IMG/VR virus record: IMGVR_UViG_2778261389_000002 | Coordinates: 1-5,373 of that record | Direction: 5' to 3' (one strand) | Source of the DNA: a virus | Taxonomy: Duplodnaviria > Heunggongvirae > Uroviricota > Caudoviricetes | Length of the DNA stretch: 5,373 nucleotides | Shown here: piece after piece, positions 1 through 5,373 of the stretch | How the letters are laid out: every line of letters begins with the position of its first letter | How positions within the stretch are numbered: the stretch's first letter is position 1 | Made by a program: the position numbers and the translations under genes | The notes under the pieces: generated by a model | Databases searched by the model: none | What the model was told of the DNA's origin: nothing | Seen by the model: only the letters and a program-made list of their open reading frames with translations

Positions 1-60
1 GTGGCGGCCTCAGTCCGGAACAATTTGAAAACAAGAACCTCGCTTAGGCCTGTGTCCATA

Positions 61-630
61 TTACGTGGGTAGGATCACATATGGTGAATATTCGTTGTCT
101 TGTTTAGTAACGGTGTCTGTCATTGTCCTGATGTAGTCTGCGCTTACCACGTTGTTGTATTCTGTTGCGAAGCAGCATAACAACGTCAGAACATGCTCTG
201 TCGTTATTTCGATCCAGTTGATGTTGAAAAACTCATCGCCTTTTTTATCGTGTTCGGAATCGAAGATGCTTTGGTGGAGGATGTATTTGCCGGATTCCTT
301 GCGCGGTAACTTGATCGCTTTCTGGCGTTCCAACTCCTTGTAAATCTGCATTGCTTCAATTAGTACCGGCCTGCCGTTCATGAAGGGATCGCGCAACCTT
401 ACACGCTGGCCAACTCGACCGGTAATAAAGCTGTTTTCCTCTTCCACCAGCACGATAAAACCCTTTTCCTCTTTTTCTCGCAATTCGCGCAGCAGCTGGA
501 GTTCCATATCGCGGCGGCGTTCAGGGTAGCTGGTCCGCTCAGCCATTATCAGCTCGTTGTTGATCCATGCAGCAGTCATTGACGCCGGTTTACCGACGCT
601 CATCGAAACAACGCATATTTTCTTATCCAT
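61..630 (-). CDS. hypothetical protein, 189 aa, gene downstream of ref
   Basis: Part of track ORF 61..777(-). I place the start at ATG 628-630 (MDKKICVV...), preceded by SD AGGGGG (rc of 635-640) at 4-nt spacing; stop TAA at 61-63. The longer upstream extension in the track would translate through a terminator hairpin and the RBS, so it is rejected. No family recognised from the sequence; by P1 gene order it occupies the slot after ref. Confidence 0.55.
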   Translation of the reverse strand: MDKKICVVSMSVGKPASMTAAWINNELIMAERTSYPERRRDMELQLLRELREKEEKGFIVLVEEENSFITGRVGQRVRLRDPFMNGRPVLIEAMQIYKELERQKAIKLPRKESGKYILHQSIFDSEHDKKGDEFFNINWIEITTEHVLTLLCCFATEYNNVVSADYIRTMTDTVTKQDNEYSPYVILPT

Positions 631-642
631 AGCGCCCCCTAT

Positions 643-669
643 AAAAAAGAAAAGCCACCAGCGGCGGCT
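643..669 (-). terminator. intrinsic-terminator-like hairpin in front of the 189-aa ORF
   Basis: Minus strand reads AGCCGCC-GCT-GGTGGCT (7-bp stem with one G-U pair) followed by TTTTCTTTTTT. The T-tract ends about 12 nt upstream of the ATG at 630. Confidence 0.55.
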
Positions 670-819
670 TAGCAATACAACTGAAGGTAGCGCCCGGTAC
701 TCAGACTGTGCCGTCCATGGAATATTTGAAAAGGGATCCATCCGTACCGGGCATGTGATGATTCTGACTGAAGTCACTTGTCAGTTGTCAATTATTTCAG
801 ATTAAAAATAATATATTTA

Positions 820-1376
820 TTAGTGCATGATGTTTGCCATCTCATAGGCGTCAGCCAGCAATTCCATCTCTGACTTGTTCAGCAAGGTGAATTCTTTCTT
901 GCCTCCAACCACACCATCGGCATGAACGGGGACCAGCCAGGGGTATTTTTCTCTTACTTCAGCCGGTGCTGCATGCTAGTGGTGCCATCTACAAAGGGGC
1001 AATTGCTTTTTGTGACAACCCGGCGCGGTACGACCGGAGATATGGTGCAGAGACACCTCTTCAGATATTACTCCATGCATGTAGCAGGCAATGCAGGGGA
1101 GAGTGCCAAGAGCATTGGCGATGGTCCGTTCCTCCGCCGTCGGTGTTCGCCCCTTCAAGCCACGAGATTTTATTTTTACCGCACTTTTCCGCGTTTTGCT
1201 GGCTGGTGGGCGCTCTTTCTGTTTAGCGATACGGCGGTCGATAGAATCCCGCATTTTCTGATATTGCGATTCTCGCCAGGCGGGGTCAGCCAACTTTTCC
1301 CGTTGCCGATCGCTCGTTCTCTGGCTGCCTTCTGCCACTCGCGGCGCTGTTCAAGTTTTTGTTCGATTGTTTTCAT
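820..1376 (-). pseudogene. ref: ref (P1 recombination enhancement function, HNH endonuclease), disrupted by a frameshift and an in-frame TAG
   Basis: Best start ATG 1374-1376 (MKTIEQKLEQRREW...) lies in the frame of track ORF 1176..1481, which stops at 1176. The HNH core (CIAC...LHHI...CRWHH) is in a different frame (track ORF 976..1338) that overlaps it by 163 nt. That frame hits TAG at 976-978 and then stays open for 51 more codons (HAAPAEVREKYPWLVPVHADGVV...ANIMH) to TAA 820-822. ATG to TAA spans about 185 codons, matching the ~186-aa size I recall for P1 Ref. Position about 2 kb from loxP and the C1-operator promoter upstream fit ref. Confidence 0.6.
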
Positions 1377-1381
1377 ATGGC

Positions 1382-1407
1382 AAAAAAAAGGCGGCCTAAT
1401 GGCCGCC
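1382..1407 (-). terminator. intrinsic-terminator-like hairpin between the ref promoter and the ref ATG
   Basis: Minus strand reads GGCGGCC-ATTA-GGCCGCC (perfect 7-bp GC stem) followed by T8. The T-tract ends 5 nt before the ref ATG. It may terminate cre/cra read-through or act as a leader attenuator. Confidence 0.6.
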
Positions 1408-1465
1408 AATGATGTCAAGGAGTGAAGTAATGGCAACGTCTTCGTAGTTGACAAAAACTGCGGCT

Positions 1466-1491
1466 CAATTATAGCAATCAATTAGAGCAAT
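1466..1491 (-). promoter_or_regulatory. ref promoter (-10 TATAAT) overlapped by a C1 operator (Op2-like)
   Basis: Minus strand has a perfect TATAAT (rc of 1468-1473). Immediately upstream, ATTGCTCTAATTGATTG (rc of 1475-1491) matches the C1 operator consensus at 14/17 with the 11-bp core perfect. Ref is known to be C1-repressed in P1. Confidence 0.65.
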
Positions 1492-1517
1492 TAAAGTTAT
1501 TTATCGCGAATCACATT

Positions 1518-1546
1518 TTTTCATTTCAGTACCTGTGTGCTATACT
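1518..1546 (+). promoter_or_regulatory. candidate + strand promoter with extended -10
   Basis: TGcTATACT at 1538-1546 (TG plus TATACT) with a weak -35 TTTTCA at 1518-1523 and 17-nt spacer. It points at the terminator at 1593-1622. Confidence 0.35.
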
Positions 1547-1552
1547 CCTTCT

Positions 1553-1622
1553 TGATTGATTGGATGCGGAATACAAACCCGCTCTTTTGTGCAGCCTGGC
1601 TCCTTGCCAGGCTTTTTTTATT
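1553..1622 (+). ncRNA. candidate small RNA of about 70 nt (promoter to intrinsic terminator)
   Basis: Predicted start about 1553 after the extended -10. A strong + strand terminator follows: AGCCTGGC-TCCTT-GCCAGGCT (8-bp stem, 1593-1613) then TTTTTTTATTT. No plausible ORF or RBS inside. It lies between the cra-position ORF and the ref promoter. Confidence 0.3.
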
Positions 1623-1929
1623 TCAGCATGGAAGCTGTTAACGCTTTGGACCTTGCTGAACTGATTGAAAGGGCTTTGTCAACGTGCCCCAAAAATTCGC
1701 CAAACTCGGCCATCACTTTGGCAAAACCGCGCCGTGCTTCTTTCTCGGTGGCATTCATCACGAAATGTTCAGCACTACGCATACTTTTGACAGGGAACGC
1801 AACGGATATTGAGTCAATATCAGGCATTCTATCGCTCAGCTTTACAGTGACAATGACGGCTGGCGACTGAATATTAGTGCTTACAGACAGCACTACATAT
1901 TTTCCGTCGATGTTGAAATCCTTTCTCAC
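1618..1929 (-). CDS. hypothetical protein, 103 aa, in the position of P1 cra
   Basis: Track ORF 1618..1929(-) with GTG start and a weak GGTGA SD; the stop lies inside the T-tract of the 1593-1622 hairpin. It sits between cre and ref where P1 carries cra, but I cannot confirm the sequence identity from memory. The antisense + ORF 1556..1870 is less plausible because it would read through the terminator. Confidence 0.4.
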   Translation of the reverse strand: MRKDFNIDGKYVVLSVSTNIQSPAVIVTVKLSDRMPDIDSISVAFPVKSMRSAEHFVMNATEKEARRGFAKVMAEFGEFLGHVDKALSISSARSKALTASMLK

Positions 1930-1945
1930 ATGTCACCATAAATAT

Positions 1946-1962
1946 CAAAGAATTAGAGCAAT
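1946..1962 (-). promoter_or_regulatory. C1 operator-like site between cre and the cra-position ORF
   Basis: rc of 1946-1962 is ATTGCTCTAATTCTTTG: the 11-bp core ATTGCTCTAAT is perfect, 13/17 overall against the consensus. Confidence 0.45.
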
Positions 1963-1979
1963 AATTTACGCGTTAATGG

Positions 1980-3011
1980 CTAATCGCCATCTTCCAGCAG
2001 GCGCACCATTGCCCCTGTTTCACTATCCAGGTTACGGATATAGTTCATGACAATATTTACGTTGGTCCAGCCACCAGCTTGCATGATCTCCGGTAGTGAA
2101 ACTCCGGCGCGGGCCATATCTCGTGCGGCTCCGACACGGGCACTGTGTCCAGACCAGGCCAGGTACCTCTGGCCAGAGTCATCCTTAGCCCCGTAAATCA
2201 ATCGGTGAGTTGCTTCAAAAATCCCTTCCAGGGCGCGAGTTGATAGCTGGCTGGTGGCAGATGGCGCGGCAACACCATTTTTTCTGACACGGCAAAACAA
2301 GTAGTTATTCGGATCATCAGCCACACCAGAGACAGAAATCCATCGCTCAACCAGTTTAGTTACCCCCAGACTAAGTGCCTTCTCTACACCAGCGGTGCTA
2401 ACCAGCGTTTTCGTTCTGCCAATATGGATTAACATTCTCCCACCGTCAGTACGTGAGATATCTTTAACTCTGATCCTAGAAATTTCGGCTATACGTAACA
2501 GGGTGTTATAAGCAATCCCCAGAAATGCCAGATTACGTATATCCTGGCAGCGATCGCTATTTTCCATGAGTGAACGAACCTGGTCGAAATCAGTGCGTTC
2601 GAACGCCAGCGCCTGTTTTGCACGCTCACCGGCATCAACGTTTTCTTTTCGGATCCGTCGGATGACCAGTGAAACAGCATTGCTGTCACTTGGTCGTGGC
2701 AGCCCGGACCGACGATGAAGCATATTTAGCTGGCCCAAATGTTGCTGGATAGTTTTCACTGCCAGACCGCGCGCCTGAAGATATAGAAGATAATCGCGAA
2801 CATCTTCAGGTTCTGCGGGAAACCATTTCCGGTTATTCAACTTGCACCATGCCGCCCATGACCGGCAAACGGACAGAAGCATTTTCCAGGTATGCTCAGA
2901 AAACGCCTGGCGATCCCTGAACATATCCATCAGGTTCTTGCGAACCTCATCACTCGTTGCATCGACCGGCAATGCAGGCAAATTTTGGTGTACGGTCAGT
3001 AAATTGGACAT
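1980..3011 (-). CDS. cre: Cre site-specific tyrosine recombinase
   Basis: 343-aa ORF (MSNLLTVHQNLPALPVDATSDEVRKNLMDMFRDRQAFSEH...MVRLLEDGD) recognised as P1 Cre over its full length. Catalytic-region motifs are present (GHSARVGAARD, GGW, NYI). loxP lies 419 bp upstream. Confidence 0.97.
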   Translation of the reverse strand: MSNLLTVHQNLPALPVDATSDEVRKNLMDMFRDRQAFSEHTWKMLLSVCRSWAAWCKLNNRKWFPAEPEDVRDYLLYLQARGLAVKTIQQHLGQLNMLHRRSGLPRPSDSNAVSLVIRRIRKENVDAGERAKQALAFERTDFDQVRSLMENSDRCQDIRNLAFLGIAYNTLLRIAEISRIRVKDISRTDGGRMLIHIGRTKTLVSTAGVEKALSLGVTKLVERWISVSGVADDPNNYLFCRVRKNGVAAPSATSQLSTRALEGIFEATHRLIYGAKDDSGQRYLAWSGHSARVGAARDMARAGVSLPEIMQAGGWTNVNIVMNYIRNLDSETGAMVRLLEDGD

Positions 3012-3018
3012 TTGACAC

Positions 3019-3240
3019 TCAGATAATGGTTTTAAGTAAAGTGTACAGGATCGGCTCTGCCTTTACCTGTTTATGGTTCTCGTCATAGAAACGCCAACGA
3101 CCGCGACTGCGTTCTATCTTTTCTTCACCGCGCGATAATGACAGTTGACAACTATCACGATCAAACCCTTTCGCCCGCCAGTAACCACGATTTTTCTCAA
3201 GCTCAAGATGAGTGGACACTTTAGCAGCTGAATATCCCAT
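3019..3240 (-). CDS. small ORF (73 aa) directly upstream of cre
   Basis: ATG at 3238-3240 is preceded by SD GAGGTGA at about 4-nt spacing; the stop at 3019-3021 is 7 nt before the cre ATG. The product is basic with no recognisable domain. It could be a real leader ORF or a chance ORF in the cre regulatory region. Confidence 0.35.
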   Translation of the reverse strand: MGYSAAKVSTHLELEKNRGYWRAKGFDRDSCQLSLSRGEEKIERSRGRWRFYDENHKQVKAEPILYTLLKTII

Positions 3241-3337
3241 TTTTCACCTCTGATTGATTGGTGGTGCTAAGTGCGCTACGCGAAATCTGGAGCACTAACA
3301 CTGCCAACATTTCGCAGATTTTACGTAGCGCAACCTT

Positions 3338-3410
3338 GATCAAATGATCAAGTGATCACTATTTGACCTGATAAGGTATTGAGCTGTATGGATTTACAGG
3401 TAAATTGATC
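3338..3410. promoter_or_regulatory. Dam (GATC) site cluster in the cre regulatory region
   Basis: GATC at 3338, 3346, 3354 and 3407; the first three sit in reiterated TGATCA hexamers within 20 bp. P1 cre promoters are reported to be methylation-sensitive. Confidence 0.5.
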
Positions 3411-3429
3411 ATGTTCAATAACCCTTAAG

Positions 3430-3463
3430 ATAACTTCGTATAATGTATGCTATACGAAGTTAT
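3430..3463 (+). other. loxP: loxP site (Cre recombination target)
   Basis: Exact 34-bp ATAACTTCGTATA-ATGTATGC-TATACGAAGTTAT: two 13-bp inverted arms around an 8-bp asymmetric spacer. Confidence 0.97.
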
Positions 3464-3506
3464 TAGGTCTGAAGAGGAGTTTACGTCCAGCTGCGCATAA
3501 AAATCA

Positions 3507-3523
3507 AGAATTATTAGAGCAAT
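3507..3523 (-). promoter_or_regulatory. C1 operator (Op99 family), minus orientation
   Basis: rc of 3507-3523 is ATTGCTCTAATAATTCT, 15/17 against the consensus ATTGCTCTAATAAATTT. Confidence 0.7.
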
Positions 3524-3583
3524 AAATTTTGAGAGAAAAATCCCACTCCACCAGCCAAAAACTGGATTGTTTTTCATAGTTGT

Positions 3584-3610
3584 TTGACAATTGCTCTAAT
3601 AAATTATAGT
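3584..3610 (+). promoter_or_regulatory. immC promoter (P99-like) with overlapping C1 operator
   Basis: -35 TTGACA at 3584-3589 is followed by ATTGCTCTAATAAATTA (3590-3606, 16/17 to consensus) and -10 TATAGT at 3605-3610. It is oriented toward coi and c1, consistent with autoregulation. Confidence 0.75.
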
Positions 3611-3844
3611 TTTGCCGCCGTTACGTAATACGACTTTGGATTCACTATTTAATGTGTCTTCAGCGTTGTAGAGCGGCTCAGAAGGAAATGAGCAAACAGG
3701 GAAACCTTATACAACGGCATTACAGCTATGCATTGCTCATCTTACACACAGCGCAATGTTGTTAGATTACCCCAGCATGGATCATGGGTGAAACAGTAGG
3801 TCAGAGCTTCAGGCTCTGTGTTGTCAATACAGTGAGGCATAATT

Positions 3845-4054
3845 ATGGCTTTCATTCAACCAACCATCGGCGACGTTAGACATTGCTCTAACGCTTTATC
3901 TGTAGACCCTGCCGAAACCGACGCAGCCCGCGCCATTGCTGAACACTACTCAAAGATATCCAATCAGGAGTACCGCATCACCCAAGACGACCTGGATGAC
4001 CTCACTGACACAATCGAATATCTCATGGCAACTAACCAGTTAGACTCACAATAA
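3845..4054 (+). CDS. coi: Coi, C1 inactivator
   Basis: 69-aa ORF (MAFIQPTIGDVRHCSNALSV...) immediately upstream of c1 in the same orientation, with a GAGG SD 7 nt upstream. Size and position match P1 coi. A weak operator-like ATTGCTCTAA core sits inside the gene at 3882-3891. Confidence 0.85.
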   Translation: MAFIQPTIGDVRHCSNALSVDPAETDAARAIAEHYSKISNQEYRITQDDLDDLTDTIEYLMATNQLDSQ

Positions 4055-4097
4055 ATGCACTAATAAATCTATTATTTTCGTTTGATCCCTCTATAAT
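4054..4097 (+). promoter_or_regulatory. operator-like site at the coi stop plus candidate -10 for c1
   Basis: AATGCACTAATAAATCT (4054-4070) matches the C1 operator consensus at 14/17 with two core mismatches. TATAAT at 4092-4097 has no good -35. Confidence 0.35.
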
Positions 4098-4164
4098 ATA
4101 GGTCAGTAATGACCGGTTTTCTCAGCCGGGCGTTATTGACCATGTCAATTCTGGAGGAGGATCA

Positions 4165-5016
4165 ATGATAAATTATGTCTACGGCGAACAACTGTACCAG
4201 GAGTTCGTCAGCTTCAGGGATCTCTTTCTAAAAAAAGCTGTTGCACGCGCCCAACACGTTGATACAGCCAGCGACGGTCGTCCTGTACGCCCGGTTGTCG
4301 TTCTACCGTTCAAAGAAACTGACAGCATTCAGGCTGAAATTGATAAATGGACTTTAATGGCGCGGGAACTGGAACAGTACCCAGACCTCAATATCCCAAA
4401 GACTATTTTATATCCAGTGCCTAACATCCTTCGCGGTGTGCGTAAGGTTACAACTTATCAGACAGAAGCTGTGAACAGCGTCAACATGACCGCTGGCCGC
4501 ATTATTCATCTGATTGATAAGGACATTCGCATCCAAAAAAGCGCGGAGATCAATGAGCACAGTGCGAAATACATAGAGAACCTGGAAGCAACAAAAGAGC
4601 TAATGAAGCAGTACCCGGAGGATGAAAAATTCCGTATGCGCGTACACGGCTTTAGCGAAACAATGCTGCGCGTCCACTACATTTCCAGTAGCCCTAACTA
4701 CAATGATGGTAAATCAGTTAGTTACCATGTGCCACTGTGTGGCGTGTTTATCTGCGATGAAACTCTCCGTGATGGAATTATCATCAACGGTGAATTCGAA
4801 AAAGCAAAATTTAGCCTTTATGACTCCATAGAACCGATCATCTGCGACCGCTGGCCGCAAGCAAAAATATATCGCCTGGCAGATATTGAAAATGTAAAAA
4901 AACAAATTGCCATCACTCGCGAAGAGAAAAAGGTTAAGTCAGCCGCATCAGTTACGCGCAGCCGTAAAACCAAGAAGGGGCAGCCAGTAAACGACAACCC
5001 CGAAAGCGCGCAATAA
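4165..5016 (+). CDS. c1: C1 repressor of lytic functions
   Basis: 283-aa ORF (MINYVYGEQLYQEFVSFRDLFLKK...NDNPESAQ) recognised as P1 C1. Strong SD GGAGGAGG at 4153-4160 sits 4 nt before the ATG. It lies downstream of coi and the operator-controlled promoter. Confidence 0.95.
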   Translation: MINYVYGEQLYQEFVSFRDLFLKKAVARAQHVDTASDGRPVRPVVVLPFKETDSIQAEIDKWTLMARELEQYPDLNIPKTILYPVPNILRGVRKVTTYQTEAVNSVNMTAGRIIHLIDKDIRIQKSAEINEHSAKYIENLEATKELMKQYPEDEKFRMRVHGFSETMLRVHYISSSPNYNDGKSVSYHVPLCGVFICDETLRDGIIINGEFEKAKFSLYDSIEPIICDRWPQAKIYRLADIENVKKQIAITREEKKVKSAASVTRSRKTKKGQPVNDNPESAQ

Positions 5017-5020
5017 ATTA

Positions 5021-5053
5021 TGCCCGGCATCAACCGGGCATTCTTCCATTATT
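5021..5053. terminator. bidirectional intrinsic terminator between convergent c1 and the KilAC-like ORF
   Basis: TGCCCGG-CATCAA-CCGGGCA (7-bp stem) is followed by TTCTTCCATTATT on the + strand and by TAATTTATT on the - strand. Confidence 0.55.
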
Positions 5054-5312
5054 CAGCCGCCACCGGTTTTAACAAGCCAGCATCGAGCAGTTTACGCGTC
5101 AACCACTGCTGGCCTTTACCCGTTAATTGAGGCGTCAACCGTATCTGGTAGCCATCTTCATCATCCAGCACCACTTCTTTCACCGTGAAATACCCCGCGT
5201 TGATGTACTGCTGGAACGGTACATTTTTACGGCCTCCGGACGCTATCAGAATGCCGTTCTCCCGTAACCAGGCAAACAGCGCATTTTGTTTAAGTCGGGG
5301 TTTGAGGGCCAA
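5049..5312 (-). CDS. KilAC/ANT-like domain ORF (87 aa), probably a 5'-truncated remnant
   Basis: Track ORF 5049..5312(-). The motif pattern (NALFAWLRENGIL...NVPFQQYINAGYF...TPQLTGKGQQWLTRKLL) resembles the C-terminal KilAC/ANT domain of phage antirepressors, judged by eye. It has no ATG (only TTG at 5310-5312) and no SD, and all three minus frames are closed by stops in 5313-5373. Confidence 0.4.
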   Translation of the reverse strand: MALKPRLKQNALFAWLRENGILIASGGRKNVPFQQYINAGYFTVKEVVLDDEDGYQIRLTPQLTGKGQQWLTRKLLDAGLLKPVAAE

Positions 5313-5373
5313 TGGAACGAAAACGTACGCTAAGAAGTTAATTCATTGTTTAAATTGAAATTTAGTTCTCTCA

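What the first reader, a model, noticed from the sequence alone, without database searches (positions are those of the whole stretch)
643..1407. Terminator-like hairpins sit immediately in front of two start codons
Both ref (hairpin 1382-1407, T8 ending 5 nt before the ATG) and the 189-aa ORF (hairpin 643-669, T-tract then SD then ATG) are preceded on the coding strand by GC-rich stem-loops plus U-tracts. For ref the hairpin lies between its own C1-controlled promoter (-10 at 1468-1473) and the ATG, so the ref transcript must read through it. This suggests attenuation or antitermination-type control, or mRNA 5'-end structure, not simple operon punctuation. The ref hairpin also leaves no room for a conventional SD.
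Basis: seen in the sequence. Interest (0 to 1): 0.45.

Follow-up and report, generated by a model that had tools for sequence, protein, structure and literature searches.

The report
Leader terminator hairpins before P1 ref and mat
Two real terminator-type hairpins sit between promoter and start codon of the phage P1 genes ref and mat; the ref one was proposed as an attenuator in 1988, while the mat one ends a conserved, apparently undescribed structured leader RNA found before every mat homologue, which the reference P1 annotation reads as protein-coding.

Summary
The window is a P1-family phage-plasmid segment (mat–ref–c8–cre–lox–coi–c1), 100% identical over the ref–mat kilobase tested to E. 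coli plasmid NZ_CP072540.1. Both hairpins are at the stated coordinates on the minus (coding) strand. The ref hairpin is a canonical intrinsic terminator: seven G-C pairs, then U8, then 5 nt, then an AUG with no Shine-Dalgarno. It lies downstream of the C1-operated promoter and is identical to P1, where attenuator control was published in 1988 (title seen only). Two other C1-operator lineages keep a leader hairpin of different sequence, and Ref lineages with other operators lack one. The mat hairpin was the more informative. All 12 Mat lineages sampled, down to 31% protein identity, have a GC hairpin and U-tract ending 17–33 nt before the start, followed by a Shine-Dalgarno. In D6 and Shigella the upstream gene is divergent, so the hairpin there is not operon punctuation. 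It follows a covariation-supported three-way-junction RNA that starts at the transcript 5′ end and has no Rfam match. P1's annotated 250-aa Mat reading through the hairpin is not conserved; the 189-aa ORF is. The likeliest mechanism is partial termination combined with insulation from upstream read-through. Whether read-through is regulated is untested. Interest is moderate.

The parts
1475..1491 (-). C1 operator Oref (ATTGCTCTAATTGATTG), adjacent to the P2ref -10 box and overlapping its spacer
   Evidence: Matches the operator consensus with 3 mismatches; chance expectation is 0.01. Annotated as Oref in P1.
1468..1473 (-). -10 hexamer TATAAT of the C1-controlled ref promoter P2ref
   Evidence: Read from the sequence. 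P1 annotation of P2ref, mapped onto the window.
1377..1461 (-). ref leader of about 85 nt, from the inferred start site to the base before the ATG
   Evidence: Identical to P1 from the operator to the ATG. The start site is inferred from the -10 position.
1390..1407 (-). ref leader terminator hairpin GGCGGCC-AUUA-GGCCGCC
   Evidence: dG -16.2, z -3.3. The stem is nearly invariant and the loop variable across 49 distinct P1-type leaders.
1382..1389 (-). U8 tract of the ref leader terminator, 5 nt before the ATG; possibly also an SD-independent translation enhancer
   Evidence: Length varies from T7 to T10 among loci. No SD is present. The enhancer role is inference.
820..1376 (-). ref gene, disrupted in this element by a 4-nt deletion near 1310 and a TAG at 976-978
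   Evidence: Alignment to P1 ref; ORF list.
812..829 (+). C1 operator Omat, overlapping the ref stop codon
   Evidence: P1 annotation mapped onto the window.
761..791 (-). Pmat/LPmat promoter: -35 TTGACA at 791-786, late -22 box AAGTGACTT at 779-771, -10 CAGAAT at 766-761
   Evidence: P1 and P7 annotations; sequence.
691..753 (-). Three-way-junction RNA domain at the 5' end of the mat leader: outer stem GCCCGGUAC/GUACCGGGC, a hairpin with loop CUUUUCAAA, and a short GGC/GUC hairpin
   Evidence: Consensus fold. Pair counts: 99.1% of cells paired against 28-46% when slid, with 4 compensatory pairs. Model R1 scores 89 bits here and hits once in 48 kb of P1, 8 nt after the -10 box.
652..670 (-). 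mat leader terminator-type hairpin AAGCCGCC-GCU-GGUGGCUU
   Evidence: An equivalent hairpin is present in 12 of 12 Mat lineages.
641..651 (-). U-rich tract after the mat hairpin (UUCUUUUUUAU)
635..639 (-). mat Shine-Dalgarno GGGGG; the G-run length varies between loci
   Evidence: Duplex energy -9.3 kcal/mol. G3, G4 and G5 variants occur.
61..630 (-). mat coding sequence, 189 aa, start ATG at 630-628
   Evidence: ORF list. Distant homologues and PHROG 1837 begin at this position. The upstream ATG is out of frame in 17 of 33 distinct leaders.

Best explanation
Both hairpins are Rho-independent-terminator modules built into the 5' leaders of ref and mat. They act as leader attenuators that also insulate each gene from upstream transcription.

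Shown:
- Each is a GC stem followed by a U-run on the transcribed strand.
- Each lies downstream of the gene's annotated promoter: the C1-operated P2ref, and the C1- and Lpa-controlled Pmat/LPmat.
- Each is also the first same-strand terminator after the preceding co-oriented gene (cre-c8 before ref, ref before mat).
- This layout is conserved while the hairpin sequences change.

Inferred:
- RNA polymerase from the gene's own promoter, or reading in from upstream, reaches the hairpin after about 55 nt (ref) or about 85 nt (mat).
- Most transcripts end there as short leader RNAs, and the fraction that reads through becomes mRNA.
- This keeps the toxic Ref nuclease and Mat off while C1 represses their promoters, even though cre and c8 are transcribed in lysogens. 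It also caps their level after induction.
- ref is then translated without an SD, with the U8 run directly before the AUG plausibly serving as the ribosome (S1) landing site.
- For mat, the terminator is the 3' module of a conserved leader of about 115 nt. A three-way junction begins at the transcript's 5' end. It probably stabilises the RNA or modulates read-through, and a normal SD follows the U-tract.
For: - Motif quality and rank.
- Promoter and operator positions.
- No other minus-strand terminator motif lies between cre and the ref leader, or between ref and the mat leader. The c8-distal hairpin has its T-run on the other strand.
- ref layout recurs with different hairpin sequences: GGCGGCC/GGCCGCC in P1, GACGGUC/GACCGUC in JK004 and L203-205, GCCGCC/GGCGGC in Pantoea L009. 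Each follows a C1-type operator and a -10 box.
- Within 49 P1-type ref leaders the stem is nearly invariant while the loop and T-run length vary.
- mat: 12 of 12 lineages have a hairpin and U-tract 17-33 nt before the start, against a background of 0.033. In D6 and Shigella the upstream gene is divergent.
- Three-way junction.
- It occurs once in 48 kb of P1, starting 8 nt after the -10 box.
- Ref is deleterious to lysogeny and is C1- and H-NS-repressed (PMC4713147).
- The 1988 paper title says 'attenuator-antiterminator control' of ref.
Against: - No transcript-end or expression data were available, so termination efficiency is unknown.
- Promoter positions come from annotation, and P2ref and Pmat are labelled 'predicted' there.
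- A strong terminator after one's own promoter is costly unless read-through is regulated.
- The 1988 title, and the invariant loops of the mat junction, hint at regulated rather than constitutive read-through.
- The mat hairpin alone is not better than shuffled sequence (z = -0.8).
Confidence: 0.55

Rival explanations
1. Regulated antitermination or a riboregulator. Read-through is switched by a factor: a phage or host protein, a small molecule or an RNA that binds the mat three-way junction, and a separate antiterminator acting on ref. The hairpins would then be expression platforms of true regulatory leaders.
For: - The mat leader has a covariation-supported junction with invariant loop sequences (CUUUUCAAA and GGACGGCAC in class A; CUUUUGAC and GCGCGG in class B), placed directly before a terminator.
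- It begins at +1 and is unique in half the P1 genome.
- Other P1 late operons have only 25-40 nt leaders.
- The 1988 title claims evidence for 'attenuator-antiterminator' control.
- ref mRNA peaks later than several other C1-controlled genes (PMC4713147).
Against: - No conserved alternative pairing competes with either terminator. The junction and the terminator fold as independent modules.
- No leader peptide is conserved.
- There is no Rfam match.
- From my own knowledge, no P1 antiterminator protein is known.
- The ref leader upstream of its hairpin is poorly conserved between lineages, apart from CUCC(Y)UGAC.
Confidence: 0.25
2. Plain operon punctuation. The hairpins simply end the cre-c8 and ref transcripts, and the functional promoters of ref and mat fire at or after them. 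An example is the predicted P1ref promoter, whose start site would fall inside the hairpin's 5' arm.
For: - Each hairpin is the first same-strand terminator after the previous gene.
- P1ref (TTGCCA, 16 nt spacer, TG-n-CATCAT at 1436-1409) is found by the scan and is annotated in P1. Its start site would be near 1402, inside the stem.
Against: - Only 21 nt, containing the SD, lie between the mat hairpin and the ATG. The annotated promoter is upstream.
- D6 and Shigella keep the mat hairpin with a divergent upstream gene.
- P1ref is not conserved: its -35 is hit by a common 1-nt deletion, and it is absent in JK004-type leaders.
- C1 control of ref needs P2ref, which lies upstream of the hairpin (PMC4713147).
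Confidence: 0.08
3. Mainly post-transcriptional roles. The hairpin and U-run would act as mRNA 5'-UTR elements (stability, or a ribosome standby or S1 site), or the prematurely terminated leaders would themselves be small regulatory RNAs with an Hfq-type 3' end.
For: - U8 abuts an SD-less AUG.
- The mat junction starts at the RNA 5' end.
- The terminated products would be about 80 nt (ref) and about 110 nt (mat) RNAs with a 5' structure, a single-stranded CU-rich stretch and a terminator tail.
- CUCC(Y)UGAC is the only block shared by P1- and JK004-type ref leaders.
- There is precedent for an sRNA made by early termination of a phage transcript (abstract of PMC7547250, listed).
Against: - There is no target, and no expression or Hfq data.
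- In Pantoea L009 the ref hairpin lies about 95 nt from the ATG, so adjacency to the start codon is not conserved.
Confidence: 0.1
4. The mat hairpin is simply coding sequence of a 250-aa Mat, as annotated in the P1 and P7 GenBank records.
For: In P1 and in this window the frame from the ATG at 741 is open and in phase.
Against: - Among 33 distinct P1-type leaders the upstream ATG is out of frame in 17, in frame but stopped in 1 and absent in 3. This is caused by 1-2 nt indels between the hairpin and the ATG at 630.
- The same conserved nucleotides are read in different frames in L009.
- All distant homologues and PHROG 1837 start at the short position.
Confidence: 0.02

Closest known systems
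P1 ref 'attenuator' (Windle, Laufer & Hays 1988, J Bacteriol 170:4881; only the title was seen here)
   Same: It is the same locus. The window is identical to P1 from the C1 operator through the hairpin to the ref ATG. The published title already proposes promoter-operator plus attenuator-antiterminator control.
   Different: For ref, nothing differs. That paper could not be read here, so what it showed experimentally is unverified. The comparison across lineages, and everything about mat, is additional to it.
Leader-peptide attenuators (trp, pyrBI type)
   Same: An intrinsic terminator sits between the promoter and the first structural gene. The U-run is close to the start codon.
   Different: No conserved leader ORF exists, because T-run and other indels break any frame. 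No conserved antiterminator or anti-antiterminator hairpins exist.
Riboswitch or protein-binding terminator leaders (aptamer plus expression platform; BglG/RAT, PyrR and TRAP types)
   Same: The mat leader is a conserved, covarying structured domain followed directly by a terminator and then the RBS.
   Different: The sensor and the terminator do not overlap, and no mutually exclusive pairing is seen. No ligand or binding protein is known. There is no Rfam family.
Promoter-proximal terminators of lambdoid phages (tR' after PR', read through by Q; HK022 put RNA)
   Same: A phage promoter is followed almost at once by a structured RNA and a terminator. A short terminated RNA is the expected by-product (abstract of PMC7547250, listed, for the Stx phage case).
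   Different: No Q-, N- or put-like system is known in P1 (my own knowledge). These promoters are themselves repressor- or activator-controlled. Similarity to put was not tested beyond the negative Rfam scans.
5'-terminal stabiliser stem-loops (ompA-type 5' UTR)
   Same: The mat junction's outer stem begins within a nucleotide or two of the inferred 5' end.
   Different: A plain stabiliser would not need invariant loop sequences or a terminator after it.

Membership tests
Intrinsic (Rho-independent) terminator | GC-rich stem of at least about 5-7 bp with a 3-8 nt loop | tested here: met
   ref has 7 G-C pairs and a 4-nt loop. mat has 8 pairs (5 G-C, 1 G-U) and a 3-nt loop.
Intrinsic (Rho-independent) terminator | U-run immediately 3' of the stem, on the transcribed strand | tested here: met
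   ref has U8. mat has UUCUUUUUU. Both are on the minus strand, the strand of cre, c8, ref and mat.
Intrinsic (Rho-independent) terminator | Actually releases transcripts | not testable with these tools
   This needs in vitro transcription or Term-seq.
P1 ref leader attenuator (1988 description) | Hairpin and U-run between the C1-operated promoter and the ref ATG of a P1-type element | tested here: met
   The window is identical to P1 from operator to ATG.
Leader-peptide attenuator | Conserved short ORF in the leader whose translation governs hairpin choice | tested here: not met
   The JK004 mini-ORF is absent in L203 and differs in L204 and L205. P1-type leaders have no ATG, and frame-breaking indels are common. 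The AUG in the mat leader gives non-conserved peptides and variable frames.
Leader-peptide attenuator or riboswitch expression platform | Conserved alternative (antiterminator) pairing that excludes the terminator | tested here: not met
   Folds of leaders truncated before the 3' arm give no shared partner for the 5' arm; in L009, D6 and L188 it is unpaired. A candidate pairing, GUUGCCA with UGGCGGC in ref, is broken by common variants.
Structured cis-regulatory leader RNA (riboswitch-like) | Conserved secondary structure supported by compensatory changes | tested here: met
   This applies to mat only. Class A: 99.1% of cells paired, 4 compensatory pairs, 0 of 500 shuffles reach the score. Class B: 95.5% paired, 7 compensatory pairs, 0 of 500 (that alignment was fitted to the model). 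The ref leader shows no such domain.
Structured cis-regulatory leader RNA (riboswitch-like) | Constant genomic association with one gene family | tested here: met
   Model hits occur once per locus and always just upstream of mat.
Any Rfam family | Score at or above the family's gathering threshold | tested here: not met
   The window gives only two sub-threshold hits, on the ref leader and on the c8-distal hairpin. Five other mat loci give none at E up to 1.
HK022 put-type antiterminator RNA | Promoter-proximal two-hairpin RNA that makes polymerase terminator-resistant in cis | tested here: inconclusive
   The topology is compatible: two hairpins closed by an outer stem, starting at +1 and followed by a terminator. 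No sequence or model comparison with put was possible, and its function is not testable here.

The most novel reading that the evidence does not exclude
The mat leader is a new class of cis-acting regulatory RNA in P1- and D6-like phage-plasmids of Enterobacterales. Its parts are a 5' three-way junction with invariant loops, an intrinsic terminator and an SD. In this reading the junction binds a phage or host factor, possibly Mat itself, or acts on RNA polymerase as a put-type element does. It would thereby set read-through of its own terminator, adding a third regulatory layer to the known C1 and Lpa control of particle maturation.
Probability: 0.3. Interest if true: 0.65.

Novelty: new member of a known kind. 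Interest (0 to 1): 0.4.

Why it matters
The ref hairpin is a rediscovery of a hypothesis published in 1988. The comparative data add two points: the leader terminator travels with C1-type operators, and it is absent from Ref genes under other repressors.

The mat result has practical and conceptual value.
- It indicates that the reference P1 and P7 annotation of Mat (250 aa) starts 61 codons too early and reads through a regulatory RNA.
- It defines two covariance-model-searchable leader RNA families that always precede mat, a gene of unknown biochemical function reported as essential for particle maturation.
- It gives a concrete, mutable element for asking how a gene already known to be under dual C1/Lpa control is further limited.

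It also offers a design principle for phage-plasmids. Placing a promoter upstream of the previous gene's terminator makes one hairpin both insulate and attenuate.

Tried and rejected
1. N-terminally extended Ref. The ref frame is open upstream to 1481 in the window. T-run length (T7-T10) and a 1-nt indel vary among loci, so this is a coincidence.
2. Conserved leader peptide for ref. JK004 has MTKSLYSPP* ending at the stem base, but it is not conserved in L203-L205 or in P1.
3. Antiterminator pairing GUUGCCA with UGGCGGC in the ref leader. It is broken by common variants and not compensated. No shared alternative structure exists in any lineage.
4. The predicted 'P1ref' promoter as a terminator bypass. 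It is not conserved.
5. The 250-aa Mat. Rejected.
6. A uORF starting at the AUG in the mat junction. The peptides and frames are not conserved, and class B has no AUG there.
7. One family for the class A and class B mat leaders. Neither model finds the other class. Only the topology and a YUUUUSA loop motif are shared, so homology is unproven.
8. Rfam gave nothing.
9. MAFFT alignments of class B were out of register. I replaced them with a hand-anchored alignment and one fitted to a covariance model.
10. Primary papers could not be read: Windle 1988, Lu 1989, Lehnherr 2001 and Lobocka 2004. Open papers gave no transcript-end data.
11. The P1 GenBank record annotates no terminators at all, so their absence at ref and mat carries no information.
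12. Mat has no Pfam domain, and its PHROG has unknown function. The protein gives no clue to autoregulation.

Full report
**What the window is.** The 5373-bp window is the immC–lox–cre–c8–ref–mat region of a P1-family (Punavirus) phage-plasmid, in reverse orientation to the P1 map. It is about 96% identical to P1. The tested stretch, window 560-1560, is 100% identical to E. coli plasmid NZ_CP072540.1. On the minus strand lie cra (3240-3019), cre (3011-1980), c8 (1929-1618), ref (1376-820) and mat (630-61). On the plus strand lie coi and c1.

**Check of the observation.**
- ref: GGCGGCC-AUUA-GGCCGCC at 1407-1390, U8 at 1389-1382, then GCCAU, then ATG at 1376-1374.
- The ref hairpin folds at -16.2 kcal/mol, z = -3.3 against shuffles. 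It is the top-ranked terminator motif in the window and in the first 20 kb of P1.
- The TATAAT at 1473-1468 and a C1-operator match at 1491-1475 are confirmed. They correspond to P2ref and Oref in the curated P1 record.
- The anti-SD duplex energy before the ref ATG is -2.4 kcal/mol, against -9.3 for mat and -12.1 for c1. ref really has no Shine-Dalgarno.
- mat: AAGCCGCC-GCU-GGUGGCUU at 670-652, UUCUUUUUU at 651-643, GGGGG at 639-635, ATG at 630-628.
- The mat hairpin folds at -11.7 kcal/mol. On its own it is not better than shuffled sequence (z = -0.8), so its significance has to come from comparison.

[quoted passage not shown] I could not read that paper.

New comparative points on ref:
- Among 84 P1-type loci (49 distinct leaders) the stem is nearly invariant. 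The loop varies (AUUA, AUCA, UAAA) and the T-run ranges from T7 to T10.
- Two diverged lineages keep the same order of parts with unrelated hairpin sequences. The order is a C1-type operator, a -10 box, a leader, a GC hairpin and a U-run.
  - Cronobacter phage JK004 and relatives L203-L205 have GACGGUC-UUCG-GACCGUC followed by U8-U9. One U:A pair is changed to U:G.
  - A Pantoea plasmid (L009) has GCCGCC-UCCG-GGCGGC followed by U7.
- Ref genes of D6-type, Klebsiella, Buttiauxella and other Pantoea elements have palindromic operators. They have no leader hairpin, and D6-type refs have a normal SD, AAGAGG.
- The terminator therefore belongs to the C1-operated ref module.
- In L009 the hairpin lies about 95 nt from the ATG. 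The conserved feature is 'between promoter and gene', not 'touching the start codon'.

**mat: the annotated ORF is too long.** The P1 and P7 GenBank records call Mat as 250 aa, starting at the ATG equivalent to window 741 and reading through the hairpin. That frame is not conserved.
- Indels of 1-2 nt are frequent between the hairpin and the ATG at 630.
- Among 33 distinct P1-type leaders the upstream ATG is out of frame in 17, in frame and open in 12, in frame but stopped in 1, and absent in 3.
- In L009 the same conserved nucleotides are read in another frame.
- All independently annotated distant homologues (JK004, D6, Leclercia, Shigella) start at the short position. So does position 1 of PHROG 1837.

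**mat: hairpin, U-tract and SD before every homologue.** All 12 Mat lineages examined have a GC hairpin and U-tract ending 17-33 nt before the start, followed by an SD. They include P1, JK004, L200, L202, Pantoea L009 and L013, D6, L188, Leclercia, L197, Klebsiella and Buttiauxella. A Shigella plasmid leader, identical to D6 through the hairpin, was inspected separately. The lowest protein identity is 31%.
- The background density of such motifs in the same loci is 0.033 per 40-nt window.
- The core GCCGC/GCGGC is kept, while loops range from 3 to 7 nt and are unrelated in sequence.
- In D6 and Shigella the upstream gene is divergent. There the hairpin cannot be the terminator of an upstream co-oriented gene.
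- In P1 the annotated dual promoter Pmat/LPmat (-10 at 766-761) is upstream of the hairpin. Only 21 nt, containing the SD, separate the hairpin from the ATG.

**mat: a structured leader.** The hairpin is the 3' module of a conserved leader RNA.

Class A (P1, JK004, L009, L199-L202):
- It has a three-way junction at window 753-691: a 10-bp outer stem, a UGGA/UCCA hairpin with loop CUUUUCAAA, and a short GGC/GYC hairpin.
- 99.1% of cells are paired, against 28-46% when the partners are slid. Four pairs show compensatory changes, and no shuffle out of 500 reaches the covariation score.
- A covariance model of it scores 89 bits in the window. It hits once in 48 kb of P1, at 2704-2766, which is 8 nt after the -10 box. 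The junction therefore starts essentially at the RNA 5' end.

Class B (D6, Shigella, L188, Leclercia, Klebsiella, Pantoea L013):
- It has the same topology, with a long outer stem (…UCCC/GGGA…), a loop CUUUUGAC-AAUUUA and a CUGC/GCGG hairpin.
- A model built only from Leclercia and Klebsiella sequences finds the others, once per locus and just upstream of mat. E-values are 7e-11 for L013, 9e-10 for L188, 1e-7 for D6 and Shigella, and 8e-6 for L182 and L186.
- On that alignment 95.5% of cells are paired, against 36-50% when slid. Seven pairs are compensatory, and 0 of 500 shuffles match. The caveat is that this alignment was fitted to the model.

Further points on the mat leader:
- Neither model detects the other class, so homology between the classes is plausible but unproven.
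- Rfam has no match.
- Other P1 late operons have leaders of only 25-40 nt.

**Mechanism.** I looked for the hallmarks of classical attenuation and did not find them.
- No leader peptide is conserved.
- No alternative pairing competes with either terminator. The mat junction and its terminator fold as separate modules.

On the minus strand the only terminator motifs between cre and mat are these two. The strong hairpin after c8 (1593-1613) has its T-run on the plus strand. Transcripts from the cre and c8 promoters would therefore run into ref unless stopped by the ref leader hairpin, and ref transcripts would run into mat unless stopped by the mat leader hairpin. From my own knowledge, those promoters are active in lysogens.

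My best reading, at confidence 0.55, is that both are partial terminators placed downstream of the next gene's promoter. One hairpin then does two jobs. It insulates a C1-controlled gene from upstream read-through, and it caps that gene's own expression. This fits Ref being harmful to lysogeny and multiply repressed (PMC4713147). The read-through ref mRNA would be translated without an SD, with U8 as a likely S1-binding site; that step is inference.

Regulated read-through is the main rival, at 0.25. It is favoured by the 1988 title and by the invariant loops of the mat junction. Plain punctuation (0.08), mainly post-transcriptional or sRNA roles (0.10) and coding sequence (0.02) are less likely, for the reasons given under each rival.

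**Novelty and verdict.** The ref half is already known. As far as I can tell, the mat half is not described: a leader terminator, a mis-set start codon in the reference annotation, and two model-defined leader RNA families tied to mat. The key mat and genome papers could not be read, so prior description cannot be excluded. It is a new member of a known kind, a leader attenuator or cis-regulatory leader RNA. Interest is 0.4, meaning solid and testable but not startling.

Noticed in passing
window 820-1376 (-): ref is a pseudogene in this element. Relative to P1 it has a 4-nt deletion near 1310, giving a frameshift after codon 23, and a CAG-to-TAG change at 976-978 (codon 135). Its promoter, operator and leader hairpin are nevertheless identical to P1.
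   Followed up: yes
window 1518-1620 (+): A possible small RNA lies on the opposite strand, between the ref promoter and c8. It has a promoter-like TTTTCA, a 17-nt spacer and TG-n-TATACT (1518-1546), then about 66 nt ending in the strong hairpin 1593-1613 with T7. The terminator overlaps the c8 stop codon. It is present in 189 loci (some contigs were fetched more than once), with 158 copies identical. Its only Rfam hit is sub-threshold (SorX, 22.6 bits against a threshold of 46.6).
   Followed up: partly
window 631-741 (-); P1 NC_005856 2716-2826: The P1 and P7 reference records annotate Mat as 250 aa. The first 61 codons cover the structured leader and the terminator and are not conserved as a reading frame.
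   Followed up: yes
window 1411-1425 (-); L004 about 1250-1262; L203-L205 about 450-465: CUCC(Y)UGAC is an anti-SD-like block just 5' of, or overlapping, the ref leader stem. It is the only sequence block shared by the P1-type and JK004-type ref leaders, which are otherwise diverged. Its function is unknown.
   Followed up: no
L157 561-703, L156 561-703, L013 2784-2926: In several class B mat leaders the extreme 5' end is complementary to the mat SD: AUCCUC with GGAGGAU in Klebsiella, UCUUCUCC with GGGAGAGA in Leclercia, GCCCC with GGGGU in L013. In the minimum-energy folds this closes a large loop around the junction and the terminator. It hints at translational masking, but it is not consistent in D6 or L197.
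   Followed up: partly
window 1952-1962 (-): The 11-nt core of a C1 operator (ATTGCTCTAAT) lies between the cre stop codon and the c8 start. It has 4 mismatches to the 17-nt consensus, so the 3-mismatch search does not report it. No operator is annotated at this place in P1.
   Followed up: no
window 5049-5312 (-) and 5020-5041: Downstream of c1 this element carries an Ant-like C-terminal ORF, 85% identical in DNA to the P1 ant1/ant2 region, instead of pacB as in P1. A hairpin between the convergent genes (ATGCCCGG…CCGGGCAT) separates them. The first about 78 nt of the window match phage phi467 rather than P1, which suggests mosaic junctions.
   Followed up: no
L010 about 2070-2260: In a Buttiauxella element a C1-operator-like ATTGCTCTTATCC and a -10-like box follow the ref stop codon. 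The mat homologue is preceded by AAAAGCCGC-CUAGU-GCGGCUUUU. Its leader matches neither the class A nor the class B junction model.
   Followed up: partly

What the first reader, a model, noticed from the sequence alone, without database searches (positions are those of the whole stretch)
820..1481. ref is split across frames and carries an in-frame amber codon
The only good start (ATG 1374-1376, MKTIEQ...) is in a frame that stops at 1176. The HNH core is in another frame (976..1338) overlapping it by 163 nt. That frame then meets TAG at 976-978, directly after LPLCRWHH, and stays open for 51 more codons to TAA 820-822. The whole ATG-to-TAA span is about 185 codons, matching the ~186-aa P1 Ref as I recall it, and the post-TAG tail contains VPVHADG, whose His falls near the catalytic His-153 I remember for Ref. 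So an intact ref would be one ORF; this copy needs a frame change between about 1176 and 1350 and has a nonsense codon before the catalytic His. It is either an inactivated allele, an amber allele expressed only in suppressor hosts, or sequencing or assembly error.
Basis: partly seen in the sequence, partly recalled or inferred. Interest (0 to 1): 0.6.

Follow-up and report, generated by a model that had tools for sequence, protein, structure and literature searches.

The report
Dead copy of phage P1 ref
This is a broken copy (pseudogene) of the phage P1 ref nuclease gene, disabled by a 4-base deletion and a premature stop codon; it sits on a decayed P1-derived plasmid and public annotation already flags it as a pseudogene, so it is ordinary.

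Summary
On the minus strand, ATG 1376-1374 to TAA 822-820 is the P1 ref gene (Pfam PF16786; solved structure 3PLW).

It carries two lesions relative to intact relatives:
- A 4-nt deletion, TCGC lost from GCGA[TCGC]TCGG. The junction lies within 1310-1306, at codons 23/24.
- A C-to-T change at 978, which turns CAG (Gln135) into TAG.

Repairing both in silico gives a 186-aa protein identical to phage phiW39 Ref. His153, the published active-site residue, is at 924-922, downstream of both lesions.

This is not a sequencing error. The same 17 complete E. coli records carry both lesions, against about 533 with an intact junction. NCBI's PGAP already annotates the allele as "Ref family protein, pseudogene; frameshifted; internal stop".

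It is not a suppressor-dependent amber allele either:
- The frameshift lies upstream of the amber codon.
- cre, in the same window, ends in TAG.
- The carrier plasmid has no tRNA genes.
- No slippery site lies in the phase needed for frameshifting.

The two carrier plasmids examined are IS-riddled, cargo-laden P1-derived plasmids (PLSDB types other allele carriers as IncY). One lacks phage structural genes throughout; so does the first 50 kb of the other. Gene decay fits that setting.

Verdict: a real feature that is an ordinary, already annotated pseudogene. Interest is low.

The parts
820..1376 (-). ref pseudogene, from the native ATG to the native TAA (557 nt; intact alleles are 561 nt)
   Evidence: Aligns end to end with P1 and phiW39 ref. 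The identical sequence is annotated by PGAP as 'Ref family protein', pseudogene, 'frameshifted; internal stop'.
1306..1310 (-). Junction of the 4-nt deletion. Intact alleles read GCGA-TCGC-TCGG; the window reads GCGA-TCGG. Placement is ambiguous across the TCG repeat. It falls in codons 23/24.
   Evidence: CDS nt 68-71 missing. 17 records carry the deletion and 533 carry the intact junction.
976..978 (-). Amber codon TAG replacing CAG (Gln135); the C->T change is at window 978
   Evidence: CDS nt 403. Exact matches occur only in the same 17 records.
1176..1376 (-). Residual ORF from the native start: 23 native Ref residues, then 43 out-of-frame residues, then TAA
   Evidence: This exact 66-aa product is deposited as 'hypothetical protein' and seen on 11 contigs. 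It has no Pfam match.
979..1338 (-). Reading frame holding Ref residues 25-134 (from about 1304 down to 979), preceded by out-of-frame codons from a GTG that has no Shine-Dalgarno sequence. It covers only the first half of the nuclease domain.
   Evidence: PF16786 model positions 1-55 of 103, E=1.7e-25. Upstream sequences of candidate start codons are listed.
823..975 (-). Post-amber tail: Ref residues 136-186, the second half of the nuclease domain. It includes the His153 codon CAT at 924-922.
   Evidence: PF16786 model positions 57-102, E=2.5e-16. H153A is the published active-site mutant (PMC4330346).
1475..1491 (-). C1 repressor operator Oref, identical to P1, overlapping the P2ref promoter
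   Evidence: P1 annotation, alignment and operator consensus match.
1382..1436 (-). P1ref promoter-like site (1436-1409) and a GC hairpin plus T8 terminator-like element (1407-1382) directly before the ATG. Conserved with P1.
812..829 (-). Omat, the C1 operator for the downstream mat gene. It overlaps the last codons and the stop of ref and is identical to P1.
   Evidence: P1 annotation at L001 1001-1018. The aligned columns 701-718 are identical.

Best explanation
The locus is a non-functional remnant of ref, the phage P1 recombination-enhancement gene that encodes a RecA-dependent HNH nuclease. It is of the phiW39 allele type and sits on a degraded, plasmid-borne P1 derivative.

Shown:
- Lesion 1 is a 4-nt deletion, one TCG(C) unit lost from TCGC-TCGG, which shifts the frame after codon 23. 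Ribosomes starting at the native ATG therefore make a 66-aa peptide with only 23 native residues.
- Lesion 2 is a C->T transition that turns Gln135 into an amber stop. Even a product started downstream of the frameshift would end at residue 134. It would lack half of the nuclease domain, including active-site His153.

Inferred:
- The deletion arose by replication slippage between the short TCG repeats.
- No active Ref is made.
- The remaining DNA persists for two reasons. Inactivation is recent: after repair there are no amino-acid differences from phiW39 Ref. The segment also still carries C1-controlled regulatory sites (Oref upstream, Omat at the 3' end).
For: - Family and synteny: the sequence matches PF16786 and PDB 3PLW. 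It lies in the P1 immC order cre - c8 - ref - mat.
- Lesions: both are located exactly by alignment to P1, phiW39 and intact plasmid alleles.
- Repair: the repaired translation is identical to phiW39 Ref over 186 aa.
- Population: 17 of about 554 ref-bearing records among complete E. coli genomes carry the deletion. The same 17 carry the TAG. No record has the deletion alone.
- Annotation: PGAP flags the allele as a pseudogene, 'frameshifted; internal stop', in three independent records.
- Carriers: the plasmids examined are full of IS elements and other pseudogenes. Phage structural genes are absent throughout CX21 unnamed2 and from the first 50 kb examined of p2-S1-ZIM-01-A.
- Stop usage: cre in this window terminates with TAG.
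Against: - No expression or activity data exist for this allele.
- N-terminal truncations up to deltaN47 remain active in vitro (PMC4330346). The frameshift alone would therefore not necessarily kill a product started at internal Met43 (ATG 1254). Only the amber codon then guarantees loss of function.
- Promoters and the operator are intact, so the locus may still be transcribed.
Confidence: 0.95

Rival explanations
1. Sequencing or assembly error: the real gene is one intact 186-codon ORF.
For: A frameshift together with a stop codon is what error-prone assemblies can produce. Two phage records (vB_EcoM-673R5, vB_EcoM-813R1) show other single-base indels in ref that might be errors.
Against: - The 741-nt region is 100% identical in 11 plasmid records from different laboratories and countries.
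- Both lesions occur in the same 17 complete-genome records, including an NCTC strain.
- The deletion is 4 nt in non-homopolymer sequence, and the stop arises from a substitution.
- The 66-aa frameshift product has been deposited independently several times and is seen on 11 contigs.
Confidence: 0.01
2. Conditional amber allele: Ref is made only where UAG is read through, by a suppressor tRNA or by recoding.
For: - The TAG replaces CAG, so a supE-type (Gln-inserting) suppressor would restore the wild-type residue.
- An internal ATG at Met43 (window 1254) lies after the frameshift.
- deltaN47 Ref is active in vitro.
Against: - The frameshift upstream removes the native start from the frame.
- Neither the internal ATG 1254 nor GTG 1338 has a recognisable Shine-Dalgarno sequence.
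- cre in the same window ends in TAG.
- No tRNA gene is present in the window or on the 94.7-kb carrier plasmid.
- From general knowledge, natural E. coli isolates rarely carry amber suppressors.
Confidence: 0.02
3. Programmed ribosomal frameshift or a functional two-piece Ref: the split is tolerated or is regulatory.
For: The two frames overlap by 163 nt, and that overlap contains a GGGAAAA run at 1301.
Against: - The GGGAAAA run is in phase GGG AAA A, not the X XXY YYZ phase needed for -1 slippage, and -1 is the direction required here.
- There is no homopolymer of 6 nt or more in the coding part.
- 533 related alleles have the uninterrupted sequence, so the split is derived and rare.
- The amber codon would still remove half of the domain.
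Confidence: 0.01
4. The same pseudogene, but fixed by positive selection rather than neutral decay. Losing Ref benefits the host of a domesticated P1 plasmid because Ref is toxic and sensitises cells to fluoroquinolones.
For: - ref+ P1 lysogens survive ciprofloxacin worse than delta-ref lysogens and reach a lower stationary-phase density. [quoted passage not shown]
- Other truncated Ref proteins exist in public protein sets, and other disrupted copies occur in phage records.
- The lineage is geographically widespread.
Against: - The carriers hold many other pseudogenes and have lost most phage genes, so relaxed selection is sufficient.
- c1 and Oref are intact, so ref should be largely repressed.
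- Only about 3% of ref-bearing records carry this allele.
- No rate comparison with neighbouring genes was made.
Confidence: 0.2

Closest known systems
Phage phiW39 Ref (AAV84933.1, record AY751748.1)
   Same: After restoring TCGC and changing T978 to C, the encoded 186-aa protein is identical. The immC context is the same.
   Different: The window copy has the 4-nt deletion and the Gln135 amber codon, plus 9 silent nucleotide differences in the CDS.
Phage P1 Ref (YP_006474.1; PDB 3PLW), a RecA-dependent HNH nuclease
   Same: - Same gene, position and regulatory sites: Oref, the P1ref promoter, the hairpin and Omat.
- The repaired protein matches 3PLW at E=2e-118 over residues 1-186.
   Different: [quoted passage not shown]
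RefSeq pseudogene features J6O46_RS25600 (NZ_CP081764.1), EL113_RS23450 (NZ_LR134222.1) and V6S34_RS26440 (NZ_CP145673.1)
   Same: - All three are 557-nt features annotated 'Ref family protein; frameshifted; internal stop'.
- All three records carry both lesions.
- NZ_CP081764.1 is 100% identical to the window across the 741-nt ref region; NZ_CP145673.1 is 99.7% identical there.
   Different: The window's flanks differ. An IS3 end abuts the mat-like gene at 77/78, and this junction was not found in any searched record.

Membership tests
Ref family RecA-dependent nuclease (Pfam PF16786 RecA_dep_nuc) | Sequence match to the family model above the curated cut-off | tested here: met
   The repaired protein scores 167.8 bits against a cut-off of 26.9. 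The two separated pieces score 89.6 bits (model 1-55) and 60.1 bits (model 57-102).
Ref family RecA-dependent nuclease (Pfam PF16786 RecA_dep_nuc) | One uninterrupted ORF of about 186 codons joining the basic N-terminal DNA-binding region to the complete nuclease domain | tested here: not met
   A frameshift after codon 23 and an amber codon at codon 135 interrupt it. The locus is a family member by descent but not as a functional gene.
Ref family RecA-dependent nuclease (Pfam PF16786 RecA_dep_nuc) | Active-site His153 present in a translatable product | tested here: not met
   The His153 codon (924-922) is conserved but lies downstream of both the frameshift and the TAG. H153A is the published active-site mutant (PMC4330346).
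Ref family RecA-dependent nuclease (Pfam PF16786 RecA_dep_nuc) | P1 immC synteny (cre - c8 - ref - mat) with the C1 operator Oref upstream | tested here: met
Ref family RecA-dependent nuclease (Pfam PF16786 RecA_dep_nuc) | RecA-dependent DNA cleavage or recombination enhancement | not testable with these tools
   This needs biochemistry or genetics. It is predicted to be absent.
Programmed -1 ribosomal frameshift site | A slippery heptamer X XXY YYZ in the zero frame within the overlap of the two frames | tested here: not met
   The only XXXYYYZ run (GGGAAAA at 1301) is in the wrong phase.
Suppressor-dependent or recoded amber gene | A cognate suppressor tRNA, or avoidance of TAG as a stop codon in neighbouring genes | tested here: not met
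   No tRNA is found in the window or on the carrier plasmid. cre ends in TAG. Host chromosomes were not examined.

The most novel reading that the evidence does not exclude
Loss of ref may be adaptive rather than neutral. In P1-derived plasmids that have become resident cargo carriers, knocking out the toxic, fluoroquinolone-sensitising Ref nuclease could be selected for. If so, this widespread two-hit allele would mark one such event among several independent ones.
Probability: 0.2. Interest if true: 0.3.

Novelty: already known. Interest (0 to 1): 0.08.

Why it matters
It matters little. The result confirms that a tool-free reader correctly spotted a pseudogene and recalled the Ref facts accurately. 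It also documents that one specific two-lesion ref allele circulates in a lineage of decayed P1-derived plasmids. Its practical value is for annotation: the 66-aa product and the Met43-His134 product deposited as proteins are pseudogene fragments. It also gives a small lead on whether Ref loss benefits hosts exposed to quinolones.

Tried and rejected
- **Sequencing error.** Rejected by the independent identical assemblies.
- **Programmed frameshift or transcriptional slippage.** I scanned the 1376-1176 frame for XXXYYYZ heptamers and 1481-820 for homopolymers. I found only a wrong-phase GGGAAAA and a T8 run that lies upstream of the ATG.
- **Amber suppression.**
  - ARAGORN found no tRNA in the window or on the whole CX21 carrier plasmid.
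  - cre uses TAG as its stop.
- **Internal restarts.** GTG 1338, TTG 1293 and ATG 1254 have no convincing Shine-Dalgarno sequence upstream. Gene callers have nevertheless deposited the Met43-His134 ORF as WP_113073292.1.
- **Single-lesion intermediates, to order the two events.**
  - None carries the deletion alone.
  - None carries the TAG alone in the same 61-nt context.
  - A TAG-only allele in a different SNP context could have been missed.
- **Exact source record.** No record in the three collections contains the IS3/mat junction at 77/78.
- **Antisense ORF 922-1425 (+), 167 aa.** It runs opposite to ref. I treated it as spurious and did not test it further.

Full report
**Observation**

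- An ATG at 1376-1374 opens MKTIEQKLEQ... and runs 66 codons to TAA 1178-1176.
- A second frame is open from 1338 to 979, and TAG 978-976 follows ...LPLCRWHH.
- That same frame then continues for 51 codons (975-823) to TAA 822-820.
- The two frames overlap by 163 nt.

Translating the annotated ref of phage P1 (NC_005856.1) gives 186 aa with histidines at 133, 134, 136 and 153. The His of VPVHADG is His153, and its codon lies at window 924-922.

**What it is**

The 741-nt region matches ref of P1-like phages and plasmids. Identity is 94.3% to P1, 96.8% to phiW39, 97.2% to the closest intact plasmid alleles, and 100% to 11 plasmid records.

Alignment with P1, phiW39 and intact plasmid alleles shows two disrupting differences in the coding sequence.
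- CDS nt 68-71 (TCGC) are missing. Intact alleles read GCGA-TCGC-TCGG and the window reads GCGA-TCGG. Because of the TCG repeat, the junction can be placed anywhere within window 1310-1306.
- CDS nt 403 is T instead of C (window 978), which turns CAG (Gln135) into TAG.

Restoring both in silico gives a 186-aa protein identical to phiW39 Ref. The only other differences from the closest intact alleles are a few nucleotide substitutions.

The repaired protein matches Pfam PF16786 (RecA_dep_nuc) at 167.8 bits and PDB 3PLW at E=2e-118. In the window the domain is cut in two. Model positions 1-55 lie before the TAG and positions 57-102 after it.

The surroundings are the P1 immC region:
- cre, 343 aa, at 1980-3011 on the minus strand;
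- the c8 homologue at 1618-1929;
- a mat-like gene downstream of ref;
- c1, 283 aa, at 4165-5016;
- an exact loxP at 3430-3463.

**Real or artefact**

Two 60-nt probes were searched against 5,426 complete E. coli genomes, one centred on each lesion.
- The deletion junction is exact in 17 records. 533 records have the intact junction (93.8% identity, i.e. the 4-nt gap), and none falls in between.
- The TAG context is exact in 17 records, and they are the same 17.

These records come from unrelated sources:
- strain AW1.7 and the CX/CT strains from Canada;
- a sheep isolate;
- TOK-001, EC812A1 and S1-ZIM-01-A;
- further human isolates;
- NCTC11129, where the element sits in the chromosome.

NCBI's PGAP annotates the feature as 'Ref family protein', pseudogene, 'frameshifted; internal stop' in NZ_CP081764.1, NZ_LR134222.1 and NZ_CP145673.1. 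The 66-aa frameshift product has been deposited several times as a hypothetical protein and is seen on 11 contigs. The Met43-His134 fragment is deposited as WP_113073292.1, with further accessions labelled Salmonella enterica. The allele is therefore real and circulating, and it is already recorded as a pseudogene.

**How it works, or fails to**

Shown:
- Translation from the native ATG yields 23 native residues, then 43 out-of-frame residues.
- Any product in the Ref frame ends at residue 134.
- His153 lies beyond both lesions.

From the literature:
- Ref consists of a basic, unstructured 76-residue N-terminal region needed for DNA binding and a 110-residue nuclease core.
- H153A is the active-site mutant.
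- deltaN21 and deltaN47 truncations remain active (PMC4330346).

The frameshift alone might therefore be survivable through an internal start at Met43 (ATG 1254). The amber codon, however, removes half of the core. I infer that no active Ref is made.

The TCGC-TCGG context suggests that replication slippage caused the deletion (inference).

The regulatory DNA is unchanged relative to P1:
- operator Oref at 1491-1475;
- the P1ref promoter-like site;
- the hairpin plus T8 run before the ATG;
- Omat at 829-812, overlapping the ref stop codon.

**Alternatives tested**

Programmed frameshifting:
- The only XXXYYYZ run in the overlap (GGGAAAA at 1301) is in the wrong phase for the -1 slip that would be required.
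- The coding part has no long homopolymer.

Amber suppression:
- cre in the same window ends in TAG.
- ARAGORN finds no tRNA in the window or on the 94.7-kb carrier plasmid.
- A suppressor would not repair the frameshift in any case.

**Setting**

The plasmid that matches window 78-5373 at 100% is E. coli CX21 plasmid unnamed2. It retains these P1 genes:
- repA and parAB;
- phd/doc;
- lpa;
- cre;
- c1.

It has only fragments of terminase, darB and ant, and no phage structural genes. It is crowded with IS26, IS1, IS5 and Tn3 remnants, and with cargo genes (sil/cus, ttr and others).

A more divergent carrier, p2-S1-ZIM-01-A, was examined over its first 50 kb. It is similarly degraded and carries capsule and rfb cargo.

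A dead ref fits a P1 derivative that now lives as a plasmid rather than as a phage. Ref is also costly. ref+ lysogens survive ciprofloxacin worse than delta-ref lysogens, and expression of the full protein is toxic (PMC4713147). Loss could therefore be favoured. I give that reading about 0.2, because the general decay of these plasmids is a sufficient explanation and I made no rate comparison.

**Comparison and novelty**

By descent this is ref, of the phiW39 allele type. It fails the functional criteria for the family: an uninterrupted ORF, and an active-site His in a translatable product. The exact allele is already annotated as a pseudogene in RefSeq. The novelty class is 'already known' and interest is low.

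Noticed in passing
window 1-77, junction at 77/78: The first 77 nt are 100% identical to the end of IS3, as found for example on the F plasmid NC_002483.1. The IS abuts the 3' end of the mat-like gene. That gene's ORF therefore ends early, at 61-63, instead of running about 92 nt further as in the otherwise identical plasmids. No searched record contains this junction.
   Followed up: partly
window 5297-5373: Most P1-like relatives stop matching at 5296, inside a truncated antirepressor (KilAC) gene. The remaining bases continue into a Tn3-family transposase remnant, as in the CX-series and TOK-001 plasmids. This is another rearrangement breakpoint.
   Followed up: partly
L009 (NZ_LR134222.1, E. 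coli NCTC11129 chromosome) about 3878-3911; window 3430-3463: - In NCTC11129 the same P1-derived segment, with the same ref pseudogene, lies in the chromosome next to cytR.
- Homology to the window ends inside the loxP spacer (window 3450).
- One perfect loxP arm (TATACGAAGTTAT) is joined to a chromosomal sequence that matches the other arm at 8 of 13 positions.
- This looks like Cre-mediated integration at a chromosomal pseudo-lox site.
   Followed up: partly
window 1502/1503 and 1486-1492 (minus strand, upstream of ref): There is a 5-nt deletion relative to P1 just upstream of the annotated P2ref -35 hexamer, and the hexamer itself differs (CTTTAA against CTATCA in P1). A close relative, p812A1-65K, has only a 1-nt gap there. 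Whether P2ref still works is unknown.
   Followed up: no
L010 (ON470615.2, vB_EcoM-673R5), L012 (ON470617.2, vB_EcoM-813R1); proteins P0007, P0011, P0017: Other ref copies are disrupted at different places. The two phage records have single-base indels. Deposited Ref proteins end at residues 124 and 140, and another diverges after residue 131. These may be independent inactivations, sequencing errors or contig-edge partials. I did not resolve which.
   Followed up: partly
window 922-1425 (+): The longest ORF in the ref region is a 167-aa ORF antisense to ref. It is probably spurious, but gene callers could pick it up now that ref is broken.
   Followed up: no
window 1980-3011 (-): By my recollection of the standard P1 Cre sequence, this Cre differs at three residues: it reads VIRRIRK, AEISRIR and GVSLPEI where P1 has M, A and I. 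I did not verify this with a tool. The loxP site is exact.
   Followed up: no

What the first reader, a model, noticed from the sequence alone, without database searches (positions are those of the whole stretch)
1466..4070. Multiple C1-operator copies, including non-canonical positions
Besides the expected operators at the immC promoter (3590-3606) and the ref promoter (1475-1491), operator-like 17-mers occur in inverted orientation near loxP (3507-3523), between cre and the cra-position ORF (1946-1962), overlapping the coi stop (4054-4070) and, as a core only, inside coi (3882-3891). Core matches are exact at 1946 and 3507. This suggests C1 may also gate transcription leaving cre and entering c1, or form repressor loops bracketing loxP.
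Basis: partly seen in the sequence, partly recalled or inferred. Interest (0 to 1): 0.4.

Follow-up and report, generated by a model that had tools for sequence, protein, structure and literature searches.

The report
Phage P1 C1 repressor operator sites
The repeated 17-base motifs are binding sites for the C1 repressor of a P1-like phage-plasmid; five of the six are already annotated in phage P1, and the sixth, just upstream of the c8 gene, is a conserved site that the P1 and P7 records do not annotate because those two phages carry a one-base variant there.

Summary
The window is the mat-ref-c8-cre-cra-loxP-immC-c1 segment of an E. coli IncY P1-like phage-plasmid. It is reversed relative to P1, and its C1 is 98.9% identical to P1 C1.

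Five are base-for-base identical to operators annotated in P1 (AF234172):
- 1475-1491 = Oref (Op2a)
- 3507-3523 = Oc1e (Op99e)
- 3590-3606 = Oc1d (Op99d)
- 3882-3898 = Oc1c (Op99c)
- 4054-4070 = Oc1a (Op99a)

So most of the "non-canonical" positions are canonical.

Only 1946-1962 (ATTGCTCTAATTCTTTG) is unannotated. P1 and P7 have ATTGCTATAATTATTTG at that position. The exact operator core is present in 44 of 50 close relatives. An operator-like site also sits between cre and c8, on the c8 strand, in 5 of 5 divergent lineages whose spacer is otherwise unalignable. In three of those lineages, checked with the promoter scan, the site overlaps or abuts a promoter-like site.

This site is probably a genuine C1 operator for c8, but binding was not tested. 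Nothing supports repressor loops bracketing loxP. Overall the finding is known biology with one modest new detail.

The parts
813..829 (-). Omat (former Op2/Op2b), CATGCACTAATAAATAT. A C1 operator overlapping the ref stop codon, upstream of Pmat/LPmat.
   Evidence: Identical to P1 2628-2644, which is annotated as a C1 operator. PWM score 20.1. 25 of 29 relatives are identical.
1475..1491 (-). Oref (former Op1/Op2a), ATTGCTCTAATTGATTG. A C1 operator filling the spacer of promoter P2ref; the -10 TATAAT is at 1468-1473.
   Evidence: Identical to P1 1962-1978, annotated 'controls transcription of ref'. PWM score 18.7.
1618..1929 (-). c8 (103 aa, GTG start). Putative lysogeny-establishment gene.
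   Evidence: ORF list. 91% identical to P1 C8. P1 annotation.
1946..1962 (-). Candidate operator 'Oc8' (my label), ATTGCTCTAATTCTTTG. Exact 11-nt core, 4 mismatches to the consensus, same strand as c8, 17 nt upstream of the c8 start and 18 nt downstream of the cre stop. Not annotated in P1 or P7.
   Evidence: Core exact. PWM score 17.0, p about 8e-7 per position. P1 and P7 have ATTGCTATAATTATTTG here. 44 of 50 close relatives keep the operator core. 5 of 5 divergent lineages have an operator-like site at this position.
1980..3011 (-). cre recombinase gene.
   Evidence: ORF list. 99.1% identical to P1 Cre.
3019..3240 (-). cra (73 aa), the true cre-associated ORF, upstream of cre.
3379..3406 (+). 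P2coi promoter with a LexA box (3382-3401). It reads rightward through loxP toward Oc1e, Oc1d and coi.
   Evidence: Mapped from the P1 annotation; one base differs in the LexA box and -35.
3430..3463 (.). loxP, the 34-bp Cre recombination site.
   Evidence: Identical to both P1 lox halves.
3478..3507 (-). P4cre promoter (TTGATT ... TAAACT), reading leftward through loxP into cra and cre.
   Evidence: Mapped from the P1 annotation; hexamers identical.
3507..3523 (-). Oc1e (former Op99e), ATTGCTCTAATAATTCT. A C1 operator abutting the -35 of P4cre.
   Evidence: Identical to P1 94724-94740, annotated 'may control expression of cra and cre'. PWM score 25.1. Equivalent sites are present in 5 divergent lineages.
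3584..3613 (+). P1coi (former P99d) promoter for imcA-imcB-coi-c1.
   Evidence: Mapped from the P1 annotation; -35 TTGACA identical.
3590..3606 (+). Oc1d (former Op99d), ATTGCTCTAATAAATTA. A C1 operator occupying the P1coi spacer. It lies 83 bp from Oc1e in divergent orientation.
   Evidence: Identical to P1 94641-94657. PWM score 25.6. The 83-84 bp Oc1e-Oc1d spacing is kept in 5 divergent lineages.
3845..4054 (+). coi, the C1 inactivator gene.
   Evidence: ORF list. 95.7% identical to P1 Coi.
3882..3898 (+). Oc1c (former Op99c), ATTGCTCTAACGCTTTA, inside coi. Only the 10-nt core matches.
   Evidence: Identical to P1 94349-94365, annotated as a C1 operator. Invariant in 35 of 35 close relatives. 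PWM score only 10.0, and the core is degraded in divergent lineages.
4054..4070 (+). Oc1a (former Op99a), AATGCACTAATAAATCT. Half of the bivalent operator Oc1ab over the -35 of Pc1; it starts on the last base of the coi stop codon.
   Evidence: Identical to P1 94177-94193. PWM score 22.8. 35 of 35 relatives identical.
4065..4081 (-). Oc1b, ACGAAAATAATAGATTT. The weak inverted partner of Oc1a in the bivalent operator.
   Evidence: Identical to P1 94166-94182.
4068..4097 (+). Pc1 (former P99a), the autoregulated c1 promoter (TCTATT ... TATAAT).
   Evidence: Mapped from the P1 annotation; identical.
4165..5016 (+). c1, the repressor that recognises these sites.
   Evidence: 283-aa ORF. 98.9% identical to P1 C1.100. 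Pfam PF27008 Phage_P7_repressor_C1 on homologues.

Best explanation
The motifs are the C1 operators of a P1-type phage-plasmid. C1 (window 4165-5016) recognises asymmetric 17-bp sites with consensus ATTGCTCTAATAAATTT. Each site sits on or next to a sigma-70 promoter and is mostly oriented with the gene it controls.

What each known site does in this window:
- Oc1d fills the spacer of P1coi and shuts off imcAB-coi-c1 transcription.
- The bivalent Oc1a/Oc1b covers the -35 of Pc1, giving c1 autoregulation.
- Oc1c lies inside coi.
- Oc1e abuts the -35 of P4cre, which reads through loxP into cra and cre.
- Oref fills the spacer of P2ref.
- Omat precedes Pmat.

These placements are shown by sequence identity to the annotated P1 record. 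Repression by promoter occlusion at these sites is established P1 biology.

The seventh site, 1946-1962 between cre and c8, is inferred to be an additional C1 operator, which I call 'Oc8'. I propose it keeps c8, a putative lysogeny-establishment gene, off once C1 has accumulated. In divergent lineages it would do so by covering the -10 and start region of a c8 promoter. In the P1 lineage no promoter-like site was found next to it, so it more likely acts as a roadblock to transcripts coming out of cre or from the predicted Pc8 promoter. In P1 and P7 a single C-to-A change turns the operator core TGCTCTAAT into TGCTATAAT, a perfect extended -10. That change probably explains why no operator is annotated there.
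For: Identity of the window:
- 95-97% identical to P1, P7, SJ46 and phi456.
- 100% identical to the E. coli IncY plasmid NZ_CP081715.1 over 78-5373.
- C1 is 98.9% identical to P1 C1.

The known sites:
- Five reader sites, plus Oc1b and Omat, are base-identical to protein_bind features annotated 'phage repressor C1' in AF234172. The associated promoter hexamers are also identical.
- The motifs are strongly enriched.
- A matrix trained only on P1 operators outside this region recovers them. In the whole P1 genome it ranks 18 of the 20 annotated monovalent operators above every unannotated position.

Oc8:
- PWM score 17.0, close to the lowest scores among those 18 top-ranked annotated operators: Oref 18.7, Olpa 19.7, Orlf 19.7.
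- It differs from Oref at only 2 of 17 positions.
- Its 4 mismatches to the consensus fall within the 0-5 range seen in 19 of the 20 annotated monovalent operators; Oc1b has 7.
- 44 of 50 close relatives keep the exact 11-nt core. The 18 nt between the cre stop and the site occur in at least four unrelated versions.
- In five divergent lineages (C1 72-79% identical; in the three measured, L057-L059, Cre about 80% and C8 42-46%), an operator-like site lies between cre and c8 on the c8 strand: ATTGCTCTAATAATATT, ATTGCTCTAATAATTTA, ATTGTTCTAATAATTTT, ATTGTTCTAATATATAA and TATGTTCTAATATATAA. The rest of the spacer does not align.
- In L057 and L062 the site overlaps the -10 of a promoter-like ATGACA-17-TATTAT. 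In L059 it sits directly after TTGACG-17-AAGAAT.
- In P1, 16 of 20 annotated operators point the same way as the downstream gene, and Oc8 does too.
Against: - No binding data are available for any site in this element.
- Oc8 is not annotated in P1 or P7.
- Its AT-rich half (TTCTTTG) matches the consensus poorly.
- The scan found no promoter-like site next to it in the window, so the mechanism in this lineage is unclear.
- P1 and P7, the phages studied experimentally, carry the variant core, so their biology cannot vouch for it.
- Oc1c is not significant by sequence alone. Its conservation could reflect coi coding constraint, because the core spans the Cys-Ser-Asn codons.
- The primary P1 literature could not be retrieved, so I cannot exclude that the cre-c8 site has been discussed in print.
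Confidence: 0.85

Rival explanations
1. The 1946-1962 motif is not an operator. It is a promoter element or a chance AT-rich look-alike. The ancestral function would be a -10 or extended -10 for c8, as in P1 and P7 (TGCTATAAT), and the TCTAAT form merely resembles the C1 core.
For: - P1 and P7 have a perfect extended -10 at this position.
- The operator core and TGnTATAAT differ by one base.
- The same C-to-A switch is seen at Oref in 4 of 42 relatives.
- The site is unannotated in P1 and P7.
- The 3' half matches the consensus poorly.
Against: - 44 of 50 close relatives and 5 of 5 divergent lineages carry the operator form, not TATAAT.
- In three of those divergent lineages (L057, L062, L059) a separate -35/-10 pair lies upstream, and the site follows or overlaps its -10 rather than being the -10 itself.
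- Chance expectation in the 52-nt spacer is 6e-5 to 3e-4.
- In four divergent lineages the full 17-mer, not just the core, scores 15-24.5.
Confidence: 0.2
2. The operators flanking loxP (Oc1e on the right, the cre-c8 site on the left) pair through C1 to form a loop enclosing loxP, cra and cre, and so modulate Cre recombination or cre expression.
For: - Operators do exist on both sides of loxP.
- From my own recollection, C1-mediated looping has been reported in immC (Heinzel et al. 1994).
- The Oc1e-Oc1d pair keeps an 83-84 bp spacing, about 8 helical turns, in all lineages examined. This suggests that C1 molecules bound at neighbouring sites interact.
Against: - The conserved 83-84 bp pair lies wholly to one side of loxP.
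- The nearest left-hand site is 1.49 kb from loxP and about 1.56 kb from Oc1e.
- As I recall it, the reported loops involve the bivalent Oc1ab and sites upstream of c1, not loxP.
- Nothing in the sequence singles out loxP as a target. Simple promoter occlusion at P4cre explains Oc1e.
Confidence: 0.07
3. The coi-internal core (3882-3898, Op99c) is a by-product of coi coding sequence and has no regulatory role in this element.
For: - PWM score is only 10.0, with 0.3-1.4 such sites expected by chance per window.
- The core spans the Cys-Ser-Asn codons.
- In divergent lineages the Ser-Asn codons persist, but the ATTGC part becomes ATTAT and the score drops to 6-8.
Against: - It is annotated in P1 as operator Oc1c/Op99c, 'controls expression of c1'. 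I recall, but could not check, that this rests on experimental work.
- It is invariant in 35 of 35 close relatives, while 10 of the 80 flanking positions vary.
Confidence: 0.25

Closest known systems
Bacteriophage P1 C1-controlled operators Oc1a-e (Op99a-e), Oref (Op2a) and Omat (Op2b), as annotated in GenBank AF234172 / NC_005856
   Same: Seven window sites have identical sequence, order, orientation and promoter context. The repressor is the same (98.9% identical).
   Different: The window also carries an operator-type core between cre and c8, where P1 has ATTGCTATAATTATTTG and no annotated operator. ref is a pseudogene here.
Phage P7 immC/cre region (AF503408, AY751747)
   Same: Same gene order. 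Op(ref) is annotated at the homologous position.
   Different: P7 shares the P1-type TATAAT variant at the cre-c8 site and has a different 18-nt spacer upstream of it.
Divergent P1-like phage-plasmids of Salmonella, Klebsiella and metagenomes (loci L057, L058, L059, L062, L063; C1 72-79% identical)
   Same: Operator-like sites lie at the positions of Oc1e, Oc1d and Oc1a and at the cre-c8 position. The Oc1e-Oc1d spacing of 84 bp is kept.
   Different: Their cre-c8 site matches the consensus better in four of the five (scores 15-24.5; L059 scores 9.7). In L057, L062 and L059 it overlaps or abuts a recognisable promoter-like site. The Op99c core is degraded. Some lineages use a TGTTCTAAT variant of the core.
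Mycobacteriophage L5 gp71 repressor 'stoperators' (own knowledge: Brown et al. 1997, EMBO J)
   Same: A monomer-type repressor recognises many asymmetric sites dispersed over the genome. Sites are mostly co-oriented with transcription, and some lie inside transcription units where they block elongation. This is a possible model for how the cre-c8 site could act in the P1 lineage.
   Different: The protein and motif are unrelated. A roadblock function has not been shown here for C1.

Membership tests
P1 C1-controlled operator | Asymmetric 17-bp match to ATTGCTCTAATAAATTT with a conserved 5' core (TGC.CTAAT) | tested here: met
   Mismatches to the consensus: 1 (3590), 2 (3507), 3 (1475, 4054), 4 (1946), 5 (3882). 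Of the 20 annotated P1 monovalent operators, 19 have 0-5 mismatches and Oc1b has 7.
P1 C1-controlled operator | Positional and sequence homology to an operator annotated in the P1 genome record | tested here: met
   Met for 1475, 3507, 3590, 3882 and 4054, and for 813 and 4065. All are identical to AF234172 features. NOT met for 1946-1962: no feature is annotated at P1 1485-1501 or in P7.
P1 C1-controlled operator | Cognate c1 repressor gene present and intact | tested here: met
   283-aa ORF at 4165-5016, 280 of 283 residues identical to P1 C1.100.
P1 C1-controlled operator | Overlaps or abuts a sigma-70 promoter, or lies in a transcribed leader | tested here: inconclusive
   Met for Oc1d, Oc1ab, Oc1e, Oref and Omat through identical annotated promoter hexamers. 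For 1946-1962 the scan finds no promoter-like site in the window. Promoter-like sites do overlap or abut the homologous operator in L057, L062 and L059.
P1 C1-controlled operator | Conservation in related genomes beyond the flanking sequence | tested here: met
   Within operators, 0-5 of 17 positions are polymorphic, against 10-32 of 80 flanking positions. The cre-c8 site is retained in 5 of 5 divergent lineages within an otherwise unalignable spacer. Among close relatives alone, Oc8 is no less variable than its flanks (0.021 against 0.021).
P1 C1-controlled operator | Physical binding by C1 (footprint or gel shift), enhanced by Lxc | not testable with these tools
   Needs biochemistry. For the P1-identical sites, binding is inferred from the P1 annotation and literature.
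C1-mediated DNA loop in immC (own knowledge: Heinzel et al. 1994) | Bivalent operator Oc1ab plus distal monovalent operators upstream of c1 | tested here: met
   Oc1a/Oc1b at 4054-4081, with Oc1c, Oc1d and Oc1e 172, 464 and 547 bp upstream. All are identical to P1.
C1-mediated DNA loop in immC (own knowledge: Heinzel et al. 1994) | Actual loop formation, and whether any loop encloses loxP | not testable with these tools
   No structural or 3C data. All immC operators lie on one side of loxP.

The most novel reading that the evidence does not exclude
Natural P1-like phage-plasmids carry an extra, previously unannotated C1 operator ('Oc8') immediately upstream of c8. This would place the putative lysogeny-establishment gene c8 under direct C1 control. 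The two laboratory references, P1 and P7, would be atypical: a single C-to-A change converts the operator core into a perfect extended -10 (TGCTATAAT), which may make c8 expression independent of C1. The same operator-to-promoter toggle recurs at Oref in some relatives.
Probability: 0.5. Interest if true: 0.4.

Novelty: already known. Interest (0 to 1): 0.25.

Why it matters
Most of this finding restates the P1 immunity circuitry mapped in the late 1980s and 1990s and annotated in the 2004 genome record. It therefore adds little.

The useful residue is the cre-c8 site. If C1 binds there, c8 joins the C1 regulon in most natural P1-like phage-plasmids, which are common carriers of resistance genes in Enterobacteriaceae. 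It would also mean the reference phages P1 and P7 misrepresent the family at this locus. That gives a simple, testable handle on the poorly understood c8 function. It also gives an example of a one-base switch between a repressor operator and a promoter -10 element.

Tried and rejected
- Literature. Lobocka et al. 2004 (PMC523184 and by DOI), Osborne et al. 1989 and Windle et al. 1988 are not held. Full-text searches for Op99/Op2a/Oc1e names, C1 looping, and P1-like operators found nothing relevant beyond PMC8546580 (22 operators, consensus sequence) and PMC4713147 (C1 site at the ref promoter). One search failed on term length.\n- The genome-contig scan with a C1 alignment returned only 5 loci, of which one was divergent and lacked cre next to c1. 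Only the few true c8 loci were kept, after tblastn filtering.\n- Rfam search of the window gave only sub-threshold hits.\n- I rejected the idea that Op99c can be supported from sequence statistics alone.\n- I rejected treating within-P1-lineage conservation as proof for Oc8, because its variability equals that of its flanks there. The argument rests on the divergent lineages instead.\n- Two script calls failed on file layout.

Full report
**What the window is.** The 5373-bp window aligns at 95-97% identity with phage P1, P7, SJ46, phi456 and other Punavirus genomes. It is 100% identical over 78-5373 to E. coli IncY phage-plasmids such as NZ_CP081715.1. It is reversed relative to the P1 reference. 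The genes, left to right:
- mat (- strand, ends about 640)
- ref (- strand, disrupted)
- c8 (1618-1929, -)
- cre (1980-3011, -)
- cra (3019-3240, -)
- loxP (3430-3463)
- imcA/imcB
- coi (3845-4054, +)
- c1 (4165-5016, +)
- the 3' end of pacB (-)

C1 is 280/283 identical to P1 C1.100, Cre 340/343, Coi 66/69 and C8 94/103. P1 operator knowledge therefore transfers directly.

**Checking the observation.** Searching for ATTGCTCTAATAAATTT with up to 3 mismatches finds exactly 1475-1491(-), 3507-3523(-), 3590-3606(+) and 4054-4070(+). That is 4 hits against 0.01 expected. The 10-nt core ATTGCTCTAA is exact at 1482, 1953 and 3514 on the - strand and at 3590 and 3882 on the + strand. Allowing one mismatch gives 6 hits against 0.41 expected.

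I built a weight matrix from the 13 annotated P1 operators that lie outside the region homologous to the window. Window scores were 25.6, 25.1, 22.8, 20.1, 18.7, 17.0 and 10.0, with the next-best position at 7.0. Exact tail probabilities give at most 0.05 expected sites per window at a score of 17 or more. At a score of 10 or more, 0.3-1.4 are expected. All but the coi-internal core are individually far beyond chance.

**What the sites are.** The P1 record AF234172 carries 22 protein_bind features for "phage repressor C1": 20 monovalent sites plus two composite bivalent entries. This matches the "22 operators" quoted in PMC8546580. After extracting those sequences and mapping them through a window-P1 alignment, I get:

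| Window | P1 feature | Notes |
|---|---|---|
| 1475-1491 | Oref (former Op1/Op2a) | |
| 3507-3523 | Oc1e (Op99e) | "may control expression of cra and cre" |
| 3590-3606 | Oc1d (Op99d) | between -35 TTGACA and -10 of P1coi/P99d |
| 3882-3898 | Oc1c (Op99c) | inside coi |
| 4054-4070 | Oc1a (Op99a) | half of bivalent Oc1ab over the -35 of Pc1 |

All five are base-for-base identical to P1, and so are the annotated hexamers of Pc1, P1coi, P4cre and P1ref and the -10 of P2ref.

The "non-canonical positions" near loxP, at the coi stop and inside coi are therefore the canonical Op99e, Op99a and Op99c. PMC4713147 independently states that a C1 site occludes a ref promoter and that ref is induced like other C1-controlled genes.

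**The one site that is not annotated.** Window 1946-1962 (- strand, ATTGCTCTAATTCTTTG) lies 18 nt after the cre stop and 17 nt before the c8 start. Neither P1 nor P7 annotates an operator there. At the homologous position both have ATTGCTATAATTATTTG. Position 7 is A instead of C, which creates TGCTATAAT, a perfect extended -10. C at position 7 is present in every annotated P1 operator except the weak Oc1b.

In a whole-genome P1 scan, this position (16.7) and one other site (17166-17182, score 17.1) are the best-scoring unannotated positions. They rank directly below 18 of the 20 annotated operators; only the weak Oc1c (10.0) and Oc1b score lower.

The window version scores 17.0 and has the exact 11-nt core. 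It differs from the accepted operator Oref at only 2 of 17 positions. Its 4 consensus mismatches fall within the 0-5 range of 19 of the 20 annotated monovalent operators.

**Conservation in close relatives.** I fetched 44 IMG/VR contigs with a cre-end pattern and added phage, plasmid and genome loci.
- Of 50 close relatives covering the site, 44 have the operator-type core: 38 ATTGCTCTAATTCTTTG, 4 ...TTCATTG and 2 ...TTATTTG.
- Only 6 have the TATAAT form: P1, the two P7 records and three viral contigs.
- The 18 nt between the cre stop and the site occur in at least four unrelated versions, while the 17-mer and the c8 ribosome-binding region stay fixed.
- Within the closely related majority, however, the site is no less variable than its flanks (0.021 against 0.021). 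The close relatives alone prove little.

The known operators are each less variable than their flanks. Oc1a and Oc1c are invariant in 35 of 35, and Oc1d is identical in 36 of 37.

**Conservation in divergent lineages.** C1 homologues at 72-79% identity led to five loci with cre-c8 synteny: L057, L058, L059, L062 and L063. For L057-L059, Cre is about 80% and C8 only 42-46% identical to the window proteins, and the cre-c8 spacer is unalignable apart from one island.

That island is an operator-like 17-mer on the c8 strand, about 20-27 nt before the c8 start:
- ATTGCTCTAATAATATT (score 24.5)
- ATTGCTCTAATAATTTA (23.9)
- ATTGTTCTAATAATTTT (21.0)
- ATTGTTCTAATATATAA (15.2)
- TATGTTCTAATATATAA (9.7)

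The T-for-C change at position 5 also appears in other operator-like sites of the same lineages, so the site partly follows each lineage's version of the motif.

In L057 and L062 a promoter-like ATGACA-17-TATTAT overlaps the first two bases of the site. In L059 a TTGACG-17-AAGAAT ends two bases before it. That is the arrangement expected for a repressible promoter.

The same loci also keep equivalents of Oc1e, Oc1d and Oc1a. The divergently oriented Oc1e-Oc1d pair is always 84 bp apart, against 83 bp in the window. The Op99c equivalent keeps only the Ser-Asn codons (TCTAAC) and loses ATTGC. Its conservation in the P1 lineage may therefore owe something to coi coding constraint.

**Mechanism.**
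- *Shown by identity to the annotated reference.* C1 sites sit on P1coi, Pc1, P4cre, P2ref and near Pmat. C1 therefore blocks transcription toward coi and c1 (including its own promoter), toward loxP-cra-cre, toward ref and toward mat.
- *Inferred.* The cre-c8 site is a further operator. In divergent lineages it would occlude a c8 promoter. In the P1 lineage the spacer is about 23 nt shorter and lacks the stretch that holds the -35 in the divergent lineages, and the scan finds no promoter next to the site. There it more likely obstructs read-through from cre or from the predicted Pc8 promoter inside cre (window 2022-2053). That would resemble the orientation-dependent "stoperators" of mycobacteriophage L5 (my own knowledge).
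- *Orientation.* Its orientation matches c8, as 16 of 20 annotated P1 operators match their downstream gene.
- *Biological sense.* Repressing a lysogeny-establishment gene once C1 is present is sensible, but this is speculation.
- *P1 and P7.* The C-to-A change may have turned the operator into a C1-independent extended -10 promoter. The same switch occurs at Oref in 4 of 42 relatives.

**The looping idea.** All immC operators lie to the right of loxP. The nearest site to the left is 1.49 kb from the loxP centre. From my own recollection, the only C1 looping in the literature is Heinzel et al. 1994, J Biol Chem, which I recall as connecting Op99a,b with upstream Op99 operators. I could not retrieve that paper to confirm it. 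The conserved 83-84 bp Oc1e-Oc1d spacing hints at interaction between neighbouring C1 molecules, but it does not enclose loxP. I give the loxP-bracketing loop a low probability.

**Comparison and novelty.** Five of the six sites (seven of eight counting Oc1b and Omat) are members of the P1 C1 operator set by every sequence criterion tested. This part is already known. The cre-c8 site meets the motif, orientation, cognate-repressor and cross-lineage conservation criteria. It fails "annotated in P1", and its promoter context in this lineage is inconclusive. If real, it would be a new member of a known kind. I could not read the primary P1 papers, so prior mention cannot be excluded.

**Verdict.** Overall the finding is ordinary, known biology (interest 0.25). 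Its one modestly interesting lead is a conserved candidate C1 operator upstream of c8 that the P1 and P7 references lack.

Noticed in passing
window 976-1376 (- strand): ref is a pseudogene here. It has a 4-bp deletion near codon 24 and a CAG-to-TAG nonsense change relative to P1 ref. The operators Oref and Omat that flank it are intact.
   Followed up: partly
window 5296-5373: Homology to P1 pacB stops at 5296. The sequence GGGGTTTGAGGGCCAATGGAACGAAAACGTACGCTAAG (5296-5333) looks like a Tn3-family 38-bp terminal inverted repeat (my own recollection of gamma-delta/Tn1000-type ends). In the matching plasmid an IS26 follows, so pacB is truncated and the element is probably packaging-defective.
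   Followed up: partly
window 1-77: The first 77 bases are not P1-like. They match only phage phi467 in the phage collection, and the best plasmid hits start at base 78, so this is another insertion or rearrangement junction inside or next to mat.
   Followed up: no
window 1518-1620 (+ strand): A promoter-like site (TTTTCA-17-TATACT with an upstream TG) is followed by a strong terminator-like hairpin with a T-run at 1593-1613. This could give a 60-70 nt + strand transcript between Oref and the c8 3' end, antisense to the c8-ref intergenic region. The only Rfam hit is sub-threshold (SorX, 22.6 bits against a gathering score of 46.6).
   Followed up: partly
P1 genome AF234172 17166-17182 (locus L003 13766-13782): ATTGCCCTAATGTATTT scores 17.1 with the operator matrix. 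It is the best unannotated operator-like site in P1 and lies about 70 nt inside the 5' end of darB, roughly 70 nt from the darB/prt divergent promoter region.
   Followed up: no
window 1462-1491 (- strand) and relatives: Oref is followed by a near-repeat, ATTGCTATAATTG, whose TATAAT is the -10 of P2ref. In 4 of 42 relatives Oref itself reads ATTGCTATAATTAATTG. The one-base switch between the operator core (TCTAAT) and a -10 (TATAAT) therefore recurs at two loci.
   Followed up: partly
window 3874-3893: The Op99c core lies within a 7-bp inverted repeat, CGTTAGA-cattgc-TCTAACG, which the scan flagged as terminator-like, inside coi.
   Followed up: no
L058 1921-1937, L059 2908-2924, L062 1721-1737, L063 1770-1786: In divergent lineages a further operator-like motif, TTTG(T/C)TCTAAT(G/C)ATT.., sits inside a small (47-52 aa where called) hydrophobic ORF just downstream of c8. 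It may be a coding coincidence or another operator. This ORF is absent from the window.
   Followed up: no
window 3382-3401: The LexA box and the -35 of P2coi differ from P1 by one base (ACCTGTAAATCCATACAGCT against ...CAGTT).
   Followed up: no

What the first reader, a model, noticed from the sequence alone, without database searches (positions are those of the whole stretch)
1518..1622. Candidate ~70-nt small RNA between the cra-position ORF and the ref promoter
An extended -10 promoter (TGcTATACT) is followed about 50 nt later by a textbook + strand intrinsic terminator (8-bp GC-rich stem, U-tract) with no coding potential between. It is antisense to the 3' end and 3' UTR of the upstream minus-strand ORF, and transcription from it would collide with cre/cra read-through heading for ref. 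I do not recall an annotated sRNA here in P1.
Basis: seen in the sequence. Interest (0 to 1): 0.5.

Follow-up and report, generated by a model that had tools for sequence, protein, structure and literature searches.

The report
Unannotated conserved small RNA in P1
Just downstream of the c8 gene, P1-type phage-plasmids carry a small non-coding RNA gene of about 65 bases that no genome record annotates, and its conserved 5' end matches a short motif at the start of several phage genes, including the cra-cre operon, so it probably regulates them.

Summary
On the + strand there is an extended -10 promoter (TGTGcTATACT, 1536-1546) and an 8-bp GC-rich hairpin (1593-1613) followed by a U-tract. Together they bound a non-coding unit of about 65 nt (about 1553-1619).

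Comparative data make this much more than a chance match:
- Among 53 distinct P1-like sequences it is the least variable stretch in 1.4 kb (diversity 0.008, against 0.077 in c8).
- Two distant clades (C8 only 36-50% identical) have the same layout in the same place and orientation: TGnTATAnT, 6-7 nt, GAUUGAUUG(G/U), a hairpin of different sequence, GUGCAG or GAGCAG, a terminator, and a U-tract.
- The terminator stem shows two compensatory pair changes. Its G-U pairs form only on this strand. In one clade the RNA folds at -26.9 kcal/mol on this strand and -13.1 on the other.

The complement of the seed, CCAATCAATC, occurs 5-6 times in each of the P1 and JK004 genomes (about 0.3 expected). Almost all copies lie at translation starts.

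No record, Rfam family or searchable paper describes this RNA. The best reading is a new phage small RNA that acts in trans through its seed, with a possible antisense role in cis. No transcript data were available, so expression is untested.

The parts
1518..1523 (+). -35-like hexamer TTTTCA, weak and probably dispensable
   Evidence: 17-nt spacer to TATACT. It varies in some P1-like sequences. One relative (L007) loses homology just upstream of the extended -10. There is no counterpart in the JK004 or L178 clades.
1536..1546 (+). Extended -10 promoter TGTGcTATACT (TG 1538-1539, TATACT 1541-1546)
   Evidence: TATACT is invariant in all P1-like sequences. The TG is lost (TG to TA) in L003, L005 and L006. 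The JK004 clade has TGaTATACT and L178 has TGtTATAGT, each 6-7 nt upstream of the seed.
1553..1563 (+). Predicted 5' end and seed UGAUUGAUUGG; transcription start inferred at 1553-1555
   Evidence: GATTGATTGG is present in most P1-like loci. It is conserved in the JK004-like loci and as GATTGATTGT in L178. Nucleotides 1-8 or 1-9 are unpaired in the predicted folds of all clades. The start site is inferred from the spacing to the -10 and has not been mapped.
1562..1585 (+). Hairpin 1 (GGA.GCGG / CCGCUCU)
   Evidence: A hairpin sits at the same position in the other clades with unrelated sequence. In L178 it has 11 bp including 4 G-U pairs, so it forms only on this strand. In all clades its base pairs with the last 2-3 nt of the seed.
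1586..1592 (+). U-rich single-stranded linker UUUGUGC; GUGCAG is conserved across clades (GAGCAG in L178)
1593..1619 (+). Intrinsic terminator: 8-bp stem (1593-1600/1606-1613), loop 1601-1605, U-tract 1614-1619
   Evidence: Across 18 distinct sequences from three clades, all 144 stem cells pair on this strand. Two pairs carry compensatory changes and one switches between G-C and G-U. The other clades have a GAAA loop. A U-rich tail is kept in all clades. On the c8 strand there is no U-tract, and the G-U pair becomes an A-C mismatch.
1618..1929 (-). c8 ORF (context); only its stop codon overlaps the RNA's 3' end
   Evidence: The window's C8 is 92% identical to P1 C8.
3251..3261 (-). Candidate trans target CCAAUCAAUCA at -21 to -11 of the cra start codon (ATG 3240-3238), next to the Shine-Dalgarno sequence GAGGUG (3250-3245)
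   Evidence: Exact 11-nt complement of 1553-1563 (repeat D20). It is conserved in nearly all P1-like loci that reach it. Equivalent sites precede the first gene of the cra-cre-c8 operon in JK004-like loci and in L178.

Best explanation
This is a real, independently transcribed, non-coding small RNA gene of P1-type phage-plasmids. RNA polymerase starts at about 1553-1555 from an extended -10 promoter and stops at the hairpin and U-tract around 1617-1620. The product is about 65 nt and has four parts: an unpaired 5' seed (U)GAUUGAUUGG, hairpin 1, a U-rich linker, and a terminator hairpin with a poly-U tail.

I propose that the seed pairs in trans with the motif CCAAUCAAUC(A), which lies at or next to the ribosome-binding region of a small set of phage mRNAs:
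- In P1: cra (first gene of cra-cre when transcribed from P3cre), an unannotated 29-codon ORF in the C1-controlled pmgT leader, and codons 7-10 of pmgS.
- In JK004: the equivalent genes plus a ref-like gene.

Pairing there would most likely reduce translation or destabilise the mRNA. Because the RNA is also fully complementary to c8 read-through transcripts heading for ref, it may in addition act in cis on them.

Shown in silico: conservation, architecture, strand specificity, and enrichment and placement of the motif. Inferred: transcription itself, the exact ends, Hfq dependence, and the direction and size of any regulatory effect.
For: 1. Constraint. Nucleotide diversity over 1553-1620 is 0.008, against 0.077 in c8, 0.045 in ref and 0.073 in the ref promoter and operator. 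Six of 68 columns vary, against 84 of 309 in c8 (Fisher p = 9e-4) and 174 of 477 in ref (p = 2e-6).

2. Same architecture in distant clades, found through C8 or gene_62 protein homology and not through the RNA. These are Cronobacter phage JK004 and Salmonella arizonae plasmid CP053320 (C8 47-49% identical) and contig L178 (C8 36%, Cre 65%). Each has TGnTATAnT, 6-7 nt, GATTGATTG(G/T), a hairpin, G(T/A)GCAG, a terminator and a T-rich tail, antisense and just downstream of the c8 operon.

3. Terminator stem. All cells pair on this strand; two pairs carry compensatory double changes; one pair switches between G-C and G-U.

4. Strand asymmetry. L178 folds at -26.9 against -13.1 kcal/mol, and the JK004-like sequences are 3-7 kcal/mol more stable on the RNA strand. 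The GNRA loop and the U-tract exist only on this strand.

5. Seed motif. Exact CCAATCAATC occurs 5 times in P1 and 6 times in JK004, against 0.31 and 0.28 expected (maximum 2 in 100 first-order Markov simulations). Leaving out the copy at the RNA locus itself, 3 of 4 P1 copies and 5 of 5 JK004 copies are on the sense strand between -26 and +30 of a start codon. pmgS and the pmgT-leader ORF carry it in both clades.

6. Seed and target change together between lineages. JK004 has GGCU in the RNA and AGCC in the target. The L087 type has GGUU(U) and AACC or AAACC. L178 has seed ...UUGU with target GCAAUC..., a G-C to U-G change.

7. Not annotated and not in Rfam. No paper found.
Against: - No expression data of any kind could be examined, so the start and end of the RNA are predictions.
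- Within P1-like genomes the stems never vary, so all covariation comes from comparing only three clades, which means few independent events.
- P1-like sequences show no strand asymmetry in folding energy.
- The rare seed variants in P1-like loci (GATTGATTGA...GT, GATTAATTGG) are not matched by changes at the cra site.
- The seed motif together with a Shine-Dalgarno-like AAGGAG also reads as a leader cassette on the c8 strand. The motif could therefore be a sense-strand signal in its own right.
- An energy-only duplex scan of P1 and JK004 did not rank the motif sites clearly above GC-rich chance matches.
- cre also has internal promoters (P1cre and P2cre) whose transcripts lack the cra site, so any effect on Cre may be small.
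Confidence: 0.72

Rival explanations
1. The conserved block works on the c8 (minus) strand and there is no small RNA. On this reading it is a 3' UTR or leader element: hairpins that stabilise the c8 mRNA 3' end, followed by the same 'CCAAUCAAUCA + Shine-Dalgarno' cassette seen in other leaders. That cassette would be read by a protein or the ribosome. The antisense promoter would be coincidental.
For: On the minus strand the order is hairpin, hairpin, CCAATCAATCA, AGAAGGAG. This mirrors the cra and pmgT leaders, which have a hairpin, the motif, a Shine-Dalgarno sequence and ATG. In JK004 and L178 the next gene starts 35-45 nt after the motif. P1-like sequences fold equally well on both strands.
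Against: - P1-like genomes have no start codon after the AAGGAG.
- The U-tract, the GNRA loop and the G-U pairs are specific to the + strand.
- Hairpin 1 of L178 collapses on the c8 strand (-13.1 against -26.9 kcal/mol).
- TGnTATAnT keeps a fixed 6-7 nt distance from the motif in three clades whose flanks are otherwise unalignable.
Confidence: 0.12
2. The hairpin and U-tract form a + strand terminator whose job is to stop antisense transcription from entering c8-cre, or to cause interference with c8-to-ref read-through. Any short RNA made is a by-product with no trans targets, and the motif matches are unrelated.
For: The terminator is strong and conserved. The RNA is fully complementary to read-through transcripts. 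The cra site does not co-vary with seed variants inside the P1-like group. The energy scan was not discriminating.
Against: A pure terminator does not explain near-invariance of the 40 nt upstream of it. It does not explain conservation of the 10-nt 5' sequence across clades while hairpin 1 diverges completely. It does not explain the roughly 17-21-fold excess of the complementary motif, placed at translation starts of orthologous genes in two clades.
Confidence: 0.12
3. It encodes a small protein (the 25-34 codon ORF from ATG 1564 or GTG 1537 to 1641) rather than a non-coding RNA.
For: The ORF exists, and its product would be hydrophobic (MRNTNPLFCAAWLLARLFLFQHGSC).
Against: There is no Shine-Dalgarno sequence. 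The ORF reads through the terminator. The T-run length varies from 5 to 11 between relatives, which shifts the frame. No equivalent ORF exists in the JK004 or L178 clades.
Confidence: 0.02
4. It is a chance juxtaposition of a promoter-like and a terminator-like match.
For: Promoter-like matches in the window are no more frequent than in shuffled sequence.
Against: All the comparative evidence above.
Confidence: 0.02

Closest known systems
Phage lambda OOP RNA (from my own knowledge, not tested here)
   Same: A short RNA (about 77 nt) with its own constitutive promoter and intrinsic terminator. It is transcribed convergently to, and ends at, the 3' end of a gene involved in establishing lysogeny (cII there; c8, the putative 'lysogeny establishment protein', here).
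   Different: OOP overlaps about 50 nt of cII coding sequence and acts in cis through RNase III. This RNA overlaps only the c8 stop codon. Its conserved part is a 5' seed whose complement is scattered over other genes. There is no sequence or Rfam similarity.
P1/P7 C4 antisense RNA of the immI region (from my own knowledge; mentioned in 10.64898/2025.12.28.696737)
   Same: The same phage family. It is a small RNA of about 70-80 nt that represses by pairing short sequences with a ribosome-binding region. This shows that P1 uses RNA-based control.
   Different: C4 is cut out of a longer transcript of its own target operon in immI. This RNA lies about 40 kb away between c8 and ref, has its own promoter and terminator, and has a different sequence. 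No Rfam family reached its gathering score anywhere in the window or in the three related loci scanned.
Prophage-encoded trans-acting seed small RNAs, for example the Shiga-toxin phage StxS (PMC7547250), the phage small RNA described in bioRxiv 10.1101/2024.10.31.621285, and Gifsy-1 IsrK (PMC4825925), all listed
   Same: A short phage-borne RNA with a terminator hairpin and poly-U tail, and a conserved single-stranded seed that could pair near ribosome-binding sites.
   Different: The targets described for those RNAs include host genes, and several arise by early termination of longer transcripts. Here the predicted targets are phage-plasmid genes and the RNA has a dedicated promoter. Hfq binding is unknown.
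Rfam SorX (RF02784), the best Rfam match
   Same: Two hairpins plus a terminator of similar size. Score 22.6 bits over 1545-1619 on the + strand.
   Different: The score is far below the gathering threshold of 46.6. The similarity lies essentially in the generic GC-rich terminator. SorX is an alphaproteobacterial small RNA. This RNA is not a member.

Membership tests
Independently transcribed, intrinsically terminated non-coding small RNA gene | Own promoter at a suitable distance upstream of the RNA body | tested here: met
   The extended -10 TGnTATAnT is conserved in three clades, 6-7 nt from the conserved 5' sequence. Promoter activity has not been measured.
Independently transcribed, intrinsically terminated non-coding small RNA gene | Rho-independent terminator on the same strand | tested here: met
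   8-bp stem plus U-tract. All cells pair, two pairs are compensatory, and the G-U pair is strand-specific.
Independently transcribed, intrinsically terminated non-coding small RNA gene | No conserved reading frame | tested here: met
   The ORF through the terminator is shifted by T-run length variation and is absent in the other clades.
Independently transcribed, intrinsically terminated non-coding small RNA gene | A discrete transcript is detectable | not testable with these tools
   No RNA-seq, Northern or end-mapping data were accessible. Literature searches found none for this locus.
Hfq-type trans-encoded seed small RNA | Conserved single-stranded seed | tested here: met
   GAUUGAUU(GG) is unpaired at the 5' end in all predicted folds and conserved across three clades, while the rest diverges.
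Hfq-type trans-encoded seed small RNA | Complementary sites at translation-initiation regions of target mRNAs, conserved across relatives | tested here: met
   The motif occurs 5-6 times per genome against about 0.3 expected. Copies lie at -26 to +30 of start codons, and orthologous sites (pmgS, pmgT leader, first gene of the cre operon) occur in P1 and JK004. Regulation itself is untested, and flank covariation is limited to a few events.
Hfq-type trans-encoded seed small RNA | 3' poly-U tail and U-rich linker suitable for binding the Hfq proximal face | tested here: met
   The terminator is followed by 6 U in the window. Including the stem-closing T, the T-run is 5-11 long in P1-like relatives. 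The linker is CUCUUUUGUGC.
Hfq-type trans-encoded seed small RNA | Binding to Hfq and Hfq-dependent stability or function | not testable with these tools
   Needs co-immunoprecipitation, RIL-seq or half-life measurement in an hfq mutant.
P1/P7 C4 antisense RNA (immI) | Match to the curated covariance model, and location in the c4-icd-ant operon | tested here: not met
   No Rfam family reached gathering score in the window or in the P1 locus L001. The locus lies between c8 and ref, not in immI.
Lambda OOP-type cis-antisense RNA | Extensive overlap with the coding 3' end of the convergent target gene | tested here: not met
   Only the c8 stop codon (1618-1620) is overlapped. The RNA is complementary to the region downstream of c8 only.
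Type I toxin-antitoxin antisense RNA | RNA overlaps a small hydrophobic toxin ORF on the other strand | tested here: not met
   P1-like genomes have no such ORF opposite the RNA. In JK004 and L178 a 52-56-aa membrane ORF ends where the terminator begins, with no substantial overlap.
Rfam SorX (RF02784) | Score at or above the gathering threshold | tested here: not met
   22.6 bits against 46.6.

The most novel reading that the evidence does not exclude
P1-family phage-plasmids carry a second RNA-based control circuit besides C4. A constitutively made 65-nt seed RNA would hold down a dispersed set of phage genes through one 10-11-nt motif at their ribosome-binding regions. The set includes cra-cre from the Dam-controlled P3cre promoter, the C1-controlled pmgT leader peptide, pmgS, and ref-like genes in relatives. 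On this reading the conserved non-coding block, rather than (or as well as) the C8 protein, could be what matters in the region labelled 'c8 / lysogeny establishment'.
Probability: 0.4. Interest if true: 0.75.

Novelty: new member of a known kind. Interest (0 to 1): 0.6.

Why it matters
P1 is a founding model of phage genetics, the source of Cre-lox, and the prototype of phage-plasmids, which are common in clinical Enterobacteria. The element is present in 695 of 5,426 complete E. coli genomes.

Its genome has carried a detailed regulatory annotation since 2004, yet that annotation shows nothing on this strand. If the RNA is real, several things follow:
- It adds a regulator to the cre/c8/ref corner of the genome and gives a testable handle on the poorly understood c8 region.
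- It suggests post-transcriptional control of cra-cre and of two morphogenesis-region genes.
- It provides a compact natural seed-and-motif pair that could matter when P1 parts are used in engineering.

It is also a clean example of finding a phage small RNA by comparing architecture across clades that can no longer be aligned at the sequence level.

Tried and rejected
1. Rfam. There was nothing at gathering score. The SorX-like hit (22.6 bits) and an mmgR-like hit (22.9 bits, on the ref leader) are generic terminator matches.

2. Literature. I searched for a P1 transcript map, a P1 small RNA, and the hairpin or seed sequences themselves. Nothing was relevant. The P1 genome paper (PMC523184) is not held.

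3. Covariation inside the P1-like group. The stems are invariant, so there is no signal. Only pair 1563/1584 varies, with mixed outcomes (G-C, A-U, G-U, A-C, G-A, U-C).

4. Strand asymmetry in P1-like sequences: neutral, within +/-1.5 kcal/mol for most.

5. Energy-only duplex scan of P1 and JK004 with the first 17-18 nt. It was dominated by GC-rich matches to nucleotides that are buried in hairpin 1, so it was not discriminating.

6. Compensatory change at the cra site for rare P1-like seed variants: none found.

7. C1 operator at the RNA promoter. Only a 9 of 17 match to the operator consensus as I recall it, so rejected (my own reading of the sequence).

8. Pattern scan of viral contigs for TATACT-N7-GATTGATTGG outside P1. 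Most of the 27 hits were chance. It gave one new true member, L116.

9. Metagenome scan with a C8 profile. It gave only P1-like loci plus one JK004-like locus, and no intermediate clades. The genome-contig scan gave 3 loci.

10. More distant gene_62 homologues (L179-L191) lack cre and c8, and I found no counterpart of the RNA there.

11. My first multi-clade alignment (A2) used wrong coordinates for six loci and was discarded. A3 replaces it.

Full report
**Context**

The window is a P1-type phage-plasmid segment, inverted relative to the P1 reference. The minus strand carries, in order:
- cra (3240-3019)
- cre (3011-1980)
- c8 (1929-1618)
- the C1-controlled ref promoter and operator (about 1470-1500)
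- ref (from 1376)
- mat

loxP is at 3430-3463, and c1 (4165-5016) is on the + strand. The window is 99.7% identical over 78-5015 to the E. coli AW1.7 plasmid pAW1.7_1, a degraded P1-derived IncY plasmid, and about 96% identical to P1.

**Check of the observation**

Everything described is present:
- TTTTCA (1518-1523), a 17-nt spacer, then TG-c-TATACT (1538-1546).
- A stem AGCCTGGC/GCCAGGCT (1593-1600/1606-1613) with a 5-nt loop and six further T (1614-1619), on the + strand.
- The 69-nt RNA from 1553 folds into two hairpins at -23.2 kcal/mol (z = -3.5).

On the c8 strand the same hairpin is preceded by an A-run and followed by GCACAAAAG, so it is not a canonical terminator in that direction.

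Promoter-like and terminator-like matches as such are not rarer than in shuffled sequence. The case therefore rests on comparison with relatives. An ORF does run through the terminator. It has no Shine-Dalgarno sequence, and it is shifted by T-run length differences between relatives: the run of T, including the one that closes the stem, is 5 to 11 long.

**Conservation within P1-like elements**

I retrieved loci through the C8 protein, which is independent of the RNA, and aligned them.
- 54 distinct sequences of the c8-ref spacer were aligned.
- 53 distinct sequences of a 1.4-kb stretch were aligned.
- The interval from about 1530 to 1660 is the least variable part of the whole stretch.
- Diversity over 1553-1620 is 0.008, against 0.077 in c8, 0.045 in ref, 0.040 in the ref leader and 0.073 in the ref promoter and operator.
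- Six of 68 columns vary, against 84 of 309 in c8 and 174 of 477 in ref (Fisher p = 9e-4 and 2e-6).
- TATACT and the terminator stem never vary. The loop and the T-run length do.

Because the stems are invariant, there is no covariation inside this group, and folding energy does not favour either strand.

The element is present in 700 PLSDB plasmids and in 695 of 5,426 complete E. coli genomes. Nearly all copies are on plasmids, and only the c8 protein is annotated under the match. The richly annotated P1 record (535 features) and the P7 and phiW39 records show nothing on this strand.

**Distant clades**

A protein search with C8 found homologues of 47-49% identity in Cronobacter phage JK004 and a Salmonella arizonae plasmid. 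A search with the first gene of the JK004 operon (gene_62) found a third clade, contig L178, with Cre 65% and C8 36% identical to the window.

In all of them the gene order is ...cra-cre-c8-(small membrane ORF). Immediately downstream, on the antisense strand, lies the same architecture:

| Clade | Extended -10 | Spacer | 5' sequence | Linker | Terminator stem and loop | Tail |
|---|---|---|---|---|---|---|
| P1-like | TGcTATACT | 7 nt | GATTGATTGG | GTGCAG | AGCCTGGC-TCCTT-GCCAGGCT | T-run |
| JK004-like | TGaTATACT | 7 nt | GATTGATTGG | GTGCAG | AGCCCGGC-GAAA-GCTGGGCT | T-rich |
| L178 | TGtTATAGT | 6 nt | GATTGATTGT | GAGCAG | AGGCCGGC-GAAA-GCTGGCCT | T6 |

Each also has a hairpin of clade-specific sequence between the 5' sequence and the linker.

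**Structure and strand**

On an alignment of 18 distinct sequences from the three clades (A3), I counted the 8 terminator pairs:
- All 144 cells pair on this strand.
- Two pairs show changes on both sides (U-A to C-G; C-G to G-C).
- One pair alternates between G-C and G-U. The G-U would be a C-A mismatch on the c8 strand.
- Structures slid by one to three columns pair in only 12-63% of cells.

Hairpin 1 is kept as a structure while its sequence is unrelated between clades. In L178 it has 11 pairs, four of them G-U.

| Sequence | RNA strand (kcal/mol) | Opposite strand (kcal/mol) |
|---|---|---|
| L178 | -26.9 | -13.1 |
| L087 | -27.1 | -20.5 |
| L116 | -28.8 | -24.9 |
| JK004 | -26.0 | -22.7 |

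.

**The 5' seed and its complement**

With the -10 at 1541-1546, transcription should start at 1553-1555. The RNA would then begin (U)GAUUGAUUGG. These nucleotides are unpaired in every predicted fold, except that the last two or three form the base of hairpin 1.

The exact complement CCAATCAATCA lies at 3261-3251 on the minus strand. That is positions -21 to -11 of the cra start codon, directly next to its Shine-Dalgarno sequence (repeat D20). It is conserved in nearly all P1-like loci.

An 11-mer repeat alone is unremarkable in 5.4 kb, since four other exact repeats of 11-14 nt exist in the window. Whole genomes give a different picture. Exact CCAATCAATC occurs 5 times in P1 and 6 times in JK004, against 0.31 and 0.28 expected (maximum 2 in 100 first-order Markov simulations).

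P1 copies, apart from the RNA locus:
- cra, at -21 to -12.
- pmgS, at +21 to +30.
- An unannotated 29-codon hydrophobic ORF in the leader of pmgT, at -25 to -15. It lies downstream of the C1 operator OpmgT (Op88) and a hairpin.
- One copy antisense inside dbn.

JK004 copies, apart from the RNA locus, are all five on the sense strand next to start codons:
- gene_62, the first gene of the operon that contains cra, cre and c8.
- The pmgS homologue, at the same codons as in P1.
- The homologous small ORF at the pmgT-leader position.
- The start of gene_104.
- A ref-like gene, where the motif abuts the ATG just after a terminator.

The flanks of these sites share nothing beyond the 10-11-mer and a purine-rich Shine-Dalgarno sequence, so they are not copies of a longer repeat.

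Between lineages the RNA and the operon-start site change together:

| Lineage | RNA sequence | Target sequence | Pairing |
|---|---|---|---|
| JK004 | ...GGCU | AGCC... | 12 bp |
| L087 type | ...GGUU(U) | AACC or AAACC | 10-13 bp |
| L178 | ...UUGU | GCAAUC... | G-C replaced by U-G |

. These are few events, and inside the P1-like group rare seed variants are not compensated. An energy-only scan did not separate the motif sites from GC-rich chance matches. I therefore hold the trans-target model at roughly even odds. The existence of the RNA gene itself seems considerably more likely than not.

**Mechanism proposed**

- Shown in silico: a conserved extended -10 promoter; a conserved 5' single-stranded decamer; a structurally conserved hairpin 1; a terminator with covariation and strand-specific wobble pairs; strong purifying selection on the non-coding stretch; and enrichment and start-site placement of the complementary motif.
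- Inferred: the RNA is made, probably also in lysogens, because the C1 operator Oref lies about 27 bp upstream of the -35 and no operator overlaps the promoter. It ends at the U-tract. It pairs through its 5' end with CCAAUCAAUC next to or just inside ribosome-binding regions and lowers translation or stability. Being complementary to c8-to-ref read-through RNA, it may also act in cis on that RNA.
- Caveat: the effect on Cre may be partial, because cre also has the internal promoters P1cre and P2cre.

**Comparison with known systems**

- In layout it most resembles lambda OOP, with its own promoter and terminator, convergent to the 3' end of a lysogeny-establishment gene. It overlaps only the stop codon of c8, so it fails the defining overlap feature.
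- It is unrelated in place, origin and sequence to the P1/P7 C4 RNA.
- It fits the general class of phage-borne seed small RNAs with a terminator and poly-U tail. Hfq dependence cannot be tested here.
- No Rfam family reaches threshold; the best match is SorX at 22.6 against 46.6 bits.
- Searches of the open literature, including searches for the sequences themselves, found no description. The 2004 P1 genome paper could not be read, so prior mention in closed literature cannot be excluded.

**Verdict**

This is a new member of a known kind: a phage-encoded small regulatory RNA, with a plausible and testable regulon. The main gap is the complete absence of transcript data.

Noticed in passing
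window 1390-1407 (- strand), T-run 1382-1389; also L088 about 5620-5665: A strong minus-strand intrinsic terminator (GGCGGCC-ATTA-GGCCGCC followed by T8) sits between the C1-controlled P2ref promoter and the ref start codon (1376), which has no obvious Shine-Dalgarno sequence. The predicted P1ref -10 abuts the hairpin, so P1ref transcripts would start inside it. P2ref plus this terminator would give a leader RNA of about 80 nt (weak Rfam mmgR-like hit, 22.9 bits). JK004-like elements also have a terminator directly before their ref-like gene. This may be attenuation or antitermination control of ref.
   Followed up: partly
window 820-1376 (- strand): ref is a pseudogene here. The reading frame shifts after about codon 23 (MKTIEQKLEQRREWQKAARERAI...), and a CAG to TAG change creates a stop at ...CRWHH*HAAP. 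No CDS is listed at this position in the near-identical plasmid.
   Followed up: yes
window 1-77 and beyond 5016: The first 77 bases match a different place in pAW1.7_1 (8988-9064, just past the end of an annotated IS3-family transposase gene), which suggests an insertion-sequence junction truncating the mat/res side. After c1 (past 5016) the window departs from both P1 and pAW1.7_1, and 5065-5296 resembles the 3' end of ant1 at 85%. The source is a rearranged, degraded P1-derived plasmid.
   Followed up: partly
P1 AF234172 84392-84481 (L196 2093-2182; OP279344 about 80654-80743): An unannotated 29-codon hydrophobic ORF (MNTAFKIIMAAIYFWLFSITFGGIVAHG) with a good Shine-Dalgarno sequence lies in the pmgT leader. 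It is downstream of the C1 operator OpmgT/Op88 and a hairpin, and the CCAATCAATCA motif precedes it. JK004 has a homologous arrangement, in frame with an N-terminally extended gene_94.
   Followed up: partly
L087 about 3036-3061, L086 about 3031-3056, L116 (JK004-like loci): In the JK004 clade the RNA's -10 sits in the centre of an inverted repeat (GCGAATGA-TGTGATATAC-TCATTCGC). In L116 both arms change together (GCGGATG...CATCCGC). This suggests an operator for a dimeric repressor over the promoter, or a hairpin in the sense-strand transcript. P1-like sequences have no counterpart.
   Followed up: no
L003, L005, L006 (closest C8 relatives of the window): These sequences carry both a TG to TA change in the extended -10 and a change of the last seed G to A (GATTGATTGA). 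This may be early decay of the RNA gene in that lineage, or simply tolerated variation.
   Followed up: no
L007 (IMGVR_UViG_3300029219_000206): Homology to the window ends at about window 1532. Unrelated sequence is joined just upstream of CCTGTGTGCTATACT, so the extended -10, the RNA and c8 are kept but the -35 is not.
   Followed up: no
P1 OP279344 about 69779-69788 (- strand motif, inside dbn): One exact CCAATCAATC copy lies antisense within dbn, away from any start codon. The target model does not explain it.
   Followed up: no
window 3272-3289 / 3315-3332 and JK004-like operon leaders: An 18-nt inverted repeat (TGCGCTACGCGAAATCTG / CAGATTTTACGTAGCGCA) lies upstream of the cra motif. Related TTCACGTAGCGCA sequences recur upstream of the motif in JK004-like operon leaders. 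It may be a shared regulatory site of the cra-cre promoter region.
   Followed up: no
L178 710-1904 (- strand): Four tRNA genes lie upstream of the cre operon in the third-clade contig.
   Followed up: no

What the first reader, a model, noticed from the sequence alone, without database searches (positions are those of the whole stretch)
3268..3410. Long imperfect palindrome and reiterated TGATCA Dam sites in the cre leader
TGCGCTACGCGAAAT (3272-3286) is mirrored by ATTTCG...CGTAGCGCA (3309-3331) with a 9-nt bulge, giving a two-segment inverted repeat of about 60 bp. Three TGATCA hexamers within 20 bp and a fourth GATC follow it. Together they lie upstream of the 73-aa ORF and cre and could couple cre expression to methylation state or form a leader RNA structure or protein-binding site.
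Basis: partly seen in the sequence, partly recalled or inferred. Interest (0 to 1): 0.4.

Follow-up and report, generated by a model that had tools for sequence, protein, structure and literature searches.

The report
Conserved two-armed element upstream of cre
The TGATCA run is the already published Dam-methylation switch of a phage P1 cre promoter, but the palindrome next to it is an unannotated control element with a rigid 25-bp gap that recurs upstream of Cre-type recombinase genes in many bacteria.

Summary
The window is the immC–loxP–cra–cre region of a P1/P7-like phage-plasmid. Both observations are real. The GATC/TGATCA sites are the annotated "Dam methylation sites within the regulatory region of cre"; two of them lie in or next to the -35 of promoter pR1/P3cre (Sternberg 1986). 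That part is already known.

The palindrome is better read as a gapless 18/25/18 inverted repeat, 3272-3289 and 3315-3332, matching at 16 of 18 positions. Its lox-side arm carries the annotated pR1 -10 hexamer (TAAAAT). No feature is annotated on the repeat itself in the P1, P7 or X03453 records.

It is not specific to P1. The same element, (GCGC)TACGYRAAWTCTG–N25–CAGAWTTYRCGTA(GCGC), occurs in:
- 35 of 41 Cre homologues (39-44% identity) collected without reference to it;
- phage JK004;
- Alteromonas, Pantoea, Pseudomonas and Serratia genomes;
- more than 1100 Klebsiella plasmids.

The gap is 25 bp in 68 of 75 cases and never outside 25-27. The element ends 36-39 nt before the first start codon.

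Most likely it is a rigidly spaced two-armed DNA operator that limits transcription into cra–cre. The binding protein is unknown. A leader-RNA hairpin is a close rival.

The parts
3272..3289 (.). Gene-side arm of the inverted repeat. On the minus strand it reads CAGATTTCGCGTAGCGCA. The 13-nt core is 3277-3289 and the outer GC clamp is 3272-3276. The core ends 36 nt before the cra ATG.
   Evidence: Identical in the window, P1 and P7. 2 rare variable sites among 54 P1-like haplotypes. This is the better conserved arm across Cre-type cassettes.
3290..3314 (.). 25-bp spacer. Its length is fixed but its sequence is free. The pR1 start point inferred from the annotated -10 falls here, at about 3311.
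   Evidence: 12 of 25 sites vary among 54 P1-like haplotypes, against 4 of 36 in the arms. Spacer length is 25 in 68, 26 in 6 and 27 in 1 of 75 elements when any spacing from 0 to 80 was allowed. The start point is an inference from the -10 annotation.
3315..3332 (.). lox-side arm of the inverted repeat. On the minus strand it reads TGCGCTACGTAAAATCTG and contains the pR1/P3cre -10 hexamer.
3318..3323 (-). -10 hexamer TAAAAT of promoter pR1 = P3cre (annotation transferred from P1 positions 124-129).
   Evidence: The window-P1 alignment has no gaps here.
3338..3343 (-). -35 hexamer TTGATC of pR1 = P3cre (P1 104-109). It holds one GATC. X03453 gives an alternative -35 at 3346-3351.
3337..3358 (.). 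Three TGATCA hexamers at an 8-bp period (GATC at 3338, 3346, 3354). These are Dam sites of the cre regulatory region. P1 has GACC at the third, while P7 and this window have GATC.
   Evidence: The third unit is mutated or lost in 6 of 54 haplotypes.
3406..3411 (.). Fourth TGATCA, annotated as 'Dam methylation site 1' of the cre regulatory region. It abuts the -10 of P2coi.
3382..3401 (.). LexA box (CTGTATGGATTTACAG at 3384-3399). It overlaps the plus-strand promoter P2coi (3379-3406).
3430..3463 (.). loxP (13-8-13), 103 bp from the core of the inverted repeat.
3478..3523 (-). P4cre (-10 TAAACT at 3478-3483, -35 TTGATT at 3502-3507) with its C1 operator Oc1e/Op99e (3507-3523). Transcripts from here cross loxP and contain the whole inverted repeat.
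   Evidence: identical to P1 over the ~100 aligned nt
3019..3240 (-). cra (73 aa), the first gene after the element. Its SD sequence GAGGTG is at 3246-3251.
   Evidence: No Pfam family.
1980..3011 (-). cre (343 aa)

Best explanation
The palindrome is P1's copy of a conserved cis-element of Cre-type lox-recombinase cassettes. It has two inverted arms of about 17 bp, (GCGC)TACGYRAAWTCTG, separated by a spacer whose length (25 bp) is fixed and whose sequence is free. It sits between the lox site and the first start codon of the recombinase operon.

I propose it acts on double-stranded DNA as a two-armed operator. The arm centres lie about 42 bp apart, roughly four helical turns, so both arms face the same side of the helix. 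In P1 the lox-side arm covers the -10 of the Dam-sensitive promoter pR1/P3cre. The gene-side arm lies at about +20 to +40. A protein holding both arms would therefore close pR1 and also block transcripts arriving from the C1-controlled P4cre upstream of lox, keeping Cre low.

The protein is not identified. The recombinase itself is the first suspect, because it is the only gene that always travels with the element, and because the arms read outward resemble lox half-sites.

The TGATCA run is a separate, already known device. It forms the -35 region of pR1, and its methylation by Dam modulates that promoter.

Shown here: the element, its geometry, its conservation and its position. Taken from annotation or literature: the promoters and the Dam regulation. 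Inferred: operator function and the identity of the binding protein.
For: 1. Non-chance and conserved. The 16/18 repeat is reached in 1/300 shuffles. The arms are identical in the window, P1 and P7 while the spacer differs at 6 sites. Among 54 P1-like haplotypes, 4 of 36 arm sites vary against 12 of 25 spacer sites.
2. Found without looking for it. A search seeded only with Cre-like proteins returned 42 metagenome loci at 39-44% identity. 35 of the 41 with upstream sequence carry the element just before the gene. It is also in JK004 and in 35 species-level genomes across Enterobacterales, Alteromonadales, Pseudomonadales and others. The recombinase is the only conserved neighbour.
3. Rigid spacing with a free sequence. 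With any spacing from 0 to 80 allowed, the gap is 25 bp in 68, 26 in 6 and 27 in 1. Spacer sequences are unrelated between lineages.
4. Arm sequence, not only complementarity, is conserved. Most arm columns are invariant across 64 diverse copies, while three stem positions are unpaired in 27-40% of them. The spacer is found in both orientations relative to the gene, which a symmetric DNA site tolerates.
5. It overlaps a promoter in P1. The annotated pR1 -10 lies inside the lox-side arm.
6. The gene-side arm survives alone in phage D6, which points to a sequence-specific role for one arm.
7. Arms read outward match lox half-sites of the same cassettes better than position-shuffled controls do: 4.2 against 2.7 +/- 0.34 over the first 10 positions, 0/2000 shuffles.
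Against: - No binding protein is identified, and I could recall no host-factor consensus that fits the arms (comparisons from memory, not a database scan).
- lox arms differ strongly between cassettes while the element arms do not. This argues against recognition by the same specificity surface of the recombinase.
- The lox resemblance amounts in effect to one consensus-against-consensus comparison (7-8 of 13 positions).
- The core arm ends a constant 36-39 nt before the first ATG. That is easier to explain for a feature of the mRNA leader than for an operator.
- The element is transcribed in full from P4cre in P1, and from a conserved promoter-like site abutting lox in other cassettes. Both strands fold stably.
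- Substitutions at the two YR positions give G-U wobbles preferentially on one strand: consensus fold -18.8 against -7.3 kcal/mol.
- Copies without an adjacent recombinase exist: Klebsiella plasmids and chromosomal sites.
- D6, with a working Dre/rox system, lacks an intact repeat.
Confidence: 0.4

Rival explanations
1. Leader-RNA hairpin. Transcripts that start upstream of the element fold it into a long stem about 20 nt upstream of the ribosome-binding site. In P1 these come from P4cre when C1 is absent; in other cassettes they would come from the lox-abutting promoter-like site. The stem would tune mRNA stability or translation, for example as an RNase III target or a 5' stabiliser. Transcripts from pR1, which start inside the spacer, would escape this control.
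For: - P4cre lies upstream of lox and reads toward cre.
- In the 247-nt leader from the start point inferred for P4cre (about 3471) the hairpin is kept in the minimum-energy fold (-75.1 kcal/mol, z = -5.4).
- Local folds are -32.4 kcal/mol (minus strand) and -26.6 kcal/mol (plus strand, z = -4.7). In other cassettes they are -35 to -49 kcal/mol.
- There is a constant 36-39 nt between the arm and the first ATG.
- A stem survives inversion of the loop.
- A wobble-only substitution pattern appears on one strand.
- The outer, less conserved flanks are complementary within sequences more often than in shuffles.
Against: - A 25-nt loop of fixed length and free sequence is not expected for a hairpin.
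- Stem sequence is conserved far beyond what pairing needs. No fully compensatory pair changes appear in the 13-nt core, and 17/64 copies carry an A-A mismatch at one core position.
- The better-pairing strand is antisense to the recombinase in most cassettes but sense in P1.
- No Rfam family matches.
- One arm alone is kept in D6.
Confidence: 0.3
2. No function of its own in P1. The arms are kept because one of them is the pR1 core promoter and the rest is an inherited relic of an ancestral cassette. Self-homogenisation of the palindrome maintains the symmetry.
For: - The annotated pR1 -10 lies in the arm.
- The TA variant that makes TAAAAT occurs in one arm or the other in many lineages.
- D6 does without an intact repeat.
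- The cra region is listed as non-essential for plaque formation.
Against: - The gene-side arm, which carries no annotated promoter element, is the better conserved one.
- Both arms, the spacing and the position are conserved across recombinases only 24-44% identical.
- Most relatives have TGAAAT or TGAATT, which lack the A at position 2 of the hexamer (-11), in place of TAAAAT.
Confidence: 0.12
3. Single-stranded-DNA hairpin used during plasmid transfer or replication (a priming signal or ssDNA promoter), which happens to sit next to resolution modules.
For: - In more than 1100 Klebsiella plasmids the element lies in a long non-coding stretch upstream of psiA, next to other long hairpins, i.e. 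in a leading-region-like context.
- One strand pairs better than the other.
- Alteromonas loci carry a second degenerate copy about 1 kb away across non-coding DNA.
Against: - The stem (at most 21 bp) is too short to hold both -35 and -10, as Frpo-type promoters do.
- P1 has no known single-stranded stage at this locus.
- The orientation of the better-pairing strand is not tied to any replication or transfer direction that I could define.
- The tight link to the recombinase start codon is left unexplained.
Confidence: 0.07
4. ParB-type binding site. The arms contain GTGAAAT/ATTTCAC, the P1 ParB 'box A' heptamer, so the element could be a secondary centromere-like or silencing site.
For: - P1 parS carries box A as ATTTCAC, ATTTCAA and GTGAAAT.
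- Most copies of the element have ATTTCAC in at least one arm.
Against: - In P1 itself both heptamers are mismatched (ATTTTAC, ATTTCGC).
- Box B (TCGCCA) is absent and no IHF site is evident.
- The other 6-10 conserved arm positions are unexplained.
- A 7-mer match is weak after the many motifs I tried.
Confidence: 0.03

Closest known systems
P1 cre promoter pR1 (= P3cre) and its Dam sites (Sternberg, Sauer, Hoess & Abremski 1986, J Mol Biol 187:197; GenBank X03453, AF234172, AF503408)
   Same: Same DNA. The -35 TTGATC at 3338-3343 contains a GATC and the -10 TAAAAT is at 3318-3323. The records list the GATC sites as Dam sites of the cre regulatory region.
   Different: None of the three records annotates the inverted repeat. 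The window has the P7 pattern (four GATC) rather than the P1 pattern (three).
Accessory or autoregulatory recombinase sites: Tn3/gamma-delta res subsites II-III overlapping the tnpR promoter; mini-F D protein (ResD) acting as both resolvase and repressor (own knowledge, Lane et al. 1986)
   Same: A recombinase cassette carries, next to the crossover site and over its own promoter, extra inverted half-sites with non-catalytic spacing. The only conserved gene is the recombinase. The arms weakly resemble lox half-sites.
   Different: Binding of Cre-type enzymes to the element is untested. The half-sites point outward and lie 25 bp apart. The arm sequence does not co-vary with the lox arms.
loxP and lox-like sites (13-8-13)
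   Same: 13-nt inverted arms ending in TA. The element lies 65-230 bp from a lox-like site in most cassettes that have one.
   Different: The spacer is 25 bp, not 8. The arm polarity is everted. The arm sequence is constant while lox arms diverge (ATAACTTCGTATA, CTGGCCTTATATA, TTCACGCATGATA). Published target-site screens searched only 8-bp gaps.
Leader or retroregulatory RNA hairpins of recombinase genes (lambda sib/RNase III control of int; own knowledge)
   Same: A long stem in a transcript of a recombinase gene, formed only in read-through RNA from one promoter and not from another.
   Different: It lies upstream of the gene, not downstream. There is no evidence of processing. The conserved sequence and fixed loop length are atypical for such hairpins.
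P1 pac site hexamers TGATCA/G (Sternberg & Coulby 1990)
   Same: The same hexamer is reiterated at short intervals. Around the annotated pac cleavage points the hexamers run TGATCAtTGATCA...TGATCA...TGATCA, and then TGATCG...TGATCA...TGATCA.
   Different: The locus and context differ (a promoter -35 rather than a packaging site). No evidence links pacase to the cre leader.

Membership tests
Dam-methylation-sensitive promoter | GATC inside or abutting a promoter hexamer | tested here: met
   GATC 3338-3341 lies inside the annotated -35 (3338-3343). GATC 3346-3349 lies in the alternative -35.
Dam-methylation-sensitive promoter | Promoter activity changes between dam+ and dam- hosts | not testable with these tools
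   Reported for P1 in the title of Sternberg et al. 1986. The paper itself is not held.
Operator (protein-binding inverted repeat at a promoter) | Two-fold symmetric conserved half-sites with fixed spacing | tested here: met
Operator (protein-binding inverted repeat at a promoter) | Overlap with core promoter or early transcribed region | tested here: met
   In P1 this holds by annotation transfer. It is not shown for other cassettes.
Operator (protein-binding inverted repeat at a promoter) | Identified cognate DNA-binding protein | tested here: inconclusive
   The only conserved neighbour is the recombinase. Cra has no Pfam family and is absent elsewhere. The lox half-site resemblance is weak.
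Structured cis-regulatory RNA | Compensatory base-pair changes supporting a fold | tested here: inconclusive
   The 13-nt core has no double-sided changes except at one position (AU 38, UA 9, unpaired 17). The outer flanks show an excess over shuffles. Wobbles are confined to one strand.
Structured cis-regulatory RNA | Match to a curated RNA family | tested here: not met
   Rfam 15, E-value mode: only chance-level hits such as mir-137 at E = 1.7.
Intrinsic terminator | GC-rich stem with a short loop, followed by a T run | tested here: not met
   No terminator-like site in 2950-3700 on either strand. The loop is 25 nt and no T run follows in P1.
lox-type recombination site | 13-bp inverted arms around a 6-8 bp crossover spacer | tested here: not met
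   The spacer is 25-27 bp in all 75 copies.
Frpo-type ssDNA promoter or ssi signal | Hairpin stem long enough to carry both -35 and -10 | tested here: not met
   The stem is at most 21 bp.
P1-type parS | Box A heptamers together with box B hexamers around an IHF site | tested here: not met
   Only box-A-like heptamers are present, each mismatched in the window. There is no TCGCCA.

The most novel reading that the evidence does not exclude
Cre-type recombinases have a second natural DNA target in their own leader. It consists of two outward-facing, non-recombinogenic lox-like half-sites held exactly 25 bp apart, through which the enzyme shuts off its own synthesis. This autoregulatory module would be conserved from P1 to Alteromonas and retained as an orphan site on more than 1000 Klebsiella plasmids.
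Probability: 0.18. Interest if true: 0.75.

Novelty: new member of a known kind. Interest (0 to 1): 0.5.

Why it matters
Cre/loxP is one of the most used tools in genetics, yet the natural control of cre is known only from one 1986 promoter study and from annotation. A deeply conserved, rigidly spaced element sits 36 nt before the first start codon of the operon. It is present in most natural Cre-type cassettes, which suggests that tight control of recombinase level is built into the module.

If the recombinase itself binds the element, it would define a new class of natural Cre-binding sites. That would be useful for self-limiting Cre expression and relevant to off-target prediction.

The element is also a practical marker. 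It flags Cre-type cassettes and their remnants, for example the lox-like site without a recombinase on Klebsiella virulence and resistance plasmids. It also gives pipelines that mine new recombinase/target pairs a second anchor beside the 13-8-13 palindrome.

Tried and rejected
- Intrinsic terminator: none found on either strand.
- Rfam families: none.
- Literal search of the arm sequences in about 8 million papers: no hit.
- oriT of Klebsiella plasmids: the published predicted nic decamers are absent within +/-3-4 kb of the element.
- Cra fused to the longer Alteromonas recombinases: no similarity.
- Frpo-like ssDNA promoter: the stem is too short.
- Integron attC-like site: the R''/R' motifs are absent by eye.
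- sigma-54 look-alike in the P1 spacer (TGGCAG-N5-GTGCT): not positionally conserved in relatives.
- sigma-32 look-alike (GTGAAA-N14-CCCCT): the -35-like bases are the most variable arm positions.
- Other motifs compared from memory with no fit: LexA, CRP, FNR, ArgR, IHF, Fis, DnaA, NarL, matS, Xer/dif and Tn3 ends.
- ParB box A: a 7-mer only, mismatched in P1.
- A sigma-70 promoter spanning the element, or lying between the element and the ATG: no conserved hexamers at proper spacing.
- Covariation as a test to separate the RNA reading from the DNA reading: inconclusive.
- Sternberg 1986 and Lobocka 2004 could not be read, so I cannot exclude that the dyad symmetry is mentioned there.

Full report
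**What the window is.** The window holds cre (1980-3011, minus strand) and a 73-aa ORF (3019-3240, minus strand). It also holds a perfect loxP (3430-3463), a 69-aa and a 283-aa ORF on the plus strand, and a RecA-dependent-nuclease homologue. BLAST places it in P1-like phage-plasmids. The region is 95-98% identical to P1, P7, SJ46 and RCS47, and 100% identical to some E. coli plasmids. It runs opposite to P1 coordinates: P1 position x equals window 3447 - x.

**Checking the observation.** The repeat finder gives a simpler description. Arms 3272-3289 and 3315-3332 are 18 nt each, complementary at 16 of 18 positions, with 25 nt between them. Only 1 of 300 dinucleotide shuffles of the window reaches 16/18 with a 3-40 nt gap. 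That segment reads TTTTCA in P1, whereas the 18-nt arms are identical in the window, P1 and P7. TGATCA occurs only four times in the window. Three copies lie at an 8-bp period (3337-3358) and one at 3406-3411. Three GATC within 22 nt is seen in 6 of 300 shuffles.

**The GATC run is already explained.**
- The P1 record AF234172 annotates 'Dam methylation site 1, 2, 3 within the regulatory region of cre' at positions equal to window 3407-3410, 3346-3349 and 3338-3341.
- The same record annotates promoter P3cre (= pR1 of Sternberg et al.), with -35 at window 3338-3343 and -10 at 3318-3323.
- X03453, the 1986 sequence, gives the same -10 and two alternative -35 hexamers, both TTGATC.
- P7 has a fourth site, equal to window 3354-3357. 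The window has the P7 pattern, while P1 reads GACC there.
[quoted passage not shown] I could not read the paper.
- Among 54 distinct P1-like haplotypes from IMG/VR, 48 keep three GATC, 3 have the P1 mutation, and 3 lack one 8-bp unit.

**Where the palindrome sits in P1.**
- The annotated pR1 -10 (TAAAAT on the minus strand) lies inside the lox-side arm. The start point inferred from it therefore falls in the spacer at about 3311, and pR1 RNA lacks the 5' arm.
- The P1 record also annotates P4cre, a promoter under the C1 operator Oc1e/Op99e just upstream of lox and reading toward cre. The ~100 aligned nt covering that promoter and operator are identical in the window, which places the -10 at 3478-3483, the -35 at 3502-3507 and the operator at 3507-3523.
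- RNA from P4cre crosses loxP and contains the whole repeat. In a 247-nt fold of that leader, taken from the start point inferred for P4cre (about 3471), the hairpin is kept (-75.1 kcal/mol, z = -5.4).
- Locally the minus strand folds at -32.4 kcal/mol and the plus strand at -26.6 kcal/mol.
- No terminator-like site is present, and no Rfam family matches.
- No feature is annotated on the repeat in the P1, P7 or X03453 records.

**Population pattern in P1-like elements.** In 54 haplotypes, 12 of the 25 spacer positions vary, several at high frequency. Only 4 of 36 arm positions vary, all rare. One arm variant turns a mismatch into an A-T pair.

**The element is not specific to P1.** A weak BLAST hit covering only window 3265-3336 led to a Klebsiella oxytoca plasmid.
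- The same arms with a 25-nt gap occur in 1108 Klebsiella plasmid records. They are always intergenic, downstream of a DUF1173 gene and upstream of psiA.
- An exact-pattern scan of one genome per species found 35 loci in Pantoea, Alteromonas, Shewanella, Pseudomonas, Serratia, Citrobacter, Rahnella and others.
- All-against-all comparison of neighbouring ORFs showed one recurrent neighbour: a Cre-family recombinase whose start lies 30-340 nt from the element.
- Other neighbours are heterogeneous.

**Unbiased test.** I searched metagenome contigs with an alignment of Cre-like proteins only. Of 42 loci at 39-44% identity to Cre, one has no upstream sequence. 35 of the other 41 carry the element, two more carry a degenerate copy, and four carry none. 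The chance expectation for the relaxed pattern is about 5e-4 per locus (my arithmetic).
- With any spacing from 0 to 80 allowed, the gap is 25 bp in 68 elements, 26 in 6 and 27 in 1.
- The 13-nt core ends a median of 37 nt before the recombinase ATG, mostly 36-39. In P1 it ends 36 nt before the cra ATG.
- Phage JK004 (Cre 78% identical) has the element, the LexA box and paired TGATCA.
- Phage D6 (Dre/rox) keeps only the gene-side arm.

**Cassette architecture.** Most cassettes read: lox-like 13-8-13 site, then 65-140 bp, then the element, then about 37 nt, then the gene. In Alteromonas the lox-like site lies between the element and the gene.
- In soil and Pantoea cassettes a conserved promoter-like site (CAGACA-17-TATCAT) abuts the lox arm and reads toward the gene.
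- That site is followed by a palindrome holding two GATC. GATC pairs in this leader are therefore older than P1.
- Some Klebsiella plasmids keep the element plus a lox-like site about 90 bp away, but have no adjacent recombinase.

**DNA site or folded strand?** On 64 diverse copies, most core columns are invariant. Three core positions are unpaired in 27-40% of copies. One of these shows AU 38, UA 9 and A-A 17. The spacer has a weak oriented motif (ACCCCTGC) but occurs in both orientations relative to the gene. One strand pairs better than the other: consensus fold -18.8 against -7.3 kcal/mol. This is because transitions at the two YR positions are concentrated in one arm. That arm is also the one carrying non-wobble mismatches, so the asymmetry is not clean evidence for pairing.
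- For a double-stranded protein site: fixed spacing with a free sequence, conservation of arm sequence, tolerance of spacer inversion, and survival of one arm alone in D6.
- For a leader hairpin: the constant distance to the start codon, guaranteed transcription from an upstream promoter, and stable folds.
- I rate the operator reading at 0.40 and the RNA reading at 0.30.

**Who might bind.** The recombinase is the only conserved gene of the cassette. Read outward, the arms (CAGAWTTCACGTA) share 6-8 of 13 positions with lox half-sites of the same cassettes. Over the first 10 positions the match is 4.2, against 2.7 +/- 0.34 in position-shuffled controls. Because the lineages are related, this is in effect one comparison, so it is a lead and not a result. 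The arms do not co-vary with the lox arms. Cra has no known family and is absent from the other cassettes I examined, except a 72-aa ORF at the same position in JK004 that I did not compare.

**Literature.** The pipeline that mined new Cre-type systems searched only palindromes with an 8-bp gap. A literal search for the arm sequences found nothing. I could not read the two key subscription papers.

**Verdict.** The Dam-site half of the finding is already known. The palindrome half is real and functional by conservation. It is not annotated in the three GenBank records examined. It belongs to a widespread, apparently undescribed cis-element of Cre-type cassettes whose mechanism remains to be shown.

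Noticed in passing
window 3337-3358; P1 pac region L286:1720-1895: The TGATCA hexamers of the cre leader are the same motif as the reiterated TGATCA/G hexamers flanking the annotated P1 pac cleavage points. There are four on one side (the first two 7 nt apart) and at least three (TGATCG, TGATCA, TGATCA; a further TGATCG lies ~20 nt beyond) on the other.
   Followed up: partly
window 3337-3358 in IMG/VR loci L019, L026 and plasmid hits H65-H70: The 8-bp TGATCAnn unit varies in copy number. Three of 54 haplotypes lack one unit. Some plasmid matches are 8 bp longer or shorter than the query, which suggests slippage at the Dam-site run.
   Followed up: partly
IMG/VR loci L058 and L083 (aligned to window ~3430-3465): Two P1-like contigs show a gap of about 35 nt exactly over loxP, while the P4cre/operator region and the cre leader are intact.
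   Followed up: no
L084:3008-3190, L086:4004-4184, L096:28-203 (Klebsiella plasmids): The element plus a lox-like 13-8-13 site (AACACATTGAATA-N8-TATTCGAAGTGTT) lie about 90 bp apart. No recombinase gene lies beside them; a DUF1173 gene is on one side and about 0.8 kb of non-coding DNA with long hairpins and psiA on the other. This may be the 28-bp plasmid-fusion site reported for pLVPK-like plasmids (PMC8299605), but I did not verify that.
   Followed up: partly
L090:4870-4970, L101:5880-5975, L102:4212-4275, L112:6073-6123 (Alteromonas): A second, degenerate copy of the element lies 0.9-1.1 kb from the first. In the two loci checked for ORFs (L101, L102) the DNA between the copies has no ORF longer than 52 aa.
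   Followed up: partly
L165-L203, about 100-180 nt upstream of the element (e.g. L168:1297-1345): A conserved promoter-like site CAGACA-17-TATCAT overlaps the end of the lox-like arm. It is followed by a palindrome GGATCCGG-g-CCGGATCC with two GATC that co-change in some lineages (GGATCTGG/CTAGATCC).
   Followed up: partly
window 3384-3399: A LexA box CTGTATGGATTTACAG lies between loxP and the Dam-site run and overlaps the plus-strand promoter P2coi. It is annotated in P1 and P7 and conserved in JK004.
   Followed up: partly
window 1478-1500, 1948-1968, 3507-3523, 3588-3606: Four C1-operator-like sequences (ATTGCTCTAAT / ATTAGAGCAAT cores). Only the copy at 3507-3523 was checked against P1 annotation (Oc1e/Op99e).
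   Followed up: partly
L288:211-1281 (phage JK004): In JK004 the gene that starts 42 nt after the element is a 356-aa ORF. It is followed by a 72-aa ORF and then cre, so the first gene after the element differs between P1-like phages.
   Followed up: no
window 3241-3271: In the predicted leader fold, a CACC at about 3258-3261 pairs with the GGUG of the cra Shine-Dalgarno sequence. This is a small possible SD-sequestering stem.
   Followed up: no

What the first reader, a model, noticed from the sequence alone, without database searches (positions are those of the whole stretch)
5017..5373. Synteny break right of c1: KilAC-like ORF remnant where pacB should end
In P1 the gene convergent with c1 is pacB (terminase). 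Here the sequence after the c1 terminator encodes an 87-aa KilAC/ANT-like segment with no ATG or RBS, bounded upstream by AT-rich DNA with stops in all three frames. Either this element is a P1 relative with a different or rearranged neighbour, or it is the decayed C-terminal end of a larger gene.
Basis: partly seen in the sequence, partly recalled or inferred. Interest (0 to 1): 0.5.

Follow-up and report, generated by a model that had tools for sequence, protein, structure and literature searches.

The report
Transposon-truncated antirepressor gene beside c1
The stretch after the P1-type c1 repressor gene is the leftover tail of an antirepressor gene that about half of P1-like plasmids in the collection searched carry there, cut off by the end of a Tn3-family transposon; public annotation and the literature already describe this, so it is ordinary.

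Summary
An 87-aa ORF at 5049-5312 (-) hits Pfam ANT/KilAC (PF03374, E = 3e-21) and shows no similarity to PacB. It is a known arrangement, not an unexplained synteny break.

- **Origin of the ORF.** Positions 5049-5296 are 98.5-100% identical to the 3' end of a 371-aa ant gene. In phage RCS47 and many other P1-like phage-plasmids that gene sits between c1 and pacB. About 300 PLSDB plasmids carry this arrangement, against 314 with the P1-type direct pacB/c1 junction.
- **The upstream block.** Homology stops exactly at 5296|5297. There a 38-bp Tn3-family terminal inverted repeat begins (5297-5334). It is followed by the last 13 codons and the stop of the transposase gene (5330-5373, -).
- **Start of the ORF.** The first six codons, including the TTG start, come from the repeat and the junction. 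Only 81 ant codons remain, so this is a pseudogene.
- **Where else it occurs.** The identical junction is in 6 of 5,426 complete E. coli genomes. RefSeq annotates it there as [quoted passage not shown].
- **Prior description.** Venturini et al. 2019 describe ant between pacB and c1.

Interest is low.

The parts
4165..5016 (+). c1 repressor gene (283 aa), the left neighbour of the finding
   Evidence: ORF. Annotated as repressor protein C1 in RCS47 and in RefSeq plasmids at the colinear position. 96% identical to P1 up to window 5015.
5020..5041 (.). Hairpin (9-bp stem, 4-nt loop) between the convergent c1 and ant genes; probably a shared, bidirectional terminator
   Evidence: Terminator-like site found. 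It is identical in RCS47 and phi456. Function is inferred.
5049..5296 (-). 3' remnant of the c1-adjacent antirepressor gene ant: stop codon 5049-5051, 81 intact codons at 5052-5294 (residues 291-371 of the 371-aa RCS47 protein), and 2 nt of codon 290. A pseudogene.
   Evidence: 100% identical to phi456 and 98.5% to RCS47 over 4900-5296. Colinear alignment breaks after 5296. Protein identity is 100% over residues 291-371. Pfam ANT hit. RefSeq annotates the identical sequence as 'incomplete; missing N-terminus'.
5295..5312 (-). First six codons (TTG-MALKPR) of the mechanical 87-aa ORF. They are read from the transposon inverted repeat and the junction and are not part of ant.
   Evidence: Window reads MALKPR-LKQNALF where RCS47 reads ...AKVVG-LKQNALF. 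The inverted repeat starts at 5297.
5297..5334 (.). 38-bp terminal inverted repeat of a Tn3-family transposon, GGGGTTTGAGGGCCAATGGAACGAAAACGTACGCTAAG, at the tnpA-proximal end
   Evidence: The sequence to the right of 5297 occurs in 1,252 plasmids of many genera under 'Tn3 family transposase', without the ant flank. In L010 two inverted copies, each with 1 mismatch, enclose tnpA, tnpR and an ars operon. An exact copy lies at the end of a full-length tnpA in L009.
5330..5373 (-). 3' end of the Tn3-family transposase gene tnpA: 13 codons (RELNFNLNNELTS) plus a TAG stop at 5330-5332 inside the repeat. The window ends inside the transposon.
   Evidence: Minus-strand frame 2 translation. The same reading frame continues as a 177-aa ORF in the CX04 plasmid. 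That ORF matches NCBIfam NF033527 Tn3 family transposase at positions 801-954 of 954, E = 2e-70. RefSeq annotates it as a partial Tn3 family transposase.

Best explanation
Window 5049-5296 (-) is the dead 3' end (81 codons) of an antirepressor gene. In RCS47-type P1-like phage-plasmids this gene lies between c1 and pacB and converges on c1 across a shared hairpin terminator. In intact relatives it is the last gene of a second immI-type operon: a C4-type antisense RNA, ash, an icd-like gene and ant. By homology with P1 Ant1/Ant2, its product would bind and inactivate the C1 repressor. In this element a Tn3-family transposon inserted into codon 290 of ant. The window ends 77 bp into that transposon. 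The window also starts in an IS3 end, so the sequence is probably an assembly contig broken at repeats on both sides (inferred). The remnant has no promoter, ribosome-binding site or start codon of its own and lacks the first third of the KilAC domain, so it is a non-functional pseudogene. In the closest complete relatives the transposon was later cut by IS26, and the rest of ant, icd, C4, pacB and the 3' end of pacA are gone. Those elements are therefore defective, plasmid-only P1 derivatives. Shown here: the homology, the breakpoint, the identity of the inverted repeat and tnpA, and the losses in relatives. Inferred: the order of events, the lack of function, and what lies beyond the window in its own source.
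For: - **Domain identity:** Pfam ANT/KilAC hit, E = 3.1e-21.
- **Homology to ant:** 98.5-100% nucleotide identity to the c1-ant junction of phi456, RCS47, vB_EcoM-673R5 and JL22, ending at query position 397, which is window 5296. The alignment shows the clean break.
- **Gene order in relatives:** RCS47 has c1, ant (371 aa), then pacB and pacA. A RefSeq plasmid has c1, Ant, Icd-like, ash and terminase. Rfam C4 (75.4 bits) and isrK (60.2 bits) hits lie upstream of these genes in RCS47.
- **Relation to P1 Ant1:** RCS47 Ant is 54% identical to P1 Ant1 overall and about 90% over the C-terminal 140 residues.
- **The inverted repeat:** sequence right of the break is shared with 1,252 plasmids annotated 'Tn3 family transposase'. 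An inverted pair bounds a tnpA-tnpR-ars transposon in L010. The tnpA C-terminus matches NF033527.
- **Same junction elsewhere:** found in 6 complete E. coli genomes and annotated there as partial pseudogenes.
- **Losses in the closest relative:** window 78-5373 is 99.96% identical to the CX04 plasmid. That plasmid has no PacB, only PacA residues 1-309, and no 5' ant, icd or C4 of this module.
- **Literature:** ant plus two short ORFs between pacB and c1 'as in RCS47' (PMC6906374).
Against: Nothing contradicts this reading. Four limits apply. The window stops 77 bp into the transposon, so whether the transposon is complete in this particular source, or whether the 5' half of ant survives beyond it, cannot be seen. 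No 5-bp target duplication could be checked because the other transposon end is not available. Lack of expression is inferred, not measured. tnpA reads in the same direction as the remnant, so read-through transcription is possible.
Confidence: 0.95

Rival explanations
1. The 87-aa ORF is a functional small KilAC-domain protein. It would be translated from the TTG inside the transposon repeat on read-through transcripts from tnpA or an upstream IS, and would act on C1 or on the canonical Ant.
For: The ORF is open for 87 codons and lies on the same strand as, and downstream of, tnpA. The retained C-terminal part is the most conserved region between this Ant and P1 Ant1.
Against: There is no ATG and no Shine-Dalgarno-like sequence before the TTG (sequence). 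The start codon lies in transposon DNA and exists only by accident of the junction. The Pfam domain lacks its first 34 profile positions. In the closest relatives tnpA is itself truncated by IS26 and has no promoter of its own. RefSeq treats the remnant as a pseudogene. The same ant is cut at a different point by IS1 in phi456, so no particular fragment is conserved.
Confidence: 0.03
2. The segment is the decayed or rearranged 3' end of pacB, as expected from P1 gene order.
For: In P1 itself pacB ends 24 bp from c1.
Against: There is no protein similarity to PacB (E = 2.5). P1 nucleotide homology stops at the c1 stop codon. The segment is 98.5-100% identical to a different, annotated gene, ant.
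Confidence: 0.005
3. The ant/transposon junction is an assembly chimera created by joining reads at a repeat, not a real DNA junction.
For: The window begins and ends in repeated mobile-element ends (IS3 at 1-77; Tn3-family repeat at 5297), as expected of a short-read contig.
Against: The identical junction is present in six independently assembled complete genomes from Canada and Japan. The break falls exactly at the first base of a transposon terminal repeat, as expected for a real insertion.
Confidence: 0.01

Closest known systems
ant gene between c1 and pacB of Escherichia phage RCS47 (CDN90860.1) and pTZ20_1P-type P1-like phage-plasmids
   Same: Same locus, same orientation (convergent with c1) and same intergenic hairpin. 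Nucleotide identity is 98.5% over 4900-5296, and the 81 retained residues are 100% identical.
   Different: Only residues 291-371 of 371 remain. The ORF6N domain, the N-terminal region, the upstream icd-like and ash genes and the C4-type RNA are not in the window. They are also absent from the closest complete relative.
P1 Ant1/Ant2 antirepressor of the immI operon (c4-icd-ant)
   Same: KilAC C-terminal domain, 91% identical over 79 residues. The intact RCS47 homologue shares the N-terminal ~100 residues and the C-terminal ~140 residues with Ant1, and has the same C4 RNA / icd / ant operon layout.
   Different: It is a paralogue at a different locus, next to c1 rather than next to sim/kilA. 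Its central region is replaced by an ORF6N domain. Its C4-type RNA region is strongly diverged from P1 c4. In this window it is a fragment.
Truncated ant ('Ant2', Orf87) beside c1 in Escherichia phage phi456
   Same: The same gene at the same place, also truncated by a mobile element. It is 100% identical to the window up to 5296.
   Different: It is cut by IS1 at L002 4512, about 216 bp further into the gene (about 120 codons remain), so this is an independent event.
Tn3-family transposon with 38-bp GGGG...TAAG terminal repeats (tnpA-tnpR, with an ars cargo in Enterobacter plasmid NZ_CP129513)
   Same: The terminal repeat matches the two ends in L010 with 1 mismatch each and matches L009 exactly. 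The tnpA stop codon lies inside the repeat.
   Different: Only 77 bp of the element are in the window. In the closest relatives it is reduced to about 0.67 kb by IS26. The named transposon type was not determined.

Membership tests
Pfam PF03374 ANT (phage antirepressor KilAC domain) | Match to the family profile above the curated gathering score | tested here: met
   76.2 bits against a cut-off of 25.3, E = 3.1e-21.
Pfam PF03374 ANT (phage antirepressor KilAC domain) | Complete domain (profile positions about 1-108) | tested here: not met
   Only profile positions 35-106 are present. The RCS47 protein covers positions 2-106.
P1-type antirepressor (Ant1/Ant2-like) gene | Sequence homology to P1 Ant1 | tested here: met
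   91% identity over 79 residues for the remnant. The full-length RCS47 orthologue is 54% identical overall, E = 1e-128.
P1-type antirepressor (Ant1/Ant2-like) gene | Intact reading frame with its own start, preceded by icd and controlled by a C4 antisense RNA | tested here: not met
   The frame is cut at codon 290 by the transposon repeat. The icd-like gene, ash and the C4 RNA are present in RCS47 and pLH10-b-1-B, but absent from the window and from the CX04 plasmid.
P1-type antirepressor (Ant1/Ant2-like) gene | Binds and inactivates the C1 repressor | not testable with these tools
   A biochemical property. It is known for P1 Ant1/Ant2 (annotation) and has not been tested for the c1-adjacent paralogue.
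PacB terminase subunit (the neighbour expected from P1) | Sequence similarity to P1 PacB, or colinearity with the 3' end of P1 pacB | tested here: not met
   BLASTP E = 2.5. P1 nucleotide homology ends at window 5015.
Tn3-family transposon end | About 38-bp terminal inverted repeat (GGGG...TAAG), present as an inverted pair around tnpA | tested here: met
   An inverted pair, 1 mismatch each, lies at L010 9010-9047 (+) and 17777-17814 (-) around tnpA-tnpR-ars. An exact copy lies at the end of tnpA in L009.
Tn3-family transposon end | Tn3-family transposase reading into the repeat | tested here: met
   The 177-aa continuation in the CX04 plasmid matches NF033527 at positions 801-954 of 954, E = 2e-70. 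As a fragment it falls below the full-length cut-off. The last 13 codons and the stop are in the window.
Tn3-family transposon end | 5-bp target-site duplication at both ends | not testable with these tools
   The other end of the element is not adjacent, either in the window or in the relatives, because IS26 truncated the element.

The most novel reading that the evidence does not exclude
The c1-adjacent ant, a second C4/icd/ant immunity module carried by about half of P1-like plasmids, may be knocked out repeatedly and independently by mobile elements. Examples are the Tn3-family end here and IS1 in phi456; other plasmids match only the first 448 or 723 bases of the probe, which may be further cases. 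This could reflect selection to lock the element into the plasmid (lysogenic) state as P1-like phages turn into cargo-carrying plasmids. Separately, the function and C4 specificity of this second module remain untested.
Probability: 0.2. Interest if true: 0.3.

Novelty: already known. Interest (0 to 1): 0.08.

Why it matters
It matters little beyond correct annotation. The segment is a transposon-truncated pseudogene in a common, already described variant of the P1 immC/pac region. It is useful in two small ways. The ant::Tn3-repeat junction is a lineage marker, seen in only 6 of 5,426 complete E. coli genomes. It also flags the element as probably a defective P1-derived plasmid: in the closest relatives the packaging genes are gone.

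Tried and rejected
- **pacB remnant:** rejected. There is no protein similarity, and P1 homology ends at the c1 stop codon.
- **NCBIfam scan of the remnant and of full-length RCS47 Ant:** no family hit.
- **Second copy of the inverted repeat in L009:** none within 5 kb; one was then found in L010.
- **Target-site duplication in L010:** the flanks TAATC and GACTT differ, so that copy gives no duplication evidence.
- **TAAGTC next to the repeat:** this motif recurs in some copies, which raised the question of whether it belongs to the transposon. L009 has a different flank and RCS47/phi456 ant contains TTAAGTC at that position, so it is target DNA. The breakpoint stays at 5296|5297.
- **Salmonella phage SJ1 record:** it appears to be a concatenation of genes with uniform strand and no spacers, so it was not used for synteny.
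- **IS3 end against fetched loci:** BLAST of window 1-77 found nothing; a plasmid search resolved it.

Full report
**What the window is.** The window holds the immC / lox-cre region of a P1-like phage-plasmid.
- cre lies at 1980-3011 (-) and cra at 3019-3240 (-).
- An exact loxP site lies at 3430-3463.
- coi lies at 3845-4054 (+) and c1 at 4165-5016 (+).
- C1-operator-like sites are present.
- The region is 96% identical to P1 from 3447 up to 5015, the end of c1, and not beyond (P1 annotation).

**Checking the observation.**
- The minus strand after c1 carries an 87-aa ORF at 5049-5312 that starts with TTG.
- Its translation hits Pfam PF03374 (ANT, KilAC domain) with E = 3.1e-21 and 76.2 bits against a cut-off of 25.3. 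The hit covers only profile positions 35-106 of 108.
- Upstream of the ORF in its own direction, all three frames contain stops, and GC drops to 25%.
- There is no similarity to P1 PacB (E = 2.5).
- A hairpin at 5020-5041 separates c1 from the ORF.

**What the segment is.**
- Megablast of 4900-5373 against phage genomes gives 100% identity to phi456 and 98.2-98.5% to RCS47, vB_EcoM-673R5 and JL22. Every one of these matches ends at query base 397, which is window 5296.
- In RCS47 the gene convergent with c1 is an annotated 371-aa "ant", followed by pacB and pacA. The protein carries ORF6N and KilAC domains.
- The three-way alignment is colinear through 5296 and then unrelated.
- The window protein reads MALKPR-LKQNALF... 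where RCS47 reads ...AKVVG-LKQNALF....
- Only residues 291-371 (81 codons, 5052-5294) plus two bases of codon 290 belong to ant. The TTG start and the next five codons are junction and transposon sequence.

**What cuts the gene.**
- From 5297 the sequence is GGGGTTTGAGGGCCAATGGAACGAAAACGTACGCTAAG.
- The 89 bases around it match 1,252 plasmids from Klebsiella, Escherichia, Enterobacter, Citrobacter and other genera. These matches lie under "Tn3 family transposase" and do not include the ant flank.
- In an Enterobacter plasmid, two inverted copies of the 38-mer (1 mismatch each) lie 8.8 kb apart around tnpA, tnpR and an ars operon.
- In another plasmid an exact copy lies at the end of a full-length tnpA.
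- The window's last 44 bases encode, on the minus strand, RELNFNLNNELTS followed by a stop.
- In the closest complete relative this frame continues as a 177-aa ORF. That ORF matches NCBIfam NF033527, Tn3 family transposase, at positions 801-954 of 954 with E = 2e-70.

The "AT-rich DNA with stops" is therefore the tnpA-proximal end of a Tn3-family transposon inserted in ant.

**Relatives with the same junction.**
- Window 78-5373 is 99.96% identical to a 94.7-kb IncY plasmid of E. coli CX04.
- The junction probe 5197-5373 is fully covered in only 6 of 5,426 complete E. coli genomes: five CX strains from Alberta and TOK-001 from Tokyo.
- RefSeq annotates the identical segment as [quoted passage not shown]. 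Next to it is a partial Tn3 family transposase, then IS26, then a terminase lacking its C-terminus, then lpa.
- tblastn against the whole CX04 plasmid finds no PacB and only PacA residues 1-309. It finds no 5' part of this ant and no icd-like gene; a nucleotide search finds no copy of the C4 region of this module. The canonical immI ant1 is itself truncated by IS1.
- That plasmid is a heavily IS-reshuffled P1 derivative without the phage morphogenesis genes.
- What lies beyond 5373 in the window's own source cannot be seen. The source differs from CX04 in having an IS3 end at 1-77.

**How common the ant-beside-c1 arrangement is.**
- A 1.9-kb probe spanning the c1 end, ant, the icd-like gene, ash and the pacB end from RCS47 is at least 80% covered in 300 PLSDB plasmids.
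- A 321-bp probe across the P1-type direct pacB/c1 junction is at least 80% covered in 314.
- The two arrangements are therefore about equally common alternatives.
- Venturini et al. [quoted passage not shown] RCS47)".

**What the intact module probably does (inference from homology).**
- RefSeq lists Ant, an Icd-like protein and an ash-family protein in one direction between c1 and the terminase genes.
- Rfam finds a C4 antisense RNA (75.4 bits) and an isrK-like RNA (60.2 bits) just upstream in RCS47.
- This matches the layout of P1 immI (c4-icd-ant1/2). In immI, C4 RNA blocks icd/ant translation, and Ant1/Ant2 antagonises C1 by forming a complex with it.
- RCS47 Ant is 54% identical to P1 Ant1 overall. 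The N-terminal ~100 and C-terminal ~140 residues are conserved, and the central part is replaced by ORF6N.
- Its C4-type region is strongly diverged from P1 c4, which suggests a different antisense specificity.
- None of this module except the last 81 codons of ant is present in the window.

**Mechanism and verdict.** A Tn3-family transposon inserted into codon 290 of the c1-adjacent ant gene of an RCS47-type P1-like element. The retained 3' fragment has no start codon, ribosome-binding site or promoter of its own, and its KilAC domain is incomplete, so it is a pseudogene. In phi456 the same gene is cut at another position by IS1 (break at L002 4512), so truncation of this gene has happened more than once. 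However, the feature is already annotated in RefSeq and described in the literature, and its cause is an ordinary transposon insertion. Interest is low.

Noticed in passing
window 1-77: The window begins with the terminal 77 bp of IS3, 100% identical to the IS3 copy on the F plasmid NC_002483. It abuts the mat-like gene at 78. No complete E. coli genome carries this IS3/mat junction (no place covers at least 80% of window 1-200). Since the Tn3-family end lies at the other edge, the window looks like an assembly contig bounded by repeats.
   Followed up: partly
window 820-1376 (-): The ref (recombination enhancement function) gene is a pseudogene. RefSeq annotates the colinear stretch of the CX04 and TOK-001 plasmids as 'Ref family protein; frameshifted; internal stop'. 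In the window it appears as two overlapping partial ORFs, 976-1338 and 1176-1481.
   Followed up: partly
L001 (RCS47) 5538-5625 (-) and 5670-5748 (-): The module between pacB and c1 in RCS47 holds Rfam hits to C4 antisense RNA (75.4 bits) and isrK (60.2 bits) upstream of ash, icd-like and ant. That makes it a complete second immI-type operon. Its C4 region is strongly diverged from P1 c4. The paper read (PMC6906374) mentions only 'two short hypothetical orfs and ant'.
   Followed up: partly
L002 (phi456) 4512/4513: In phage phi456 the same c1-adjacent ant is truncated by an IS1 end at a different position from the window's. The remnant is annotated there as 'Ant2'. Plasmids H63 and H65 match only the first 723 and 448 bases of the probe, which may indicate further truncation points.
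   Followed up: partly
L012 30788-31390 (CX04 plasmid): In the closest complete relative the canonical immI ant1 is also N-terminally truncated, here by IS1. That plasmid therefore has no intact antirepressor, no pacB and no morphogenesis genes, but it keeps c1, coi, cre/lox, phd-doc and repA/parAB.
   Followed up: partly
L013 40744-42336 (CX04 plasmid): An N-terminal Tn3-family transposase fragment (DUF4158) next to IS26, followed by a resolvase gene, lies about 20 kb from the C-terminal tnpA fragment that abuts ant. This may be the other half of the same transposon, separated by IS26-mediated rearrangement. It was not tested.
   Followed up: no
L003 (Salmonella phage SJ1, OQ595196): This 'complete genome' record has every CDS abutting the next on one strand with no spacers, and it matched the window in two pieces that skip 5184-5245. 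It looks like concatenated gene sequences rather than a real genome and should not be used for synteny.
   Followed up: no
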